Origin: Longimicrobiales bacterium | Lineage (GTDB): Bacteria; Gemmatimonadota; Gemmatimonadetes; Longimicrobiales; Gaopeijiaceae | DNA length: 64,000 nt | Direction of reading: 5' to 3' | Assembly (NCBI GenBank): GCA_965198065.1 | Contig: CBDAON010000004.1 | Location: forward strand, 640,001-704,000 | Shown: one piece after another, positions 1 to 64,000 of the stretch | How the letters are laid out: each line of letters opens with the position of its first letter | Position numbering within the stretch: the stretch's first letter is position 1 | The notes under the pieces: generated by a model | Told to the model about the DNA's origin: nothing | The model's input: the letters and a program-made list of their open reading frames with translations, nothing else | Database searches by the model: none | Made by a program: the position numbers and the translations under genes

Positions 1-131
1 TGGAGGGCGATATCCGGCTCCTCGCCCTCATCCTGTGCGTCGATGGCCTGGAGGTAGAGGTCCAACGCCTTCGGCCACTCCTCGTTCTGCTCGTGCCGTC
101 GGGCTTCTTCTTTCAGAGATTCTCTGCTCAT
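1..131 (-). CDS. N-terminal fragment of a probable TPR-repeat protein (runs off window)
   Basis: Manual translation from ATG at 131 gives MSRESLKEEARRHEQNEEWPKALDLYLQAIDAQDEGEEPDIAL, a TPR-like helix pair. It starts 1 nt after the upstream gene's stop. Confidence 0.6.
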   Translation of the reverse strand, partial: MSRESLKEEARRHEQNEEWPKALDLYLQAIDAQDEGEEPDIAL

Positions 132-132
132 G

Positions 133-1161
133 CTATGCACCTCCCAGCGCCTCCTCGAGCCGCGCCGCCGCCGCGCGGACATCGGGAGGCGTGCGATCTC
201 CCGACGTCCGTACGGCTTCCGCCAGATCCCCGACAGCCGTCCGGCCCCTCTCCCCGAGGTGCCGTACGAGTCGTGAGGATAGGACCCGATCGGGGCTCGG
301 GTCCAGAAGCCTCAGGCGATCGGCCGCCGCGTCGAGGAGGAGACGCTCCGGGAGCATGCCGATGACCTCGGTTCCGCGCACCCTCCCTCCCGCGGATCGG
401 ACCCGTTCCTCCAGCGCGTCGAAGACCTCCAAGGGGTGCTGTGCCTCGACGTCCTCGAGATTCATCGAGATCTGCATCCGCGACTGGCTCGGCAGGACGA
501 GCGCCAACGCGCGGAGTTGGGGAAAGCCACCGTCCCGCTCCCGCATCCCCGCCGCCACCGCCTGCAGCCGTTCTCGCTCGAGTCCCTCGATCTCGATGTT
601 CCATGCCAGGAGCGGCGGCCGCGCCCCCACGCAGGTCACGCCGGCCGTGGGATGCGCGCCCGCGCGATGCCAGCCTTCCGGGAGGACGTCCGGCCGACGC
701 CCCTCCGGAAACGCGTCCAGGAGCGCCTCGAAGCCGCCGCGCCGGAGCTCGCCGAGCCCCCGACCCCGCGGGTCCGACGCCTCCCCGTAAAAATAGACGG
801 GAACGCCGACCTCCTCCGCGAGGCGGCTCCCCACCCTCAGACTCGAGACCCGGGCGTCCTCCAGGGTCAGCCCGACCAATGGAGCGAAAGGGAGGACATC
901 CAGGGCCCCGATGCGAGGGTGGACCCCTCGATGGGCCCGAAGATCGATCGCCTCCACCGCGAGGCGGGCCACGGAGACCGACGCCTCTTCCACGGCCCGA
1001 GGCGCCCCCACATACGTGAGAACGGCCCGATTGTGGTCCGGATCGGCTGACACGTCCAGGACTTCCGCGCCCGCATCCGCAACGGCCTCCTCGATACGCA
1101 CGAGGAGGGCCGGATCCCGCCCCGCGCTGAAGTTCGGCACAGCCTCCAGAACGGGCGACAT
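133..1161 (-). CDS. ftcD: Glutamate formimidoyltransferase (formiminotransferase domains only)
   Basis: Motifs LEAVPNFSAGRD, DPDHNRAVLT, HRGVHPRIGALDVLPF, HPTAG and QISMNL. Confidence 0.9.
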   Translation of the reverse strand: MSPVLEAVPNFSAGRDPALLVRIEEAVADAGAEVLDVSADPDHNRAVLTYVGAPRAVEEASVSVARLAVEAIDLRAHRGVHPRIGALDVLPFAPLVGLTLEDARVSSLRVGSRLAEEVGVPVYFYGEASDPRGRGLGELRRGGFEALLDAFPEGRRPDVLPEGWHRAGAHPTAGVTCVGARPPLLAWNIEIEGLERERLQAVAAGMRERDGGFPQLRALALVLPSQSRMQISMNLEDVEAQHPLEVFDALEERVRSAGGRVRGTEVIGMLPERLLLDAAADRLRLLDPSPDRVLSSRLVRHLGERGRTAVGDLAEAVRTSGDRTPPDVRAAAARLEEALGGA

Positions 1162-1179
1162 GGCCCGGAAGATAGCGGC

Positions 1180-4113
1180 TCAAAAGCCCTGCTGCACCCC
1201 TTGCAGGCTGCGCTGCTCGTAGTCGAAGTGAAGGTCCTGATTGGCCCGAAGGGAGATCTCGAACGTGAACGACCAGTTCCCGGTCGGGGTCTGGAAGAAG
1301 CCGAACGATGCCTGCCACTCGTGGAGGTCCCGCTGGAGCCGCACGCGCTGATCGTTGAACCGCCCTGCCTCGACGTCGTACGACGTGCTCCACTGCGCGG
1401 TCCAGTTCTGCGTGGGCGCGAAGGACATGCTGGCGCTGATCATCTGGGCCCTGGACGCGTTTCCCAGCGTAGAGGACCGCGGCCGCCGGAAGGAGTAGTT
1501 GACCTGGGTGTCCCAGCCCTCCCGGCGAGGCGGGGGTTCCGCCGAGTCCGGGCCGGAAGGGATCACCTGACCGAAGGCCGCGGGTTGTAGGTACGACTCG
1601 TCCACCCCCGTCGCGTCCGGCGGCGGCGGCTCCGGCTCGGCCCCCGGGGGGGGCGGATCGGCCCCGAAGAGCCGCGCAATGGCACGCACGATCGCCGACC
1701 GCTCGCTCAGCGAGAAGCTCATGGAGAGCTGCGAGAGTTGGGGGCGGAACTTGCGTCCTCCCTGGCCATCCTGTCCCGGCTCCTCGAAGAGGTTGTGGGA
1801 GAACGAGAGGCTCAACCCACGCAGGTAGTCCGAGCCCACGTCGTTCCGGATGGTCGTCGTCGTGAACCCGTCCAGGAAGCGTCCCGTCGAATCGGCCCGG
1901 ACCAGGTCGTAGGCGAGAGCCGTGGTCCGAAGGGAGAGGAGGTTGACGACCCGGGACGGGGGAAGCCGGGTCGCCCCACCGTCGACCGCCTCCTGGGGGA
2001 CCGAGGTCGCGGGGCCGACCGCCACTCCGCCCGTGTCCGCGCCCGGAACCCCGAGGGAATCCACCGCGGCTGCCAGGCTGTCGCCCGGAGCCGCCGGGGG
2101 GGGCTGGATCTCCGCCGCGGCCTCCTCGGTGAGCCTCGCCTCCCAGGTCTGGTTGACCCCGAACGTCATGACGCTCGAGCGGGCCAGGGCTCCGGACCCG
2201 AAGACCGCGATCTGGCGCTCGGTCGGTTGCACCTGCGGCGAGTACGACCATCTCGCGTTGGGCGTGATCTTGTGACGCACGGCCTCGAACGGTCCGAACC
2301 CGGGATAGAACCCATAGAGATCCGTGTGGAGCCCGACCCCCACGGAAACCCGCACGGGCGCGGCCGCCGCATCGGCCGCCTGAGGAATCGAGTCGAATTG
2401 GAGCAGGGTCCCCGAGAGCGTGACGTTCGGGTTCAACGTCGTCGAGCCGATGAGATGCTGCCGATAGGAGAGGCTCGTGGACCAGGTGATCCGCTCCCGC
2501 CGAACCTCGCCTCCATCGGGGACCGTAACGATCAGGGTGTCAGGGACGTCCTGAAACACGTCCCGCGCCGTCGAGACGTTCGCGCTAAGCGAGAAGTCGC
2601 CGAGCCCCAGGGAGCCACCGATACCCGCATCTGTCCGGATCTGCGACGTGCTTCTGAGGCTGAACGCGGTGTCCGGCAAGATGGAGCGGTCGAGAACCCT
2701 CCGGGTGAGCTTGGACGACCCCGACACCGAGAGGTTGTTGTACCAGCTCGCCGTTTGGGGCGGGGCGTCGAAGAGCGTCAGGGTCGAGAGGGAAGCGCTG
2801 GCCGAGGGGAGCGTCATGTCCACTCGGTCGTCGCTCAGGTACTGCTTTCGACTCGCCCCGACGTTCGCCGTGCCCCAATCGAATCGCCGGTTCAGGCTCG
2901 CATCGGAGTCGATCGTCTGAGTGGTCTCCCGGGGGTCGAACGAGTTTCGGCGCAGGAACACCGAGCTCGATACGTAGCGGCCCGAGGCCCGAAACGCGGA
3001 CCGCTCCGACATCCGCCAGTCGTGCTGCGTCGACACGGCCAGGTCGCGCTTGCCAGATTCGCTCCAGAACCGCTTGAGGTTCAGGCTGCCCGAGAGGAAC
3101 TGACGGGCCCATCGGTACCCCATCCGGGCCTCCCCCGCCGTGTAGTTGTTCGAGAACCAGTCCATGGCGACGGTGAGGTCCGTGTAGTCGGTCATGGCCC
3201 AGTAGTAACCCAGGTTCGAGATGCGGCGCTCGTACCCCGCCGACGTGCGGACAATGTCGTTCATCGAGAACACGGGTGTGAGGAGCCCGCTCGCGCGGCC
3301 GGTTCCGAGGTTCTGCGCGAGGAACGGCAGCCAGAAGACCGGCACGTCCGCGACATACATCGTGACGGATCGGGCGACGAGGACCTGCCCGCCCACCACC
3401 TTGAGCCGCGAAGCCTGGAAGAAGGTGTGGGGCTCAGGGAGCAGGCAGGACGTGAAGGCCGTCGTGCTCCCGAAGAGGAGACCCTGCTGGATCGAGTCCA
3501 GGTCGCCCCGGACGATCCACGGCCCGCCCTCGTTGTAGGTCGTCTCCGCTCCGAGCGCCGTGCCGCGCCCCTCGCCCAGGGAGTAGATGAGCACGCGGCT
3601 CGTGACTGGCTCCCCGGCGTCGCGGCTGAACTGGGTCTGGCCCATCGTGCGGATTCGGCCCACCAGGTCGTCGTACGTAATGGCCGTATCGGCCACGAGC
3701 TGTATCCCCTGTCCCGAGAACGTGGCTTCCCGAAGGCTGTCCCCCTCGAGCACGAGCGTCCGCTCGGGGACCTGGAAATCGGCGCGGATTCCCTCGTAGG
3801 TCGCTACGCTGAATCCCTGGAGCTCGAGAAGGTCCCGCATGAGCGGGTCAGCGCCCTCGGGCGCTTGAGCACGCGGCACGGGCGGGAGGCCGGCTCCCGC
3901 CTCGGCGTTCGCCGCTCCGGCCGGGCCCTGGAGAGGGTCCGGCGGCACCGTGTCCGGTTCCGCCCCCAACTCCCGGAGGCGGTCCAGGACGAACGCCCTG
4001 AGCGAGTCTGGCCGCGAGGTCGGAGCTGCAGGATCCTGGGCCCGGCCCTCGCACGGCATCACCCATACGGCGGCTACGAGCCACCAGACCGGACGTAGCC
4101 GGATCGCTCTCAC
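1180..4113 (-). CDS. lptD: Putative LPS-assembly outer membrane protein (LptD-like)
   Basis: Signal peptide, FTSC..PEPH motif, 'VPVFWLPF...GRASGLLTP', C-terminal RDLHEW and a beta-barrel pattern. GTGA overlap with tatC. Confidence 0.8.
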   Translation of the reverse strand: MRAIRLRPVWWLVAAVWVMPCEGRAQDPAAPTSRPDSLRAFVLDRLRELGAEPDTVPPDPLQGPAGAANAEAGAGLPPVPRAQAPEGADPLMRDLLELQGFSVATYEGIRADFQVPERTLVLEGDSLREATFSGQGIQLVADTAITYDDLVGRIRTMGQTQFSRDAGEPVTSRVLIYSLGEGRGTALGAETTYNEGGPWIVRGDLDSIQQGLLFGSTTAFTSCLLPEPHTFFQASRLKVVGGQVLVARSVTMYVADVPVFWLPFLAQNLGTGRASGLLTPVFSMNDIVRTSAGYERRISNLGYYWAMTDYTDLTVAMDWFSNNYTAGEARMGYRWARQFLSGSLNLKRFWSESGKRDLAVSTQHDWRMSERSAFRASGRYVSSSVFLRRNSFDPRETTQTIDSDASLNRRFDWGTANVGASRKQYLSDDRVDMTLPSASASLSTLTLFDAPPQTASWYNNLSVSGSSKLTRRVLDRSILPDTAFSLRSTSQIRTDAGIGGSLGLGDFSLSANVSTARDVFQDVPDTLIVTVPDGGEVRRERITWSTSLSYRQHLIGSTTLNPNVTLSGTLLQFDSIPQAADAAAAPVRVSVGVGLHTDLYGFYPGFGPFEAVRHKITPNARWSYSPQVQPTERQIAVFGSGALARSSVMTFGVNQTWEARLTEEAAAEIQPPPAAPGDSLAAAVDSLGVPGADTGGVAVGPATSVPQEAVDGGATRLPPSRVVNLLSLRTTALAYDLVRADSTGRFLDGFTTTTIRNDVGSDYLRGLSLSFSHNLFEEPGQDGQGGRKFRPQLSQLSMSFSLSERSAIVRAIARLFGADPPPPGAEPEPPPPDATGVDESYLQPAAFGQVIPSGPDSAEPPPRREGWDTQVNYSFRRPRSSTLGNASRAQMISASMSFAPTQNWTAQWSTSYDVEAGRFNDQRVRLQRDLHEWQASFGFFQTPTGNWSFTFEISLRANQDLHFDYEQRSLQGVQQGF

Positions 4114-4925
4114 GGGCCCTCGGCTCCGATCGTTCCCGGCGGCGGCTCTTCGATGGGCTCGAAGGCGGACTCCCGCTCGGCCCTCTGCCTCCTTCGATAG
4201 ATCATCCCCGAGAGCAAGATGCTCCCCTCGTAGAGGACCAGCATCGGACCCATCATGAGGAACGTGGAGATCAGGTCCCCGGGAGTCACCATGGAGGCGA
4301 CGATCGTAATCGCCACGATCGCGTGCCGCCGCTTGCTTCGCATTAAGCGAGGCGTGACGAGGCCGAGCGAGGAGAGGATCATGACGACGATGGGGAGCTC
4401 GAACACGACGCCGAAGGCAAGCAAGAGGCGGGTCACGAAGCCCAGGTACTGGCCGACCTCAATCGTCGCTACCAGGTACTCCGGCTGAAAGCTCACCCCC
4501 CAGACCAGGGCGAGGGGGAGGACAAGAAAGTACGCCATCGCCACGCCGGCGGCAAAGAGCACGAGGCCGAAGTAGAGGCTCGGCACGATCACCCGCCTCT
4601 CCTTGGAACTGAGCCCCGGTGAGAGGAACCCCCAGACCTCGCGCACGACCAGGGGGAACGCGAGGATCAGCCCCACCACCAGCGCCAGCTTCAGGGTGAC
4701 GAAGAACGGGGTCATGGGATGGAAGAACGCGAGCCCGTCCTCGCTGAGGATCTCGCGGCTCGGCAGGATCAGCAGCTCGAGGACCCCAAACTGCTGGACG
4801 ACGACGAACCCCAGGACCGCACCAGCGAGGATCGCCCCGAGCGAGCGCAGGATGCGCCACCTCAGCTCCTCGAGGTGTTCGAGGAAGGGCATCTCTCCCA
4901 GCGGGTTCCGGGCTCGGCGGGCCAT
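4110..4925 (-). CDS. tatC: Twin-arginine translocase subunit TatC
   Basis: EMPFLEHLEELRWR, FELP, RRHAIV, TPGD and LYE motifs; about 6 TM segments. Confidence 0.97.
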   Translation of the reverse strand: MARRARNPLGEMPFLEHLEELRWRILRSLGAILAGAVLGFVVVQQFGVLELLILPSREILSEDGLAFFHPMTPFFVTLKLALVVGLILAFPLVVREVWGFLSPGLSSKERRVIVPSLYFGLVLFAAGVAMAYFLVLPLALVWGVSFQPEYLVATIEVGQYLGFVTRLLLAFGVVFELPIVVMILSSLGLVTPRLMRSKRRHAIVAITIVASMVTPGDLISTFLMMGPMLVLYEGSILLSGMIYRRRQRAERESAFEPIEEPPPGTIGAEGP

Positions 4926-4956
4926 CGAAGTCGGGGGTGGAGTTCTGTACGGAGCG

Positions 4957-5457
4957 TCACCAGAGGGGGAGCTCGGACTGGTGCAGCTGCTGGAGCTCCC
5001 GCTGGCCGCGCTCCTTCATCTCACGGACGAACTCTTGGAACTCATCCTCACCCTGGAAGTCTCGATACACCGAAGCGAAGCGAACGTAGGCAACACGGTC
5101 AATGGGCTTGAGCCGCTCCATGACCAACTCGCCGATGAGCTGGCTCGGAATCTCGAGCCCGGTCTCCTTCGAGAGAGCGTCCTCGATCTCGTCCGTGATG
5201 GCCTCCACCTGCGCAAGCGAGACCGGTCGCTTGGCGCACGCCGTGCGGATGGCTCTGACGAGCTTCTCGCGGTCGAACTCCTCGGAGCTTCCGCCCTGCT
5301 TGAGGACCTGAATGGGCCGTTCCTCGACGTACTCGTAGGTCGTGAAGCGTGACCGACAGGTGAGGCACTCCCGCCGGCGACGCACGGCTCTGCCGCCACG
5401 ACTGGCGCGGGTATCGACGACCCGGTTCTCCGAGGAGTCACAGCGAGGGCAGCGCAT
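4957..5457 (-). CDS. nrdR: Transcriptional repressor NrdR
   Basis: MRCPRC...RRRREC..C..RFTTYE zinc ribbon plus ATP cone ending VAYVRFASVY. Confidence 0.97.
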   Translation of the reverse strand: MRCPRCDSSENRVVDTRASRGGRAVRRRRECLTCRSRFTTYEYVEERPIQVLKQGGSSEEFDREKLVRAIRTACAKRPVSLAQVEAITDEIEDALSKETGLEIPSQLIGELVMERLKPIDRVAYVRFASVYRDFQGEDEFQEFVREMKERGQRELQQLHQSELPLW

Positions 5458-5484
5458 GACCCCCTATGCTGGTTGGGCGACGCC

Positions 5485-6243
5485 CTACTGAAGGTCGCTG
5501 AGCGCCGACCTCGCCAGCTCGGCCGTGCCGCTCTCGGGCCACGTGTTCACGACCACTTCGAGGTGGCGCTCGGCCTCGGCCCGGTCTCCCATCTCCAGGT
5601 GGAGCAGCGCGGCACGGTAGTGGGCGTCGGGTACCTTGTCGGCGGTGGGATGGTACTCGGGGATCTCCAGGAACGCCGCGATCGCCTGCTCCCCCTCCCC
5701 CTCCTCCACCAGGATCTCGGCCAGGAAGAACCGGGCCTCCGCAGCGAGAGGATCGTTCGGATGGAGGTTCACGACGTCCTGGAACGCGATCCGCGCGGAC
5801 GAGTACACGCCACGACGGAACGCGGTCACGCCGGCCTGATAGAGCTCGTCGGCCGAGCTCGTCGCCCCCTGGGAGCCCACCGGCTGGACGCCGACGGCCT
5901 GGAAGCTCTGCTGCCGCCGGTCGCGTTCCATCTGGTCGCGGAGGCTCGCGAGCTGCTGCTGCGACACGCCCTGGAGCTCCTGGAGCAAGAGGATGTTCTC
6001 CTCGAGTGTCGCGAGACGGCGGGCCGTCTCCGCACGCGCCTCCTGCTGCGCCTCGAGGAGCATCGCGAGCGTCGCCTGGACCTCCCGCTGCTCTCGCTGG
6101 AGCTCCCGGATCAGGGCCTGCTGCTGCGCGTACAGCTCCTGCTGGTTCGCCCCTATGTCCTGTACGTCGCGCTTGGTCGCAAAGCAACCGGCGAGAACGG
6201 GGATCAGCAGGATGGAAAGAAGGGGGGAGAGGCGCCTTTGCAT
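5485..6243 (-). CDS. cpoB: Tol-Pal associated TPR lipoprotein (CpoB/YbgF)
   Basis: Lipobox LAGC, coiled coil, TPRs with HP..DKVPDA; directly downstream of pal. Start trimmed to MQRRLS. Confidence 0.85.
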   Translation of the reverse strand: MQRRLSPLLSILLIPVLAGCFATKRDVQDIGANQQELYAQQQALIRELQREQREVQATLAMLLEAQQEARAETARRLATLEENILLLQELQGVSQQQLASLRDQMERDRRQQSFQAVGVQPVGSQGATSSADELYQAGVTAFRRGVYSSARIAFQDVVNLHPNDPLAAEARFFLAEILVEEGEGEQAIAAFLEIPEYHPTADKVPDAHYRAALLHLEMGDRAEAERHLEVVVNTWPESGTAELARSALSDLQ

Positions 6244-6440
6244 AGTTCCCCGTACGTGCGGGACCGGAAACGGACGACTTTCCTGCACGGGCTACACCGG
6301 CCGGGGAACGAGGGGTCCACCCGGCCGGCGCGGTGCCGGGCTCGACCCTCGAGCCTAATAGGCAGGTCGAGGAGCGCCAACGACGGAGATGGCCCGGTTG
6401 CCGCCGTAATCCGAAGGGCGCCCCCGCTTTCAGCGACCTG

Positions 6441-7016
6441 TCAAGGTTGGATCGCGTTCGCCCCCGCTGTGATGATGAACTCGTCCCTCCGGTTCTGCGC
6501 CCAGGCCGTCTCGTCGCTCCGGGCGACGAGCGGGCGCTCCTCCCCGAACGAGGTGATCGTCAAGCGGCCCGCTGCGATGCCATTCTGAACGTAGAAGTCC
6601 ACCACCGCCTGCGCGCGCCGGTTCCCGAGCGCGAGGTTGTACTCGTTCGAGCCACGCTCGTCGCAATGTCCCTCGATCCGGAGCTGAACCTGCGGGCTCG
6701 CCCGGAGGATCGGGAGCTTCTGGTTCAGGATCTGGAGGGCCGCGGGCGTCAGGTCCGACTGGTCGTACTCGAAGTTCACGCGCTGTTCGAGGATCTGCCG
6801 GTTCTGCGCGATCGCCGCTTGGCGCTGCGTTGCCGCCGCGGCGGCCGCCTCCTGGGCCCTGCGCACCGAGTCCTCATACGCCCGGAGCGAATCCAGGTTC
6901 GGGCCCGGCGCCTGCGCGGGTGCGGGTGGGGGCGGCGGGGGCGCTTCGCGGCGGCATGCCGCCACGGTCAGGCCCGTCAATAGGACGGGCACTATGAAGA
7001 GGCGGGTGCGGATCAT
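6441..7016 (-). CDS. pal: Peptidoglycan-associated lipoprotein Pal
   Basis: Lipobox VAAC; OmpA-like motifs IEGHCDERGSNEYNLALGNRRA and AQNRR. AGGAG precedes MIRTR. Confidence 0.95.
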   Translation of the reverse strand: MIRTRLFIVPVLLTGLTVAACRREAPPPPPPAPAQAPGPNLDSLRAYEDSVRRAQEAAAAAATQRQAAIAQNRQILEQRVNFEYDQSDLTPAALQILNQKLPILRASPQVQLRIEGHCDERGSNEYNLALGNRRAQAVVDFYVQNGIAAGRLTITSFGEERPLVARSDETAWAQNRRDEFIITAGANAIQP

Positions 7017-7219
7017 CGGTGCTCCTGGCAAGGATTTGTTGACGGGGCCCAACGCATCAGGAAATTCAGGTCTCGCTGGGACACGGCGCGCTTCGGTCCC
7101 TCTACGGTTCGGGCGACCTTTCCCCGGGCCGCACACCGGAGCAAGCTCAGACCTTCATATACGGCGACTGTCCGCGCCGCGCAACGGCGTTCGCTTGTCA
7201 CGAACAATTTTCGTCCCGG

Positions 7220-8605
7220 TCAGCGAAGCGACAGAGGGGGGGACCAGGCCGGGTTGTTCGGACGGATCCCGGAGACGATGGTCCGCGTGTTTCCGGTCAC
7301 CACGTCCGTGATGAACAGGCCATAGCCCCACAAACGGGCGCCCACGTAAACCAGGTGGCGCCCATCCGGAGCCCAGCTCGGGTCCTCGTTCACGCCGTCG
7401 AACGTGTGCCGAACGAGTCGGACGGGGCGGCCGCGCTCGTCGAGCTCGTGGACCAGGATCTGGTGCTCGCCGCGGCGTTCCACACGACCGTGGTATGCGA
7501 TTCGATTGCCCCGGGCCGACCAATCCGGGGACGTATAATATCCCGGTCTCTGATACTCGTAGGGGGACAGAAGGTCTGGGCGGGGCGATCCCTCGGACGG
7601 CATGATGTAGATCTGCGGTGCTCCGATTCCAAGTCGGTCGGAATTGAAGACGATCCGGGCGCCGTCCGGGGAGAGCGTCGGCGACAGATCGTCGCTGCGC
7701 CCCTCCGCGACCGTGGCGAAGCAGCACTCCCGGACGATGTTGTAGCGATAAATGCCGTTCCGACTTCCGGAGTTGATCGCGAAGTAGAGCTGGTCCCCGT
7801 CCGGATGATAGGACGGCGTGATGTAGAGACCCGGGCGGTTGGCGGGGACGACTCTTTCGACTCCGGTGGCGAGGTTCACCTCATAGATCCGGGGGATGCC
7901 GTCGTCCTTGTACGAGGCGAACGCGATCCGCGTCCCGTCCGGCGACCAGCTGGGCGACATCGTGATCGGCTCGCCCAACGCGGCCGCTTGATGGCGGGTG
8001 AGGGGGCCGAGATTCTCGCCGTCGGCATCGATGACCCAGAGGTTCTGGCTCCCGTCATCCATGGGCCGGGAGAACGCGATCCGGGTCGCCGCCATCCCTG
8101 GCTCGCCGAACGCCCATTCGACGATCGCGTCGGAGGCCAGGTGGGCCGCCAGCCTGAAGTCCGGGGACTCTGGGGCCGGGATCTGGAAGCGACCCCGCTC
8201 CACCACCTCCCGGTACACGACGTCGTGGAGCTCGAGAAGGAGGATCGCGTCCGCCCCAGCTCCCTCGAGCCGCCCCGCGATCAGCCACGTCGCACGAAGC
8301 TCATCCCATAGGCTGTAGTCCACCTCGTCTGGGACGAGCGCCCCGGGGAGGCCCGGAATGACGTTGAAGCGATTCGAGTAGCCGAGATCCCGAGCAATGA
8401 TATTCTCGACCTGACCCGCCTGCGGACCGGCCCCGGGGGGCGCTGAGAAAGGCTGGATCCCGAGGGCCGGCAGGGGGCGGGTCTCGTAGATAAGCCCAAG
8501 GCTCACCCCCGGCCACGCTTCCTCGACCTGCTGAGCGACGAGGGGCGCGGTGGTCCCGACCAGCCCGATCGCGACGACGGAGAGAACGTGGCGGACAGAG
8601 CTCAT
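7220..8605 (-). CDS. tolB: TolB family beta-propeller protein
   Basis: Signal peptide, TolB-N-like region and PD40 repeats (SPSWSPDG, PSWAPDG); tol-pal context. Confidence 0.9.
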   Translation of the reverse strand: MSSVRHVLSVVAIGLVGTTAPLVAQQVEEAWPGVSLGLIYETRPLPALGIQPFSAPPGAGPQAGQVENIIARDLGYSNRFNVIPGLPGALVPDEVDYSLWDELRATWLIAGRLEGAGADAILLLELHDVVYREVVERGRFQIPAPESPDFRLAAHLASDAIVEWAFGEPGMAATRIAFSRPMDDGSQNLWVIDADGENLGPLTRHQAAALGEPITMSPSWSPDGTRIAFASYKDDGIPRIYEVNLATGVERVVPANRPGLYITPSYHPDGDQLYFAINSGSRNGIYRYNIVRECCFATVAEGRSDDLSPTLSPDGARIVFNSDRLGIGAPQIYIMPSEGSPRPDLLSPYEYQRPGYYTSPDWSARGNRIAYHGRVERRGEHQILVHELDERGRPVRLVRHTFDGVNEDPSWAPDGRHLVYVGARLWGYGLFITDVVTGNTRTIVSGIRPNNPAWSPPLSLR

Positions 8606-8660
8606 GGCGACTCTCCTGCGGCGCCCCGCACGGGCAGGCCGCGTGCACATCGGGTCGTCG

Positions 8661-9377
8661 TCATTCGCCGCCGGCGCGGACTGGACCGAACGTGAACTGC
8701 ACCGGCAAGACGTCCAACGGCATGTCGTCAGGAAGCGGGCCGAGCCGGTCCATCCCCGCGCACTCCACCGCGCCGGCCGCTTCGATGTCGAACGACGCGC
8801 TTCCGGAGCGCTGGAAGAGGCGGATGGTCGAGCCGGGGACCCGGCCGTCCCCTTGGATCTCGAAGCGGATCACGGCTCCGAACGTCGCCGGGCCGTTCCA
8901 GCGGAAGCAGCGATCGATCTCAGAGACGATCCGCTGATAGTACTCGGGGAAGTCGCGTCGAAGCCCTTCCATCCGGACAGCCATCGCGGCCGCCGAGGTC
9001 GTCTCGTCCATCACGGGCGCCTCCGGCGTCGGCGCGGGCTCGGGCGTCGGCGGGGGCTCGGGTTCGGGCGGCGGTTCCGGCTCCGGAGTCGGCTCCGGCT
9101 CGGGATCTGGCGGCGGGAGGTCTGGGACGGGCTCGGGCTGCGGCCCCGGTGGCGCGTCGGTGCGTTCCACCACGACGGGCTCGGGAACGGAGACCGGCTC
9201 CTCGATCGGCGCCTCCTCCCCGAGGCTCACGATCGTCATCTCGTACGCCACGTACTCGTACGGCTCGACCTCGGCGCGCTCGCCCCACCATACCGCCGCG
9301 AGGAACACGAGGTGCACGGCGACGGACGCCAGAACCGGTCCCCTGCCCGGTCTTCGCGGATAGTGACGAGTGTCCAT
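8661..9377 (-). CDS. TonB/TolA-family energy transducer
   Basis: N-terminal TM with SxxxH (SVAVH), Pro/Glu-rich linker and C-terminal SGSASFD..A..AV domain; sits in the tolA position. Confidence 0.8.
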   Translation of the reverse strand: MDTRHYPRRPGRGPVLASVAVHLVFLAAVWWGERAEVEPYEYVAYEMTIVSLGEEAPIEEPVSVPEPVVVERTDAPPGPQPEPVPDLPPPDPEPEPTPEPEPPPEPEPPPTPEPAPTPEAPVMDETTSAAAMAVRMEGLRRDFPEYYQRIVSEIDRCFRWNGPATFGAVIRFEIQGDGRVPGSTIRLFQRSGSASFDIEAAGAVECAGMDRLGPLPDDMPLDVLPVQFTFGPVRAGGE

Positions 9378-9433
9378 GCCCTTCCTCGTACCCGAAAAAC
9401 GTGGCTAGGGTCGTTCGCCTAGCGAGTCCAGCC

Positions 9434-9877
9434 TCAGGGGATCGGCTCGATCGGATCGCCCACCAGCCCCACGGACGCTCCGGCCTCCGACGCCACCCGA
9501 TAGATCGTCGCGATCACCGGAAGCATCGTCCCGTAGAACGCCCCGGCGTCCCCCCGGATCAGAACCGTGGACGGCCGCCCGATCTCGAACAGCTGGGGGA
9601 AGATCTCGTCGAACTCCTCCGCCGGCACGGGCGTCTCGCCGATCAGGATAGACTCGTCCTCCAGGACCGTCACGAGGAACGGGTCCTCCTGCGTCGTGAT
9701 GGGGCGGACCTGCGCGCGGGGGAGCCGCACCTCCACACCGCCCTGCATGATCGGCGCGGTGATAATGAAGATAACGAGCAGCGTGAACGCGATGTCGATC
9801 AGGGACGTGACGTTGATCTCCGCGCTCACGTGGAGATTGTCCCTGGCGGCACCGCGCCGTCCGCGCGCGAGGCTCAA
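9434..9877 (-). CDS. tolR: TolR/ExbD biopolymer transport protein
   Basis: EINVTSLIDIAFTLLVIFIITAP motif. TTG start overlaps the tolQ stop. Confidence 0.9.
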   Translation of the reverse strand: MSLARGRRGAARDNLHVSAEINVTSLIDIAFTLLVIFIITAPIMQGGVEVRLPRAQVRPITTQEDPFLVTVLEDESILIGETPVPAEEFDEIFPQLFEIGRPSTVLIRGDAGAFYGTMLPVIATIYRVASEAGASVGLVGDPIEPIP

Positions 9878-10599
9878 ATCCGTCCCTCCCTGGCGAGTGA
9901 GCCGATGAACTCGGACGAGAAGCCCTCGAGCTCGCCGGAAACCAGGTTCAGCTTCGCGACGAAGTAGTTGTAGGCGATGACGGCGGGGATCGCGACCGAG
10001 AGGCCCGCGACGGTGGTGACGAGGGCCTCGGCCACCCCGGGCGCCACGGCTCCGATGTTCGTCGAGCCCGATGCCACGATGCCGAGGAACGCGTTCATCA
10101 CCCCGATCACCGTGCCGAGAAGCCCGAGGAGAGGAGAGACGGAGCCGATCACGGCGAGCCAGGTGAGCCCCACGGCCAGCTCGTCCCGCTCCTCGGCCTC
10201 CTCCTTCTCCATCATCATGCGGAGCACCTCGAGCTGCCCGCGGGAGAGCCCTTCCCCCTTGGGGGCGCCCTCCTTGAGCCCCCCGGGGCGCAGCTCGCTG
10301 AAGAAGTTCACCCCCTGTCGGAAGACACGCCCGTACGGGGAGTCCGGCAGCGCGAGGATGGCCTTGTAGGCGTCCTCCATGCGCTGCGAGCGCTCCACGG
10401 CCTGAAGGAAGCGGTCCCCCTGACGGCGCACGGTGCGAAACTGGCGCCACTTCCAAAAGATGACGACCCACGAGGCCACGGAGAACACGGCGAGGACGAG
10501 GAGCACGACCTGGGTCGGCAGGGTCCCGCCCCATATGAGGTCCCACGCCGACTCCGGGATCTGCCGCCCCACCTGGAGGAGCAGGGCGCCCAGGATCAC
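9874..10599 (-). CDS. tolQ: TolQ/ExbB/MotA proton channel protein
   Basis: SPLLGLLGTVIGVM..F, VAPGVAEALVTT.AGL.VAIPA. GTGA overlap with the epimerase. Confidence 0.92.
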   Translation of the reverse strand: MILGALLLQVGRQIPESAWDLIWGGTLPTQVVLLVLAVFSVASWVVIFWKWRQFRTVRRQGDRFLQAVERSQRMEDAYKAILALPDSPYGRVFRQGVNFFSELRPGGLKEGAPKGEGLSRGQLEVLRMMMEKEEAEERDELAVGLTWLAVIGSVSPLLGLLGTVIGVMNAFLGIVASGSTNIGAVAPGVAEALVTTVAGLSVAIPAVIAYNYFVAKLNLVSGELEGFSSEFIGSLAREGRI

Positions 10600-11555
10600 G
10601 AGCGAACCCCCCGCGCCTCTCGCGCTGCGATCCACCGGAATGTCCGCTCGAGGCCGTCGTCGAGGGTCACGCTCGGGGACCACCCCAGTCCCCGGAGCTT
10701 TCCGGTGCCGAGGGTGCTGTGGCGCAACTCGCCGTCCCGTTGGGGCTTGAACGCCCGCCCGACACGGAGCCCGCAGGTGGCTTCGATCCGATCGGCAAGC
10801 CGGTTCACGCTCGTCCCCACCTCGGTTCCGACGTTGAACGCCAGTCGGTCCAGGCCGTCTCCGGGGGGAAGCGGCATGTCCGAAACGAGTAAATTCGCAC
10901 GAGTCACGTCGTCCACAAAGACGTAGTCCCTCGTCTGATCTCCGTCCCCGTAGACATCGAGCTCCTGGCCGGCCAGCAGCCGGATGGAGAAGATCGCGAC
11001 CACGCCGGCTTCGCCATGCGGGTCCTGTCGCGGTCCGAACACGTTCGAGTAACGGAGGGCCACATACTCGAGCCCGTGCACCCGGTGGTAATAGCTCAGG
11101 TAGTACTCCCCCGCGAGCTTCGACACCCCGTAGGGGGAGAGCGGGAGCTTGGGCGACGTCTCTGGCGTCGGGACCGCATCGGGCTCTCCGTACACGACAC
11201 CTCCCGACGACACGTACACGACGCGCCGTACCCCACACTTGAGCGAGGCCTCGAGCAGGTTCAAGAGGCCCGACACGTTCGTTCGGGCGTCCCCAAGGGG
11301 ATCCGCGACCGAGACCCGCACGTCGATCTGTGCGGCGTGGTGGTTCACCAGGTCGAAGCCCGCCTCCTGGAACAGGGATTCGACGTCGGGAGATTCGATC
11401 CCCATCTCGATTAGCGTCGCTCCCGCCGGGACGTTCTCCCGTCTCCCCGAGGAGAGGTCGTCCAGCACCCACACCCGGTCCCCGCGCGCGAGGTAGGCGT
11501 CCGCGACGTGACTTCCGATGAAGCCGGCCCCGCCGGTGACCAACACCTTCTTCAC
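10596..11555 (-). CDS. NAD-dependent epimerase/dehydratase (UDP-glucose 4-epimerase-like)
   Basis: VTGGAGFIGSH, YGVSK (YxxxK), NVFGPRQDPHGEAGVV and TRDYVFV motifs. Confidence 0.92.
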   Translation of the reverse strand: MKKVLVTGGAGFIGSHVADAYLARGDRVWVLDDLSSGRRENVPAGATLIEMGIESPDVESLFQEAGFDLVNHHAAQIDVRVSVADPLGDARTNVSGLLNLLEASLKCGVRRVVYVSSGGVVYGEPDAVPTPETSPKLPLSPYGVSKLAGEYYLSYYHRVHGLEYVALRYSNVFGPRQDPHGEAGVVAIFSIRLLAGQELDVYGDGDQTRDYVFVDDVTRANLLVSDMPLPPGDGLDRLAFNVGTEVGTSVNRLADRIEATCGLRVGRAFKPQRDGELRHSTLGTGKLRGLGWSPSVTLDDGLERTFRWIAAREARGVRS

Positions 11556-12913
11556 GATGCGTCCTGATCTGCGGGGTCCGGGTCGCCCGCGTCGTCCCGG
11601 TTCGACCGGGAGGCGGGGCCCGCGTCGGACGTCTCGCCGAGTCCGTAGAGGATACGGGCCGCATCCACGAGGCCTGCCCCGCCCCCCGCCGCCATCCCCT
11701 CACGGAGACGCACCACCGGGTCGTGGAGGAGCTTGTTCTGGAGCCGTCGAGCGAATTCCTCGATCCGCTCGCGGTCCTCCGGGCCGAGATCGGTGAGCCC
11801 CCGGAGGAGTCGCTCGAGCTCCGCGTCCCGAAAGGCGTCCGACTGCCTGCGTAGCGCCTGGATCACGGGCACAACCTCCAGCGAGGCGTACCACGCCCGG
11901 AACTCCTCCGAGTGGGCCGCGATGATCTCCTCGGCGGCAGGGAGAGCCCCCTCTCTCAGACGCACGTGATCGTCCGCGATCTTCCGGAGATCGTCGATGT
12001 TGTAGAGGAACACCTCCGCCTCGTCCCCGACGGCCGGTTCCACGTCTCTGGGAACCGCGATGTCGATGATGAGGAGCGGGTGCCGCCTCGCGTCCTGGAG
12101 GGAGTCCTCCACGAGGCTCCGTGTGAGGACCGGATGAGGGGCCGTCGTCGAGCTCAGAACGATGTCGGCCCCAGGAAGGGCCTCGGGGAGACTCTCGAAT
12201 GGGATGGCCTGGCCGCGGAGCCTCGAGGCCAGACTCTCCGCGCGCTCGTACGTGCGCGTGGCCACGACCGTCCCCTCCACTCCCTCGCGCCGGAGCGCGT
12301 CCGTGATGAGCTCGCCCATCATCCCCGCCCCGAGAACCAGGGCCCGCTTCCCCTTGAGGGAGCCGAAGATCTTCCGCGCCAGCTCCACGGCCACCGAAGC
12401 CACGGAAGCCGTGCCCTCGCCGATCGAGGTCTCCGAGCGGACCCGCCCCCCGACCGAGAGGGCCATCTGGAACAGGCGGTTCAGAACGGGACCGGCCAGG
12501 GGCGGCGTCACGGGGAGCGAGGACGCCCGCTGGTACGCCTCCTTCACCTGCCCCTGGATCTCGGCCTCGCCGGTGACCATGGAGTCCAGCCCCGCCGAGA
12601 CGTAAAAGAGGTGCCGGACCGCGCTCTCACCACGCTCCCTGAACACGTAGCGGTCCAGGGGCACCGACACGGGCCCAGCCTTCCCGGCCAGGAGCCGCGA
12701 GACCGCTCGGATCGGCCGGTCCTCCCGGACTGGGAAGAGGTAGACCTCCGTTCGGTTACAGGTAGAGAGAAGCACGGCCTCCTCCACCCCGGCCTCCTCC
12801 CGGAGAGAGAGCAGCGCCTCCCCCGCCTCCGCGGGACCAAAGACAACCCGCTCCCGAACCTCGACGGGGGCGGTCTCATGGCTCACGCCGACAACCGCGA
12901 GGGGCACCGTCAC
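11552..12913 (-). CDS. hemA: Glutamyl-tRNA reductase
   Basis: LSTCNRTE, GLDSMVTGEAEIQGQVK and DIAVPRD motifs. Confidence 0.97.
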   Translation of the reverse strand: MTVPLAVVGVSHETAPVEVRERVVFGPAEAGEALLSLREEAGVEEAVLLSTCNRTEVYLFPVREDRPIRAVSRLLAGKAGPVSVPLDRYVFRERGESAVRHLFYVSAGLDSMVTGEAEIQGQVKEAYQRASSLPVTPPLAGPVLNRLFQMALSVGGRVRSETSIGEGTASVASVAVELARKIFGSLKGKRALVLGAGMMGELITDALRREGVEGTVVATRTYERAESLASRLRGQAIPFESLPEALPGADIVLSSTTAPHPVLTRSLVEDSLQDARRHPLLIIDIAVPRDVEPAVGDEAEVFLYNIDDLRKIADDHVRLREGALPAAEEIIAAHSEEFRAWYASLEVVPVIQALRRQSDAFRDAELERLLRGLTDLGPEDRERIEEFARRLQNKLLHDPVVRLREGMAAGGGAGLVDAARILYGLGETSDAGPASRSNRDDAGDPDPADQDAS

Positions 12914-13719
12914 AGAAAGAGTCCGCTCCCGCCGGCCGTGACCCGGAGCGCCAGGTACATCCCGATGACCACAGCGAACCCGACCACGGCAGCGAGCGCG
13001 CTATGGTATTCGCTCCGACCTCTCCCCTGGCGCGCCACGAGGATCCCGAGAAAGACTAACCAACTCATCACGGCCCACAGGACCTTGGGGTCGCTCATCT
13101 CGAGGGATCCGCGGTTCTGGACAGTCCACGCCCACCCCACGCCAAGCGCGAGCGTGAGGCAGACGAATCCCACCCAGAGGCCGATCCGCCCCACCCGCTC
13201 GAGAGTCGCGAGGGGGGGGATGAACTTGAAGAAGCGGCCGAAGCGCTTCTCCTTTAGCTCGTGATGCTGGATCAGGTAGAGGACGCCCGCGGCAAAGGCG
13301 AGTGCGAGCCCCTGATACCCGAGGAAGGCGAAAGCCACATGGAGCACGAAGCCGGCGCCCTGGAAGTCGAGCGTGAACGGAGAAGGGCGGATCCCCAGCA
13401 CGAGGGCGACGGCCTCGAGTAGGATCACGAAGGGGAGGAGGGTGAGCGCCACGCGCCCCACCTCCCGCATGGGAAGCACGACCACCAGCGACGCCCCGCA
13501 GACGAACGCGAGCGAGGAAAGGGCGGCCCCGGGCCCGACGAGCGGTAGCTCCCCGTTCAGCCGCCAGAACTCGACGAGCGCGACACCGTGAAGCGCCGCG
13601 GCGAGGGCCGTCACGGCCGAAGGCACGGGCGCCCACCGCCCCCGGCTCCCCCGCACGAGCAGGAGGACCCAGAAGCCGAATGCGGCGATGTAGAGCAGAA
13701 ACGCGAAGAGGTGGATCAC
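12910..13719 (-). CDS. Cytochrome c assembly (CcsA/HemX-like) membrane protein
   Basis: Multiple TM helices, LHV..AFLGY, PPLATLE and DPKVLW motifs; coupled to hemA. Confidence 0.85.
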   Translation of the reverse strand: MIHLFAFLLYIAAFGFWVLLLVRGSRGRWAPVPSAVTALAAALHGVALVEFWRLNGELPLVGPGAALSSLAFVCGASLVVVLPMREVGRVALTLLPFVILLEAVALVLGIRPSPFTLDFQGAGFVLHVAFAFLGYQGLALAFAAGVLYLIQHHELKEKRFGRFFKFIPPLATLERVGRIGLWVGFVCLTLALGVGWAWTVQNRGSLEMSDPKVLWAVMSWLVFLGILVARQGRGRSEYHSALAAVVGFAVVIGMYLALRVTAGGSGLFL

Positions 13720-13738
13720 GCGGCCGACCGGACCGCCG

Positions 13739-14857
13739 TCACGGCATCATCCGGTCCAATACCAGCGAGAGGGCCGGACGAAGGCTCCCGGGGGCCCGGA
13801 CCGAGCGGAGCCTCACGGTGGACACCGTCTCACCTACGCTCACCACCTGGAAACGGGCAACCGGGAAACGCTCGCCGCCCATCACGTCCTCGCCGCGACC
13901 CACGAGCTCGTCTCCGATCCGGAGGCCGTTCGCGCTTCCCAGGTTGATGAACGCGAAATCGCCCGGCATGTAGAGCTCGCGCTGAGCCTGGAACGCGAGG
14001 ATCCTCGCCTCGGGGCCCGCAGCGACGGGCTCGGGATGGATCCCGGGGACGAGGGAGAACGACCGGACCCGAGTCACGAGGTCGCCAATCTGCATGCGAT
14101 CGTGCTCTCCGACCACCACGGCCACCACGCCGAGCTCGTCCACGTGGCTCACCTGGACTCGCCCAGTGGGCACTAGGACGTCGCCCACGCCCTCGATGCT
14201 CCGCGCTACGCGATAGGTCAGGAACTCGTCCCCCGCGAGGGGGGCCCCCGGCACGACGAAGCGCATCCGAATCTCGTCGTAGAGATGCACGGTCGTCCGA
14301 CCGAAGCGAACGACCTGCTCGCCCGCGAACCCTACGACCTCACCCAGGCGGTCGGCCTGGTTCCTCGTGGGGACCAGCCAGCTCGCGACCTGGACGACGC
14401 CCTCCGGAACGGCGGTAACCTGCTCCGGGGGCTGCAGGATCACCTGCGCCCCCCCTCCTTCGAGCAGCTGCGGGTCGTAGAACACCGTGCGTTCGGCGTC
14501 GGGCACGTTGACAATGCTCGTCGCCACGAACGGGCGGGACTCGAGGAGGAGCCTTCGGACTTCGTACGGGGCGAGCGCTTGCGGCTCCTGGGGGGAGACC
14601 TGAAGCTGGCTCGGCACGGCCCCCTGGGCCTCGCCCGTAAGCCGGGAAGCGAGCCCCTGACCGACGGCGACGCCCGGCGCGCCGGAAACGCCCAACCCCA
14701 GGATCGTCGCCGGCTCCGGAGCGGGGGCTCCCGCTCCGCCATCGGCGGGGGCGGCCTGAGCCAGGGCCGGCCGCGGCGCGAGGGTCACCCCGAGCGCGCA
14801 TACGGCCACAAGGACGGACGCCGAGCGTAGGAAGAAAGCCTCGGTCGGACGCAGCAT
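13739..14857 (-). CDS. Exported hypothetical protein (beta-rich C-terminal domains)
   Basis: AAGGAG before MLRPTE, signal peptide ending ALA-Q, C-terminal 'FINLGSANGLRIGDEL' segment. Confidence 0.6.
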   Translation of the reverse strand: MLRPTEAFFLRSASVLVAVCALGVTLAPRPALAQAAPADGGAGAPAPEPATILGLGVSGAPGVAVGQGLASRLTGEAQGAVPSQLQVSPQEPQALAPYEVRRLLLESRPFVATSIVNVPDAERTVFYDPQLLEGGGAQVILQPPEQVTAVPEGVVQVASWLVPTRNQADRLGEVVGFAGEQVVRFGRTTVHLYDEIRMRFVVPGAPLAGDEFLTYRVARSIEGVGDVLVPTGRVQVSHVDELGVVAVVVGEHDRMQIGDLVTRVRSFSLVPGIHPEPVAAGPEARILAFQAQRELYMPGDFAFINLGSANGLRIGDELVGRGEDVMGGERFPVARFQVVSVGETVSTVRLRSVRAPGSLRPALSLVLDRMMP

Positions 14858-14949
14858 TTCGGGGGCTCCTTCGGGCGGAGGCGACGGACCTTCGCGGAAG
14901 ATACCCGCGAGCAAAGGGAGGGTCAACGATCAAACTTCAGATGTTTCCC

Positions 14950-15918
14950 TCAACTTCGACGCGCAAGCTCACGGGCCCAGTAGGAGATGACCACGTCCGC
15001 GCCCGCCCGCCGAATCGAGACGAGGGCCTCCATCATCGCCTGCTCGTTCAACCAGCCCTTCTCGATGGCAGCCATGATGGCCGCGTACTCGCCCGAGACG
15101 TGATACGCCGCTACCGGGGCGCCTGTCTCGTCCTTGACCCGCCGGATGACGTCCAGGTACGCGAGCGCCGGCTTCACCATCACTATGTCGGCACCCTCCT
15201 CCAGATCGGCCCAAACCTCCCTTAGGGCCTCATCGGCGTTGGCGGGATCCATCTGATACGCTCGCCGGTCCCCGAACGTGGGCGCCGACTGGGCGGCATC
15301 GCGGAAGGGCCCGTAGAACGCCGAGGCGTACTTGGCCGCGTAGCTCATGATCGGGAGCTCCACGAATCCCCCCGCGTCCAGCGCGTCTCGGATGGCGCCG
15401 ACCCGCCCGTCCATCATGTCCGACGGGGCCACGATGTCGGCCCCGGCCTCGGCCTGGCTCACCGCCGCCCGAGCCAGGAGAGCCAACGTCGCATCGTTCA
15501 GGACCTCCTCCCCCTCGAGCACGCCGCAGTGCCCGTGGGACGTGTATTCGCATAGGCAGACGTCCGTCACCACCAGGAGCCCCGGGACCTCCGACTTGAT
15601 CGCGCGAACCGCCCGCTGGACCATCCCGTCCGACGCCCACGCTCCGCTCCCGACATCGTCCTTTTCTTCCGGTATTCCGAAGAGGAGAACGCCACCGAGA
15701 CCAAGCGCCTTCGCCTCCCGGGCATCGACGATAGCCTCGTCCACGGACGTGCGGTCCACGCCCGGCATCGATGGGACGGCCGTGCGACGCCCCTCCCCCG
15801 GTTCGACGAAGAGCGGGAGGAGGACGTGCGCCGGATCGATCCGCGTCTCCCGGACGAGGGCGCGGAGCGGCTCCCCTCTACGGAGACGCCGGCCCCGAAA
15901 GAGGGGATAGTCGCTCAT
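14950..15918 (-). CDS. hemB: Porphobilinogen synthase
   Basis: [34 protein letters not shown] and MVKPA motifs. Confidence 0.98.
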
Positions 15919-15986
15919 ATCGACATTCTCTCGGACCGGCGAGGCAAGGGCAAGCGCGGGCGAAGGGGTTTCGGGAAACCGTAGGG

Positions 15987-16496
15987 TCAGGTCGAGCGCA
16001 GGGGGAGCCCTCTGCCCGGAGTCGCGGTCAGGTCGAGCCGGAGGATGCGTGCGTCTTCACGGGGGCGCTCGTAGTACTCCCTCCGCACCCCCACCTGTCG
16101 AAAGCCCCTCGTCCGGTAAAGGTCGAGGGCCGGCTCATTCGTATCCCGGACCTCGAGAAAGACGGCCGTGACGCCCCCGCGCCGGGCCCGGCTCAGCAGG
16201 CGATCCAGCAGCGCGCCTCCGATCCCCCGTCCCCGCACCTCCGGGAGAACCGCGAGGTTCGCGAGCTCGGCTTCGTCGGCCACTCTCCAGAGCACGCCGT
16301 GCCCCATCACACGGGCGTCCCCGTCCTGCTCGAGCTCGGCCACCAGGACGAGCACCCCCCTGCGGGTGACGAGCGACCCGAAGGTCTCGAGGGTCCACGG
16401 GGTGGCGTAGCTGGCGGCCTCTACCTCGTAGATGCGGCGGACGTCGTCGGGGCAGGCTCGCCGGATCCGGACGCAGGCGCCCCGGGTCGTGCTCAT
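15987..16496 (-). CDS. rimI: Ribosomal protein S18 alanine N-acetyltransferase
   Basis: GNAT motifs NLAV.PE.RGRGIG, LEVR..N..A..LY...GF..VG.R.EYY; next to tsaB. Confidence 0.92.
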
Positions 16497-17383
16497 CGGC
16501 TCCTCTCCCCGGATCCGAGGGGCGGGCGCGCCGAGGAGCCCCGGAGATACTCGGGCTGCCAGCGGACCTCCGGGTCCTCGTTCGGAAGGAGCGCGTGGAG
16601 TCTCAAGAGGGCGGCGGCCGTAGGGACGCCGGCCGGATACCCGAGAACGCGGAAGCCCGCCGCCTCGAGCGTTCGCGCGTGCCGGAGGGCTCCGTCTCCT
16701 GCGAAGAGCGCCATCCGCGGGGGGCCGAAGCGGAGGATCTCGCCCACTGTGGCCGCCCGGGGCTCGAGGACGGTCTCGACGGCTCCCTGGTCTCCCCTTC
16801 CATTGGCGCTCGCGACCGCGGCCGGTCGAAAGCGGTACGCCGCAGCATAGACTCGATCCCCGCCCGCGTTGAACAGCACGTGCCGGAGCCCCGGGTCCGT
16901 CCCGGCCGGAAGGAGAGCGGCGTCGATCCCGGAGCCGGGAGCGGGGTCGGCGGCCGGCGGAGGGGACGCGGGGGAGCCGTCACGAGCGCGCGGGACCGGT
17001 GCCCACGCAGAGACCGCGGCCGCGGCGAGGGACGACCGAGGCCAGACGGGCACCCGGAGCCCCACCCCAATCCCGCGCGCCGTGGCCGCCGCGATACGGA
17101 GCCCGGTGAACGAGCCCGGACCCTTCCCCACGACTACCCCGTCCAGATCGGCTGCGGCGACTCCGGCCTCCTCGAGCACGCCGGCGCAGGCGGGCACCAG
17201 TCGGGCCGCCTGCTCCCTCGAATCGAGCAGGTAGGCGTGGGCCAGGAGCTCCTGCCCACGTGCGACCCCCGCGGAACCGACAGAGGTCGAGACGTCGAAG
17301 GCGAGGAGGAGGGGCGGGTCGCCCGCGGCGCGGCGTCCGGTCGTCGCTCGAGGCCCACCGCGGGACGCCCCGTCCGCGCTCAC
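16493..17383 (-). CDS. tsaB: tRNA threonylcarbamoyladenosine biosynthesis protein TsaB
   Basis: LAFDVST, GKGPGSFTGLRI and C-terminal PEYLR. GTGA overlap with tsaE. Confidence 0.9.
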   Translation of the reverse strand: MSADGASRGGPRATTGRRAAGDPPLLLAFDVSTSVGSAGVARGQELLAHAYLLDSREQAARLVPACAGVLEEAGVAAADLDGVVVGKGPGSFTGLRIAAATARGIGVGLRVPVWPRSSLAAAAVSAWAPVPRARDGSPASPPPAADPAPGSGIDAALLPAGTDPGLRHVLFNAGGDRVYAAAYRFRPAAVASANGRGDQGAVETVLEPRAATVGEILRFGPPRMALFAGDGALRHARTLEAAGFRVLGYPAGVPTAAALLRLHALLPNEDPEVRWQPEYLRGSSARPPLGSGERSR

Positions 17384-17847
17384 AGCTCCCTCTCCAGCTT
17401 CACGGGAAAGCCGGGTAGCGCGGGAGGCGCGCCCGAGCGATGGATCTCCACGACCCGGAGGTGCGAGCCCGGCTCCGGCGGGAAGAGGTGAACGTCCCAG
17501 CGGTCCCGGGGGAGGTGGTCCCCCGCGCGCTCCGGCCACTCGACGAGGACGATCTCGGGCCTTGCGCCCAGCTCCTCCCAACTCAGTTCCCACAGCTCCT
17601 CGGAGTCCCGCAGCCGATAGAGGTCCATGTGGACGACCTCGGCCCCGTCCCGGGCGGGGTAGCGGAAGAGGAGATTGAAGGTGGGAGAGGGGATCGCGGC
17701 CTCCACCCCTGCCCCTCTAGCTATGGCGCGGGCCAGAACGGACTTCCCGGCCCCGAGCGATCCCCGAAGCCCGAGAAAGACGGGCATCGCCACCTCGGTC
17801 CCGATCCGGGCTCCCCACTGAACGAGCTCCCGCTCGGTCAGGATCAC
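17380..17847 (-). CDS. tsaE: tRNA threonylcarbamoyladenosine biosynthesis ATPase TsaE
   Basis: [19 protein letters not shown] and LVEWPE motifs. Confidence 0.96.
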
Positions 17848-19988
17848 CGCCGCTCCCTCGACTGCGCGGTGTCTTCGGAGACCCGAGCGCTCTTCGCGTC
17901 AGCGTTCTCGGCCACCGACCGGGATGGGGCCGCGCCCCTCTCCCCCTGAGCCCCCAACTCGGAGGCTGCCGCTCGGAGGGACGTCGGCCCTTTCCGCTTC
18001 CCGGAAAGCCGATCGCGGAGCTCGAAGATCTCGTCCCTCAGGAGGGCCGCTCGCTCGAAGTCGAGCGCCTCGGCCGCCTCGCTCATTTCCCCCTCGAGCG
18101 CCTTCAAGAGCTCCTCCATGTTCGTCTCGTCCTGGTAGGACTGGAGCACCTCGGCCACCCGAGGCAGCGGAGCCGTTCTCGCATCTGCGACGCGGGTCGA
18201 GAACTCGATCTGCTCGACGCTCTTCACGATCGTCTCGGGGGTGATCCCGTGCTCCCGGTTGTACTCTGTCTGGAGGTCCCTCCGCCTCTGGGTCTCGTCT
18301 AGACAGCGCCGCATGGACTCGGTGATCCTGTCCGCGTACATGATCGCGCGTCCGTGAACGTTCCTCGCCGCCCGGCCGATCGTCTGGATGAGGGAGCGGG
18401 CATCCCTCAGGAAACCCTCCTTGTCCGCATCCAGGATCGCGACAAGCGAGACCTCGGGAAGGTCGAGTCCTTCACGCAGGAGGTTGATCCCCACGAGCAC
18501 GTCGAAGCGCCCGAGCCTCAGGCCCCGGAGGATCTCCATGCGTTCGATCGTGTCGATGTCCGAGTGCATGTATCGGACGCGGACACCCACGCCCTGGAGG
18601 TACTCCGACAGATCCTCGGCCATGCGCTTGGTGAGCGTCGTCACGAGAACCCGCTCGCCCCGCATCTCCCGCTCCCGGATCTCCGCGAGCAGGTCGTCCA
18701 CCTGTCCCTTCACAGGGCGCACGACGACCTCCGGATCCACGAGCCCCGTCGGCCGGATGATCTGTTCTACGATCACGCCACCGGACAGTTGGAGCTCTCG
18801 ATCGCCCGGAGTCGCCGACACGAAGACGGCCGCGGGGACCAGCTTCTCCCACTCCTCGTACGCGAGCGGCCGATTGTCGAGCGCGGAGGGAAGGCGGAAG
18901 CCGTGCTCGACCAGGGTCTCCTTCCGGGAACGGTCCCCGCGGCACATCCCCTGGAGCTGGGGAAGCGTCTGATGCGATTCGTCCACGATGACGAGGTAGT
19001 CGTCCGGGAAGTAGTCCAGGAGGCAGTACGGACGCTCTCCTGGCTCCCGCCCCGACGTGAACCGCGAGTAGTTCTCGATCCCGGGACAGGTTCCGACCTC
19101 GAGCATCATCTCGACGTCGAAGTTGGTCCGGGTCTCAAGCCGCTGCGCCTCGAGGAGCTTTCCCTCTCCCCGGAGGAAGGCCAGCCGCTCTTTCAGCTCC
19201 TCCCGAATGGGCGGGACGGCCTCCTCGATCGTACTTCGATGGGTCACGTAGTGGGAGGCCGGGTAGATCGCGGTCCGCTCGAGCGGAGTGACGAGATCAC
19301 CCGTGAGCGGGTCGAAGCGTCCGATGCGCTCGACCTCGTCGCCCCAGAACTCGATCCGGATCGCCTGCTCCTCGTAGGCGGGGAGGATCTCCACCGTGTC
19401 CCCCCGGACGCGGAACGTCCCCCGCTCCAGCACCAGGTCGTTCCGCCGGTACTGGACCTGGACGAGCCGGCGAAGGAGGGTGTTCCGCGCCATGGACTCA
19501 CCCACCCCCAGCTCGACCAGGAGGGAGCGGTACTCGATCGGGTTCCCGAGCCCGTAGATGCAGGAGACGGACGCGACGATCACCACGTCGTCCCGCTCGA
19601 AGAGGGAGGACGTGGCCCGGAGACGGAGCCGGTCGATGTCCTCGTTGATCGCCGAGTCCTTCTCGATGTACGTGTCGGTAGCCGGGACGTACGCTTCGGG
19701 CTGGTAGTAGTCGTAGTACGAGACGAAGTACTCGACGGCGTTCCTGGGAAGGAGCTGCTTGAGCTCGCCGTAGAGCTGGGCGGCGAGGGTCTTGTTGTGG
19801 GACATGACGAGGGCGGGCCGACCGTCGCTCTCGATGACGTGCGCCATCGTGAGCGTCTTCCCCGTCCCCGTGGCCCCAAGGAGGGTCTGGAACCGGTCGC
19901 CGCGGGCGAGCCCCTCCTCGAGCTCCCGGATCGCCTTCGGCTGGTCCCCCTTCGGCTCGAACGGAGACTCGATTCTAAACTCGGGCAT
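17844..19988 (-). CDS. uvrB: Excinuclease ABC subunit B
   Basis: [29 protein letters not shown] and C-terminal UVR domain. Start at MPEFRI. Confidence 0.98.
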
Positions 19989-20002
19989 TCGCTGCGACCT
20001 GC

Positions 20003-22216
20003 CTATTCCAGATCCACGAGCTCCGACTCCCGGAAGGCCTCGCGGCGCTCGACCGACAGCACGCCCTTCACCTGCGAGATCCCCTTCATGACCTTCCTCA
20101 GGTGGTCCAGGTCGCGCACCTCGACGACGAACTCCCCGAGCATCCCGGCGTCCACCGCCCGGATGTCGGCGTGCTGGATGTTCGTCCCGGTGTCGGCGAT
20201 CGAGCGGGCGATGTCCGAGAGGAGCCCCAGCCGGTCGCTCCCCCGCGTATAGAGCTTCACGAGGAAGCGCTCGCCCTCCTCGGCCGTCCACTCGATCTCG
20301 ATCCGGCGATCCGGATCCCTCGACAGGTTCAGGACGTTCGGGCAGTCCCGCCGGTGGATAGATACGCCCCTCCCGATCGTGATGTATCCGATGACGCCGT
20401 CCCCGGGCACTGGCTGACAGCACTGGGAGTAGCGGATCATCAGGTTGTCGAGCCCCTGGATCCGGACACCCGGTTGGGACCGACGGAGCCTCTCCGCGAT
20501 CCGCCGGAGCGGCGACGGGCGGCCGGGCCGGGCCTCCTCGAAACGGTCAGGGAAGAGGATCTTTATGACGGCCGAGGGCCCGAGGTCGCCCCGGCCGAGC
20601 GCCTCGTACACGGCCTCCCAACTCGTCAGCTCGAGCGCCCGCGCGGCGTCCGCGAGGGCCCCCTCGTCCGGTAGCGCGAGCCTTCGCTTCCTCAGCTCCC
20701 GTTCCAGGAACTCCTTCCCCAGCTTCACGGACTGCTGCTGCTCTTCCTGGCGAATCCAGTAGCGGATCCGCTGCCGCGCCCGCGACGTCTTCACGAAGGC
20801 GAGCCAGTCCCGGGATGGGGTCTGCTTGGGAGACGTGAGGATCTCGACCGTGTCCCCGTTCTTGAGCTCGCGCGAAAGGGGCGCGATCCGGCCGTTCACC
20901 TTGGCCCCGGCGCAGTGGAGCCCGATCTCCGTGTGGACGGCGTAGGCGAAGTCGATCGGAGTCGACCCGACGGGCAGCTGCTTGACCTCCCCCTTGGGCG
21001 TGAAGACGAAGACCTCCCCCAGGAAGAGGTCCATCCGAAGGAACTCCATGAACTCCTCTGGCTCGGAGGCCTCCTGATGCCACTCGAGGACCTGACGGAA
21101 CCAGGACAGAGCTTCGTCCACCTCGTCTTCCTTCGAGTCCCCCTCTTTGTAACGCCAGTGTGCGGCGATTCCGTATTCCGCAGTGCGGTGCATCTCTTGG
21201 GTGCGGATCTGGATCTCGTAGCGCCGTCCCCCCGGACCGAAGACGGTCGTGTGGATCGACCGGTACATGTTCGACTTCGGAGTCGCCACGTAATCGTGAA
21301 AGCGCTCCTGAATCGGAGTCCAGTTCGAGTGGATGAGCCCAAGCGCGGCGTAGCAGTTCTGGACCGTGTCGGTGGTCACGCGGATCGCCATCAGGTCGTA
21401 GATCTCCTCGAACGGCTTCCCGCGCTGCTGGATCTTCCGGTTGATGGACCACAGGTGCTTCGGTCGCCCGGTGACCTCCACCGGGATCCCCGCATCTTTG
21501 AGAAGCTCCTCCAGGGGCCGCTGAAAGTCGAGCACCTGACGCTCCCGCTCCGTCCTGCGCCCGTGGACGAGCTTTCGGAGCTCCTCGTACTCCTCGGGCT
21601 CGAGGAACTTGAACGCGAGATCCTCGAGCTCCCACTTCACCTGGGCCATTCCGAGGCGGTGCGCGAGCGGCGCATAGATCTCTCGGGTCTCGCGCGCCAC
21701 GCGCTGCCGCTTGTCCCGCGGGAGGTGCTCGAGGGTCCGCATGTTGTGGAGGCGGTCCGCGAGCTTGATCAGGATCACGCGCGCGTCCTCCGCCATGGAG
21801 AGGAGGAGCTTCCGATAGTTCTCCGCCTGGTGCTCCGACTGGGATCGGAAGCGGACCTTCCCGATCTTCGTCACCCCGTCCACGACCGAGGCGACCTCGT
21901 GGCCGAAGCGCGCCTCGACGTCGGCCAGCGAGTACTGCGTGTCCTCGACCACGTCGTGGATCAGGCCCGCGACGATCGAGGCCGTGTCGAGCCTGAACTG
22001 GGCGAGGATCGTCGCCACCTCGACGGCGTGGCTCACGAACGTCTCGCCCGACGCGCGCCGCTGCCCACGGTGCGCTTCCTCGGCCATCTCGTACGCCTCC
22101 CGGATCTTCGGCACGTCCAGCCGCCGGGCGTACCCCTCCACCGCACGCGCGAACTCGTGCGGGAGGCCGGCGATTGTCTCGGCTCCCGTTGAGGTTGCTT
22201 CGGCGGGAAGGGTCAT
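20003..22216 (-). CDS. spoT: Bifunctional (p)ppGpp synthetase/hydrolase RelA/SpoT
   Basis: HDVVED hydrolase motif, [24 protein letters not shown], and TGS and ACT domains. Confidence 0.96.
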
Positions 22217-22307
22217 AATTCCAAAATAGCGAGGGAAGCTCCTCGCAAGTACGGCGGCCCACGCTCTGCGTGCCGCGGCCGCGGCCACGAGGCCGCCAAG
22301 AGCTTCC

Positions 22308-23021
22308 CTACTCCTCCACTTGCACCGAGAGCCAGGTCCCGTCCGCGACGATCAAGTGGTCCAGTACCCGGATCCCGATCGCCCTCCCGGCCTCGACCAT
22401 CTGGCGGCTCACACGTTGATCCTCGGAGGAGGGGGACGGGTCACCGGACGGATGGTTGTGGACCAGGATCACCGCGGCCGCGTTCTCGGTGATGGCCGGA
22501 CGAAACACCTCCCTCGGATGGATCAGCGAAGCGTCCAGGATCCCTCGGGTGACAGTGACGTCTCGGAGCACCCGGTGCTGCGTGTTCATGAGGAGGGCGT
22601 GGAACTCCTCGTACGGGAGGTCCCGGAGCCTCGGGGCCAGGAGCGCGAAGACGTCCGCGGGGCCCCGGATGCGAGGCCGGTCGGGGAGCCCCTCCACCGC
22701 GGCCCGGCGTCCCAGCTCGAAGGCCGCGAGCAGACGCGCTGCGTTCGCGCCGCCGACCCCCGGGACGCGCTCGAGCTCGGCAGGCGATCGAGAGAGGAGG
22801 GGACGGAGCCGCCCATCCGCAGATCGGAGGACGCGGTCCGCGACGCTGAGCGCCGACCCAGTCGGACCACCCGCGCCGAGCAGGAGGGAGACGAGCTCGC
22901 GGAGGGCCAGCGCCTGGGGTCCCAGGGCGCGGAGCCGCTCCCTCGGCCGCTGGTCCGCCGGGAGATCGCTCAGGACACTCCGCACGCGTACCGGGGCTCG
23001 GGCTCGGGGCCCAGGCACCAA
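22308..23021 (-). CDS. radC: RadC/JAB domain protein
   Basis: RPRERL, HhH motif GVG.A.A, HPREVF, HNHPSGDPSPS.ED and LDHLIV. Start uncertain. Confidence 0.93.
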   Translation of the reverse strand: MVPGPRARAPVRVRSVLSDLPADQRPRERLRALGPQALALRELVSLLLGAGGPTGSALSVADRVLRSADGRLRPLLSRSPAELERVPGVGGANAARLLAAFELGRRAAVEGLPDRPRIRGPADVFALLAPRLRDLPYEEFHALLMNTQHRVLRDVTVTRGILDASLIHPREVFRPAITENAAAVILVHNHPSGDPSPSSEDQRVSRQMVEAGRAIGIRVLDHLIVADGTWLSVQVEE

Positions 23022-23184
23022 GAGCGCGGGCCACCGTGCTCGTGTTGAGCATCCTCGAGGGGCATCACGCGAAGATGGGCCCCGGCTGTCAGCGGCCGAT
23101 CAGTGAGGGCGCGTCACGGCCCCTCACGCGACGGGCTCCGCGTTTCCCTTGGGCGCGATGGCCCGAGACGACGCGCGAGGCCCC

Positions 23185-23751
23185 CTAGGGGTGGCCGAGG
23201 GAGATCGGCAGCAGGGTCGTCCCCCAGTGCAGCGCAAGGACGGCCGACTCGGGCGTCGTGACCGGGAAGTAGAACGCCAGCGTCTCCATGTGGCTGGCTT
23301 CCCGGGGGACGATGTCGATCGTCAGGGCTTCCTGTCCAGCGGGATAGGGTCGATGCTCCACGTCCCAGGCCCGGCTGAACATCACGGTCCACGCGCCGGT
23401 CTCCTGAGGGATGGTCCAGATGCTGTACCGTCCGGCCGCGAGCGTCCGGCCCTCTACCACGATGTCCCTGTCCACCTCGATCCGCGTGGCCTCGTCCGCG
23501 CCCGGGTTCCAAATCGAATCCCATGGCACCAGGGCGCCGAACAGCTCCCGGCCCCGAGCCACGGGTCGATTGTAGACGATCGTGATCTCCGTCGGGCCCA
23601 TCCTCTGCGTGACGCGCGCGGGCTGGCTCACCCGGAAGTCGTCATAGGGGGTCTGGGGCACAATCGGTGGGTCTTGCGCCGAGGCCCGCCCGAAGGAACC
23701 GAGCGTTCCGACAATCGCGAGGCTTAGGATGAAGCGGGGAATGGCTGGCAT
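23185..23751 (-). CDS. DUF2911-type exported protein
   Basis: Signal peptide; SQPA.V.Q..G.TEITIVY.RP.ARGR.LFG.LVP....W..GA.EAT pattern. Confidence 0.8.
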   Translation of the reverse strand: MPAIPRFILSLAIVGTLGSFGRASAQDPPIVPQTPYDDFRVSQPARVTQRMGPTEITIVYNRPVARGRELFGALVPWDSIWNPGADEATRIEVDRDIVVEGRTLAAGRYSIWTIPQETGAWTVMFSRAWDVEHRPYPAGQEALTIDIVPREASHMETLAFYFPVTTPESAVLALHWGTTLLPISLGHP

Positions 23752-23755
23752 CGTC

Positions 23756-25120
23756 TCAACCCACCGACGCAGGTTCCCTCGCCCAGTCGGGCGGCTCGTC
23801 GAAGGCGCTTCGGGCCGGCCTCTCCTCGAAGAAGAATCGCTCCTCCCCGAACGCGGGCTCGAGCTGGTCGAGCCACGTGGCGTGCTCGTCGAAGCGCGCG
23901 AAGAACGGCTTCCGCACCCAGGCGGGGTCCCGGGCCTGGAGGAAGTCCAGCACGAAGACTTCCTCGCCCGCCACCTCGCTCGTACCAAGGATCCTGACCT
24001 TGCCGGGCCATGCCGACATCGACGGCCCCCGCACCGTGCGTGCCAGCCCGCTCACCCGGCGGTAGGCCTGGCGAAAGATCTGGTGGGCGCGGGCCAGGGA
24101 AACCTCGAAGTAGCTCTTGGGACCGGTGTCACGCTCCACGAACATGTAGTAGGGCACCATGCCCATCCGCACGCCCAGTCGCCACATCTCGGCCCATGTG
24201 CCGGGGTGGTCGTTCACGTGCCGGACCAGCGGCGCCTGCATGCGCAGCTCCGCGCCGGCCGCCCTCAGCCGGCGTACCGCTTCCTGCACCAGGGGCGTGT
24301 GTAGCTCCGTGGGGTGAGTGGAGTGCACCATCACGGCGACGTGCCGACCCGAATCCACCACCTCCTCCACAAGGCGGAGGAGATCGTCCGCGTCGTCGTC
24401 CGTCGTGAAACGCTGCGGCCAGTACGCGAGGGCCTTGGTGCCCAGGCGAATCGTCTGCAGGCCCTCGAGTCCGGGATCGAGCAGAGGCTCGACGTAACGC
24501 CGCAGGACGGCGGTCTTCATGATCAGCGGGTCTCCGCCCGTGAAGAGCACATCGCTCACGAGCGGGTGCGCCCTCAGGTACGCTACCAGCTGCTCGCTGT
24601 CGCGAGCCTGGAACTTCAACTCAGGATCACCCACGAACTGCGCCCACCGGAAGCAGTACGTGCAGTACGCATGACAGGTCTGGCCCTGGGCCGGGAAGAA
24701 GAGCACGGTCTCCCGGTACTTGTGCTGGAGGCCCGGAATCCTCTCCCCGTCGAGCTCCGGAACGTTGTCCGACATCTGCCCCGCCGGATGCGGGTTCAGA
24801 CGCCGGCGAATGCGGCCCGCCATCGCTCGGATCTCGGCCTCCGGCCGGCCGCTCAGCACCAAGCCGCGGATGGCCGCGTAGTCCCACTCGTCGAGCATGT
24901 CGCGCTGCGGAAACGTGAGCCGATAGATCGGGTCGTCCGGGACGCGACGCCAGTCGATCAACTCGCGCAGAATGTATTCGTTCGTGCGGAAGGGCAGGAC
25001 GCGAGACACCACTTGGACGGCTTCACGCAGGTCCTCTGGAAGAAGCTGCCAGACGGGATCGCGTACAATGTTGGAGCGGTTGATCGCACGGTAGCGATCA
25101 GAGCTTTCGAGTTTGTCCAT
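23756..25120 (-). CDS. KamA-family radical SAM aminomutase (lysine 2,3-aminomutase-like)
   Basis: HKYRETVLFF, CHAYCTYC (CxxxCxxC), FTGGDP, PYYMF and a PGK candidate PLP lysine. Confidence 0.88.
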   Translation of the reverse strand: MDKLESSDRYRAINRSNIVRDPVWQLLPEDLREAVQVVSRVLPFRTNEYILRELIDWRRVPDDPIYRLTFPQRDMLDEWDYAAIRGLVLSGRPEAEIRAMAGRIRRRLNPHPAGQMSDNVPELDGERIPGLQHKYRETVLFFPAQGQTCHAYCTYCFRWAQFVGDPELKFQARDSEQLVAYLRAHPLVSDVLFTGGDPLIMKTAVLRRYVEPLLDPGLEGLQTIRLGTKALAYWPQRFTTDDDADDLLRLVEEVVDSGRHVAVMVHSTHPTELHTPLVQEAVRRLRAAGAELRMQAPLVRHVNDHPGTWAEMWRLGVRMGMVPYYMFVERDTGPKSYFEVSLARAHQIFRQAYRRVSGLARTVRGPSMSAWPGKVRILGTSEVAGEEVFVLDFLQARDPAWVRKPFFARFDEHATWLDQLEPAFGEERFFFEERPARSAFDEPPDWAREPASVG

Positions 25121-25242
25121 TCGGTCTGCCTTGCAAGAATGAGGCCCTTCTTGACGCTAACGGCTGCGGGGCGGTTCCTCAACCCGACTGGGACGCCTGG
25201 CGGACGGGCCGCCCCAGCCCGCGGAGAGGCGTGGCTTGCCCT

Positions 25243-26133
25243 CTAGCGAAGATGCTCGTTGAAGAAGTCTATGGTCCGTCTCTGTGCAAGCATCGCGGCC
25301 TCTTCGTCGTACCGCGGAGTCGTGTCGTTGTGGAAGCCGTGGTTCACCCCCGGATACATATGCATCGTGTACGTCTCGCCGCTCGAGCGTAAAGCTGCCT
25401 CGAACGCGGGCCATCCTTCGTTGATGCGATCGTCCAGCCCGGCGTATTGAATCAGGAGCGGTGCCTGGATTCGCGGGACGTCTTCAGCCGGTGGTTGGCC
25501 GCCGTAGAAGGGCACGGCCGCTCCCAGGTTCGGAAGACGCACCGCCAGCGTGTTCACCATCCCCCCGCCGAAGCAGAATCCCACCGCACCTACGCGGCCG
25601 GTGCTCGCCGGATGCTCCATCAGGAACTCCGCGGCAGCCACGAAGTCCTCGACCATCGTGGCACGCTCGAGTTGGCCCTGCATGGTACGACCGTCGTCGT
25701 CGTTTCCGGGATAGCCGCCCAGAGGGGTGAGCGCGTCCGGCCCGAAGGCCAGAAAGTCGGCGGCCGCGAAGCGGCGGACCACATCCTCGATGTACGGATT
25801 GAGCCCCCGGTTCTCGTGAATCACGAGCACGGCCGGCTTCGGCTCGGTAGCTGCAGGCCGAGACATGTATCCTCTCATCCTGCCAGAGCCGTTCGGCGAA
25901 TCGTACTCGACGTACTCCGCCTGGATGCGGGCGTCATCGGGCGAGACCTGACGCGCCCAGGCGTAGCGGGGTCGGAGCGCCTCGAGCATGCCGCCCGCGG
26001 TGAGCCCCCCAACCGCGAACTTCGCAGCGCCGTTGAGAAACGCGCGTCGATCGATGATCCCGTGCACGTACTTGTCGAAAAGCTTCAGGACCTCGGGCGG
26101 GAAGTCGCTCGCCTTCATTCGCTCCCGGGACAT
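25243..26133 (-). CDS. Dienelactone hydrolase family protein (YghX-like, Tat-like N-terminus)
   Basis: [28 protein letters not shown] and [12 protein letters not shown] motifs. Confidence 0.93.
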
Positions 26134-26242
26134 GGGGCGGCTCCGGATGAGATGAGAGGGCAAGGGTCGGCGCGGACGCAGGACCCTCGGGCCTGGGAAC
26201 GTACCCCGGGTCCGCCGTGCCCAGCAACCCGGGAGACAGAGC

Positions 26243-27115
26243 TCACTCCTCCGCTAGCGCCCCCGCGACGGTAAGGTGATAGACCGTCTGTTGCCGCTCG
26301 TAGATCACGAGCGCCAGCCCCTCCGACTGGGCCTCCCGGAGCACCTGGCTAAATATGGCTCCCAGCTCGCGTGACTTCCTGGCCGAGACCGACTCCAGCG
26401 CGAGGTCTACGATCCGCTCGACGTGCGGCTCGAGCTCTGCCGGCACGCGGGCGAGGATCTCCGGCGGTCGCTCGGCGGGTGGCGCGAAGGCCGCGTAGGA
26501 GAGGTCCACCGTGGTGCCGAACTCGTGCGAGCTCACGCCGGCCGCCGCGTTCGGGTTCGAGCCCCGCAGCCGCTCCTGACCTTCCGACGTGCGCAGAGCG
26601 CTCGTTACCTCGATGCGGTAGGGCGGGAGGCCCATCCCCGCGAGCCGCTCCTGGAACCGCCGCCCGAGCTCCTCGAGCAGGACGTCCACATGGGGCACGA
26701 CGTACGCGGGGGAGGTGCCGGGGCGGACGATCCAGTGAGCGGTACTGTCCACGAGCTGCACCAGGCGTCCCACCGCGAGAAGAGAGTCCCTAGCGGCACG
26801 GTCGGCTACCCGCACGCCCAGCGCGCGGGCACGGGCCACGTGCGCCGCGTTCAGGAGTCGGCGGAGCGCGTCCTCCTCGGCCGGCGTCATAACGGGGAGG
26901 GGCGAGAGGATGTCGTTGGCCGTGCCCGCCGCTCGGTCCGCAAGCCCGACCGCCTGCGACAGGGCTCGTTCGATCTCCATCACGGTCGCCGCGCGCGCAG
27001 CCTCCACGGCCGCCTCCCGCTCCCGTTCCGCTCGACCGCACGAGGTGAGGAGCAGGACCAGAAGCGCCACCCCTCCGACCCTACATCGAAGCACAACCGC
27101 TCCGCCGGCTCTCAA
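26243..27115 (-). CDS. Lipoprotein with M15-like peptidase motif (DUF5715-like)
   Basis: Lipobox LTSC; VTSALRT and [10 protein letters not shown] (SxHxxGxxxD); C-terminal YHLTV. Confidence 0.7.
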
Positions 27116-27522
27116 TGGAAGCCTCCTCCCCCACGGGTCTCTTCGTCCTCAGGCCGTCCAGAGATTCGACGCTAGGCACGTGCGAGGCGGCAGGCAAGCT
27201 AGCTGGGCGTCGGTGGCGGCCGAGGACGTGTCTCGGCCTCGCTGCCCCGTCGGCCCCCCGGCAATACTCTATCAGGTCGCTGGGGCTTCACACCCCGCGG
27301 GGCAGGGCTCTCGCGGCCTACTAAGACCTCGAACCGCCGCCGCTGCGGGTACGCCCGGACCGCCGCGCCGATCGCCAGGCCTTTGCCGATGTTCGAGCAG
27401 CGTAGGGTCGCTGGTGTACCTTTCTCCCACATGACTCTCGTCCCCCACATGAGTCTCGGTTAGGTGGCCGCCCGGCTCCTGGTGGTCTCGCGGAGCGGTT
27501 TCGGCAGGACGAGCTCCCTGCC

Positions 27523-30189
27523 ATGAACGGGGAGCCCGATCCCCACCGGCCGCTCCGCGACGACGTCCGGCTCCTGGGGCGCTTGCTCGGAGATACGCTG
27601 CGCACGGTCGAGGGGAGCGCGCTGTTCCAGGCCGTGGAGGACGTCCGGGCGCTGGCAAAGAGCGCGCGGCAGGGGGATGAGGCGGACCTCGAAAAGCTCG
27701 AGCGCATGCTCCAAGACCTGCCGGTGCAAGATGCGCTCACCGTGGCCCGCTCGTTCGCCCATTTCCTCACGCTGGCCAACATCTGCGAGCAGCACCACCG
27801 CATCCGTCGGCGCCGTGACTACGCGAGGGCTGCCGACGCGTCTCCCCAACGCGGATCGTTCTCCGAGGTCTTCGGGCGCATCCTGCGCATGGGGATCCCG
27901 GCGCATCGGCTTCGGGGGGCGATCTCGGGGCTCCGCCTGGAGCTGGTCCTCACCGCGCATCCGACCGAGGTGGTCCGGCGAACGCTGCGTCAGCGTCACC
28001 GCCGTATCGCCGATCTGCTGGCGCTTCGCGACCGACCCGACCTCACCCCCGCCGAGAGGGATGAGTCGCTCGACGATCTGCGCCGCGAAATCGCGGCGGC
28101 TTGGAAGACCGACGAGGTGCGCCATCGGAAACCGACGCCGCTCGACGAGGTTCGCTGGGGCCTCGTGGTGTTCGAGCAGACGCTGTGGGACGCGGTCCCG
28201 GCTACCATGCGGGCGCTGGATCGCGCGCTCCTCGAGTCGACGGGGGAAGGACTGCCTCTCGAGGCGGCCCCGATTCGCTTCGGCTCGTGGATGGGGGGCG
28301 ACCGGGACGGCAATCCGAGGGTAACGCCGGAGGTGACCCGGCAGGCGTGTCTCCTGGCCCGGTGGATGGCAGCCGACCTCTATCTGGGCGAGGTGAGCGC
28401 GCTGCGCGCCGAGCTGTCCATGCGCGACGCCAGCGAGGAGCTGCGAGAGCAGGTGGGCGACTCACCGGAGCCCTACCGCGTGTTCCTGGCATCCGTACGC
28501 GATCGGCTGCGGGCCACCCGCACGGCGGCCGACCTGTCCCTAGAGGGTGAAGAGCTCCCGGCTGGAGGCGAGACCCCGTACCGAACCGCGGACGAGCTCC
28601 AGGAGACGCTCGGAGTGTGCTATCGCTCGCTCGAGCAAACCGGCGCCGGAGTCATTGCGCGTGGCCGGCTCCTCGATCTCCTCCGGCGAGCCGCCTGTTT
28701 CGGGCTCACCCTGGTGCGACTCGATGTCCGGCAGGAGGCCTCCCGTCACACGGACGCCCTGGACGCGATCCGTCGCCGCCTGGGCGAGGGTCCGTACGGA
28801 ACGCTCGACGAGGAAGGGCGCGTGGCGTGGCTCTCCGGTCACCTGACGAGCGGGGGTGGGGGTTTCCGGGCAGCGCTCGAAGCCAGCGACACTTTCGAAG
28901 ATCCGGTGCGGGACGTCCTAGAGACGTTCCGCGGGGCGGCGGCCGAACCCCCCGGTTCGCTCGGCGCCTACGTGATCTCGATGGCTCGGGAGCCGTCCGA
29001 CGTGCTGGCGGTGGAGCTACTCCAGGCGGCGCACTCCGTCACCCCGCCGCTCCGCGTCGTTCCGCTCTTCGAAACCGTGCCCGACCTGCGTCACGCCGGG
29101 AACGTTGTGCGGCAGCTCCTGGCCATTCCCTGGTACCGCAGGCGGATCGGCGGTCGGCAGGAGATCATGATCGGATACTCGGACTCCGCGAAGGACAGCG
29201 GCCGACTCGCGGCGTCGTGGGAGCTCTACCGCGCTCAGGAGGCGATCGTAGCCGCGTGCCGCGACGCGGGCGTGGCCGTGACTCTGTTCCACGGTCGCGG
29301 AGGAACCATCGGTCGCGGTGGCGGGCCCACTCGTCTGGCGATTCAATCGCAACCTCCCGGCTCCGTCGACGGCGTGCTGCGAATCACGGAGCAGGGAGAG
29401 ATGATCCAGGCCAAGTTCGGGCTGTCCGGAATCGCGATCCGAACCCTCGAGGTCTACGTGACGGCAGTCCTGGAGGCGACCTTGCTTCCCGGCCGCGATG
29501 CGAGCCCCAACTGGCCGGCGCTGATGGGAGAGCTGGCCGAGCGCTCGCGCACGGCGTATCGACAGCTGGTCTACGAGCGACCGGAGTTTCTTGAGTACTT
29601 TCGCGCCGCGACACCGGAGCGCGAGCTGGAACACCTGAACGTCGGCAGCCGGCCGGAGCGGCGCACCAAGGGCTCCGGCGTCGATTCGCTTCGAGCCATT
29701 CCCTGGGTTTTCTCGTGGACGCAGACCCGCCTCATGCTTCCGGCCTGGTTGGGCGTCGGCGCGGCGCTCGGCTCGGTAATCGACGAGGGAGGGCTTCCGG
29801 AGCTACGGCGGATGTATCGCGACTGGCCGTTCTTCCGCTCGACCATCGACCTGATCGAGATGGTGCTGGCCAAGGCCTCTCCGGAGATCGCCGCCCGCTA
29901 CGACCGCCTCGTTCCGGACGGACTGCGGTCTCTGGGATTTGACCTCCGCGCGCGCCTCTCGGAGACCACCGACGCCATCCTCCGGGTGACGGAGCACGAC
30001 GAGTTGATCCAGGACAACCCGGTGCTCCGTCGCTCGATCGAGGTGCGGAATCCGTACGCGGACCCCATCAACGTGGTGCAGGTCGAGGTTCTTCGTCGGA
30101 TCCGTCAAGAAGGGGAGCGGCCCGAGCTGCTGGCCGCGTTCGCGGCGTGCGTGAACGGGATCGCGGCCGGGATGCGCAACACGGGTTGA
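27523..30189 (+). CDS. ppc: Phosphoenolpyruvate carboxylase
   Basis: VLTAHPTE, SWMGGDRDGNP, MIGYSDSAKD, FHGRGGTIGRGG, LRAIPW and C-terminal MRNTG. Confidence 0.98.
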   Translation: MNGEPDPHRPLRDDVRLLGRLLGDTLRTVEGSALFQAVEDVRALAKSARQGDEADLEKLERMLQDLPVQDALTVARSFAHFLTLANICEQHHRIRRRRDYARAADASPQRGSFSEVFGRILRMGIPAHRLRGAISGLRLELVLTAHPTEVVRRTLRQRHRRIADLLALRDRPDLTPAERDESLDDLRREIAAAWKTDEVRHRKPTPLDEVRWGLVVFEQTLWDAVPATMRALDRALLESTGEGLPLEAAPIRFGSWMGGDRDGNPRVTPEVTRQACLLARWMAADLYLGEVSALRAELSMRDASEELREQVGDSPEPYRVFLASVRDRLRATRTAADLSLEGEELPAGGETPYRTADELQETLGVCYRSLEQTGAGVIARGRLLDLLRRAACFGLTLVRLDVRQEASRHTDALDAIRRRLGEGPYGTLDEEGRVAWLSGHLTSGGGGFRAALEASDTFEDPVRDVLETFRGAAAEPPGSLGAYVISMAREPSDVLAVELLQAAHSVTPPLRVVPLFETVPDLRHAGNVVRQLLAIPWYRRRIGGRQEIMIGYSDSAKDSGRLAASWELYRAQEAIVAACRDAGVAVTLFHGRGGTIGRGGGPTRLAIQSQPPGSVDGVLRITEQGEMIQAKFGLSGIAIRTLEVYVTAVLEATLLPGRDASPNWPALMGELAERSRTAYRQLVYERPEFLEYFRAATPERELEHLNVGSRPERRTKGSGVDSLRAIPWVFSWTQTRLMLPAWLGVGAALGSVIDEGGLPELRRMYRDWPFFRSTIDLIEMVLAKASPEIAARYDRLVPDGLRSLGFDLRARLSETTDAILRVTEHDELIQDNPVLRRSIEVRNPYADPINVVQVEVLRRIRQEGERPELLAAFAACVNGIAAGMRNTG

Positions 30190-30204
30190 TTTGCAGCGTC
30201 GCCG

Positions 30205-31137
30205 ATGGGCGGTGTACGTAATGGGGTGACCGATCCGATGCGACGAAGCACGGGAGGCCCCGTGCTAGAGGTCCTCGAGGCTCGGATTCTGGAGCGCCCC
30301 AACCTCGTGCATGGCTTCACCACCCGTCATGGCGGGGTGAGCCGCGGTCCATACGCCCACCTGAACCTCTCCGCGTCGTGCGGGGACGGGCACCCGTCCG
30401 TGGCCGAGAACCGCGCCAGAGTCGGCGATGCCCTCGGCCTGGACGTTCTCGCGTTCGCGGACCAGGTCCACGGCAGCTCCGTGCTCACCGTGGATAACGT
30501 GCAGGACGACACGTGGTCGGTCGGGGAGGGCGACGCCCTGATCACGGACCGGCCCGGAATCGGGCTCGTGGCGCAGACGGCCGACTGCACGCCCGTTCTG
30601 ATCTTCGATCCCGAGCGACAGGCCGTGGCGGCGGTGCACTCCGGATGGCGCGGCGTGGTCCGGAACGTGGTGGGCGCTGCCGTGTCGGCCCTCACCACGG
30701 TCTACGGCTCGAATCCGAGCGACCTGGTCGCGGCGCTCGGTCCGGCCATCTCGAAGACTCGCTACCGCGTGGGCCCCGAGGTCCTGGCAGCCGTGGAGAG
30801 GGCCTTCGGCGCGCCGGACGACGGGCTCGTCGGCCCGCGCGACGGGGAGGGGGGCGCCACCCTGGACGTCTCCGAGGCGGTAAGACGCCAGCTGGTCGGA
30901 GCAGGACTCTGGCGGGAGAACGTAGAGCGTCTCGCGATCTGCACCTACGAGGACTCGCGCTTCTTCTCCTCCCGTCGAGCGCGGAAGGGCCCGTTCGGCA
31001 GCCAGGGTGGGATCATCGGTCTCATCGGCCGTCCGTCCGACGCTCGGTCCTTGCGCAATCCCGGGCGCGCGCTGCACCGTGGACGTGGCATCCACGCCGT
31101 TTGGTCAAGAGATGGATCGAGACAACGGAGAATCTGA
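30205..31137 (+). CDS. pgeF: Peptidoglycan editing factor PgeF/YfiH (purine nucleoside phosphorylase LACC1 family)
   Basis: HGFTTR.GGVS, QVHG, TADCTPV and HSGWRG motifs. Start uncertain. Confidence 0.92.
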   Translation: MGGVRNGVTDPMRRSTGGPVLEVLEARILERPNLVHGFTTRHGGVSRGPYAHLNLSASCGDGHPSVAENRARVGDALGLDVLAFADQVHGSSVLTVDNVQDDTWSVGEGDALITDRPGIGLVAQTADCTPVLIFDPERQAVAAVHSGWRGVVRNVVGAAVSALTTVYGSNPSDLVAALGPAISKTRYRVGPEVLAAVERAFGAPDDGLVGPRDGEGGATLDVSEAVRRQLVGAGLWRENVERLAICTYEDSRFFSSRRARKGPFGSQGGIIGLIGRPSDARSLRNPGRALHRGRGIHAVWSRDGSRQRRI

Positions 31138-32190
31138 TGAAATCGTCATTCGGCCGAGGCTTTTCTCCAGGTGGTGCTGTCGGCCGCCCTCCTGGGGATC
31201 ACGGTACCCGAGGACGCCCGGGCGCAGCTTCGGGTGCTCCAGACCAACTCCCGCGGATCGAGCGTCCACCTGATCGATCCCGGGACTCAGCGAGTGGTTG
31301 GAGTGATCGAGGGGATCCCGGTCAACCACGGCGTGGCAGCCTCCGCGGACGGCCGCCGCATCTACGTCAGCAGTGAGGCGGAAGCCGCAGTGATGGTCGT
31401 CGACACCGAGTCCATGGAGATCATCCGGACGATCACGGTCTCGGCGCGGCCCAACAACATTGCGCTGACCCCCGACGGCACGAAGCTATACGTGGCGATT
31501 AACGCCCGGCCGGGTGCGGTGGACGTCATCGACACTCGCACGCTCGAAAACGTGAAGACGATTCCCCATCCCGGGGGTGTCCACAACATCTACGTGACTC
31601 CGGACGGGACCGCGGTCATCGCAGGGTCCATCTCGGGCGACCGGCTGACGGCGTACGACACGCGCACGGAAGAGGAAATCTGGGCGTGGGAAGGGGAGTC
31701 CATTCGCCCGATGGCCATCGGCTGGAAGCCGGACGGCTCGACGGACAAGATCTACATCCAGGTCTCGGGCCATCACGGATTCGTCGTATTCGACTGGGCG
31801 ACGAGAAGTGAGGTCACCCGCATCACGCTTCCGAGCGTGCCTGAGTCGGAGCGCTACCTGGGGGACGGCCAGGGCACCCGTTACAACGGAGCGCCCGCAC
31901 ACGGGATCGGGGTCTCTCCCGACGGGCGCACGGTCTGGTCGACGAGCCGGATGAACAGCCATGTGTACGTGTACTCGGTCTATCCGGAGCTGGAGCTTCT
32001 GGCCAGCATTCCAGTCGGCACGGACCCGGATTGGATCACATTCACGCCCGACAATCGCTTCGCTTACGTCGCCAACGCCGTATCCAGGAACGTGACGGCC
32101 ATCGACATGCGGACCTACCAGCCGGTCGCGACGATTCCCGTGGGGGAGGGACCGAAGCGGAATGCGGTGATCCGGCTTCCAGCGAGATAG
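31137..32190 (+). CDS. Exported YVTN/YncE-type beta-propeller protein; apparent +1 frameshift in the signal-peptide region
   Basis: YVTN-like repeats (DGRRIYVS, DGTKLYVA, FAYVAN). The ATG at 31137 has a GGAG RBS and TGATG overlap and is one base out of frame with the 31171 ORF at TTTT 31161-31164. Confidence 0.8.
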
Positions 32191-32198
32191 CTCTCGGG

Positions 32199-32603
32199 AT
32201 GATCGGGCGACGCGCGGCGCCCGGCGGGGAAACCGCGACCGGCGAGCGAGCGGGGCCCAGGCGGCTCGTCACTGCTCTCGTTCTTGCGGGCCCCGTCGCC
32301 CTGACCGCCTGCGGCGTCGCCCCAGTGACGTCGTCCCGCGGTCCCGCCCCCGGTAGCGCCGCCGCCGACAGCGCCCCTTCGGAGACCGTCGAGGGCGCCG
32401 CGATTCTCCAGCGCAGCTGCACGGAGTGTCACGGCCTCGGGGGGCTAACGGCCTATAGCGCGTACTGGGGCGAGCCCGAGTGGCGCTCGATGATCGAGAC
32501 CATGGTGGGCTATGGAGCCGTGCTGACCCCGGAGGAGCTGGACGTGCTGGCGCGGTACCTGGGCGTGAACTACGGGACCGCCAGTTCGGAACCGACGCGA
32601 TAG
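32199..32603 (+). CDS. Small monoheme c-type cytochrome lipoprotein
   Basis: Lipobox LTAC, CTECH heme motif, W..MI..MV.YGA.LT.EE...LARYL. Confidence 0.8.
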   Translation: MIGRRAAPGGETATGERAGPRRLVTALVLAGPVALTACGVAPVTSSRGPAPGSAAADSAPSETVEGAAILQRSCTECHGLGGLTAYSAYWGEPEWRSMIETMVGYGAVLTPEELDVLARYLGVNYGTASSEPTR

Positions 32604-32629
32604 GATCCGAGGGGTCGCTCGGGGGAGGA

Positions 32630-33083
32630 CCGCTTCCTCCCATCTCGCCGACGGACGCGCCGCCGGCACCCCTCCCCAGAGCAATTCCTCTTCGAGCAGC
32701 TCCCTCAGGTCGATCCCGCCGTGCCGGAGCCGGTCCCCGACTTCGTCTTCCACCGGTCCCTTCCCGACGACTTCGACGCCTGATCACCTCACCCCGAGGT
32801 CAGCGACACCCTCGGGCGCGAAGGCGCACTGATTGAGCAGGCGCCGAGATGAGCGGGAATCGCCCAAACCCGGCCGCCGGGGCTCGGGGGTTCACACCCC
32901 CCCCACCTATCCCAACATCTCTCCGACCGGTTTCTCCATTTCCCCATCAACCCCGTCCTGCCACAACACCTTCGCGTCTCTCGGCCCGCCCGGGTACCTC
33001 CACCCTCCCTCGTTTGCCCACACGACAGCCCCCGCCGTAGCTTCCTTCCCCGCATCGGAGCAGCGTTGGATTTCCTTTCCCTT
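32630..33083 (+). mobile_element. Relic 3' end of an IS91/ISCR-like element (transposase C-terminal fragment + oriIS-like end)
   Basis: PLPPISP..APP followed, in another frame, by QFLFEQLPQVDPAVPEPVPDFVFHRSLPDDFDA* (32682-32783). It ends in the repeat copy containing GCGTTGGATTTCCTTTCCC. Family call is from recalled motifs. Confidence 0.55.
33041..33083 (+). repeat. Direct repeat copy 1 (43 bp, 39/43 identical to 36994-37036)
   Basis: cttccttccccgcatcggagcagcgttggatttcctttccctt. Confidence 0.9.
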
Positions 33084-33145
33084 CCGGGTGGCTGCACGTT
33101 CGCGCTTGGCGGTACCGAGTAGTGTAGCCGTTTACCGGAGGTCCT

Positions 33146-34273
33146 TTGACGGGCTGGCCAACGGTCAAGATTCTAACGGTCCTCGGGGCACGCCCACAGT
33201 TCATAAAGGCGGCTTCAGTCACGAGGGTCCTGCGCGCACGCGGCTGGTCGGAGATCATCGTTCACACGGGTCAGCACTACGACGACCGTATGTCAGCCGT
33301 ATTCTTCCGCGAACTGGATCTGCCCGAACCGGACATCAACCTCAAGGTCGGCTCGGGCACGCACGCTTGGCAGACTGCCCAGATGCTGGCTCGGCTCGAG
33401 CCCATCATCGAGTCCGCGTCCCCGGATGTGGTTCTGCTCTACGGCGACACCAATTCGACGCTGGCGGGCGCGCTGGCGGCCTGCAAGCTGGGCGTTCTGG
33501 TGGTCCACATCGAAGCGGGAATGCGGTCGTTCAACCGCAGGCAGCCGGAGGAGCACAATCGGATCGTCACGGATCACCTCTCGGATGTTCTCTTCTGCGC
33601 GACGCAGACGGCTATGAAGAACCTGACCAGGGAGGGTCTGGAGGGTCGAGCGTACCTCGTTGGTGACACGATGCTCGACGCGCTCCTGCACTACATCCCG
33701 ATGGCAGCGTCGCGATCATCGATCCTGGATGAGCTGGGGCTGACGCCGCAACAGTATGTATTCGCTACGGCGCACCGGTCCTACAACGTTGACGATCCAG
33801 ATCAGCTGGCCGCGATTGTTGCCGCGCTGCAGTCCATAGAGGGGGAAGTGATATTCCCGGTGCATCCCAGGACGCGTGCCCGACTCGAGGCCGCCGGCAT
33901 CGTGGTCGATTCACAGGAGAGGGGGCTACGCATAGTCGAGCCGTGTGGCTACCTCGACGCGCTTCAGCTGGAGCGGCATGCGCGAGCCATCGTGACCGAC
34001 TCCGGCGGTGTCCAAAAGGAAGCGTACATGCTTGCCGTGCCGTGCATCGTGATCCGGCCGGAGACGGAGTGGCCCGAGACGCTCAGCGATGTCTGGGGCC
34101 AGCTGGCCGATGTGCGTGACCCCGGGTTCGCGGATCTGATCGCAGCCTGCCAGCCGCTGGTACCGCCTTTGCCGGCGATCTTCGGCGACGGCCAGGCCTC
34201 GGGGCACATCGTGGACCGTCTGGCAGAGGCGATCGCCTCGTCGCGGTCGATTCCACCTCCGAGAGAACCGTAA
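33146..34273 (+). CDS. wecB: UDP-N-acetylglucosamine 2-epimerase (non-hydrolysing)
   Basis: GARPQFIK, HTGQHYD, GDTNSTLAGAL, HIEAG.RS and TDSGGVQKEAY motifs. GGAGG precedes the TTG start. Confidence 0.95.
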   Translation: MTGWPTVKILTVLGARPQFIKAASVTRVLRARGWSEIIVHTGQHYDDRMSAVFFRELDLPEPDINLKVGSGTHAWQTAQMLARLEPIIESASPDVVLLYGDTNSTLAGALAACKLGVLVVHIEAGMRSFNRRQPEEHNRIVTDHLSDVLFCATQTAMKNLTREGLEGRAYLVGDTMLDALLHYIPMAASRSSILDELGLTPQQYVFATAHRSYNVDDPDQLAAIVAALQSIEGEVIFPVHPRTRARLEAAGIVVDSQERGLRIVEPCGYLDALQLERHARAIVTDSGGVQKEAYMLAVPCIVIRPETEWPETLSDVWGQLADVRDPGFADLIAACQPLVPPLPAIFGDGQASGHIVDRLAEAIASSRSIPPPREP

Positions 34274-34278
34274 CGGGC

Positions 34279-36034
34279 ATGGCGGGGGCCCTGTACCTCG
34301 GCATCAATCTGATGATGGATCCATCGGTCGCGCTGGTGTCGGATGGCGTGGTCCTGGCTTACTCGGAAGAGGAGCGCCACACTCGCATCAAGCACGCGGC
34401 CGGACTGTATCCGCGCCGGGCCTTGAAGTGGTGCCTGAGCCGCGCCGGAGCGACGCTGCAAGACCTGGAAACCGTATCCATTAACTGGGACCTGGAGGCC
34501 TACACCGACGGGCGGATGGCCGCGTTTTACGAGTCGATGCGACGGCGCTACCCGGTGGACGCCGCCACGATCACGTTTCAGCAGCGCAATCTGCGAACGC
34601 GCGAGCTCGGCCAGTATCGCAGGATGCATGAATTTCGAGTGGCGTCGGCTTTTCGCGGAGCCCCGCTTTCCGCGCATATTGGGCTACCCTCACCATTATA
34701 TCCACGCGTTCCACGCGTTCCAGCAATCGCCGTTCGACGAGGCCATCTGCGTCACGGTCGACGGCTCCGGCGATCAGCACTGCACGGTGATCTGGAAGTG
34801 CGGGCACGATGGGATCACTCCGGTGCAAGAGCACGTCATGCCCGACTCTTTGGGCTGGTACTACGCGGCATTCACGGAATACCTCGGTTTCGCGGCCTAT
34901 GACGGTGAATACAAGGTCATGGGGCTCGCGGCCTACGGCGAGTCCGATGCCGCGATCGCGGAGTGCGTCGCGCGAGTGCTGCAGGTGGATGCGGAGAGCG
35001 GTACCTACACGGTCCAGCCCAACTACATTCACTACGGACAGCATTCGTATTCGACACGTCATACCGATGAGCTCGCGGTGGTCATGGGGGCGGAGCCCCG
35101 CCGGCCCGACGAACCCATTACGCATTGGCACGAGAACGTCGCGTTCGCGGTCCAGCGGCGACTGGAGGAGGCCGTTCTCGCCATCCTGATGCCGGTGGTG
35201 CGTAAAACCGGGATTCACAAGGTGTGTCTATCGGGTGGGGTCGCTCTGAATGTGAAGCTGAACAGTCGGATCTTCAGTCACCCCGAGATCGAGGACGTCT
35301 TTGCGCATCCGCTGTGCGCCGACTGCGGAGCGGCGGCCGGCGCCGCGCTGTTCGCGTGCTATCGAGAAACCGGTTCCAAACCGGAACGCCTGCGCTCGCT
35401 GGCCCTCGGGTACGAGGAACCCGAGGACACCATCGAGAGGGTCCTCGAGCAGACGGGAGTGCTCTACGAGCGACCGCCGGACATCTGCGCCGCGGTCGCG
35501 GAGGAGCTTGTTCAGGGTCGGGTTGTCGGCTGGTTCCAGGGACGGATGGAAGCTGGCCCGCGCGCGCTCGGGCAGCGCAGCATCCTGGTCGATCCGAGGC
35601 GGGCCGAGAACCGCGATCGGGTGAACGCAGTCGTGAAGTTCCGAGAATACTGGAGACCTTTCTGCCCGTCCATCAGAACGGAAGCCATGGCGCGATACTT
35701 CGATCGCTACACCGAAGCACCGTTCATGATCATCGCGTTCGATGCGAACGATCGTTTACGTCGTGAGGCTCCCGCGATCGTGCACGTAGATGGTACGTCG
35801 CGTGTACAGGCCGTGCGGGAGGCGGACCATCCACTCTACTACAAGCTGCTGACCGCGTTCGAGGCACGAACGGGCGTACCGGTCGTCTTGAACACGTCAT
35901 TCAACGTCAAAGGCGAGCCGATCGTACGCACGATCACGGATGCGCTAAGAACCTTCTGGTCGACCGGTATCGAGGTCCTGGCAGCTGGTGGTTTCATCGT
36001 GCGTAAGCCTGGTCTCGACAATCGCGGGGGATGA
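34279..36034 (+). CDS. NodU/CmcH-family carbamoyltransferase, split by an apparent +1 frameshift near 34633
   Basis: N-terminal EEERHTRIKH, then HH..HA, DGSGD, EYKVMGLAAYG, GPRALGQRSI, KFREYWRPFCP and LNTSFN. Removing one T from AATTTCG joins the two ORFs. Confidence 0.9.
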
Positions 36035-36073
36035 CGCGCTGATCCGTAGGTTTGAGCGTGAGAGGAGACCACG

Positions 36074-36892
36074 TTGTCGCGAGCGTTCGAGTACGATAGC
36101 TACCGGGAGCTCCTGCGGGAGGCTCTGCATCAGGGCAAGCGAGTGGTCGCCTTTCGAGACATGCCGGATTCCGATCCGTTTCTTCTGCTGAGGCACGACA
36201 TCGATTTCTCGATCGAACGCGCCCTCGTCATGGCAAGAATCGAGGAGGCGCTGGGTGTCACCGCAACCTATTTCGTGCTGCTCTCGGCGCCCTACTACAA
36301 CGCGCTGGAGGCTCGCAGCCTGCGAATGCTCCGCGAAATCGTCAGTGCGGGTCACGAGCTTGGACTTCACTACGAGGTGGTGAGTCTCGAGGGGGTCGCC
36401 CGGGATCGCTGGCAGGGCGTGGTCGAGGCGCAATGTGGCGCTCTGAGCGCGGTACTCGAGGTGGAGATCGGCACGGTCGCGCAGCACAAACCGACGCGCG
36501 CGGGGGTGCTCTGGGCACCCCGTGGCTTCCAGGACGCCTACGCGGACGAGTTCGTCGGGCGGATCCCCTACTTGAGCGATAGTCGGATGGTGTTCGACTT
36601 GGAGCAGGCGAGACGGGTGATGAGCTCGAATGCTCGGGTGCAGCTGCTGATTCATCCGATCTGGTGGAGTGAGCGGCCGCGGAATCGGGGCGAGGTGTTC
36701 GGGCAGCTGAGCGACGAGGTCACCGTGCGGCTCGACCGCCAGCTGACCGGCGAGCACGAGGCGATCGAGGCGCGTTTGGACGAAGCCATAGGATCGGGTC
36801 CCCCGCGTGGGAGACCGCCGGTGCCGTACCGAGAAGCCGCGGTTGGCACGTGCCGAAGTGGCTCGGATAAGGCGAGAACCCCCTGGACTTAG
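36074..36892 (+). CDS. Polysaccharide deacetylase-like protein
   Basis: LLRHDIDF, ATYF, GHELGLH, YLSDS and QLLIHPIWW motifs. The C-terminal tail reads into the IS relic. Confidence 0.75.
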   Translation: MSRAFEYDSYRELLREALHQGKRVVAFRDMPDSDPFLLLRHDIDFSIERALVMARIEEALGVTATYFVLLSAPYYNALEARSLRMLREIVSAGHELGLHYEVVSLEGVARDRWQGVVEAQCGALSAVLEVEIGTVAQHKPTRAGVLWAPRGFQDAYADEFVGRIPYLSDSRMVFDLEQARRVMSSNARVQLLIHPIWWSERPRNRGEVFGQLSDEVTVRLDRQLTGEHEAIEARLDEAIGSGPPRGRPPVPYREAAVGTCRSGSDKARTPWT

Positions 36893-37036
36893 AAAGACGG
36901 ATGCCAGGAAATGCGGGTCAGCAGACCGATCCCCCCACCGTCAGGTGATCCTCTTCCACCTCGACCTCCCTCACCCGATCGCCCCAGCTCGCACTTCCTT
37001 CCCCCTATCGGAGCAGCATTGGATTTCCTATCCCTT
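36845..37036 (+). mobile_element. Second, more eroded IS91/ISCR-like relic (transposase C-terminal fragments + oriIS-like end)
   Basis: Frameshifted fragments ARI..E.PL / CQEMRV / TDPPTVR / ILFHLDLPHPIAPAR run directly into repeat copy 2, which contains GCATTGGATTTCCTATCCC. Confidence 0.6.
36994..37036 (+). repeat. Direct repeat copy 2
   Basis: cttccttccccctatcggagcagcattggatttcctatccctt. Confidence 0.9.
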
Positions 37037-37097
37037 TCCGTCTGGCACCTTCGAGCCGATCCGCCAGATCCTCGCACAGCGCTCGGGAGTTCTGCCG

Positions 37098-37883
37098 CTA
37101 CCCACTCCTATCACCTCGCCGCTCGACTCTTTCGATCATCTCCACATAACCGGCCACGACCCGAGTCTCCCACCCGCCGCCGAGGGCGTCACCGACTCCG
37201 AGCACATCAACGAATAGCGTCTGGAACGCCGCGAGCCTCTCGCGAGGAAGCGACAGCAGCACCTGCTTCTCGAGCCCTTCGATATCCAGCTTCATGACCA
37301 AGTCGCTCGCGTGGAGGTACGCGATGGCCTCGTCCACTATCTCCGCTAATGGCCTGACCCCGACGCGAATCACTTGATCCGACCGCGGGTGTGGCAACAA
37401 TGAGCTGTACTTCCCGTCGGACGAAACGTGGAAGTCCCGCTCCCCGGTCTCACCCACGCCGCAGGCCCCGGCGACGATGGTCGCGCGATCCGCGTACGGC
37501 GCGAGATTCTCTCTCAGGTACGTGAGGTTCGCCGGATCTGGCTCGACGCAGAAGATCCTGTTGCCGCGATGCCGAGACAGGAAGTAGAGCGCACTGATCC
37601 CAACGTTCGAGCCCACATCGAGGACGCCGCACGGCCGTTCCCCCGACAGCGGGTAGTCCTGCCTAACGAAGATCGAAAAGAACGTGCGCGCCGCTTCGTG
37701 GTTGCGCAGATGGACTGAGACCGCGCCGATTGGGGTGCGGGTTCGGAGCGTCGGCGAACCGGATCCCGAGGCGAGGAACCACAGGTACGTGAGCGGATTC
37801 TCGACGACGAGAAACGTCCGCCAGGCCGCCCGACGGCTGTGGGGATTCGCGACAGCACGCAGGAATCGCCTTAGCCTCGACAT
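37098..37883 (-). CDS. FkbM-family methyltransferase
   Basis: LDVGSNVG, VEPDP.N...L..N and KLDIEG.E motifs. Confidence 0.88.
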   Translation of the reverse strand: MSRLRRFLRAVANPHSRRAAWRTFLVVENPLTYLWFLASGSGSPTLRTRTPIGAVSVHLRNHEAARTFFSIFVRQDYPLSGERPCGVLDVGSNVGISALYFLSRHRGNRIFCVEPDPANLTYLRENLAPYADRATIVAGACGVGETGERDFHVSSDGKYSSLLPHPRSDQVIRVGVRPLAEIVDEAIAYLHASDLVMKLDIEGLEKQVLLSLPRERLAAFQTLFVDVLGVGDALGGGWETRVVAGYVEMIERVERRGDRSG

Positions 37884-38019
37884 GGTTCTACGCCGGCAGG
37901 GCGCGCCTCGGCCCGGGACTACCCGGTACGCAGAATCCGCCTTGCATCCGGTCGGTGCAGCCTTTCCCTACCCCACCGCCCCGTGGCACTTCTTGTACCT
38001 TCCAGGGGTCCTGGCGCGG

Positions 38020-38134
38020 TGGTATCCAGGGGTACGAAAGGGCGCGGTTAAGCCCTTGTCGGGGTGTCGCGGGAGCTTACGTAGTGACACCCGTACCCCT
38101 GGATGTCAACGGGTTACGGCACAATTACGGCACA
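38020..38134. other. Structured inverted-repeat element plus tandem 10-mer (att/arm-site-like)
   Basis: Perfect 13-bp stem 38024-38036/38092-38104 encloses two hairpins; TTACGGCACA occurs at 38114 and 38125. Confidence 0.55.
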
Positions 38135-38248
38135 GTGGGGAGACCACACCTCCGCCCGCACCATTCATGAGGCCCTGAAGGGGCAGCATCGCCGCAGTGG
38201 TCGCACGCATGGTCTTGCCTCCCTGTTCAAGGTCGCTAGATGGACATC

Positions 38249-38489
38249 TCACCACGTAATCCCCGGCTCTTCGAGTAACGCCTGGTATCGGGGGTCGTCG
38301 CGGAGGAGGTCCGAGTGGTCCCCTGTTGCGTCGAATAAAGGCCCTGGCCTTGGTTCCATGATGCTCGCCAAGCCACCCGTTAGAAACGTCCAGGTGGGCA
38401 ATGTCGAGCGCGAGCACCTGCCAGGTCCCAGTCCCATGCCGTTCCCAGGGGCTTTCCCACCACCCGACGCGGCGACCGCCGCTTCGAAA
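38249..38489 (-). pseudogene. 3' remnant of a TPR/TolB-like or Ser/Thr-kinase-type gene truncated at the IS256 end
   Basis: Ends in DLLRDDPRYQALLEEPGITW*, resembling the 'D.LR.DPR(F/Y)Q.LL' C-terminal signature. No 5' part is present. Confidence 0.55.
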
Positions 38490-39923
38490 GAGTCAATCCC
38501 AAAGTTAGTTGAAACTGGAGCGGCCTCCGTCTCAGGCGACAGCATGTGAACGGCTCTCGGGAAGGGTGATCCCGAGGTCCTTCTGGATCGCGGCCCTGAG
38601 GAGCGGGAGGTGTCGGTACCCGAGCAACCTCCGGAGCCGTGACTAGATCTCCAGGAGCGTGGTCGCGAGCCATCGGTGCTTCTGGCTCGAGTTCTTCCAG
38701 TGGTCCACGCGTCCGCACCTCTGCTCGGCCAGGGCGTTCACGGACTCGAGCACGTTGGTGGTCTTGAGCGACTGGCCGACCAGGGGGAAGACTCCCAACC
38801 GGTGGAGGGTGAGGGTCTCCTCGAACCCCTCATCGAGACTGGCCGCCGCGGACTGGTTCACCCCCGCGAGCTCCTGGCGCAGGGCCTTGAGGTCCTTGAC
38901 GGCCTCTTCGTACGTGGGCCGCTGGTAGGCGCGCTGCAGACGCTGGCGCCAGCCCTTCTGCTCCGCTCTCGGCAGATACGAGATCACGTTCTTCCGCTTG
39001 TGCCACTGGCACCGCTGGATGAGCACCTGTCCCTTGAAGACCGCCAGGACGCCGCTCCGGAGACCGCGGGCTCCATCGATCACCACGAGCGCTCCGGCCG
39101 ACAGGTCGAGACCTCGGTCCTTCAGACTCCGAAGGAAGGATCGGATCACCACGGCGTTCTCCGTGTCGGTCTGGACGAACCCGAGGAAGACCTTGTCCCC
39201 CTTGGTCGTCACCCCGAGCGCGACGACCATCTCGTCCTCGGCAAAGCTCTTGCCGTCCAGGACGAGTGCCACCCCACGTCGTAACCCGAGAGGTCCCGCT
39301 CCTGAAACTCCTTCAGCTTCGCGGCCGTGGCCTTCTTGAACTCCCGCGAGACCGTCGACTTCGACAGCCCGATGGCTCCAGGCACCGCCTCGACCGCTGC
39401 CTCGTAGTCCCGGCACGAGATCCCGAGCAGCACCTTCCGAAACAGCCCCTCGTCCATCTCGCCGGGCGAGCCATGCAGCTGCTCATACGCCGCCAGCCTC
39501 GACTCTCCGGCCGGGCCTCGCACCCGCGGTACTCGCACCGGATGCCGCTGGCCGCCCAACCGCACCGACCCTGGGTTATGCCCATGCCGGCAATGTCGAT
39601 CGTCCTCGGTCTTCCTGGCGTGACGTTGCCCCGCCAGTTGCTCCACTTCCTCCTCGAGCATCCGGCCCACCTCCGCCAGTCCCAGCGGAATCAGCTGCCG
39701 GATCAGCTCCACCCGAGGGTCCAGCTCCAGCGCCTCGATCTCCTCCCAACTCACCTCCCTCGGTTCCCCGAGCCGCCGGTCCTTCTTGCCCCCGCTCGAC
39801 GAGCCTTGGCATCCTTCCCATCGGTGGCCTCCTTCCTCTCTTGTGATCCCGTGGTGTGGTCGCACACCCACGTTACCTGAGGTTGGAGGCCGCTTCAATT
39901 TCAACTAAAGATGGGACTCACTC
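38490..39923 (-). mobile_element. IS256-family insertion sequence (1434 bp) with imperfect terminal inverted repeats
   Basis: Left end gagtcaatcccaaagttagttgaaactggagcggcctcc matches the reverse complement of the right end, gagtgagtcccatctttagttgaaattgaagcggcctcc. Confidence 0.9.
38532..39821 (-). pseudogene. IS256 (Mutator-type DDE) transposase with two frameshifts and an in-frame TAG
   Basis: GISCRD, LSKSTVSR, LDG, VIDG..GL, QRCQWHK and TTN.LES.N motifs; AAGGAGG before ATG 39821. Breaks at C5 39789-39793, C4 39272-39275 and TAG 38643-38645. Confidence 0.88.
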
Positions 39924-39962
39924 GTCTGAAACGGTGATCACGATGCCGGGTACGCATCGCAC

Positions 39963-40648
39963 GTGACCGACCGTTACGTCACCGCTCGAGAGACGATGGT
40001 TCACGAGCAGGTCGCTGCCCGTGGAATTAACGACCCACGCGTCCTCACCGCCATGCGGGAGGTGCCCAGAGAGCTGTTCCTTCCCGCCGGCCTCGAGACC
40101 GACCCTGCTACTGTGTACCGGGACGCGGCGCAGCCTGTGGGGCGCGGGCAAACCCTGTCACAGCCGTACATGGTGGGGGCGATGAGCGAGGCCCTTCGGC
40201 TCTCGGAGCGGTCCTCGGTACTCGAGGTCGGTACGGGGACGGGGTACCAGACTGCGGTCCTCGCCCGCATCGCCGGCGAGGTCTGGACGGTCGAGCGCGA
40301 CCCGGTCCTTGCACGGGAGGCGAGGGCCCGGCTCAGCGATCTGGGGATCTCGAACCTGCGCTTCCGGATCGGTGACGGAACCCTGGGATGGGACGAGGGA
40401 GCCCCCCCTACGACGCGATCATCGTGACCGCGGGCGCTCCCGACGTGCCCCCGGCCCTCCCGGAGCAGCTCGCCCCGAACGGCCGACTGGTTGTGCCCGT
40501 CGGGCCCCGCTCCTGGCAGCGACTCCTTCGCTTCACGAAGGGGCCGGACGGAGTCATGGGGCTCCCCGAGGCCCTCATGGAGTGCCGCTTCGTTCCTCTC
40601 GTGGGCCGGGCTGGCTGGAAGAGCTGGAAGAAGGGCTGGGTCGTCTAG
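39963..40648 (+). CDS. pcm: Protein-L-isoaspartate O-methyltransferase; apparent frameshift at C7 (40402-40408)
   Basis: VPRELF, GQTLSQPYMV, LEVGTGTGYQ.A.L and GDG..GW; then, in the second frame, PYDAIIVTAG and CRFVPLVG. Confidence 0.9.
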
Positions 40649-40649
40649 G

Positions 40650-41378
40650 CTACTGCACCGCCTGCCGAAGCGCGGCAACCTCGGAAGCGTCGAGCTCCCT
40701 CCACTCGCCGGGCTGGAGGTCCCCGAGTCGGAGCGGTCCGAAAGCGACCCGCCGGAGCCTCCGCACCCGGTGCCCCACGGCCTCGAGGAGCCTGCGAACC
40801 TCGCGCTTCCTGCCCTCCCGGAGGACGAGCGACAGCACGGCCGCATCCGCGCCCGCACGCCGGATCACACGAACGGCCTCGGCCCGGGCGAATCCGTCCT
40901 CGAGCTCGACCCCCGCCTCGAGCGTCCCCAAAGTAGCCGGCTCGGGCACACCACTCACGAGCGCCCGGTACTCCCGGGCCACGCGGGAGGAGGGGTGTGT
41001 CAGCGCGTGGAGGAGGTCGCCCTCGTTCGTGAAGAGGAGGAGGCCTTCGGTGTCTCGATCCAGGCGACCCACGTACCTGAGGGACGCCTCGTCCCGATCC
41101 AGCAGCGAATAGACGGTCGGCCGCCCCTGGGGATCGTCCCGGGTCGTGAGCACCCCCCTTGGCTTGTTCAGGGCAACCCAGCGCAGCGGCTCGAGCCGTA
41201 CCTCCCGCCCATCGAGCTCGACGCGGTCCTGGTCGGGCTCGACCGTAACGCCGAGCGTGCGAACCGTTCGTCCGTTCACCCGGACCCTACCCTGGAGCAG
41301 GAGGTCGTCCGCCTCACGGCGGGACGCGGCCCCGGCCCGCGAGAGAAACTTGTTCAGCCGAATCCCTCGCGCGGTCAT
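40650..41378 (-). CDS. rluB: rRNA pseudouridine synthase (RsuA/RluB family)
   Basis: S4 domain RLNKFLS, LNKPRG, VGRLDRDTEGLLLFTN and EGRKREVRR; follows scpB. Confidence 0.9.
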   Translation of the reverse strand: MTARGIRLNKFLSRAGAASRREADDLLLQGRVRVNGRTVRTLGVTVEPDQDRVELDGREVRLEPLRWVALNKPRGVLTTRDDPQGRPTVYSLLDRDEASLRYVGRLDRDTEGLLLFTNEGDLLHALTHPSSRVAREYRALVSGVPEPATLGTLEAGVELEDGFARAEAVRVIRRAGADAAVLSLVLREGRKREVRRLLEAVGHRVRRLRRVAFGPLRLGDLQPGEWRELDASEVAALRQAVQ

Positions 41379-42061
41379 TCGTTCGGGGCGCCTCCCGGAG
41401 CGGGTGGGGCCTCGGGCCGACCGTTCGGACCCACGGCTTCGGCGGCCGTTCCGGACGCGACCTCGTCTTTGTCCACGTCCCGCGCATCGAACAGAGGGCC
41501 GTAGTCGGCGCGCTCGATCTCGCGCAGCGGTGCGGAGCGATCCCCAAGCACGATGGGGAGGTCCTCCGGGCGGGGCAGGTCCGCGAGCGACGCGAACCCG
41601 AAGTGCTCGAGGAACCGCCTCGTGGTCCCGTAGAGGAGCGGCCGGCCGATCCCCTCCGCCCGACCGACGGTCTCGATCATCCCACGGTCCTGGAGCGTGC
41701 GGATGACTCCGACGGCCCCGACGCCGCGAATGTACTCGATCTCGATCCGGTCGATGGGCTGGCGATAGGCGATGATGGCCAGCGTCTCGAGCGAGGGACC
41801 GGACAGGCGGGACGATCTCGGAACCGTGTCGAACCGCTCCAGGTAGGGTGCGAACTCCGGCCGGGTCAGGATCTGGTATCCATCCGCCACCTCAACGAGG
41901 TCGAACGCGCGCTCCTGTTCCTGATACTGTGACCGGAGGAGGCGCACGGCTTCCTCCACCGCGTCCTCGTCCAGAATCTCGTCCGCACGGGCGATCTCCT
42001 CTGCGCTGAGAGGAGCGTCGCTCGCGAAGAGCACGGCTTCCACGATCTGCTCGGTCCTCAC
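41375..42061 (-). CDS. scpB: SMC-Scp complex subunit ScpB
   Basis: VEAVLFAS, LETLAIIAYRQP, GRPLLYGTT..FL..FG..SL.DLP motifs. Confidence 0.96.
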   Translation of the reverse strand: MRTEQIVEAVLFASDAPLSAEEIARADEILDEDAVEEAVRLLRSQYQEQERAFDLVEVADGYQILTRPEFAPYLERFDTVPRSSRLSGPSLETLAIIAYRQPIDRIEIEYIRGVGAVGVIRTLQDRGMIETVGRAEGIGRPLLYGTTRRFLEHFGFASLADLPRPEDLPIVLGDRSAPLREIERADYGPLFDARDVDKDEVASGTAAEAVGPNGRPEAPPAPGGAPNE

Positions 42062-42909
42062 CCGGTTTCCCCGCTGGGGCTCGTCGAGTTCGCCGGGTCG
42101 GTCCGGCCGATCCCGGTCGCAGAGCCGTCGGCGATCGGCTCGCCGGACACGGGGGGCCCGGCCGGCTCCCCACCTTCCCCGTCCCGAACGTACATCCACA
42201 GCTCGTGGAACGGCGCCGTCTGTCTGAGCTGCAACTGCCTTCGCCGGGAGAGCTCGAGCCCGGCGAGGAACGTCATCACGCCGTGCATCTTCTCCTCGAA
42301 GCCGACCAGGAGCTTCCGAAACTCGATCCGGGTCACCCGCCGGAGCGTCTCGAGGATCAAGTCTACCTTCTCATCCACCGAGATCGGGCGCGCATGGATC
42401 CCGTGATCCCTAGCCCCAGGATCGGGGTCTCGAACGGCCAGCGCCGCCTCGAGCAACTCGTCCCACGTGGTATCGAGCGGGAGATCGGCCGCGGCGGGCG
42501 CCGGCCGAACCGGGAGGAATCCCTTACCGAACCGGCGGGCCCGCTCGGCCTCGCTCCGTTCCATTCGCTCGGTGATCTCTCGAATCTGCTCGTACTCGAG
42601 GAGACGCCGTACAAGCTCGGCCCTGGGGTCCTCTTCCTCTTCCCCCACGGGCTGGGGAAGGAGCATCTGCGCCTTGATGCGGACGAGCGTGGCGGCCATC
42701 TCCAGGAATTCGCCCGCCGACTCGAGATCCATCTCTCGGATCCCTTCGATCGCCGAGAGGAACTGATGGGTGATCCTCGCGATGGGGATGTCGAAGATGT
42801 CGATGTCCTGCCGGCGAATCAGGTGCAGGAGCAGGTCCATCGGCCCCTGGAACCGATCGATCTCCACCAGCAGAAGATCGCCGCGTTCGAGCGACGCGGC
42901 CGTGCTCAT
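42058..42909 (-). CDS. scpA: Segregation/condensation protein ScpA
   Basis: FQGPMDLLLHLI, MAATLVRIKAQMLLP, DPRAELVRRLLEY and TFLA.LEL motifs. Confidence 0.96.
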   Translation of the reverse strand: MSTAASLERGDLLLVEIDRFQGPMDLLLHLIRRQDIDIFDIPIARITHQFLSAIEGIREMDLESAGEFLEMAATLVRIKAQMLLPQPVGEEEEDPRAELVRRLLEYEQIREITERMERSEAERARRFGKGFLPVRPAPAAADLPLDTTWDELLEAALAVRDPDPGARDHGIHARPISVDEKVDLILETLRRVTRIEFRKLLVGFEEKMHGVMTFLAGLELSRRRQLQLRQTAPFHELWMYVRDGEGGEPAGPPVSGEPIADGSATGIGRTDPANSTSPSGETG

Positions 42910-43562
42910 ACTCTCCCCGTGAGCCCGAAGGAAGAGAAGAGGACCTCGGTCAGGAAGTTCACGGGAACCAGGATCAGGCCGAATCCTCCCGGGGCGAACC
43001 ACATGATCGCGAGCAATATCAGTATCCCGTACTGGCCGATGGCCTGGTACCCGGCCTGGAGCCCTTTGGGCAGCAGGTGGCGAACCACGTGCGAGCCGTC
43101 CAGCGGGGGGATCGGCACGAGATTGAAGATGGCGAGAATGAGATTGATGAACACGCCGAAGAACGAGACCGACATCGCGGTCCTGAGCGCGTCCGAGGCG
43201 TCCACCGGATCCACCAGGTAGGCCATGGGGACGATCATCAGCGTGAAGAAGACCGCCAGGAGCAGGTTCACCACGATGCCGGCCATGGAGACCCGGATGT
43301 CGCCCCAGACCGGGCTCCGGAAGTTCGCCGGATTCACGGGCACGGGCTTGGCCCACCCGAGTATCGCGCCGCTCCCGAAGTACGCGAGTGCCGCCGGAAC
43401 GAGGATCGACCCCACCGGGTCCAGGTGCGGAATGGGGTTCAGCGTGACTCGTCCCAGTCGATCGGCCGTGTCGTCTCCCTCTCTTCGCGCGACCCACGCG
43501 TGCGCGACCTCGTGGAGCACGATCGAGTAGAGGAGCACCGGAATGAGGAGGAGCCATTCCAT
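42906..43562 (-). CDS. Site-2 protease (M50) family membrane metalloprotease
   Basis: HEVAH, GWAKPVPVNP and FNLVPIPPLDG motifs. Confidence 0.95.
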   Translation of the reverse strand: MEWLLLIPVLLYSIVLHEVAHAWVARREGDDTADRLGRVTLNPIPHLDPVGSILVPAALAYFGSGAILGWAKPVPVNPANFRSPVWGDIRVSMAGIVVNLLLAVFFTLMIVPMAYLVDPVDASDALRTAMSVSFFGVFINLILAIFNLVPIPPLDGSHVVRHLLPKGLQAGYQAIGQYGILILLAIMWFAPGGFGLILVPVNFLTEVLFSSFGLTGRV

Positions 43563-43774
43563 GGGCCCCGAAGCTACCCCAACGCCCCGCCCGATACCAG
43601 GCTGGCCCTAGCGCTCTGCCCGGGATGCCGCCGCTCCGCCCGGGCTCCACCGCCCGGCGCGGGTGTGGCCATGATACGGAGTGTCTGCTGCCCGGCCCCG
43701 CCGTTGATCTCGGTGTCGTGCGCCCTTAGCTTGATGAGCTTTTTCAGCACCCGATTCGGAACGAAAGGCCGGGA

Positions 43775-44032
43775 ATGCCGAACCTGAAGAGTTCGAAGAA
43801 GCGGATGGTCCTGTCGCGAAAGCGAGAGGCCCGGAACCGCGCCGTGCGCTCGCAAATCCGGACGGCCGTGAATAAGGTCCGTCAAGCCGCCGACCCCGGG
43901 GAGGCCCAGGCCCGTCTCGGGGAAGTGATCTCGCTGCTGGATCGTGCGGGGCGCACCCGCCTCCTCCACCCGCGCCGGGTGGCCCGCCTGAAGAGCCAGC
44001 TCCAGCGGAGGGTGAACGCCCTCGAGGTCTGA
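43775..44032 (+). CDS. rpsT: 30S ribosomal protein S20
   Basis: MPNLKSSKKR...RNR..RS..RT...K, LDRA....LH....ARLKS pattern. Confidence 0.95.
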   Translation: MPNLKSSKKRMVLSRKREARNRAVRSQIRTAVNKVRQAADPGEAQARLGEVISLLDRAGRTRLLHPRRVARLKSQLQRRVNALEV

Positions 44033-44152
44033 GGCGGCCGCATCGTCCGCGCCCGTGATCTTGCGGTCAAGCCGATCGACACCCCGCCGTCGGCCCTACG
44101 GTCGCGCAAACGAGTTGCTTCGCGCTCCTCGTCGGCCCCCGCTCGAGTCCAG

Positions 44153-45481
44153 CTACTCGTCCGGTCCCAGCAGCTCGTGGACGACCCGGTCGCCCACGAG
44201 CGTCAGCACGGCCCGACCTTTGAGCTTCTCTCCGGTAAACGGGGTGTTCCGGCCCCGGGAGTGGAACGTGGCAGGGTCCACCACCCACTCCCAGCCCGGA
44301 TCGACCACGACCAGGTCGGCGGCGGCTCCCGGCTCCAGGGTTCCTGCCGGAAGCCCGAACGCCCGGGCGGGCTGAGTACTCATGCGCTCGACCAGCGTGA
44401 GTAGGTCGATCTTTTGGGTCTCCACGAGGTGCGTGATCATGAGGCCGAGGGCGGTCTCGAGCCCCACGATTCCGAAGGGAGCGTCGTCGAACGCCTGCTC
44501 TTTCTCGTCGTAGTGGTGCGGCGCATGGTCGGTCGCGAGCGTGTCCAGCGTCCCGTCCAAGAACCCCTGCTCGACGGCCGCCCGGTCTTCCTCGGTCCGG
44601 AGCGGAGGGTTCATCTTCGCGTCGGTCCGGTACCCGTCCACGGCAGAGTCGGTGAGAAGTAGGTGATGGGGGGTCGCCTCGGCGGTCACCCGAACGCCGC
44701 GCCCCTTGGCGCGACGGATGAGGTCCACCCCGAGGCGGGTGGATACGTGCTGGAGATGGATGTGCCCGCCGGTGAGCTCGGCCACTAGGAGGTCCCTGGC
44801 GATGTGCACGTCCTCGGCCGCATTCGGTGCTCCGTGGAGTCCCAGTCGCGCCGAGACGAACCCTTCGTTCATCACGCCGTTCCGGGACAGACCCACGTCC
44901 TCGGGGTGATCCGCTACCGGGATGCCGAACGCCTGGGAGTACGAGAGCGCCATGCGCATGAGCCCCGAGTCCATGACCGGGCTCCCATCGTCGGTGATCG
45001 CGACTGCGCCCGCTTCCACGAGCTCGCCGATCTCGGTGAGCTGCTCCCCTTTTCGTCCGAGCGAGACCGCCCCCACCGGATACACCCGGCTGAAGCCTGC
45101 CTGCTTCCCGGCCGCGGCCACGAAGCCCACCGTCGCGGGGGAGTCGGTCGGCGGATCAGTGTTGGGCATCGCGCAGATAGAGGTGAACCCGCCCGCCGCC
45201 GCGGCTCGCGCCCCCGTGGCGATGGTCTCCTTGTGCTCCGCCCCGGGCTCGCGCAGGTGCACGTGCACGTCCACTAGGCCGGGGAAGACCAGCCGCCCTC
45301 CGCACTCCACGACCTTCGCGGTCTCGGGCGCCTCGAGTCCGTCACCGACCTCGCCCACCACGCCCTTGGCCACGAGCACGTCGAGGATCCGGTCGAGCTT
45401 TTGGGCCGGATCCACGACCCGCCCCCCCCGAAAGAGGATGGGCCGCCCGCTCATCCGGCGCTCCGGCACGTTGGAGCTCAT
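44153..45481 (-). CDS. pyrC: Dihydroorotase
   Basis: [28 protein letters not shown] and NTPF motifs. ATGA overlap with pyrB. Confidence 0.96.
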
Positions 45482-46452
45482 GCCACTTCTCCGCCCTGCT
45501 TCGCGGCCTCCGCTAGCTCCGGAGCACCGCCGGCCAGGAGATAGAGGACCGCCATCCGGACGGCGACTCCGTTCGTGACCTGCTTCAGGATCACGGAGTG
45601 CGGTCCGTCCGCCACGTCCGAGTCGATCTCGACCCCCCGGTTCATTGGCCCGGGATGGAGGACGAGCAGCTCGCTTGGCGCCCGGTCGAGCCTCTCGGCC
45701 GAGATCCCGTAGAAGCGGTTGTACTCCCGGAGCGACGGTACGAAGCCGCTCTTCATCCTCTCGAGTTGGAGGCGGAGAACGTTCAGCACGTCCGCCCACT
45801 CGATCGCTTCCTCCACGCGGCGAAAGACCCTGACCCCCAGCACCTCGATCCCGGTGGGGAGGAGCGTCATCGGACCGCAAACCCCGACGTCGGCTCCGAG
45901 CTTGAGCAACCCGAAGATGTTCGACCTCGCGACCCTGGAGTGGAGGATGTCTCCGATCACGCAGACCTTCAGGCCCTCGATCCTCCCCTTGTGATCCCGG
46001 ATCGTGAGAAGGTCAAGGAGGGCCTGCGTTGGGTGCTCGTGCGCCCCGTCACCGGCGTTCACCACGTTCGAGGGAATCCGCTCGGCCAGGAAGCGCGCGG
46101 CTCCCGACGAGTGGTGCCGAATCACGACCATGTCGATCCGCATCGCCTCGAGGTTGCGAGCCGTATCGACCAGAGACTCTCCCTTCACGACCGACGACCC
46201 GGAGGCCGCGATGTTCACCGTGTCCGCCGAGAGGCGCTTCTCCGCGAACTCGAACGAGATTCGCGTGCGGGTGGAGGGCTCCAGGAAGAGATTCACGATC
46301 GTCTTCCCGCGTAGGACGGGGACCTTTTTGATCCGCCGCTCGGAGATCTCCTTGAAGGGCTCAGCGGTGCTAAGAATAGTGAGAATCTGCTCGGCGGTGA
46401 GGTGCTCGAGCCCCACCAGGTCTTTCCCGAGGGAAGAGACCGTCGGGTTCAC
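45478..46452 (-). CDS. pyrB: Aspartate carbamoyltransferase catalytic subunit
   Basis: [25 protein letters not shown] and [11 protein letters not shown] motifs. Confidence 0.98.
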
Positions 46453-47009
46453 TTGGCCGCCGGAGTCAGGGGGGAGAGCTCCACGGCCAGGCGGCCGTCC
46501 ACCTCGGGGACGCGCACGTCCACTTTCTGATCAGGAGGGGCGCTCACCCGGCGTCCGACGATGTCGGGCTGGATGGGAAGCTCGCGGCCCCCGCGATCGA
46601 CCAGCACGCAGAAGAGAATCCGGGAGGGACGTCCCCAGTCTATGAGCTCGTTCAGGGCGGCGCGGGCCGTACGGCCAGTGAACAGGACATCGTCTACGAT
46701 TACGACGGTGCGGTCGTCCACGCCCTCCATGGGAAGGCTGGACTCTCCCACCACGGGTCTGGGGCCCACGGCGGCCAGATCGTCACGGTAGAGGGTGATG
46801 TCCAGGGCGCCCGTGGCGATCGGCGTGCCCTCCTCCTTCTCGATCCGGGTACGCAGCCGGTCAGCGAGCTCGACGCCTCGTCTCTGGATCCCCAGGAGGA
46901 CCAGCCCCTTTGCTCCCTCGTTTCGCTCCACGATCTCGCGGGCCATCCGGGCCAAAACGCGCTCGACGGCTTGTTGATCCAGCAGAGTGACCGGTCCGCT
47001 TGTGGTCAT
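46449..47009 (-). CDS. pyrR: Bifunctional PyrR / uracil phosphoribosyltransferase
   Basis: [24 protein letters not shown] and [12 protein letters not shown] motifs. Confidence 0.96.
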
Positions 47010-47143
47010 CGCCCGGAGAACCTCGGCGCTCGAGGGGCGTTTTCGGAGCCGCGGAAAGCTAGTGGCCACCCCCGGAAGTTTCCAGGCCGAAAGCCCGCTC
47101 GCCGCCTTTACATTCACCACCCCCGGGCACATGATGTCGGCTC

Positions 47144-49078
47144 ATGACGAGACGTTCCCTCCTGCTCCTCGCCGCCTGGCTGGGAGGGACGTCCCTTCCG
47201 GCCCCCCTGGCCGCACAGGCCGTAGAGGACGGACCCCAGGTGTTCGTGGGAGGGGTGCCGTTCTCCCTCACCCTGGTGGGGGTCCCGGGAGCCGAGCTCC
47301 CCTTCCAGATCGAGACCTCGGGGGGCGAGACCCTCGCGGCCGGCGCCCTCGAGCCGGGGGAGACCCGGGTCGTGCCCGACCTCGTCGTCCGGGGCCGCGC
47401 CGATCTTCCCCTGACGGCTCTCCTGGGACCCGATCCGGTGGAGGTGTCGGGCCCCTACGTTCCGGGCTGGTTCTCCCTCCTCCCACCCATCGTCGCGATT
47501 GCCCTCGCCCTGGCACTTGGTGAGGTCATCGTCTCGCTCTTCGCGGGGGTCTGGCTGGGGGCCCTCGCGGTGTCGGGATTCGATCCCCTCCGGGCGATCT
47601 GGCGAGTGGTCGACGAGCTCGCGGTACCCGCTCTGGGAGACACCGGGGGCCAGACCCAGATCGTCGTCTTCTCCCTCCTCCTCGGCGGCATGGTCGGGAT
47701 TGTGTCCCGAAACGCAGGCACGCGGGGAATCGTGAACCTCGTGGTGGGCTGGGCGACCACGAGACGGAGGGGGAAGCTCGGCACATGGGGCGCCGGTCTC
47801 GCGATCTTCTTCGACGATTACGCGAACACGCTCATCGTGGGGAACTCGATGAGGCCGATCACGGATCGCCTGCGGATCTCCAGGGAAAAGCTCGCTTACC
47901 TGGTGGACTCCACGGCTGCATCGGTCGCCGCGATCGTTCCGATCTCCACCTGGGTGGGATACGAGATCTCGCTCATCGCGGATGGGCTACAGATCGCGGC
48001 CGAGCAGGCTCCTACTCCTGAGCTGGCTCAGGCGCTTCTCGACGCGTCCCCGCTCGTGATCTTTCTCCAGACGATCCCCTATCGGTTCTATCCGCTCCTC
48101 GCCCTCTTCCTGGCCTTCCTCACCTCCTGGACGGGTCGTGACTTCGGCCCGATGGCGGACGCGGAGCGTCGGGCCGCGGCCGGACGGGGCCTCGTACGAC
48201 AGGGTGCCTCGCTGGCAGCCGATACCTCGGGCGAGCAGATGTCTCCACCCCAGGGGGCGCCGGAGCGCTGGTGGAACGCAGCGCTTCCGGTCCTCGCGGT
48301 GATGCTGGTCGTCCTCGGGGGCCTTTACACTACGGGGCGCGCTGCTGTGGGGAGCGAGGCGTCCCTCACGGACGTGTTCGGGGCCGCCGACCCTTTCGTG
48401 ACCCTTCTCTGGGGCTCGCTCGCCGGGTGCGTGGTCGCCGCCGTTCTCTCCGTGGGCCAGCGGATCCTCTCGCTCAAGGACACGATCGCGGCTTGGGTGG
48501 CCGGCATGCGGGCGATGGTCTTTCCGCTCGTCATCTTGGTGCTGGCCTGGTCCCTGGCCGCCGTCACGGAGATCCTGGGCACGGCACCCTATCTCGCGCA
48601 GGTGCTGAGCGACCGGGTGCCGCTGGGCCTCCTCCCCGCGCTCGTGTTCGTCACCGCGGCCGGCATCTCGTTCGCGACCGGGACGTCCTGGGGCACGATG
48701 GCGATCCTGCTCCCGCTCGTGGTGCCGCTCACCGTGAACCTGGGGGGTGCGGCCGGGTTCGACGGGAGCGGCGAGTATACGATCCTGCTCGGCACGATCT
48801 CGTCGGTCCTGGCGGGGGCGATCTTCGGCGACCACTGCTCGCCGATCTCCGACACGACCGTTCTGTCCTCCATGGCGAGCGCGTGCGACCACGTGGATCA
48901 CGTGCGCACCCAACTCCCGTACGCGATCGGCATCGCCGCCCTGACGGTCCCCATCGGGGACGTGGGAACGGCCTACGGACTCCCGAGCTGGGTCGCGCTC
49001 CCCGTGATGGCCGCCCTGGCGTGGCTCTTCCTGCGCTGGCGCGGAAGCGTGGCGGACGAAGAAGGCGCCCGGGCCTGA
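47144..49078 (+). CDS. Na+/H+ antiporter NhaC-family transporter with N-terminal exported extension
   Basis: IFFDDYAN, SREKLAYLVDSTA, FATGTSWGT, GDHCSPISDTT.LSS and HV.TQLPY motifs. Confidence 0.9.
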   Translation: MTRRSLLLLAAWLGGTSLPAPLAAQAVEDGPQVFVGGVPFSLTLVGVPGAELPFQIETSGGETLAAGALEPGETRVVPDLVVRGRADLPLTALLGPDPVEVSGPYVPGWFSLLPPIVAIALALALGEVIVSLFAGVWLGALAVSGFDPLRAIWRVVDELAVPALGDTGGQTQIVVFSLLLGGMVGIVSRNAGTRGIVNLVVGWATTRRRGKLGTWGAGLAIFFDDYANTLIVGNSMRPITDRLRISREKLAYLVDSTAASVAAIVPISTWVGYEISLIADGLQIAAEQAPTPELAQALLDASPLVIFLQTIPYRFYPLLALFLAFLTSWTGRDFGPMADAERRAAAGRGLVRQGASLAADTSGEQMSPPQGAPERWWNAALPVLAVMLVVLGGLYTTGRAAVGSEASLTDVFGAADPFVTLLWGSLAGCVVAAVLSVGQRILSLKDTIAAWVAGMRAMVFPLVILVLAWSLAAVTEILGTAPYLAQVLSDRVPLGLLPALVFVTAAGISFATGTSWGTMAILLPLVVPLTVNLGGAAGFDGSGEYTILLGTISSVLAGAIFGDHCSPISDTTVLSSMASACDHVDHVRTQLPYAIGIAALTVPIGDVGTAYGLPSWVALPVMAALAWLFLRWRGSVADEEGARA

Positions 49079-49222
49079 GGACCCGCGCCCCACCCCCTTC
49101 CCCATTCGACGGCCGCGGAGCGAACCGGCCGATCCCGCGACCGAAGCGTCACCCGCTGCACCGCCAGCTGCCGAGCTCTCCCACGAGCAGGACGTTGGTG
49201 TTCCGGCAGTCGATCGCGTTCG

Positions 49223-50983
49223 TCACTCGCGGATCTTCACAACGGTTGCGGCCAGGACCATGGCCAGCACGGCGAGGGTGATGACTCCCGCGTTCAACCC
49301 CACCCCGTTCACCCAGATGAAGGCCAGCGATCCCGTCAGGAGTAAATAGTACACCATCGGGAAGACCGTCTGCCGGAGCAGGAGTCCCTCCTTCCCCATC
49401 AGCCCCACCGTCGCGGCGGCCGCGACGACGTTGTGCACCGTAATCATGTTCCCCGCTGCGCCACCCACCGCCTGAACCGCCACCACCACCTCCGGAATCG
49501 CGTCGATTCTCTGCGCGGTCGCAAACTGGAAGAGTGAGAACGTCAGATTGCTCACCGTGTTGCTCCCCGCAATGAACGCCCCCAGCGCACCGATCCAGGG
49601 CGCGAACAGCGGCCATGCGTTCCCCGCCAAGGACGCCGCTCCCTCCGCCAGGGTGATCGGCATGCTTGCAAGCCCCGACGCATTGAATCCCTCCCCGGAA
49701 TTGATGAACACCCGCACGAGCGGCAAGGCGAACAGGAGCGCCACTGCCGCCCCCGCGATCTGGCCTCCGGCCACCCGCCACGACTGCTTGATCTCGTCCC
49801 GCTTCATCGCGTGAATGAAGTACGTGGCCCCGATCACCAGGAGGAACATGAACCCCGGAAGGTACACCGGCTGGAGTGCTCCCGTGATCGGAGTCCCGAA
49901 AATGTTCGGCCACTCCCACCTCACACCGGCCAGTCTCGGCTGGAGCCCCAGGCTCGGAATCCGCGTTAGAACCAACACCAGGGCCACCAGCAGGTAGGGA
50001 ACCCACGCCCGAACGATCCCCATCTCCGATTGGCCGTCGTGGGCGGTCTCCTTTTCCGGGTCCACGTTGCCCATCCAGTCCGCGCCCCATGCCGACCGTG
50101 GACCAAAATCCCACGTCTCCTTCGGCATCAGAAACCCCTTCTGCGCTGCGAAGGTCACCACGCCCAGCCCAATCAGTCCCCCCAGGAGCGCCGGAAATTC
50201 GGGCCCCAAAACCAGGGCTACCGCGACGTACGGAATCGTCATCGCAAACGCCGCAAAGAGCGCGAACTTCCACACCTTCAATCCCTCTCCGAAACTCCGC
50301 TTCTCCCCGTAGAACCCCGTCAGCATGCACGCCACGAAGAGCGGTATCAGCGTGCCCGCCGCAGCGTGCATCACCGCGACACGCACGGCGATGTGCGCCA
50401 GGTACTCCTGAAACGTAAACCCCATCGCCGCTACCTGAGACACGACGGCCGGCACACCCGTCAGCCCCCCGGACACGCCCACCAGGATCGGCGTCCCGAC
50501 CGCCCCGAAGCTCACCGGGGTGCTCTGGATCACGAGTCCCACCATCACCGCTGCCATCGCCGGGAACCCCAGCGCCAGCATAAGGGGGGCTGCGACCGCG
50601 GCAGGCGTCCCGAAACCCGAGGCCCCCTCGATGAAGCTCCCGAAGAGCCACCCGATGATGATGGCCTGCACTCTCCGGTCCGGGCTGATCCGCGTAAACG
50701 CCGCGCGGATCGTCCGAATCGCTCCACTAGCGGTCAACGTCGCGAGCAGCAACAAGGCCCCGAAGATGATGTACAAGAGCCCTGTCGCAATGATGAGTCC
50801 CTCCACGCTCGCGGCCGCGATGTTCACCCACTCGATGTTCCACACGAGGACCGCAATCACCACCACGATCACGTATCCCACCGGCATCGCCCATTTCGCC
50901 GGCCACCGGAATCCCACCAACAGCACCCCGACTGCCAGGAGCGGGGCGAGGGCTAGCAAGCTCTGTACGGCTAGATTGTCCAC
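49223..50983 (-). CDS. lctP: L-lactate permease (LctP family)
   Basis: [35 protein letters not shown] and GGAAGNM motifs. GAGGAGG precedes the GTG start. Confidence 0.92.
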
Positions 50984-51263
50984 GTGTCCCTCCTCGTTCG
51001 TCGCGGGGTGGGAACCCGCGACGTGCTTCCCTCGTCTGCACGCGACCGTGGCCGGGAACGGCAGCCCGGATGCTCCAGCGCTCAAACGGCGCCGCTGAAA
51101 CTAAGGGTGACCGGCACAGGACGCACGGTCTACTTCGCAGCGGGGCTCGCCCTCCACTTTCTTGAGTTCCTGCACGGGAACGGGACGCGGCGCGCTGTCG
51201 AAAGCGCCGGGTCGGTCCTGGCCGCGCTGATCGGACTCCGAGGCCCCTGATCGACCTCCTTCC

Positions 51264-51932
51264 CTAATCGACCTTCGTATAGACGACGAAGAACTTGTCG
51301 TCGAAGACGTCGAATTCCCGCGTCCGAACGAATCCTGCGATCGTCATCCACTGGTCCACCTGGTCCGGACCGATCAGCATCTCCGGCTGGTTCGAGTGTG
51401 GAACGCCCTCGACGTTCATGTCGTAGTCCACCACGATGATCCGGCTGCGCGGAGCCATGTAGCCGGCAAGGGTGCGGAGGTATCCCTGCCGGCCTTCGAT
51501 GTGGTGGAGCACGTCGTGGAAGAAGGCCACGTCCACGTCCAGACGAGGGAGCCTCGGGTCCCCGAACTCGCCCACAACGGGCACCACGTTCGACACCCCA
51601 CCCTCGCGGGCCTTCTCCGCGATCATGGGGAGGAAGCCCGCGTCCACTTCCACGGCGAGCACTGTGCCCGCCGGCCCCACGGCGAGGGCCATGGGAACGG
51701 AGAAGACTCCGGTTCCCGCACCGATGTCGGCCACCACGTCGCCGGCCTGGAGCCCCAGGAGGGACACGACCCGCTCGATCTCGAGGCTCTGGAGACGCCG
51801 ACCGCTCTCGAGTGTAACCGCCCATTGGCCGGCCGGCCGACTTCCGAGCTGGGCAGAAGCGCCGTCCGAGGCGCCGAGCAGGGTGAGCATGACGAACGAC
51901 ACGGCGATGTCGGCTCGCGCGAGACCTCGCAT
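51264..51932 (-). CDS. Exported class I SAM-dependent methyltransferase
   Basis: Signal-like N-terminus, VADIGAGTG motif I, AVEVD and DVLHH. Confidence 0.85.
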   Translation of the reverse strand: MRGLARADIAVSFVMLTLLGASDGASAQLGSRPAGQWAVTLESGRRLQSLEIERVVSLLGLQAGDVVADIGAGTGVFSVPMALAVGPAGTVLAVEVDAGFLPMIAEKAREGGVSNVVPVVGEFGDPRLPRLDVDVAFFHDVLHHIEGRQGYLRTLAGYMAPRSRIIVVDYDMNVEGVPHSNQPEMLIGPDQVDQWMTIAGFVRTREFDVFDDKFFVVYTKVD

Positions 51933-52149
51933 CGAATGCCTCCTTCCTCACATGGGGGCCGCCAAACGGGAGCTCTTGCCTCACGTCTTCTGCCCGGGCG
52001 ACCCCACCGAACCTGTCGCTTGGCAGCGAAGATTGGCCCCCCGGGCACCTGTGGTCAAATGCGCGAGGCGCTGCGGACGGGCTCCGGACAAGCCCGCACA
52101 TTGCTGGAGAGACGTCCGACGAGACTCGTCGCAAGAGGCGCGGGTTTCC

Positions 52150-52178
52150 TTGCCGCTCGCCAACGGCCCTCCTACTGT
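52150..52178 (+). promoter_or_regulatory. Sigma70-like promoter, probably leaderless, for the acyl-CoA synthetase
   Basis: TTGCCG-17 nt-TACTGT, with the ATG 6 nt downstream and no RBS. Confidence 0.55.
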
Positions 52179-52184
52179 CGGGCG

Positions 52185-53696
52185 ATGACCCTTCCGCTCC
52201 TCCGAAACGCGGAGTCCCGTCCCGAGCGGGTGGCCCTTGTCGCCCCCGAAGGGGTGTTCACCTACGCGGACCTAGTCCAGGCCTCCCACGCCGCCGCGAC
52301 AGCCCTCCTGGACGGCCGGCCCGACCTGGACGGAGCCCGGGTGTGCTTCCTCGTCCCGCCGGGCTGGCACTGGGTGGGCACACAGTGGGGCATCTGGAGG
52401 GCGGGAGGGATCGCCGTCCCGCTCGCCGTGTCGCACCCCACGGCCGAGCTCACCTACGTTCTCCGGGACACGGCCCCCGACGTCGTGGTAGCACACCCGA
52501 GCCTCCTCGAGCGCGCCCGGGCGGCAGCCGACGTAATCGCAGCACCCGTCGTCCGCACGGACGCGCTCCTCGAGGGTCCCCCCGACGGCCCCCTCCCCGA
52601 CCCGGGGCCGGACCGCACCGCGATGATACTCTACACGTCGGGGACGACTGGGCGACCCAAGGGCGTCGTGACCGCGCACGGCACGATCCAGGCCCAGGTG
52701 GAGTCGCTGGTCCAGGCGTGGGGGTGGACGGAGGCCGATCACATCCTCCTCCACCTTCCTCTCCACCACGTTCACGGGATCGTGAACGCGCTCACCTGTG
52801 CGCTCTGGTCGGGCGCGTGTTGTCAGATCCTCGAGCGCTTCGACGCCGAAGCGGTCTGGGAGCGCCTCGCCCGCGGAGACGTGACCCTCTACATGGCGGT
52901 CCCCACCGTGTATGGGCGCCTGATCCAGGCGTGGGGCGCGGCCGACCCGGATCGGAGGACCCGATGGTCTGCGGGAGCGGCGGGTAGTCTCCGCCTCATG
53001 GTGAGCGGATCCGCTGCCCTTCCTCCCTCGACCCTGGCCCGCTGGGAGGAGATCACAGGTCAGCGACTCCTCGAGCGCTACGGGATGACCGAGATCGGGA
53101 TGGCCCTCTCGAACCCACTCCGCGCTGAGCGGCGAGCGAGGTACGTGGGGACTCCTCTCCCCGGTGTCGACGTCCGCCTCGTGGACGACGGCGGACGCGC
53201 GCCCCCAAACGGCCAGCCGGGTGAAATCCAGGTCCGAGGGTCCACCGTCTTCCGCGGCTACTGGCGCCGCCCCCGTGAGACCGCAGAGGCGTTCACGGAG
53301 GACGGGTGGTTTCGAACGGGCGATCAGGCGGTCGTTGAGGAGGGAGCGTGGAGGATCCTGGGCCGAGCGAGCACGGACATCTTGAAGACCGGGGGCGAGA
53401 AGGTCTCGGCCCTGGAGATCGAGGACGTCCTCCGTGAGCGGAGGGATGTCTTGGACTGCGCGGTCGTCGGGGTCCCGGATTCCGACTGGGGCGAGCGTGT
53501 GTGCGCGGCCGTCGTTCCCGACGCGAACGGATCGCCGCCCAGCGTGGACGAGCTCCGGGCGTTCGCGGAAAAACGGCTCGCTCCGTACAAGGTCCCGAGA
53601 TCCCTCCTTCTCGTTGACGAGCTGCCCCGGAATGCCATGGGAAAGGTCACGAAGCCCGAGGTCCGACGACTCTTCGAGACGGAGGAGGCCACATGA
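52185..53696 (+). CDS. Acyl-CoA synthetase (malonyl-CoA synthetase/ACSF3-like)
   Basis: YTSGTTGRPKG, LPLHHVHG, LLERYGMTE, WFRTGD, KVSALEIE and PRNAMGK motifs. Confidence 0.9.
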   Translation: MTLPLLRNAESRPERVALVAPEGVFTYADLVQASHAAATALLDGRPDLDGARVCFLVPPGWHWVGTQWGIWRAGGIAVPLAVSHPTAELTYVLRDTAPDVVVAHPSLLERARAAADVIAAPVVRTDALLEGPPDGPLPDPGPDRTAMILYTSGTTGRPKGVVTAHGTIQAQVESLVQAWGWTEADHILLHLPLHHVHGIVNALTCALWSGACCQILERFDAEAVWERLARGDVTLYMAVPTVYGRLIQAWGAADPDRRTRWSAGAAGSLRLMVSGSAALPPSTLARWEEITGQRLLERYGMTEIGMALSNPLRAERRARYVGTPLPGVDVRLVDDGGRAPPNGQPGEIQVRGSTVFRGYWRRPRETAEAFTEDGWFRTGDQAVVEEGAWRILGRASTDILKTGGEKVSALEIEDVLRERRDVLDCAVVGVPDSDWGERVCAAVVPDANGSPPSVDELRAFAEKRLAPYKVPRSLLLVDELPRNAMGKVTKPEVRRLFETEEAT

Positions 53697-55198
53697 TCGA
53701 CGCGGTCCTCTCGAACCTGGGCGAGTATTGGATGGTGTACTCCCTTCTCGCCCTGTACACCCTGGTGCTCGCCCATCACGCCTGGGTCGGGAACCGAAGC
53801 ACGAAGGGCCTCACGGACTATTACGTGGGTGGGCGGAAGATGGGCGGGTGGCTGATCGGCCTCTCCTTCTTTGCAACGTACGCGAGCACCAACTCGTTCG
53901 TGGGGTTCGCCGGGCAGACGTACGACTGGGGTGTCCCGTGGATGCTGTTCATCCCGACCGCGGTTGCCCTCGCCTTCTTCGCCTGGATCGTGGTGGCGCC
54001 CCGGCTCCGGAGCTTCACAGAGGCGATGGGCGCGCTCACGATCCCCGATTTCATCGGCTTCCGCTTCTCGAGCACACCGGCACGCGTCGCGGCAGCGTTC
54101 GTCGTAATCGCCGGGTCGTTCTTCTACATGACCGCCGTGTTCACCGGAATCGGGCGGCTCCTCGAGGTCTTCCTCGAGATCCCGTACATGCTCTCGATCG
54201 TGATCGTGTTCATCGTCGTCATGCTTTACACGATGATCGGCGGCTTCATTAGCGTCGTACGGACGGATGGCCTCCAGGCCGTGGTGATGATGGTCGCCGC
54301 CGCGGTGCTCTTTACCGGGACGGTGGACGCGGCCGGCGGGCTCGCATCGCTCGGGGAGGTCCGGGCGCAGCCGGACGGCGAGGCCCTTTTCCGCCTGGGG
54401 GGTGGGGTCGCGGTCCCGGTGCTCATCGGGACGATGTTCGCGGGGCTCGTCAAGTTCGCGGTCGAGCCGCGGCAGCTCTCGCGCTTCTACGCGATCGAGG
54501 ACGCACGGGCGATCCGTACGGGGATGTGGGTCTCGTGCATCACGTTCGCCGCGGTGTTCTCAATGCTGATCCCGATCGGCCTGTACGCTCGAAACATCTT
54601 CCCGGGCGGGCTCGAAAACACGGACCTCGTCGTACCGAATCTCCTCTCCCAGGTCTTCGGCCCCGGGACCGCGGCCTTTCTTCTGGTCGCCATGGTCGCC
54701 GCGGCGATGTCCTCGCTCGACTCCGTCCTCCTCGTCCTCGCCTCCACCACCGAGCGGGATCTCGTGAGCCTCGTGCGACCGGGCCGCAGCGAGACCGCCG
54801 AGATGACGTGGACGCGGGGGTGGGTCGCGCTCTTCGCGTTCATCACGATGCTGATCTCCCTCGATCCGCCCGGGGGGATCGTCTCCCTCACGGCGTTCAG
54901 CGGCGCTCTCTACGGAGCGTGCTTCTTCCCGGCGGTGGTGCTCGGCCTCCACTGGAAGCGGGGGAGTGGGACCGCCGTGCTCGGGTCCTTCGCATCGGGA
55001 GTCGCGGTCCTCCTGCTCTGGCGGTTCGTGCCAGGCTCCGAGGTAACCCACGAGGTCTTCCCCGCCCTCGCCCTGTCCACCGCGACGTACGCCGGCCTCG
55101 CGCTCGTAACTGAGGACGGGGCGACCGAGGCCGTGCGTCAGCTCCTAGACGGAACGGCCAAGCCAGAGCCCGAGGCTGCGAGCCCACCGGTGCGGTAA
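53693..55198 (+). CDS. Sodium:solute symporter family protein
   Basis: DYYVGGR, S.FATY.STNSF.G..G, TIPDFI..RF and AAAMSSLDS motifs. ATGA overlap with the synthetase. Confidence 0.92.
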   Translation: MIDAVLSNLGEYWMVYSLLALYTLVLAHHAWVGNRSTKGLTDYYVGGRKMGGWLIGLSFFATYASTNSFVGFAGQTYDWGVPWMLFIPTAVALAFFAWIVVAPRLRSFTEAMGALTIPDFIGFRFSSTPARVAAAFVVIAGSFFYMTAVFTGIGRLLEVFLEIPYMLSIVIVFIVVMLYTMIGGFISVVRTDGLQAVVMMVAAAVLFTGTVDAAGGLASLGEVRAQPDGEALFRLGGGVAVPVLIGTMFAGLVKFAVEPRQLSRFYAIEDARAIRTGMWVSCITFAAVFSMLIPIGLYARNIFPGGLENTDLVVPNLLSQVFGPGTAAFLLVAMVAAAMSSLDSVLLVLASTTERDLVSLVRPGRSETAEMTWTRGWVALFAFITMLISLDPPGGIVSLTAFSGALYGACFFPAVVLGLHWKRGSGTAVLGSFASGVAVLLLWRFVPGSEVTHEVFPALALSTATYAGLALVTEDGATEAVRQLLDGTAKPEPEAASPPVR

Positions 55199-55393
55199 CG
55201 CCCGGGACCGGGCTGGCCGATCCGGGGTCGGAGCTCAGCGGTCGGCGGCCGGGCATGAACCGCCGACACGTCGGGCGCTTCGCCTCCGCCCCTGAGGCCC
55301 CCCCCGGCGGTCCTTGCCGCGGAAAACGGCAGCCCATACGGTTCAGCACCAGCCTTCCCACTCACGCGATCCAGCGGAAAGCGAGTCTGCACC

Positions 55394-56455
55394 ATGTCTA
55401 GGCCACATCGTTTCGTAAAGAGCTTCGCGATTGCCGCAGTGACCGCGGCCATCTGCCTACTCCCCGCCATAGGCGCTCGGGCGCAGTCGGGACCCAGCCC
55501 GTACCGGCTCGTGGACGGGTGGGCCAAGCTCCCCTCCGGACGCGAGATGGGTGCGGTCGGCAAGGTCACGGTCGATCCCGACGGGAGGCACATCTGGGCC
55601 GTGATCCGGTGCGATGCCGGGGGCGATCGGTTCGGAAGCGAGTGCCTCGACTCCGACCTGGACCCGGTGGTGAAGTTCGACCCTGAGGGGAACGCCGTGG
55701 AGAGCTTCGGTAGTGGAATGTTCATCTGGCCGCACGGGATCGACGTGGATGGGGACGGGAACGTCTGGGTGACCGATGCGGTGAGCTCGGGCAACATCCC
55801 CGAGGGCGATCGCCGGGGCCATCAGGTGATCAAGTTCAGCCCCCAGGGTCGGGTGCTCATGACGCTCGGGACGCCGGGCATGGAGGGGAGCGGCCCGAAC
55901 GGGTTTACCTCACCGAGCGACGTGGCCGTGGCGGAGAACGGGGACGTCTTCATCGCGGACGGCCACGGCGGGAACGGGAACAACCGGGTCGTGAAGTTCT
56001 CCCCGACCGGCCAGTTCCTCCTGGCGTGGGGGCGGACGGGCTATGCCCCCGGGGAGTTCCGGACGCTTCACGCCATCGACATCGACGCCCAGGGGCGGGT
56101 CTTCGTCGGGGACCGGAGCAACAACCGGATCCAGATCTTCGATCAGGACGGGAACCACCTGGCGACCTGGACCCAGTTCGGACGCCCGAGCGGAATCGCA
56201 TTCGACGAGAACGGCAGGATCTACGTGGCCGACTCGGAGTCCGACGACGTCCAAAACCCCGGGTGGGAGATGGGGATCCGGATCGGGGATGCCGCGACCG
56301 GGTGGATCACGGAGTTCATCCCGTACCTGTGGGGCGACCCCCGGGAGACGGCCGGGAACGGAGCCGAGTTCGTGGCCGTGGATGGGGCCGGCAACCTCTA
56401 CGGCGGGGAGCCCCGCCCCCGGAAGCTCCAGAAGTACGTGAGGGTGCGCCCGTAG
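55394..56455 (+). CDS. Exported NHL-repeat protein (peptidyl-alpha-hydroxyglycine lyase-like)
   Basis: Signal peptide; WPHGIDVD.DGNVWVTD, FIADGHG..NNRV.KF and DRSNNRIQIFDQDG repeats. Confidence 0.85.
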   Translation: MSRPHRFVKSFAIAAVTAAICLLPAIGARAQSGPSPYRLVDGWAKLPSGREMGAVGKVTVDPDGRHIWAVIRCDAGGDRFGSECLDSDLDPVVKFDPEGNAVESFGSGMFIWPHGIDVDGDGNVWVTDAVSSGNIPEGDRRGHQVIKFSPQGRVLMTLGTPGMEGSGPNGFTSPSDVAVAENGDVFIADGHGGNGNNRVVKFSPTGQFLLAWGRTGYAPGEFRTLHAIDIDAQGRVFVGDRSNNRIQIFDQDGNHLATWTQFGRPSGIAFDENGRIYVADSESDDVQNPGWEMGIRIGDAATGWITEFIPYLWGDPRETAGNGAEFVAVDGAGNLYGGEPRPRKLQKYVRVRP

Positions 56456-56580
56456 GGGCGCCCGAGGGGAAGCGGGCCGAGTTCCCCCGACTCGTCGCCG
56501 ACCAGAGCGAAGGGCGCGCTCGTGCAGGAGGACTCTTGCAGTGGGACTCGACGAGAAAGAAAGTCCTAGAGGAGGACTCG

Positions 56581-57678
56581 ATGACGACTCGAATCCGTCG
56601 GATGATCGCCCGAGCGATGTTTGCGGGCGCCATTGTGCTGCCGGCGGCCGCTGCCGGGCAAGCCCAGTCGGTCACGGACGGGCGCCAGCCACTGGCCGTC
56701 GCTCGGATCCTCGCCGCCCGGTACCCGGCCGCCTCCTCCATGAGCTACATCCCGGCCGTGGCCTGGAGCGGATCGCTCCGGCTCGCGGCTCTCACCGGTG
56801 AGGCGCGCTGGCTGGAGAAGCCCCGGGAGGACATGGCACCCTTCCTCGCCGGCGAGCAGCCGACGATCACCGAGCCGTACGTGCTCACGAGGCTCGCAGG
56901 CCATCTCGCGTTCTCCGACCTCGCGAGACCGGCGGAAGGACGCGCCGGCGACGAGCGGGCCGGGGGGCTCGCCCGTTCGGCCGCGGATCTCATCCTCCCC
57001 CGCGAGACAGATGAGCTCGTCCGGTTCGGGCGGGGGTGGACCGACGACATGTTCATGGCCACGTCCCTCCTCGCCCGGGAAGCAGCGCGCACGGGGGACG
57101 TCCGGTACGCCGCCGCCGTCGGCCCGCTCCTCACGACGTACGCGGGGCGGCTCCAGCGCCCGGACGGGCTCTTCGTGCACGCCGAGGACGGTCCGTACGC
57201 GTGGGGCCGCGGGAACGGCTTCGCCGCGCTAGGCCTCGTCGAGGCGCTCACCCACCTGCCCGCCTCGTGGAGCGATCGCGAGGAGGTCCTAGAGATCTAT
57301 CGGCGTCAGATGAGCGCCCTGGTCGAGCACCAGAGCGACGACGGCAGCTGGCGTCAGGTCGTGGACGAGCCGACGAGCTCCCGCGAGCTGACCGTGACCG
57401 CCCTAGCGGTGACCGCGATGGCCCGAGGCGTCCGCATGGGCTGGCTGGACGGCACGGCGTTCTTGCCGATCATCGAGCGCGGATGGCAGGCGGTCCTCTC
57501 CCGGGTCGCGGAAGACGGGACACTTCTCGACGTCTGCGCCAGCACCGGCGCGGGGCCCACCCTCGAATACTACCTGGAACGCCCGATCGTGAACGGAGCC
57601 GACGACCGTGGCGGCGCGCTCGTCCTGCTCGCGGCCCTCGAGATGGAGGAGCTCGCTCGCTCCGACTCGGGGATGTAA
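56581..57678 (+). CDS. Glycoside hydrolase family 88/105 protein
   Basis: Signal peptide; WTDDMFM, GLFVH, WGRGNG and Q..DGSW.QV motifs. AGGAGG RBS. Confidence 0.85.
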   Translation: MTTRIRRMIARAMFAGAIVLPAAAAGQAQSVTDGRQPLAVARILAARYPAASSMSYIPAVAWSGSLRLAALTGEARWLEKPREDMAPFLAGEQPTITEPYVLTRLAGHLAFSDLARPAEGRAGDERAGGLARSAADLILPRETDELVRFGRGWTDDMFMATSLLAREAARTGDVRYAAAVGPLLTTYAGRLQRPDGLFVHAEDGPYAWGRGNGFAALGLVEALTHLPASWSDREEVLEIYRRQMSALVEHQSDDGSWRQVVDEPTSSRELTVTALAVTAMARGVRMGWLDGTAFLPIIERGWQAVLSRVAEDGTLLDVCASTGAGPTLEYYLERPIVNGADDRGGALVLLAALEMEELARSDSGM

Positions 57679-57702
57679 AGCGGCCCCGCGCCGGGCTCAG
57701 TT

Positions 57703-57885
57703 CTACGCCCCGTTCCCCTTGAAGCCGATGAAGAGGCCCAGGGCCAGGAGCGCCAGGTTGCTGGAGGCGCGGGAGAAGCCTTCAGCCGTAATCCCCACTA
57801 AGTCACCTCCCGTTAACGTCACAACCCCAGCCGCGAGGAACGAGACCGCCGCGAGCCCCACGCACGCCTTGGCCACGCCTTCCAT
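57703..57885 (-). CDS. Small (60 aa) two-TM membrane protein
   Basis: AGGAGG RBS; MEGVAKACVGLAAVSFLAAGVVTLTGGDLVGITAEGFSRASSNLALLALGLFIGFKGNGA. Confidence 0.7.
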   Translation of the reverse strand: MEGVAKACVGLAAVSFLAAGVVTLTGGDLVGITAEGFSRASSNLALLALGLFIGFKGNGA

Positions 57886-57983
57886 CGGTGACCTCCTAGT
57901 CTGAGAATTCGCCTGCGCTTCAGGGAAACAGCCCGCCCGCACGCTGGGCCGGCAGGGGGCGAAGCGCAAGCCCAGCGTCCGCG

Positions 57984-58466
57984 TCAGGGCTCGCGACGCT
58001 CCTCGAAGAAGCCTCGGAGCACGGACGCAGCGGCCTCCTCGAGCACTCCGGCGGTGACCCTGGCCCGGTGATTCAGCCGCGGATCCTGAAGCAGGTTCCC
58101 CAGGCTCCCTGCCATCCCCGCCTTCGGGTCGGGGGTCCCATAGACGACGCGCGGCACGCGCGCCAGCACAATGGCCCCCGCGCACTGGCCGCACGGCTCG
58201 ACCGTCACGTAGAGAGTGGTGTCGAGGAGCCGCCAGTCCCCGAGCTGCCGCGCCCCTTCCCGGAGCGCGACGATCTCCGCGTGCGCCGTGGGATCAGTCC
58301 GCTCCCGGGTCTGGTTCCTTCCCTCCGCGAGGATCCGTCCCCCCCGAACGAGAACCGCCCCGACGGGCACCTCGCCCCGGACCCGAGCTTCGCGCGCCCG
58401 CTCGAGGGCCCTGGCCATCCAGCAGACATCCCCGGGCTCGAGTGGATCGAACGATCCGTGGGGCAC
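57984..58466 (-). CDS. tadA: tRNA adenosine(34) deaminase
   Basis: GEVPVGAV, DPTAHAE, EPCGQCAGA, DPKAG and LNH motifs. Confidence 0.95.
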   Translation of the reverse strand: MPHGSFDPLEPGDVCWMARALERAREARVRGEVPVGAVLVRGGRILAEGRNQTRERTDPTAHAEIVALREGARQLGDWRLLDTTLYVTVEPCGQCAGAIVLARVPRVVYGTPDPKAGMAGSLGNLLQDPRLNHRARVTAGVLEEAAASVLRGFFEERREP

Positions 58467-58552
58467 GCTCGGTCAGGCGGTCCCGCGCCAGGCGCACACG
58501 CCGGATCCGGTATGAGGAGGAAGAGTCGTCGAGCGACCCGCGCCAACGCCCC

Positions 58553-59209
58553 TCAGTGGGCCGTTGCGCTGACGGGAACGGGAAGCTCCTCGAACCGACG
58601 ATAGAGGCCCGCCACCCGACCCGAGATCTGGAGCTCGTCGAAGCCGTTCACGGACACCGGGCTCAACTCCAGGCGCCCCGGCTGGAGGAAGTGGTGTTGC
58701 CCGTTCCGGCTGTAGCGGAAGAGCTCAGGGCCGCCCCCCTCCCTGAGAATCACCACCAGGTCGCCCTCGCGGATCGCCGCCGGTGACGTCGGCTCGACGA
58801 GCAGGAAGTCACCCCTGTCCACCCCGACTCCGCGGAACTCATCCCCGCGGGCGCGGACGAAGTAACATCCCTTCGCCCCCGCCAGCCGGCGGTCCACCGC
58901 GTAGTACGCCTCGATTCCATCGGAGCCGAAACCGACACGCGGATCCGGGAGCGACGCGAAGCAGGGTACAGATACCGTCTGGGGGCTCAGGTCCACCCCG
59001 AGGATCCGCACCCCTCGGGACCGGGATGGATCCCGCTCAAGATAGCCCTTCTCCGCGAGAGCTCCCAGGTGCTCGGAGACCGTCTTCGTGCTCTTGATGT
59101 CGAACTGCTCACCGATCTCGCGGATGGAAGGCTGGTAGGTGTTCGCACGGAGATAGTGGACCATGAAGTCCAAAATCCTCCGCTCCAGATCGGTGAGAAC
59201 AGCCGGCAT
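58553..59209 (-). CDS. lexA: LexA-family repressor with degenerate S24 domain
   Basis: LexA wHTH (LT..ER.ILDF, PSIREIG..F.I.S...V..HL.AL..KGYL.RDP..SRG.RI). The C-terminal domain lacks the AG site and the Ser/Lys dyad. Confidence 0.8.
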   Translation of the reverse strand: MPAVLTDLERRILDFMVHYLRANTYQPSIREIGEQFDIKSTKTVSEHLGALAEKGYLERDPSRSRGVRILGVDLSPQTVSVPCFASLPDPRVGFGSDGIEAYYAVDRRLAGAKGCYFVRARGDEFRGVGVDRGDFLLVEPTSPAAIREGDLVVILREGGGPELFRYSRNGQHHFLQPGRLELSPVSVNGFDELQISGRVAGLYRRFEELPVPVSATAH

Positions 59210-59250
59210 TCCGGTTCTCCTGAGGGGCGCCGGCGGCGCCGAGAGGCTCC

Positions 59251-59280
59251 AGCTTAACTAGCCCTTCGAAAGGGTGTCAA
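59251..59280 (-). promoter_or_regulatory. Sigma70-like promoter of the lexA-like gene with palindromic spacer
   Basis: Minus strand reads TTGACA-ccctttcgaagggctagt-TAAGCT (18-nt spacer). Confidence 0.6.
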
Positions 59281-60743
59281 GAACGCCCTTCATCATGGGT
59301 CAGGGGCGAGTCGTCCAACCTGTGGAGCGAGGCCTCGATCCTGGAGAGGGCGCGCTCCCTTCCCAGCACCGTTAGGACCTCGAAGATCCCCGGGCTCACG
59401 GCCTGGCCGGTCACCGCCACACGGAGCGGGTGGATGATGGCCCCGGCCCCCACCTCGCGCTCCTTCGCGAGGCCCCGGAGGGCCTCCTCGATCGACCCCA
59501 CCTCCCACGTCGGCAGGGCCGACAGCGCGCTCCCCGCCTCCCGAACGTAGCGCGCCGCAAGCTTCGGGTCCTTCCCCCAGTGCTTCTTCACGGCCTCCGG
59601 GTCGTACTTCAGATCGTTCGCGAGGTACATGGAGAGCTGGCCGGCGAGCTCGCTGACGGTGCCGGCCCGCGATCTCTGGAGCTCGATGGCGGCGTGCAGC
59701 CGTTCCGGGTCGTCGGCCCGCCACGCCTCGCCCACGGAGCGAAGGTTCCCCAGATCCTCGAGGACGAGGTCGGCCAGCGCCTCGACCGAAAGCCGCGAGA
59801 GGTGCTGCCGGTTCAGCCACTCGAGCTTGGTGGTGTCGAAGATCGAGCCCTTCTTCAACACCCTGTCCAGCGAGAACCGCGCCACCAGCTCGTCACGGGT
59901 GAGGATCTCCTCGTCCGTTCCCGGAGACCAGCCGAGCAAGGCGAGGAAGTTGACCATCGCATCCGGAAGGGTCCCCCGAGACCTGTACTCCGATACCGCG
60001 GTCGCCCCGTGGCGCTTCGAGAGCCGCTTTCCGTCCGGCCCCAGGATCATCGGCACATGCGCGAACGCCGGGAGGGGCCGACCGAGGGCGCGGTGCACGA
60101 GGATCTGCTTGGGCGTGTTCGAGAGGTGGTCGTCCCCCCGGATGACATGCGTGATCTCCATGTGCGCGTCGTCCGAGGCGACCGCCAGGTTGTACGTGGG
60201 CGTCCCGTCGGATCGGAGGAGGACGAGGTCCTCGATGTCCTCGTTCCGGAAGCGGGTCTTGCCGTGCACCCGGTCCTCCCACGAGGTCTCCCCCGCGGGA
60301 ACGCGGAACCTCACGGCGTGGGGCTCCCCCGCCCGCGCCCGGGACTCGGCCTCCCCGCCAGGGAGCGCGTCCGCCTCCCGGCGGGGATATCGGAGCGTGG
60401 CGGCCGGGTCCATCTGCCGGAGCCGCCTGAGCTCCTCGGGGTCCGTGAAGTCCCGGTACGCGAACCCCAGATCGAGCAAGCGCTCCGCGTCGGCCCGATG
60501 ACGGTCGATCCCCGCGCTCTGGAAGACCGGCTCCTCGTCCCACTCGAGCCCGAGCCAGCCGAGCCCGCCCAGGATCGCCTGCACGCTCTCCGGGGACGAG
60601 CGCTCCCTGTCGGTGTCCTCGATACGGAGCAGAAACCGGCCCCCCTCGTGGCGAGCGATAAGCCAGTTGTAGAGCGCGGTGCGAGCGCCACCCACGTGCA
60701 GGTATCCCGTGGGAGACGGCGCGAATCGAACGCGGACGGACAC
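59277..60743 (-). CDS. gltX: Glutamate--tRNA ligase
   Basis: RFAPSPTGYLHVGG, RIEDTD, HVIRGDDH and RLSKRHG motifs. Confidence 0.97.
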   Translation of the reverse strand: MSVRVRFAPSPTGYLHVGGARTALYNWLIARHEGGRFLLRIEDTDRERSSPESVQAILGGLGWLGLEWDEEPVFQSAGIDRHRADAERLLDLGFAYRDFTDPEELRRLRQMDPAATLRYPRREADALPGGEAESRARAGEPHAVRFRVPAGETSWEDRVHGKTRFRNEDIEDLVLLRSDGTPTYNLAVASDDAHMEITHVIRGDDHLSNTPKQILVHRALGRPLPAFAHVPMILGPDGKRLSKRHGATAVSEYRSRGTLPDAMVNFLALLGWSPGTDEEILTRDELVARFSLDRVLKKGSIFDTTKLEWLNRQHLSRLSVEALADLVLEDLGNLRSVGEAWRADDPERLHAAIELQRSRAGTVSELAGQLSMYLANDLKYDPEAVKKHWGKDPKLAARYVREAGSALSALPTWEVGSIEEALRGLAKEREVGAGAIIHPLRVAVTGQAVSPGIFEVLTVLGRERALSRIEASLHRLDDSPLTHDEGRS

Positions 60744-60779
60744 GGATGGGAGGCGACCCGCAGCGCGGAGGCCCGAGCC

Positions 60780-62078
60780 TCAGACGCGCGCTTCGCTCGG
60801 CGAGGTCCGGAAGGCCCTATCTTCCCGCCCGTACCGTGTTAGGACGTAGCCCAAGAGGATCTCCTCGAACTCCTCCACCAAGCGGTCGCCCTTCAGGGTC
60901 GTGAAGTGCTCGCCGTCCACGTACACGGGGGCCTTCGGCTCCTCGAACGTGCCCGGGAGCGAGATCCCGATATTCGCGTGCTTGGACTCCCCGGGTCCGT
61001 TCACTACGCATCCCATGACCGCCACCTGGAGATCTTCCACCCCGGGGAACGTCTCGCGCCACCCCGGCATCTCCCGGCGGATGTACGCCTGGATGCTCTC
61101 GGCCATCTCCTGGAAATAGCTGGACGTCGTGCGCCCGCACCCGGGGCAGGCCGTCACCTGCGGCTCGAAGCTGCGGATGCGCAGCGACTGGAGGATCTGC
61201 TGCGCGATCCGCACCTCCTCGGTGCGATCGCCGCCCGGCCTCGGGGTGAGGGAGACGCGGATCGTGTCGCCGATCCCCTCGATCAGGAGCGCGGAAACGG
61301 CCGCCGCGGTCGCCACGATCCCCTTCGCCCCCATGCCGGCCTCGGTGAGCCCCAGGTGGAGCGGGTACTCGGTCAGCGGCGCAAGCTCACGGTACACGGC
61401 GATGAGCTCCGGAACCTCGGAAACCTTCGCCGACAGGACGATCCGATCCTCCCCGAGGCCCGTCGCCTCGGCGAGCTCGGCCGAGCGCACCGCGCTCTGG
61501 ACGATGGCGTCCCTGAGCACGGCGTTCGCGTCCTTCGGCTCGGGAAGGGCCGCGTTTAGATCCATGAGCTCGGTGAGGAGCGCCTGGTCCAGCGACCCCC
61601 AGTTTACCCCGATTCGGATCGGCTTCCCGTTATCGATCGCGATGCGCACGATCTGCTGGAAGTTCTCGTCCCTCCGCTTGGCGCCGACGTTTCCGGGATT
61701 GATCCGGTACTTGGAGAGGGCGCGGGCGCACTCGGGGTGCCCACGCAGGAGAAGGTGCCCGTTGTAGTGGAAGTCCCCGATGATCGGCACGTCCACGCCG
61801 CGGTCCCGGAGTCGGTCGACGATCTCGGGGACGGCGGCGGCCGCCGGCTCGTGGTTCACGGTCACGCGCACGAGCTCGCTCCCCGCCCGGGCCAGCTCCG
61901 CCACCTGGGCCACCGTGGCCGGCACGTCCGCCGTGTCGGTGTTGGTCATGGACTGGACCACCACCGGCGCTCCGCCACCCACGCACACGCCGCCTATGTC
62001 CACGGCGTGGGTCTTCCGGCGGGTCCAGGGACTCAAGCGTCGCTCCCGCAAGGGGATGGGTTGATCGGCGCGGGTCAC
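60780..62078 (-). CDS. ispG: (E)-4-hydroxy-3-methylbut-2-enyl-diphosphate synthase
   Basis: [39 protein letters not shown] and [10 protein letters not shown] motifs. Start uncertain. Confidence 0.97.
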
Positions 62079-62180
62079 GCCCGCGGTCTCAAATGTACTC
62101 GGCCGCCCGGGGCGGACAAAGTCGGGGCGCTCGGGCGGAGCCTGGTTCACGCCCCGACGCTCCCTCATCTTGGATGGGTG

Positions 62181-62717
62181 ATGTCCACCCGAGCTCTCGA
62201 TCGCGCCGTCTGGTCGGTCCTGCTCCTCGCTCTGACCGCTACAGGGTGCGGGGGCGACGTACCGGAGCCGGACCTATCCGCGGACTCCTCGCCAACCCCG
62301 AGTGTGGGCCAGCTCAGCGGTGCGTCGGCCCTGGAGGCGGAGGACCGGACCGTCCGGCTCACCGCCCTGAGCGGCACCGGCGTGGGAGGCGAGGTGGCGG
62401 CCATGCACACCGAGGATGCGATCGTCCTAGTCATAGAGGCGACCGGCCTTCCGGGGCCGCGGGAATACGGTGTCTACCTCCACCGGGAGCGCTGTCGGGA
62501 TGAGGGGATCCTGGCCATGCCCCTTAACCCGATCGTGGGGCTTCCCGATTCGACCGGGACGAGCACGACCGTGCTCGAGCCCTCGGACGTGGCCGGTGCA
62601 GGCCCCCTCTCCGTCCGGCTCGTCGGCGTGGGAGACGCGCCCCTGGCGTGCGGCGAGCTCTCGTCCGGACCAGGGGGGACCGATTCGCCTAGAAGCGCTG
62701 TCCCAGACGCACCGTGA
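62181..62717 (+). CDS. Hypothetical lipoprotein with Cu/Zn-SOD-like fold pattern
   Basis: Lipobox ATGC; 'GL.G..EYGVYLH...C' and C-terminal 'LACGEL'. Confidence 0.55.
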
Positions 62718-64000
62718 CCTTGCTACCGTCGGCATCGTCCCCGAACGGCCTGGCCCAGTAGATGCCGAGCCCTCCCAACCGGATCCCCACACCGGCATCG
62801 TAGAGGGTCGGCGAGTCTGTCCTGCCGAGCCCCACCCAGTCCCCTTCCGCCCAGGCCCGGCCCCAGTCGAAGAAGACCACCCACCAGGATCCGCGGTCGG
62901 TCGCACGCCTGCCAGGGCCCCCACGGCCGAAGAAGTGACCGAGGCTCCCCCTGTACTCCGCCTGGAGGAGGGCGAACCGGTCACAGCCGTAGAAGGGGTA
63001 CATCGCCCGCTCGAGGTCGTCGCGGGAGAGGGTCACGAGCCCGCTCCGGGCACCGCAGTCCGCCGCGAAGGCCGAGTACCCGGGAAGCGTTCCCGGGCCG
63101 CCCAGCGTGTGCTGGAACTGGGGGGGCAGAACCTCCGCCCGGGGAGATCCGCCGAGGACGCCACGAAGGGCGAGCGTGGCACCCGATCCGATCGAGTTGT
63201 AGCGCCGGAGATCCAGGAACGCGGTTGAGAAATCGGCGTCCAGCTCCGGCCCGACCGGCGCGTCGGGATCGTCCGGACCCGGGACGGGCAGGACTCCGGA
63301 GGGGAGGGCGAGCGTCCCGCCGAGCCCCTCCCGCCACACGCCGCGGATCAGCCAACCGGTCCGGGGCTCCCGTCGATCGTCCCTGGTGTCGATCTCCAGC
63401 TCGGTGACCACCGAGCGGAGCGAGCCTTCGGCCACGAGCGGCTGCTCCCGCCAGGGGCGTCCACTGCTGAAGACGCTCCACGGGTCACTCGGAGCAACCA
63501 CTCCAGAACGCTCGTCGCGGTACTCGACGGTCAGGTCGATCGGAAGCCGCAGAGGCGTCGCACGCACGAATGCGCGGGTCCCGCGCGTCTCCACGTAGTC
63601 CCGATGGTCGCTCGTGAAGAGAAACGTGCTCCAGTCGTTCTCGGAGTTCGAGAGGCCCCAGGACTCGATCGGGGCGATGAACGAGAACACGCCGCCGCCG
63701 AAGCTAACCTCGCGGCGCCCGCCCAGGAACTGCTCGGCGTTCACCCGATATCCGTAGCGGTCGGTCTGGAACGGAGCGCGCCCTTCGGTGCGGAGGATCG
63801 CGACCGCGTCAGTCCGGAACGGATTCCGGCCTCCCGTGGAGAACGCCGGGCCCACCTCGACGGAGAGCCCCTCCAGGCGGTTGAAGCCCAGGGGGTCCAC
63901 CGTGAATCGAGAGGAGCCAACCCGTCCGAAGTCTCCATGGATCCCGTTCGGGAGGCCCCGCTCGCCAGTCGAGACCCGTTCACTCAAGGCCTCGGGGAGC
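62689..64000 (-). CDS. Outer-membrane beta-barrel protein (BamA/TamA-like), 5' end outside window
   Basis: FNRLEGL motif, alternating beta strands, DLRRYN, LGG.GTLPGY and terminal Phe (RLGQRF). Confidence 0.75.
   Translation of the reverse strand, partial: LPEALSERVSTGERGLPNGIHGDFGRVGSSRFTVDPLGFNRLEGLSVEVGPAFSTGGRNPFRTDAVAILRTEGRAPFQTDRYGYRVNAEQFLGGRREVSFGGGVFSFIAPIESWGLSNSENDWSTFLFTSDHRDYVETRGTRAFVRATPLRLPIDLTVEYRDERSGVVAPSDPWSVFSSGRPWREQPLVAEGSLRSVVTELEIDTRDDRREPRTGWLIRGVWREGLGGTLALPSGVLPVPGPDDPDAPVGPELDADFSTAFLDLRRYNSIGSGATLALRGVLGGSPRAEVLPPQFQHTLGGPGTLPGYSAFAADCGARSGLVTLSRDDLERAMYPFYGCDRFALLQAEYRGSLGHFFGRGGPGRRATDRGSWWVVFFDWGRAWAEGDWVGLGRTDSPTLYDAGVGIRLGGLGIYWARPFGDDADGSKVTVRLGQRF

Follow-up and report, generated by a model that had tools for sequence, protein, structure and literature searches.

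Eroded 3' Stubs of an IS91/ISCR-Type Element Bracket a Block of Surface-Glycan Genes in a Longimicrobiales Genome

Introduction

Three genes with a likely role in surface-glycan tailoring lie between two copies of a short direct repeat in the stretch of 64,000 nucleotides analyzed here (hereafter the window), which comes from a Longimicrobiales bacterium. The locus raises the question of whether the repeats are what is left of a rolling-circle element, whether such an element brought in the genes, and whether the unit can still move.

Results and Discussion

The Repeat Pair and Its Identity

As originally noted, the sequences at 33041–33083 and 36994–37036 form a direct repeat with 39 of 43 identical positions (BLAST E-value 3.7e-11) that flanks three genes, and the peptide fragments described ahead of each copy were found at the expected positions. 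The repeat period is 3,953 bp, and weaker similarity reaches 65 nt. A genome-wide search for the 43-mer, which the original prediction had suggested, returned these two copies only in the 3.05-Mb assembly, and a 24-nt pattern taken from the repeat had no exact match in a collection of genome contigs. No Rfam match and no tRNA were found in the window. Local repeats of comparable quality are not rare (contig C4 has 164 merged entries at separations of up to 10 kb), so it is the identity of this repeat, not its existence, that matters.

The plentiful local repeats in this genome would suit an explanation in which the duplication is unrelated or due to chance and GC-rich reading frames give rise to spurious peptide fragments. 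The fragments are indeed short and proline-rich and have no Pfam matches: the Y2_Tnp family (PF04986), with which they were to be checked, matched neither the fragments nor anything else in the genome, and a six-frame tblastn search without low-complexity filter gave noise only. The fragments sit C-terminal to the PF04986 domain, which occupies residues 205–386 of a 527-aa relative. We used protein, DNA, and end models trained on relatives, with the window excluded from training. The left tail was the best genome-wide match of a protein HMM built from the transposase C-termini of 15 relatives (E-value 5e-5), and the right fragment (36925–36991) was the best genome-wide match of a DNA HMM built from the C-terminal coding stretches of 19 relatives (E-value 5e-4; runner-up 1.5). 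With a 24-nt matrix built from the ends of 28 relatives, the right and left repeat copies ranked second and third in the genome; three genomic sites scored at least 20, compared with none in each of three shuffles of contig C4. A site at C4:486676 (score 18), seemingly inside another gene and within the shuffle range, was left out of this count. A chance origin is thus refuted by models in which these sites take ranks one to three within 3 Mb, as well as by an exact match to the ends of annotated elements (see below), and we regard it as practically untenable.

The left stub begins with a coding part (32633–32783, plus strand) that corresponds to the terminal ~50 codons of an IS91/ISCR-type transposase; it carries a frameshift but keeps the stop codon. 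This part matched a full-length DNA HMM with an E-value of 1.7e-11 and shows ~70% DNA identity over ~150–165 nt to three relatives (L198, L203, and L209). It is followed by a C-rich 3' non-coding region (32784–33040, plus strand) that separates the transposase stop from the end of the element, and then by the left repeat copy, an oriIS-type end (33041–33083, plus strand) in whose core (33066–33081) a single conserved A is altered, giving CCTTT instead of CCTAT. In the right stub, the coding part (36861–36993, plus strand) is an eroded 'ARI..PL.C..EMR..TDPP.V..IL.HLDLPH..APAR' region, which represents the part directly upstream of that kept by the left stub and is 79–83% identical over 52 nt to L214, L221, and L006. 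A deletion has fused it straight onto the element end, leaving only about 43 nt of end-region sequence. An oriIS-type end lies 3' of the transposase stop, with a spacing of ~295 nt on the left (~190–250 nt in most relatives) that has been deleted on the right. The right repeat copy (36994–37036, plus strand) contains the core TTGGATTTCCTATCCC at 37019–37034, an exact match at 16 of 16 bases to conserved ends on the plasmids NC_013176.1 and NZ_CP020371.1, where these ends lie 193–218 nt behind annotated IS91-family transposases, a position that the original prediction had proposed to look for. Published ends for comparison are GCGGTTGAACTTCCTATACC (ISCR27) and GTGGTTTATACTTCCTATACCC (ISCR1). 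Taken together, the protein, DNA, and end models and the plasmid match bear out the initial reading of the fragments as IS91/ISCR relics and show that each flank is a directly oriented 3' stub of an IS91/ISCR-type element, made up of a transposase tail and an oriIS-type end.

Over their last 38 nt, the two window ends score 34 against each other but at most 25–26 against any of 18 relatives' ends, and among 153 pairs of relatives' ends a score of 34 was reached only by two copies within a single genome (G294). As judged from this comparison, the two ends share a common origin. Beyond the end core their similarity is unremarkable, since 461 of 20,000 random windows score equally well. In relatives, CCGT or a similar sequence, a candidate target tetranucleotide, often comes after the core. 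Two mis-anchored ends (L036 and L063) are part of the end HMM and were excluded from the end-pair, promoter, and matrix analyses; the strict end pattern is absent in 4 of the 24 copies of the end HMM set and in 17 of 27 left-stub loci.

On the 5' side, we found no conserved end (terIS) among the upstream regions of 18 relatives, and ends and junctions fold no better than shuffles (hairpin z-scores −1.2 to +1.3). The likeness between the left and right 5' junctions is modest. A shared terIS or common 5' boundary (ATAGGATC...GACC, at 32597–32633 and 36784–36818) was set aside as unproven, the comparison having been picked after looking: its score of 33 was matched by 2 of 20,000 random windows, 3 of 11,570 TAG-anchored sites, and 155 of 191,268 longer windows. 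The motif was not found at relatives' 5' ends. The TAG on the left, moreover, belongs to a small cytochrome c gene on the host side (32199–32603, plus strand; PF13442, E-value 2e-5) as its native stop, since the homologues P0121 and P0122 terminate there as well. Identity to P0121, P0122, and P0252 is 77–93%, and one genome encodes a cytochrome c with 77% identity.

Relatives in the Host Family

An intact relative (L008) carries both PF04986 and PF14319 above cut-off. It scored 288 bits against NF052416 (ISCR clade Ia; cut-off 925) and 107 against NF033538 (cut-off 125), and is thus ISCR-like but outside clade Ia. The left stub was matched in 54 of 313 family genomes. After removal of three loci (own genome or duplicates) from 30, 18 of the remaining 27 left-stub loci retain less than ~350 nt of the transposase gene. 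The host genome holds three more pieces besides the two bracket stubs. The transposase pieces detected by the full-length DNA HMM in this genome are all 3' tails (three of three), and two further pieces consist of end or promoter region only. The architecture of the window locus recurs in relatives: G294 has two 90–94% identical, 5'-truncated copies, each with its end, 11 kb apart, and additional direct-orientation pieces occur in G238, G314, and G408. An undescribed ISCR-like subgroup therefore leaves 3' stubs widely in the host family.

Genes between the Stubs

The first gene (33146–34273, plus strand) encodes WecB, a non-hydrolysing UDP-GlcNAc 2-epimerase (TIGR00236, 281 bits; cut-off 210). 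Its frame is open, and a GGAGG precedes a TTG start located 62 nt past the left repeat. Two further wecB-like genes (48% and 33%) are present in the host, which has no paralogue of either of the other two genes.

The second gene (34279–36034, plus strand) had been predicted as a carbamoyltransferase. Its assignment to the NodU/CmcH family holds, but a single frameshift near 34634–34690, which had been missed, breaks the gene: the N- and C-terminal Pfam domains lie in two frames, and homologues of ~585 aa align in two pieces. A sequencing error was considered and rejected, as short-read contigs from two studies (X1, possibly the source sample, and X2, the second study) have no gap at this place.

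The third gene (36074–36892, plus strand), previously called a deacetylase, is only polysaccharide-deacetylase-like. It has no Pfam match of its own, although 5 of 20 aligned proteins match PF01522 weakly and its profile matches deacetylase structures with E-values of 5e-4 to 0.04. Homology ends near 36793, after which the frame continues for ~30 codons within the right stub, a feature not previously noted; the product has 272 aa, whereas the top homologues mostly have 237–250 aa.

Homologues of the carbamoyltransferase elsewhere are 58–69% identical, whereas identity within the family does not exceed 42% (300 genomes). Codon atypicality of the block is mild (13th–29th percentile). From these alignments and reading frames, the cargo shows foreign affinity and decay.

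Origin of the Gene Block

We are inclined to think that the block of wecB, carbamoyltransferase, and deacetylase-like gene was delivered long ago by ori-initiated capture, a reading that we hold with somewhat more belief than doubt. In an element copy lying 3' of a glycan operon in a donor, replication would have begun at the oriIS and run out past the element's 5' side, and this read-through would have taken about 3.7 kb of the operon as passenger DNA. A second copy of the element, located behind the cytochrome c gene, may then have received the product, either within it or immediately after it, via homologous recombination or insertion at the end, and differing deletions would afterwards have shrunk both element copies. 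What points to capture is that two ends of one element lie in direct orientation around passenger genes, the arrangement of a sandwich, with the cargo on the side carried by ori-initiated rolling-circle read-through. Moreover, the cargo edges are tight: on the left, wecB starts close behind the repeat, and on the right, the third gene enters the stub. The common origin of the two ends, the foreign affinity of the cargo, the 3' polarity of the transposase pieces in this genome, the like architecture in relatives, and published precedents point the same way.

The surroundings of the bracket suggest another history. Just outside it, an FkbM-family methyltransferase gene (37098–37883, minus strand; TIGR01444, 67 bits; cut-off 37.7) shares the cargo's degree of atypicality (12th percentile of codon adaptation). 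Also present are an IS256, a fragment of a gene tail, and an att-like end that recurs at the ends of tRNA-linked islands; the fkbM gene, the att-like end, and IS256 indicate that the island extends beyond the sandwich. Both fkbM and the glycan genes could thus have come in a larger island, for example a tyrosine-recombinase element, into which the same IS91-type element was later inserted twice. That stubs are common, both in the family and in this genome, agrees with such independent insertions. On the other hand, fkbM is convergent with the cargo and thus belongs to a different operon, and the two bracket ends resemble one another much more than they resemble the other ends in the genome. 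The direct orientation, the position of the cargo on the carried side, and junctions close to the gene ends also argue against two later insertions. We consider the island origin a real possibility, but one that falls clearly short of an even chance.

Direct traces of a capture event were sought in several ways. Neither the single congener nor about 300 family genomes yielded an orthologous flank that could represent an empty site, and no second context for the block appeared in the genomes searched. Among 90 loci with homologues of the deacetylase-like gene, none has the carbamoyltransferase and nine have wecB, never directly adjacent; no end motif was found in these loci. Of the capture originally proposed, the identity of the stubs, their orientation, and the side on which the cargo lies have stood, while neither an empty site nor a donor was recovered and fkbM proved equally atypical. 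The mild codon atypicality and the failure to define a terIS also speak against capture.

Present Mobility

No transposase body was found in either the window or the 87.6%-complete genome, nor was an intact transposase with HUH motif and catalytic tyrosine region, as expected of an autonomous element. In the contigs of four runs, where rare variants are dropped, no circle joint was found at the repeats, and the depth over the cassette is like that of its flanks. A joint between 33284 and 37174 in X1 and X3 has a 27-nt side and lies away from the repeats; it was set aside.

It has been suggested that the unit could be mobilised in trans. A live non-autonomous cassette would require a transposase supplied in trans whose action begins at the right end, terminates at the left, and frees a 3,953-bp circle. 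The right core matches the ends of annotated elements perfectly, other organisms in the same runs have tails of 80–90% similarity, and an 82-bp IS91 oriIS is reported to function with a transposase in trans (PMC13181058). Such activity is nevertheless very improbable in view of the missing transposase body and circle joint, the unchanged depth, the short remnant of the right end (~43 nt), the left core altered at a conserved base, ends that fold no better than shuffles, and a frameshifted cargo. It is likely that the unit is now immobile, and the trans mobilisation originally envisaged is not supported by these data.

A broader idea, which we consider unlikely, is that very short IS91/ISCR end stubs (down to ~45 bp) are the family's dispersed non-autonomous system, with excisable gene circles delimited by successive ends, a portable promoter at each left end, and transposases acting in trans. 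If this were true, surface-glycan and other accessory genes could be shuttled and switched on without a resident element.

A Putative Outward Promoter on the Left Stub

A predicted outward promoter, TTGCCC-N18-TAGCTT (33014–33043, plus strand), faces wecB, and its motif is conserved in the ends of relatives. At the same distance from the end, it occurs in 6 of 28 relatives' ends, compared with a mean of 0.02 (maximum 2) in 2000 shuffles. On the left stub the motif falls below the threshold of a generic sigma-70 scan. It is kept ahead of wecB and absent on the right stub. A row for pyrB, whose strand was wrongly assigned, was ignored in the promoter and codon analyses. The left stub is predicted to supply an outward promoter to an operon fragment with few promoters of its own, in the way that ISCR1 serves the genes next to it, and the conserved motif offers a testable reason for the persistence of stubs ahead of genes.

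Comparison with Known Systems

The locus reveals no new mechanism, and the window copy looks like a fossil. The novelty first claimed for it, capture outside the resistance context, was overstated, as both sandwiches and IS91 capture of non-resistance genes have been published (PMC12772301, PMC7722449, and PMC5737581). We found no report of glycan-gene capture by IS91/ISCR elements in searches on polysaccharide, O-antigen, and Gemmatimonadota, whose scope left out most subscription journals. As of 2018, transposition was experimentally unsupported for any ISCR element, according to one paper (PMC6218425).

The closest counterparts of the stubs are elements on pW2 (NC_013176.1), pKV29 (NC_019312.1), and pTs417 (NZ_CP020371.1), which have the same transposase C-terminal pattern; pW2 and pTs417 also have the same end, 193–218 nt past the stop. 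Intact transposases of the relatives are 46–54% identical to those of the three plasmid elements. Compared with these, the window keeps only 130–150 nt of coding DNA per copy, and an acidic tail (EPVPDFVFDQSLPDDFD type) sets the host-family subgroup apart.

An outward promoter in the oriIS region directed toward a co-oriented gene is known from ISCR1 (PCR1-1 and PCR1-2; PMC6218425); the left stub resembles it in this arrangement, but the hexamers differ and the promoter here is predicted. In Sphingobium herbicidovorans MH, an IS91 circle carries the herbicide-catabolism gene sdpA, with an oriIS 167 bp past the gene (PMC5737581). That system resembles the likely history of the present locus in its IS91-type capture outside resistance, and the locus itself in its conserved oriIS behind a gene; it differs in that an 11-kb circle was observed and transposases are present, neither of which applies to the present locus.

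The overall arrangement is similar to the sandwich model of a remnant ISCR28 oriIS, a gene, and ISCR28 (armA and sul4; PMC12772301) and to the delta-ISCR2–tet(X)–(delta)ISCR2 arrangement (PMC7722449). As described in these two papers, direct-orientation ends surround passenger genes and one or both copies are truncated, as at the present locus. Unlike them, this locus has a glycan-tailoring operon fragment as cargo and two heavily eroded copies, and the genome search turned up no intact element. To the ISCR-type sandwiches, which are known chiefly from resistance genes, it adds one that encloses part of a surface-glycan operon in an uncultured lineage.

Repeat and cassette

The 43-bp direct repeat predicted from the sequence was confirmed at 33041–33083 and 36994–37036, with 39/43 identity and a period of 3,953 bp, and a genome-wide search of the host detected these two copies only. 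The peptide fragments quoted in that prediction were also found, in the frames assigned to them. Between the repeat copies are wecB (TIGR00236, above cut-off), a carbamoyltransferase gene whose coding sequence is split over two frames, and a deacetylase-like third gene. Contigs of two studies span 30500–38296, differ by 0 to 3 substitutions, and are free of gaps in the cassette; thus, the assembly and the carbamoyltransferase frameshift are real, with the reservation that one of the sequencing runs (X1) is possibly the source sample.

Identity of the flanking stubs

PF04986 matched IS91-family transposases in 22 of 61 relatives' genomes, and an intact relative's transposase was matched in 36 of 401. 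The C-terminal pattern given for IS91/ISCR transposases in the original prediction is indeed present in the relatives' proteins, where an acidic tail follows it. Using models trained on relatives only and run genome-wide on the host, we found that the left stub is the top match of the protein HMM (E-value 5e-5) and the right stub that of the C-terminal coding DNA HMM (5e-4; runner-up 1.5). A full-length DNA HMM (57 pieces) matched the two stubs only (1.7e-11 and 0.045). Compared with each other, the two ends reach a score of 34 of 38, and with relatives at most 25–26; among the relatives, only two copies inside one genome (G294) match each other as well. Both ends derive from one element lineage. 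The parent element scores under the cut-offs of the NCBIfam ISCR clade Ia and IS91 models and is, by sequence similarity, ISCR-like. The unit is a relic of the IS91/ISCR family and not an autonomous member.

In the left stub (about 32633–33083), the last ~50 codons, the stop, the non-coding region, and the end are preserved. What survives in the right stub (about 36861–37036) is the stretch of ~45 codons just before those, interrupted by many small deletions and joined directly to the final 43 bp. Homology of the third gene stops near 36793, where its top homologs end, and its frame continues into the right stub.

The oriIS-type end

A core, TT(G/A)A...CCTAT, recurs in most relatives about 200–250 nt past the transposase stop (18 of 24 copies were correctly anchored; the strict pattern was found in 10 of 27 loci). 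With a matrix built from 28 relatives' ends, the top three sites in the host genome were C4:515893, the right copy, and the left copy, and three shuffles gave no equally high scores. In plasmids pW2 and pTs417, GCGGTTGGATTTCCTATCCCC sits 193 and 218 nt past annotated IS91-family transposases, and the right copy matches it exactly over 16 bases. The same core occurs in the published oriIS sequences of ISCR27 and ISCR1. The repeat is therefore an oriIS-type end, as originally predicted. Four copies in three relatives' genomes (L036, L037, L045, and L068) have the same ~30–70 nt beyond the core (TATGGGGCA.GC.GTCAA.ACAC...), pointing to a common target or to the insertion of a second element at the end.

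Three further pieces of this family are present in the host: a bare ~45-bp end directly after a gene's stop (C4:515891–515940 (-)), a tail plus end (C4:2736650–2736881 (-)), and a promoter-region piece behind an IS3-like fragment (C4:2672960–2673030 (-)). The first is followed by what we take to be a fumarate reductase/succinate dehydrogenase flavoprotein gene, and the second presumably by an ion-channel gene.

The wecB gene starts 62 nt past the left repeat, and a promoter-like motif in the left stub faces it. TTG-N17/18-TA..T was found at a constant spacing from the core in 6 of 28 relatives' ends (shuffle mean 0.02); the -10 hexamer alone occurs in 9 of 28, a count also attained at least once in 2000 shuffles. 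The motif is also present in the pieces at C4:2736.8k and C4:2673.0k, each before a co-oriented gene. Neither the right stub, whose neighboring gene is convergent, nor the C4:515.9k end, which has a co-oriented gene downstream, contains it. A generic promoter scan did not report the left-stub motif.

Cargo and surroundings

Homologs of the carbamoyltransferase reach 58–69% identity elsewhere and at most 42% among 300 family genomes; the best homologs of the third gene (35–45%) come from many phyla. Codon use of the cargo is mildly atypical (13th–29th percentile), and the convergent methyltransferase gene fkbM outside the bracket is equally atypical. No other locus with the three genes in this order turned up: among 90 loci of deacetylase homologs, none had the carbamoyltransferase and 9 had wecB, while 19 carbamoyltransferase loci were seen with 1.5-kb flanks only. 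No empty site was found in the genomes reached.

Outside the bracket are fkbM, an att-like end, and an IS256 element. A 23–25-nt sequence at 38112–38137 recurs in the host at C4:2813095, 2803725, 2713256, and 2807031; these copies lie behind apparent tRNA fragments, an arrangement that we take to resemble the ends of tRNA-targeting integrative elements. No tRNA is near 38112–38137; elsewhere in the host, 18 tRNA genes are arrayed over 2.4 kb (C4:1710874–1713237). The lone 3' tail of a paralogous gene family, ending ...RYQALLEE.GITW, lies at 38230–38350 (-), with 88–90% identity to copies at C4:1894268, C4:235010, and C3:45662, gene tails stranded beside island ends. The IS256/Mutator-family element (38462–39951) has 67-nt inverted repeats and is frameshifted in the window; near-identical copies are abundant in the community, since its contig depth is about 30–120x that of its flanks in four runs. 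Directly past it is pcm (protein-L-isoaspartate methyltransferase, 39963–40648), apparently split over two frames; one low-depth contig of run X2 has a 2-base gap at 40402.

Origin of the unit

IS91-family transposases start at oriIS, finish at terIS, and frequently read through terIS (PMC13181058), and in a capture sandwich the gene lies between a remnant carrying an additional oriIS on its upstream side and an element on its downstream side (PMC12772301, citing Yuan 2024). Of the ISCR-style capture originally predicted, the sandwich geometry was found: the two ends share an origin, and the junctions are tight. The capture step itself we infer. Replication begun at the element's ori would have captured an operon fragment, which would have integrated at a sister copy of the element and then decayed, the left end perhaps being retained as a promoter. 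We regard this course of events as somewhat probable.

Its main rival, two local hops of the element into a pre-existing island, we consider possible but rather doubtful. It would fit the presence of fkbM, the att-like end, and IS256 outside the bracket, and also the commonness of such stubs: left-stub matches occur in 54 of 313 family genomes, and at 18 of 27 loci inspected just the last fifth of the transposase gene is left, although the query was the tail itself. Four relatives' loci (L061, L062, L063, and L065, in G294, G238, G314, and G408) have direct-orientation pieces of the same element 5–14 kb apart, amid an ABC permease and a metallo-hydrolase, an Mla-type transporter with OmpA and ice-binding-like genes, or other accessory genes; with their unrelated cargo, they fit either capture or two hops. 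In one complete genome (G010; L003/L023), seven equal-scoring copies of a shorter Y2_Tnp element (402-aa frame) have a different end; they represent a different subfamily, apparently active recently.

Mobilization in trans at present, which the prediction raised as a possibility, is very improbable: the cargo is decaying, a transposase body was sought in the host assembly (3.05 Mb, completeness 87.6%) without success, the contigs revealed no joint at the repeats, and cassette depth is like that of the flanks. As contigs drop rare variants, the missing joint means only that a circle is not abundant.

Comparison with known systems

In the literature searched, with key papers and supplements partly covered, no report of glycan genes as IS91/ISCR cargo was found. 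Capture outside resistance by IS91-type elements, with the circle observed (PMC5737581), and outward promoters in oriIS (PMC6218425) are already known from the literature. In its way of working, the unit in the window resembles the ISCR28 and ISCR2 sandwiches.
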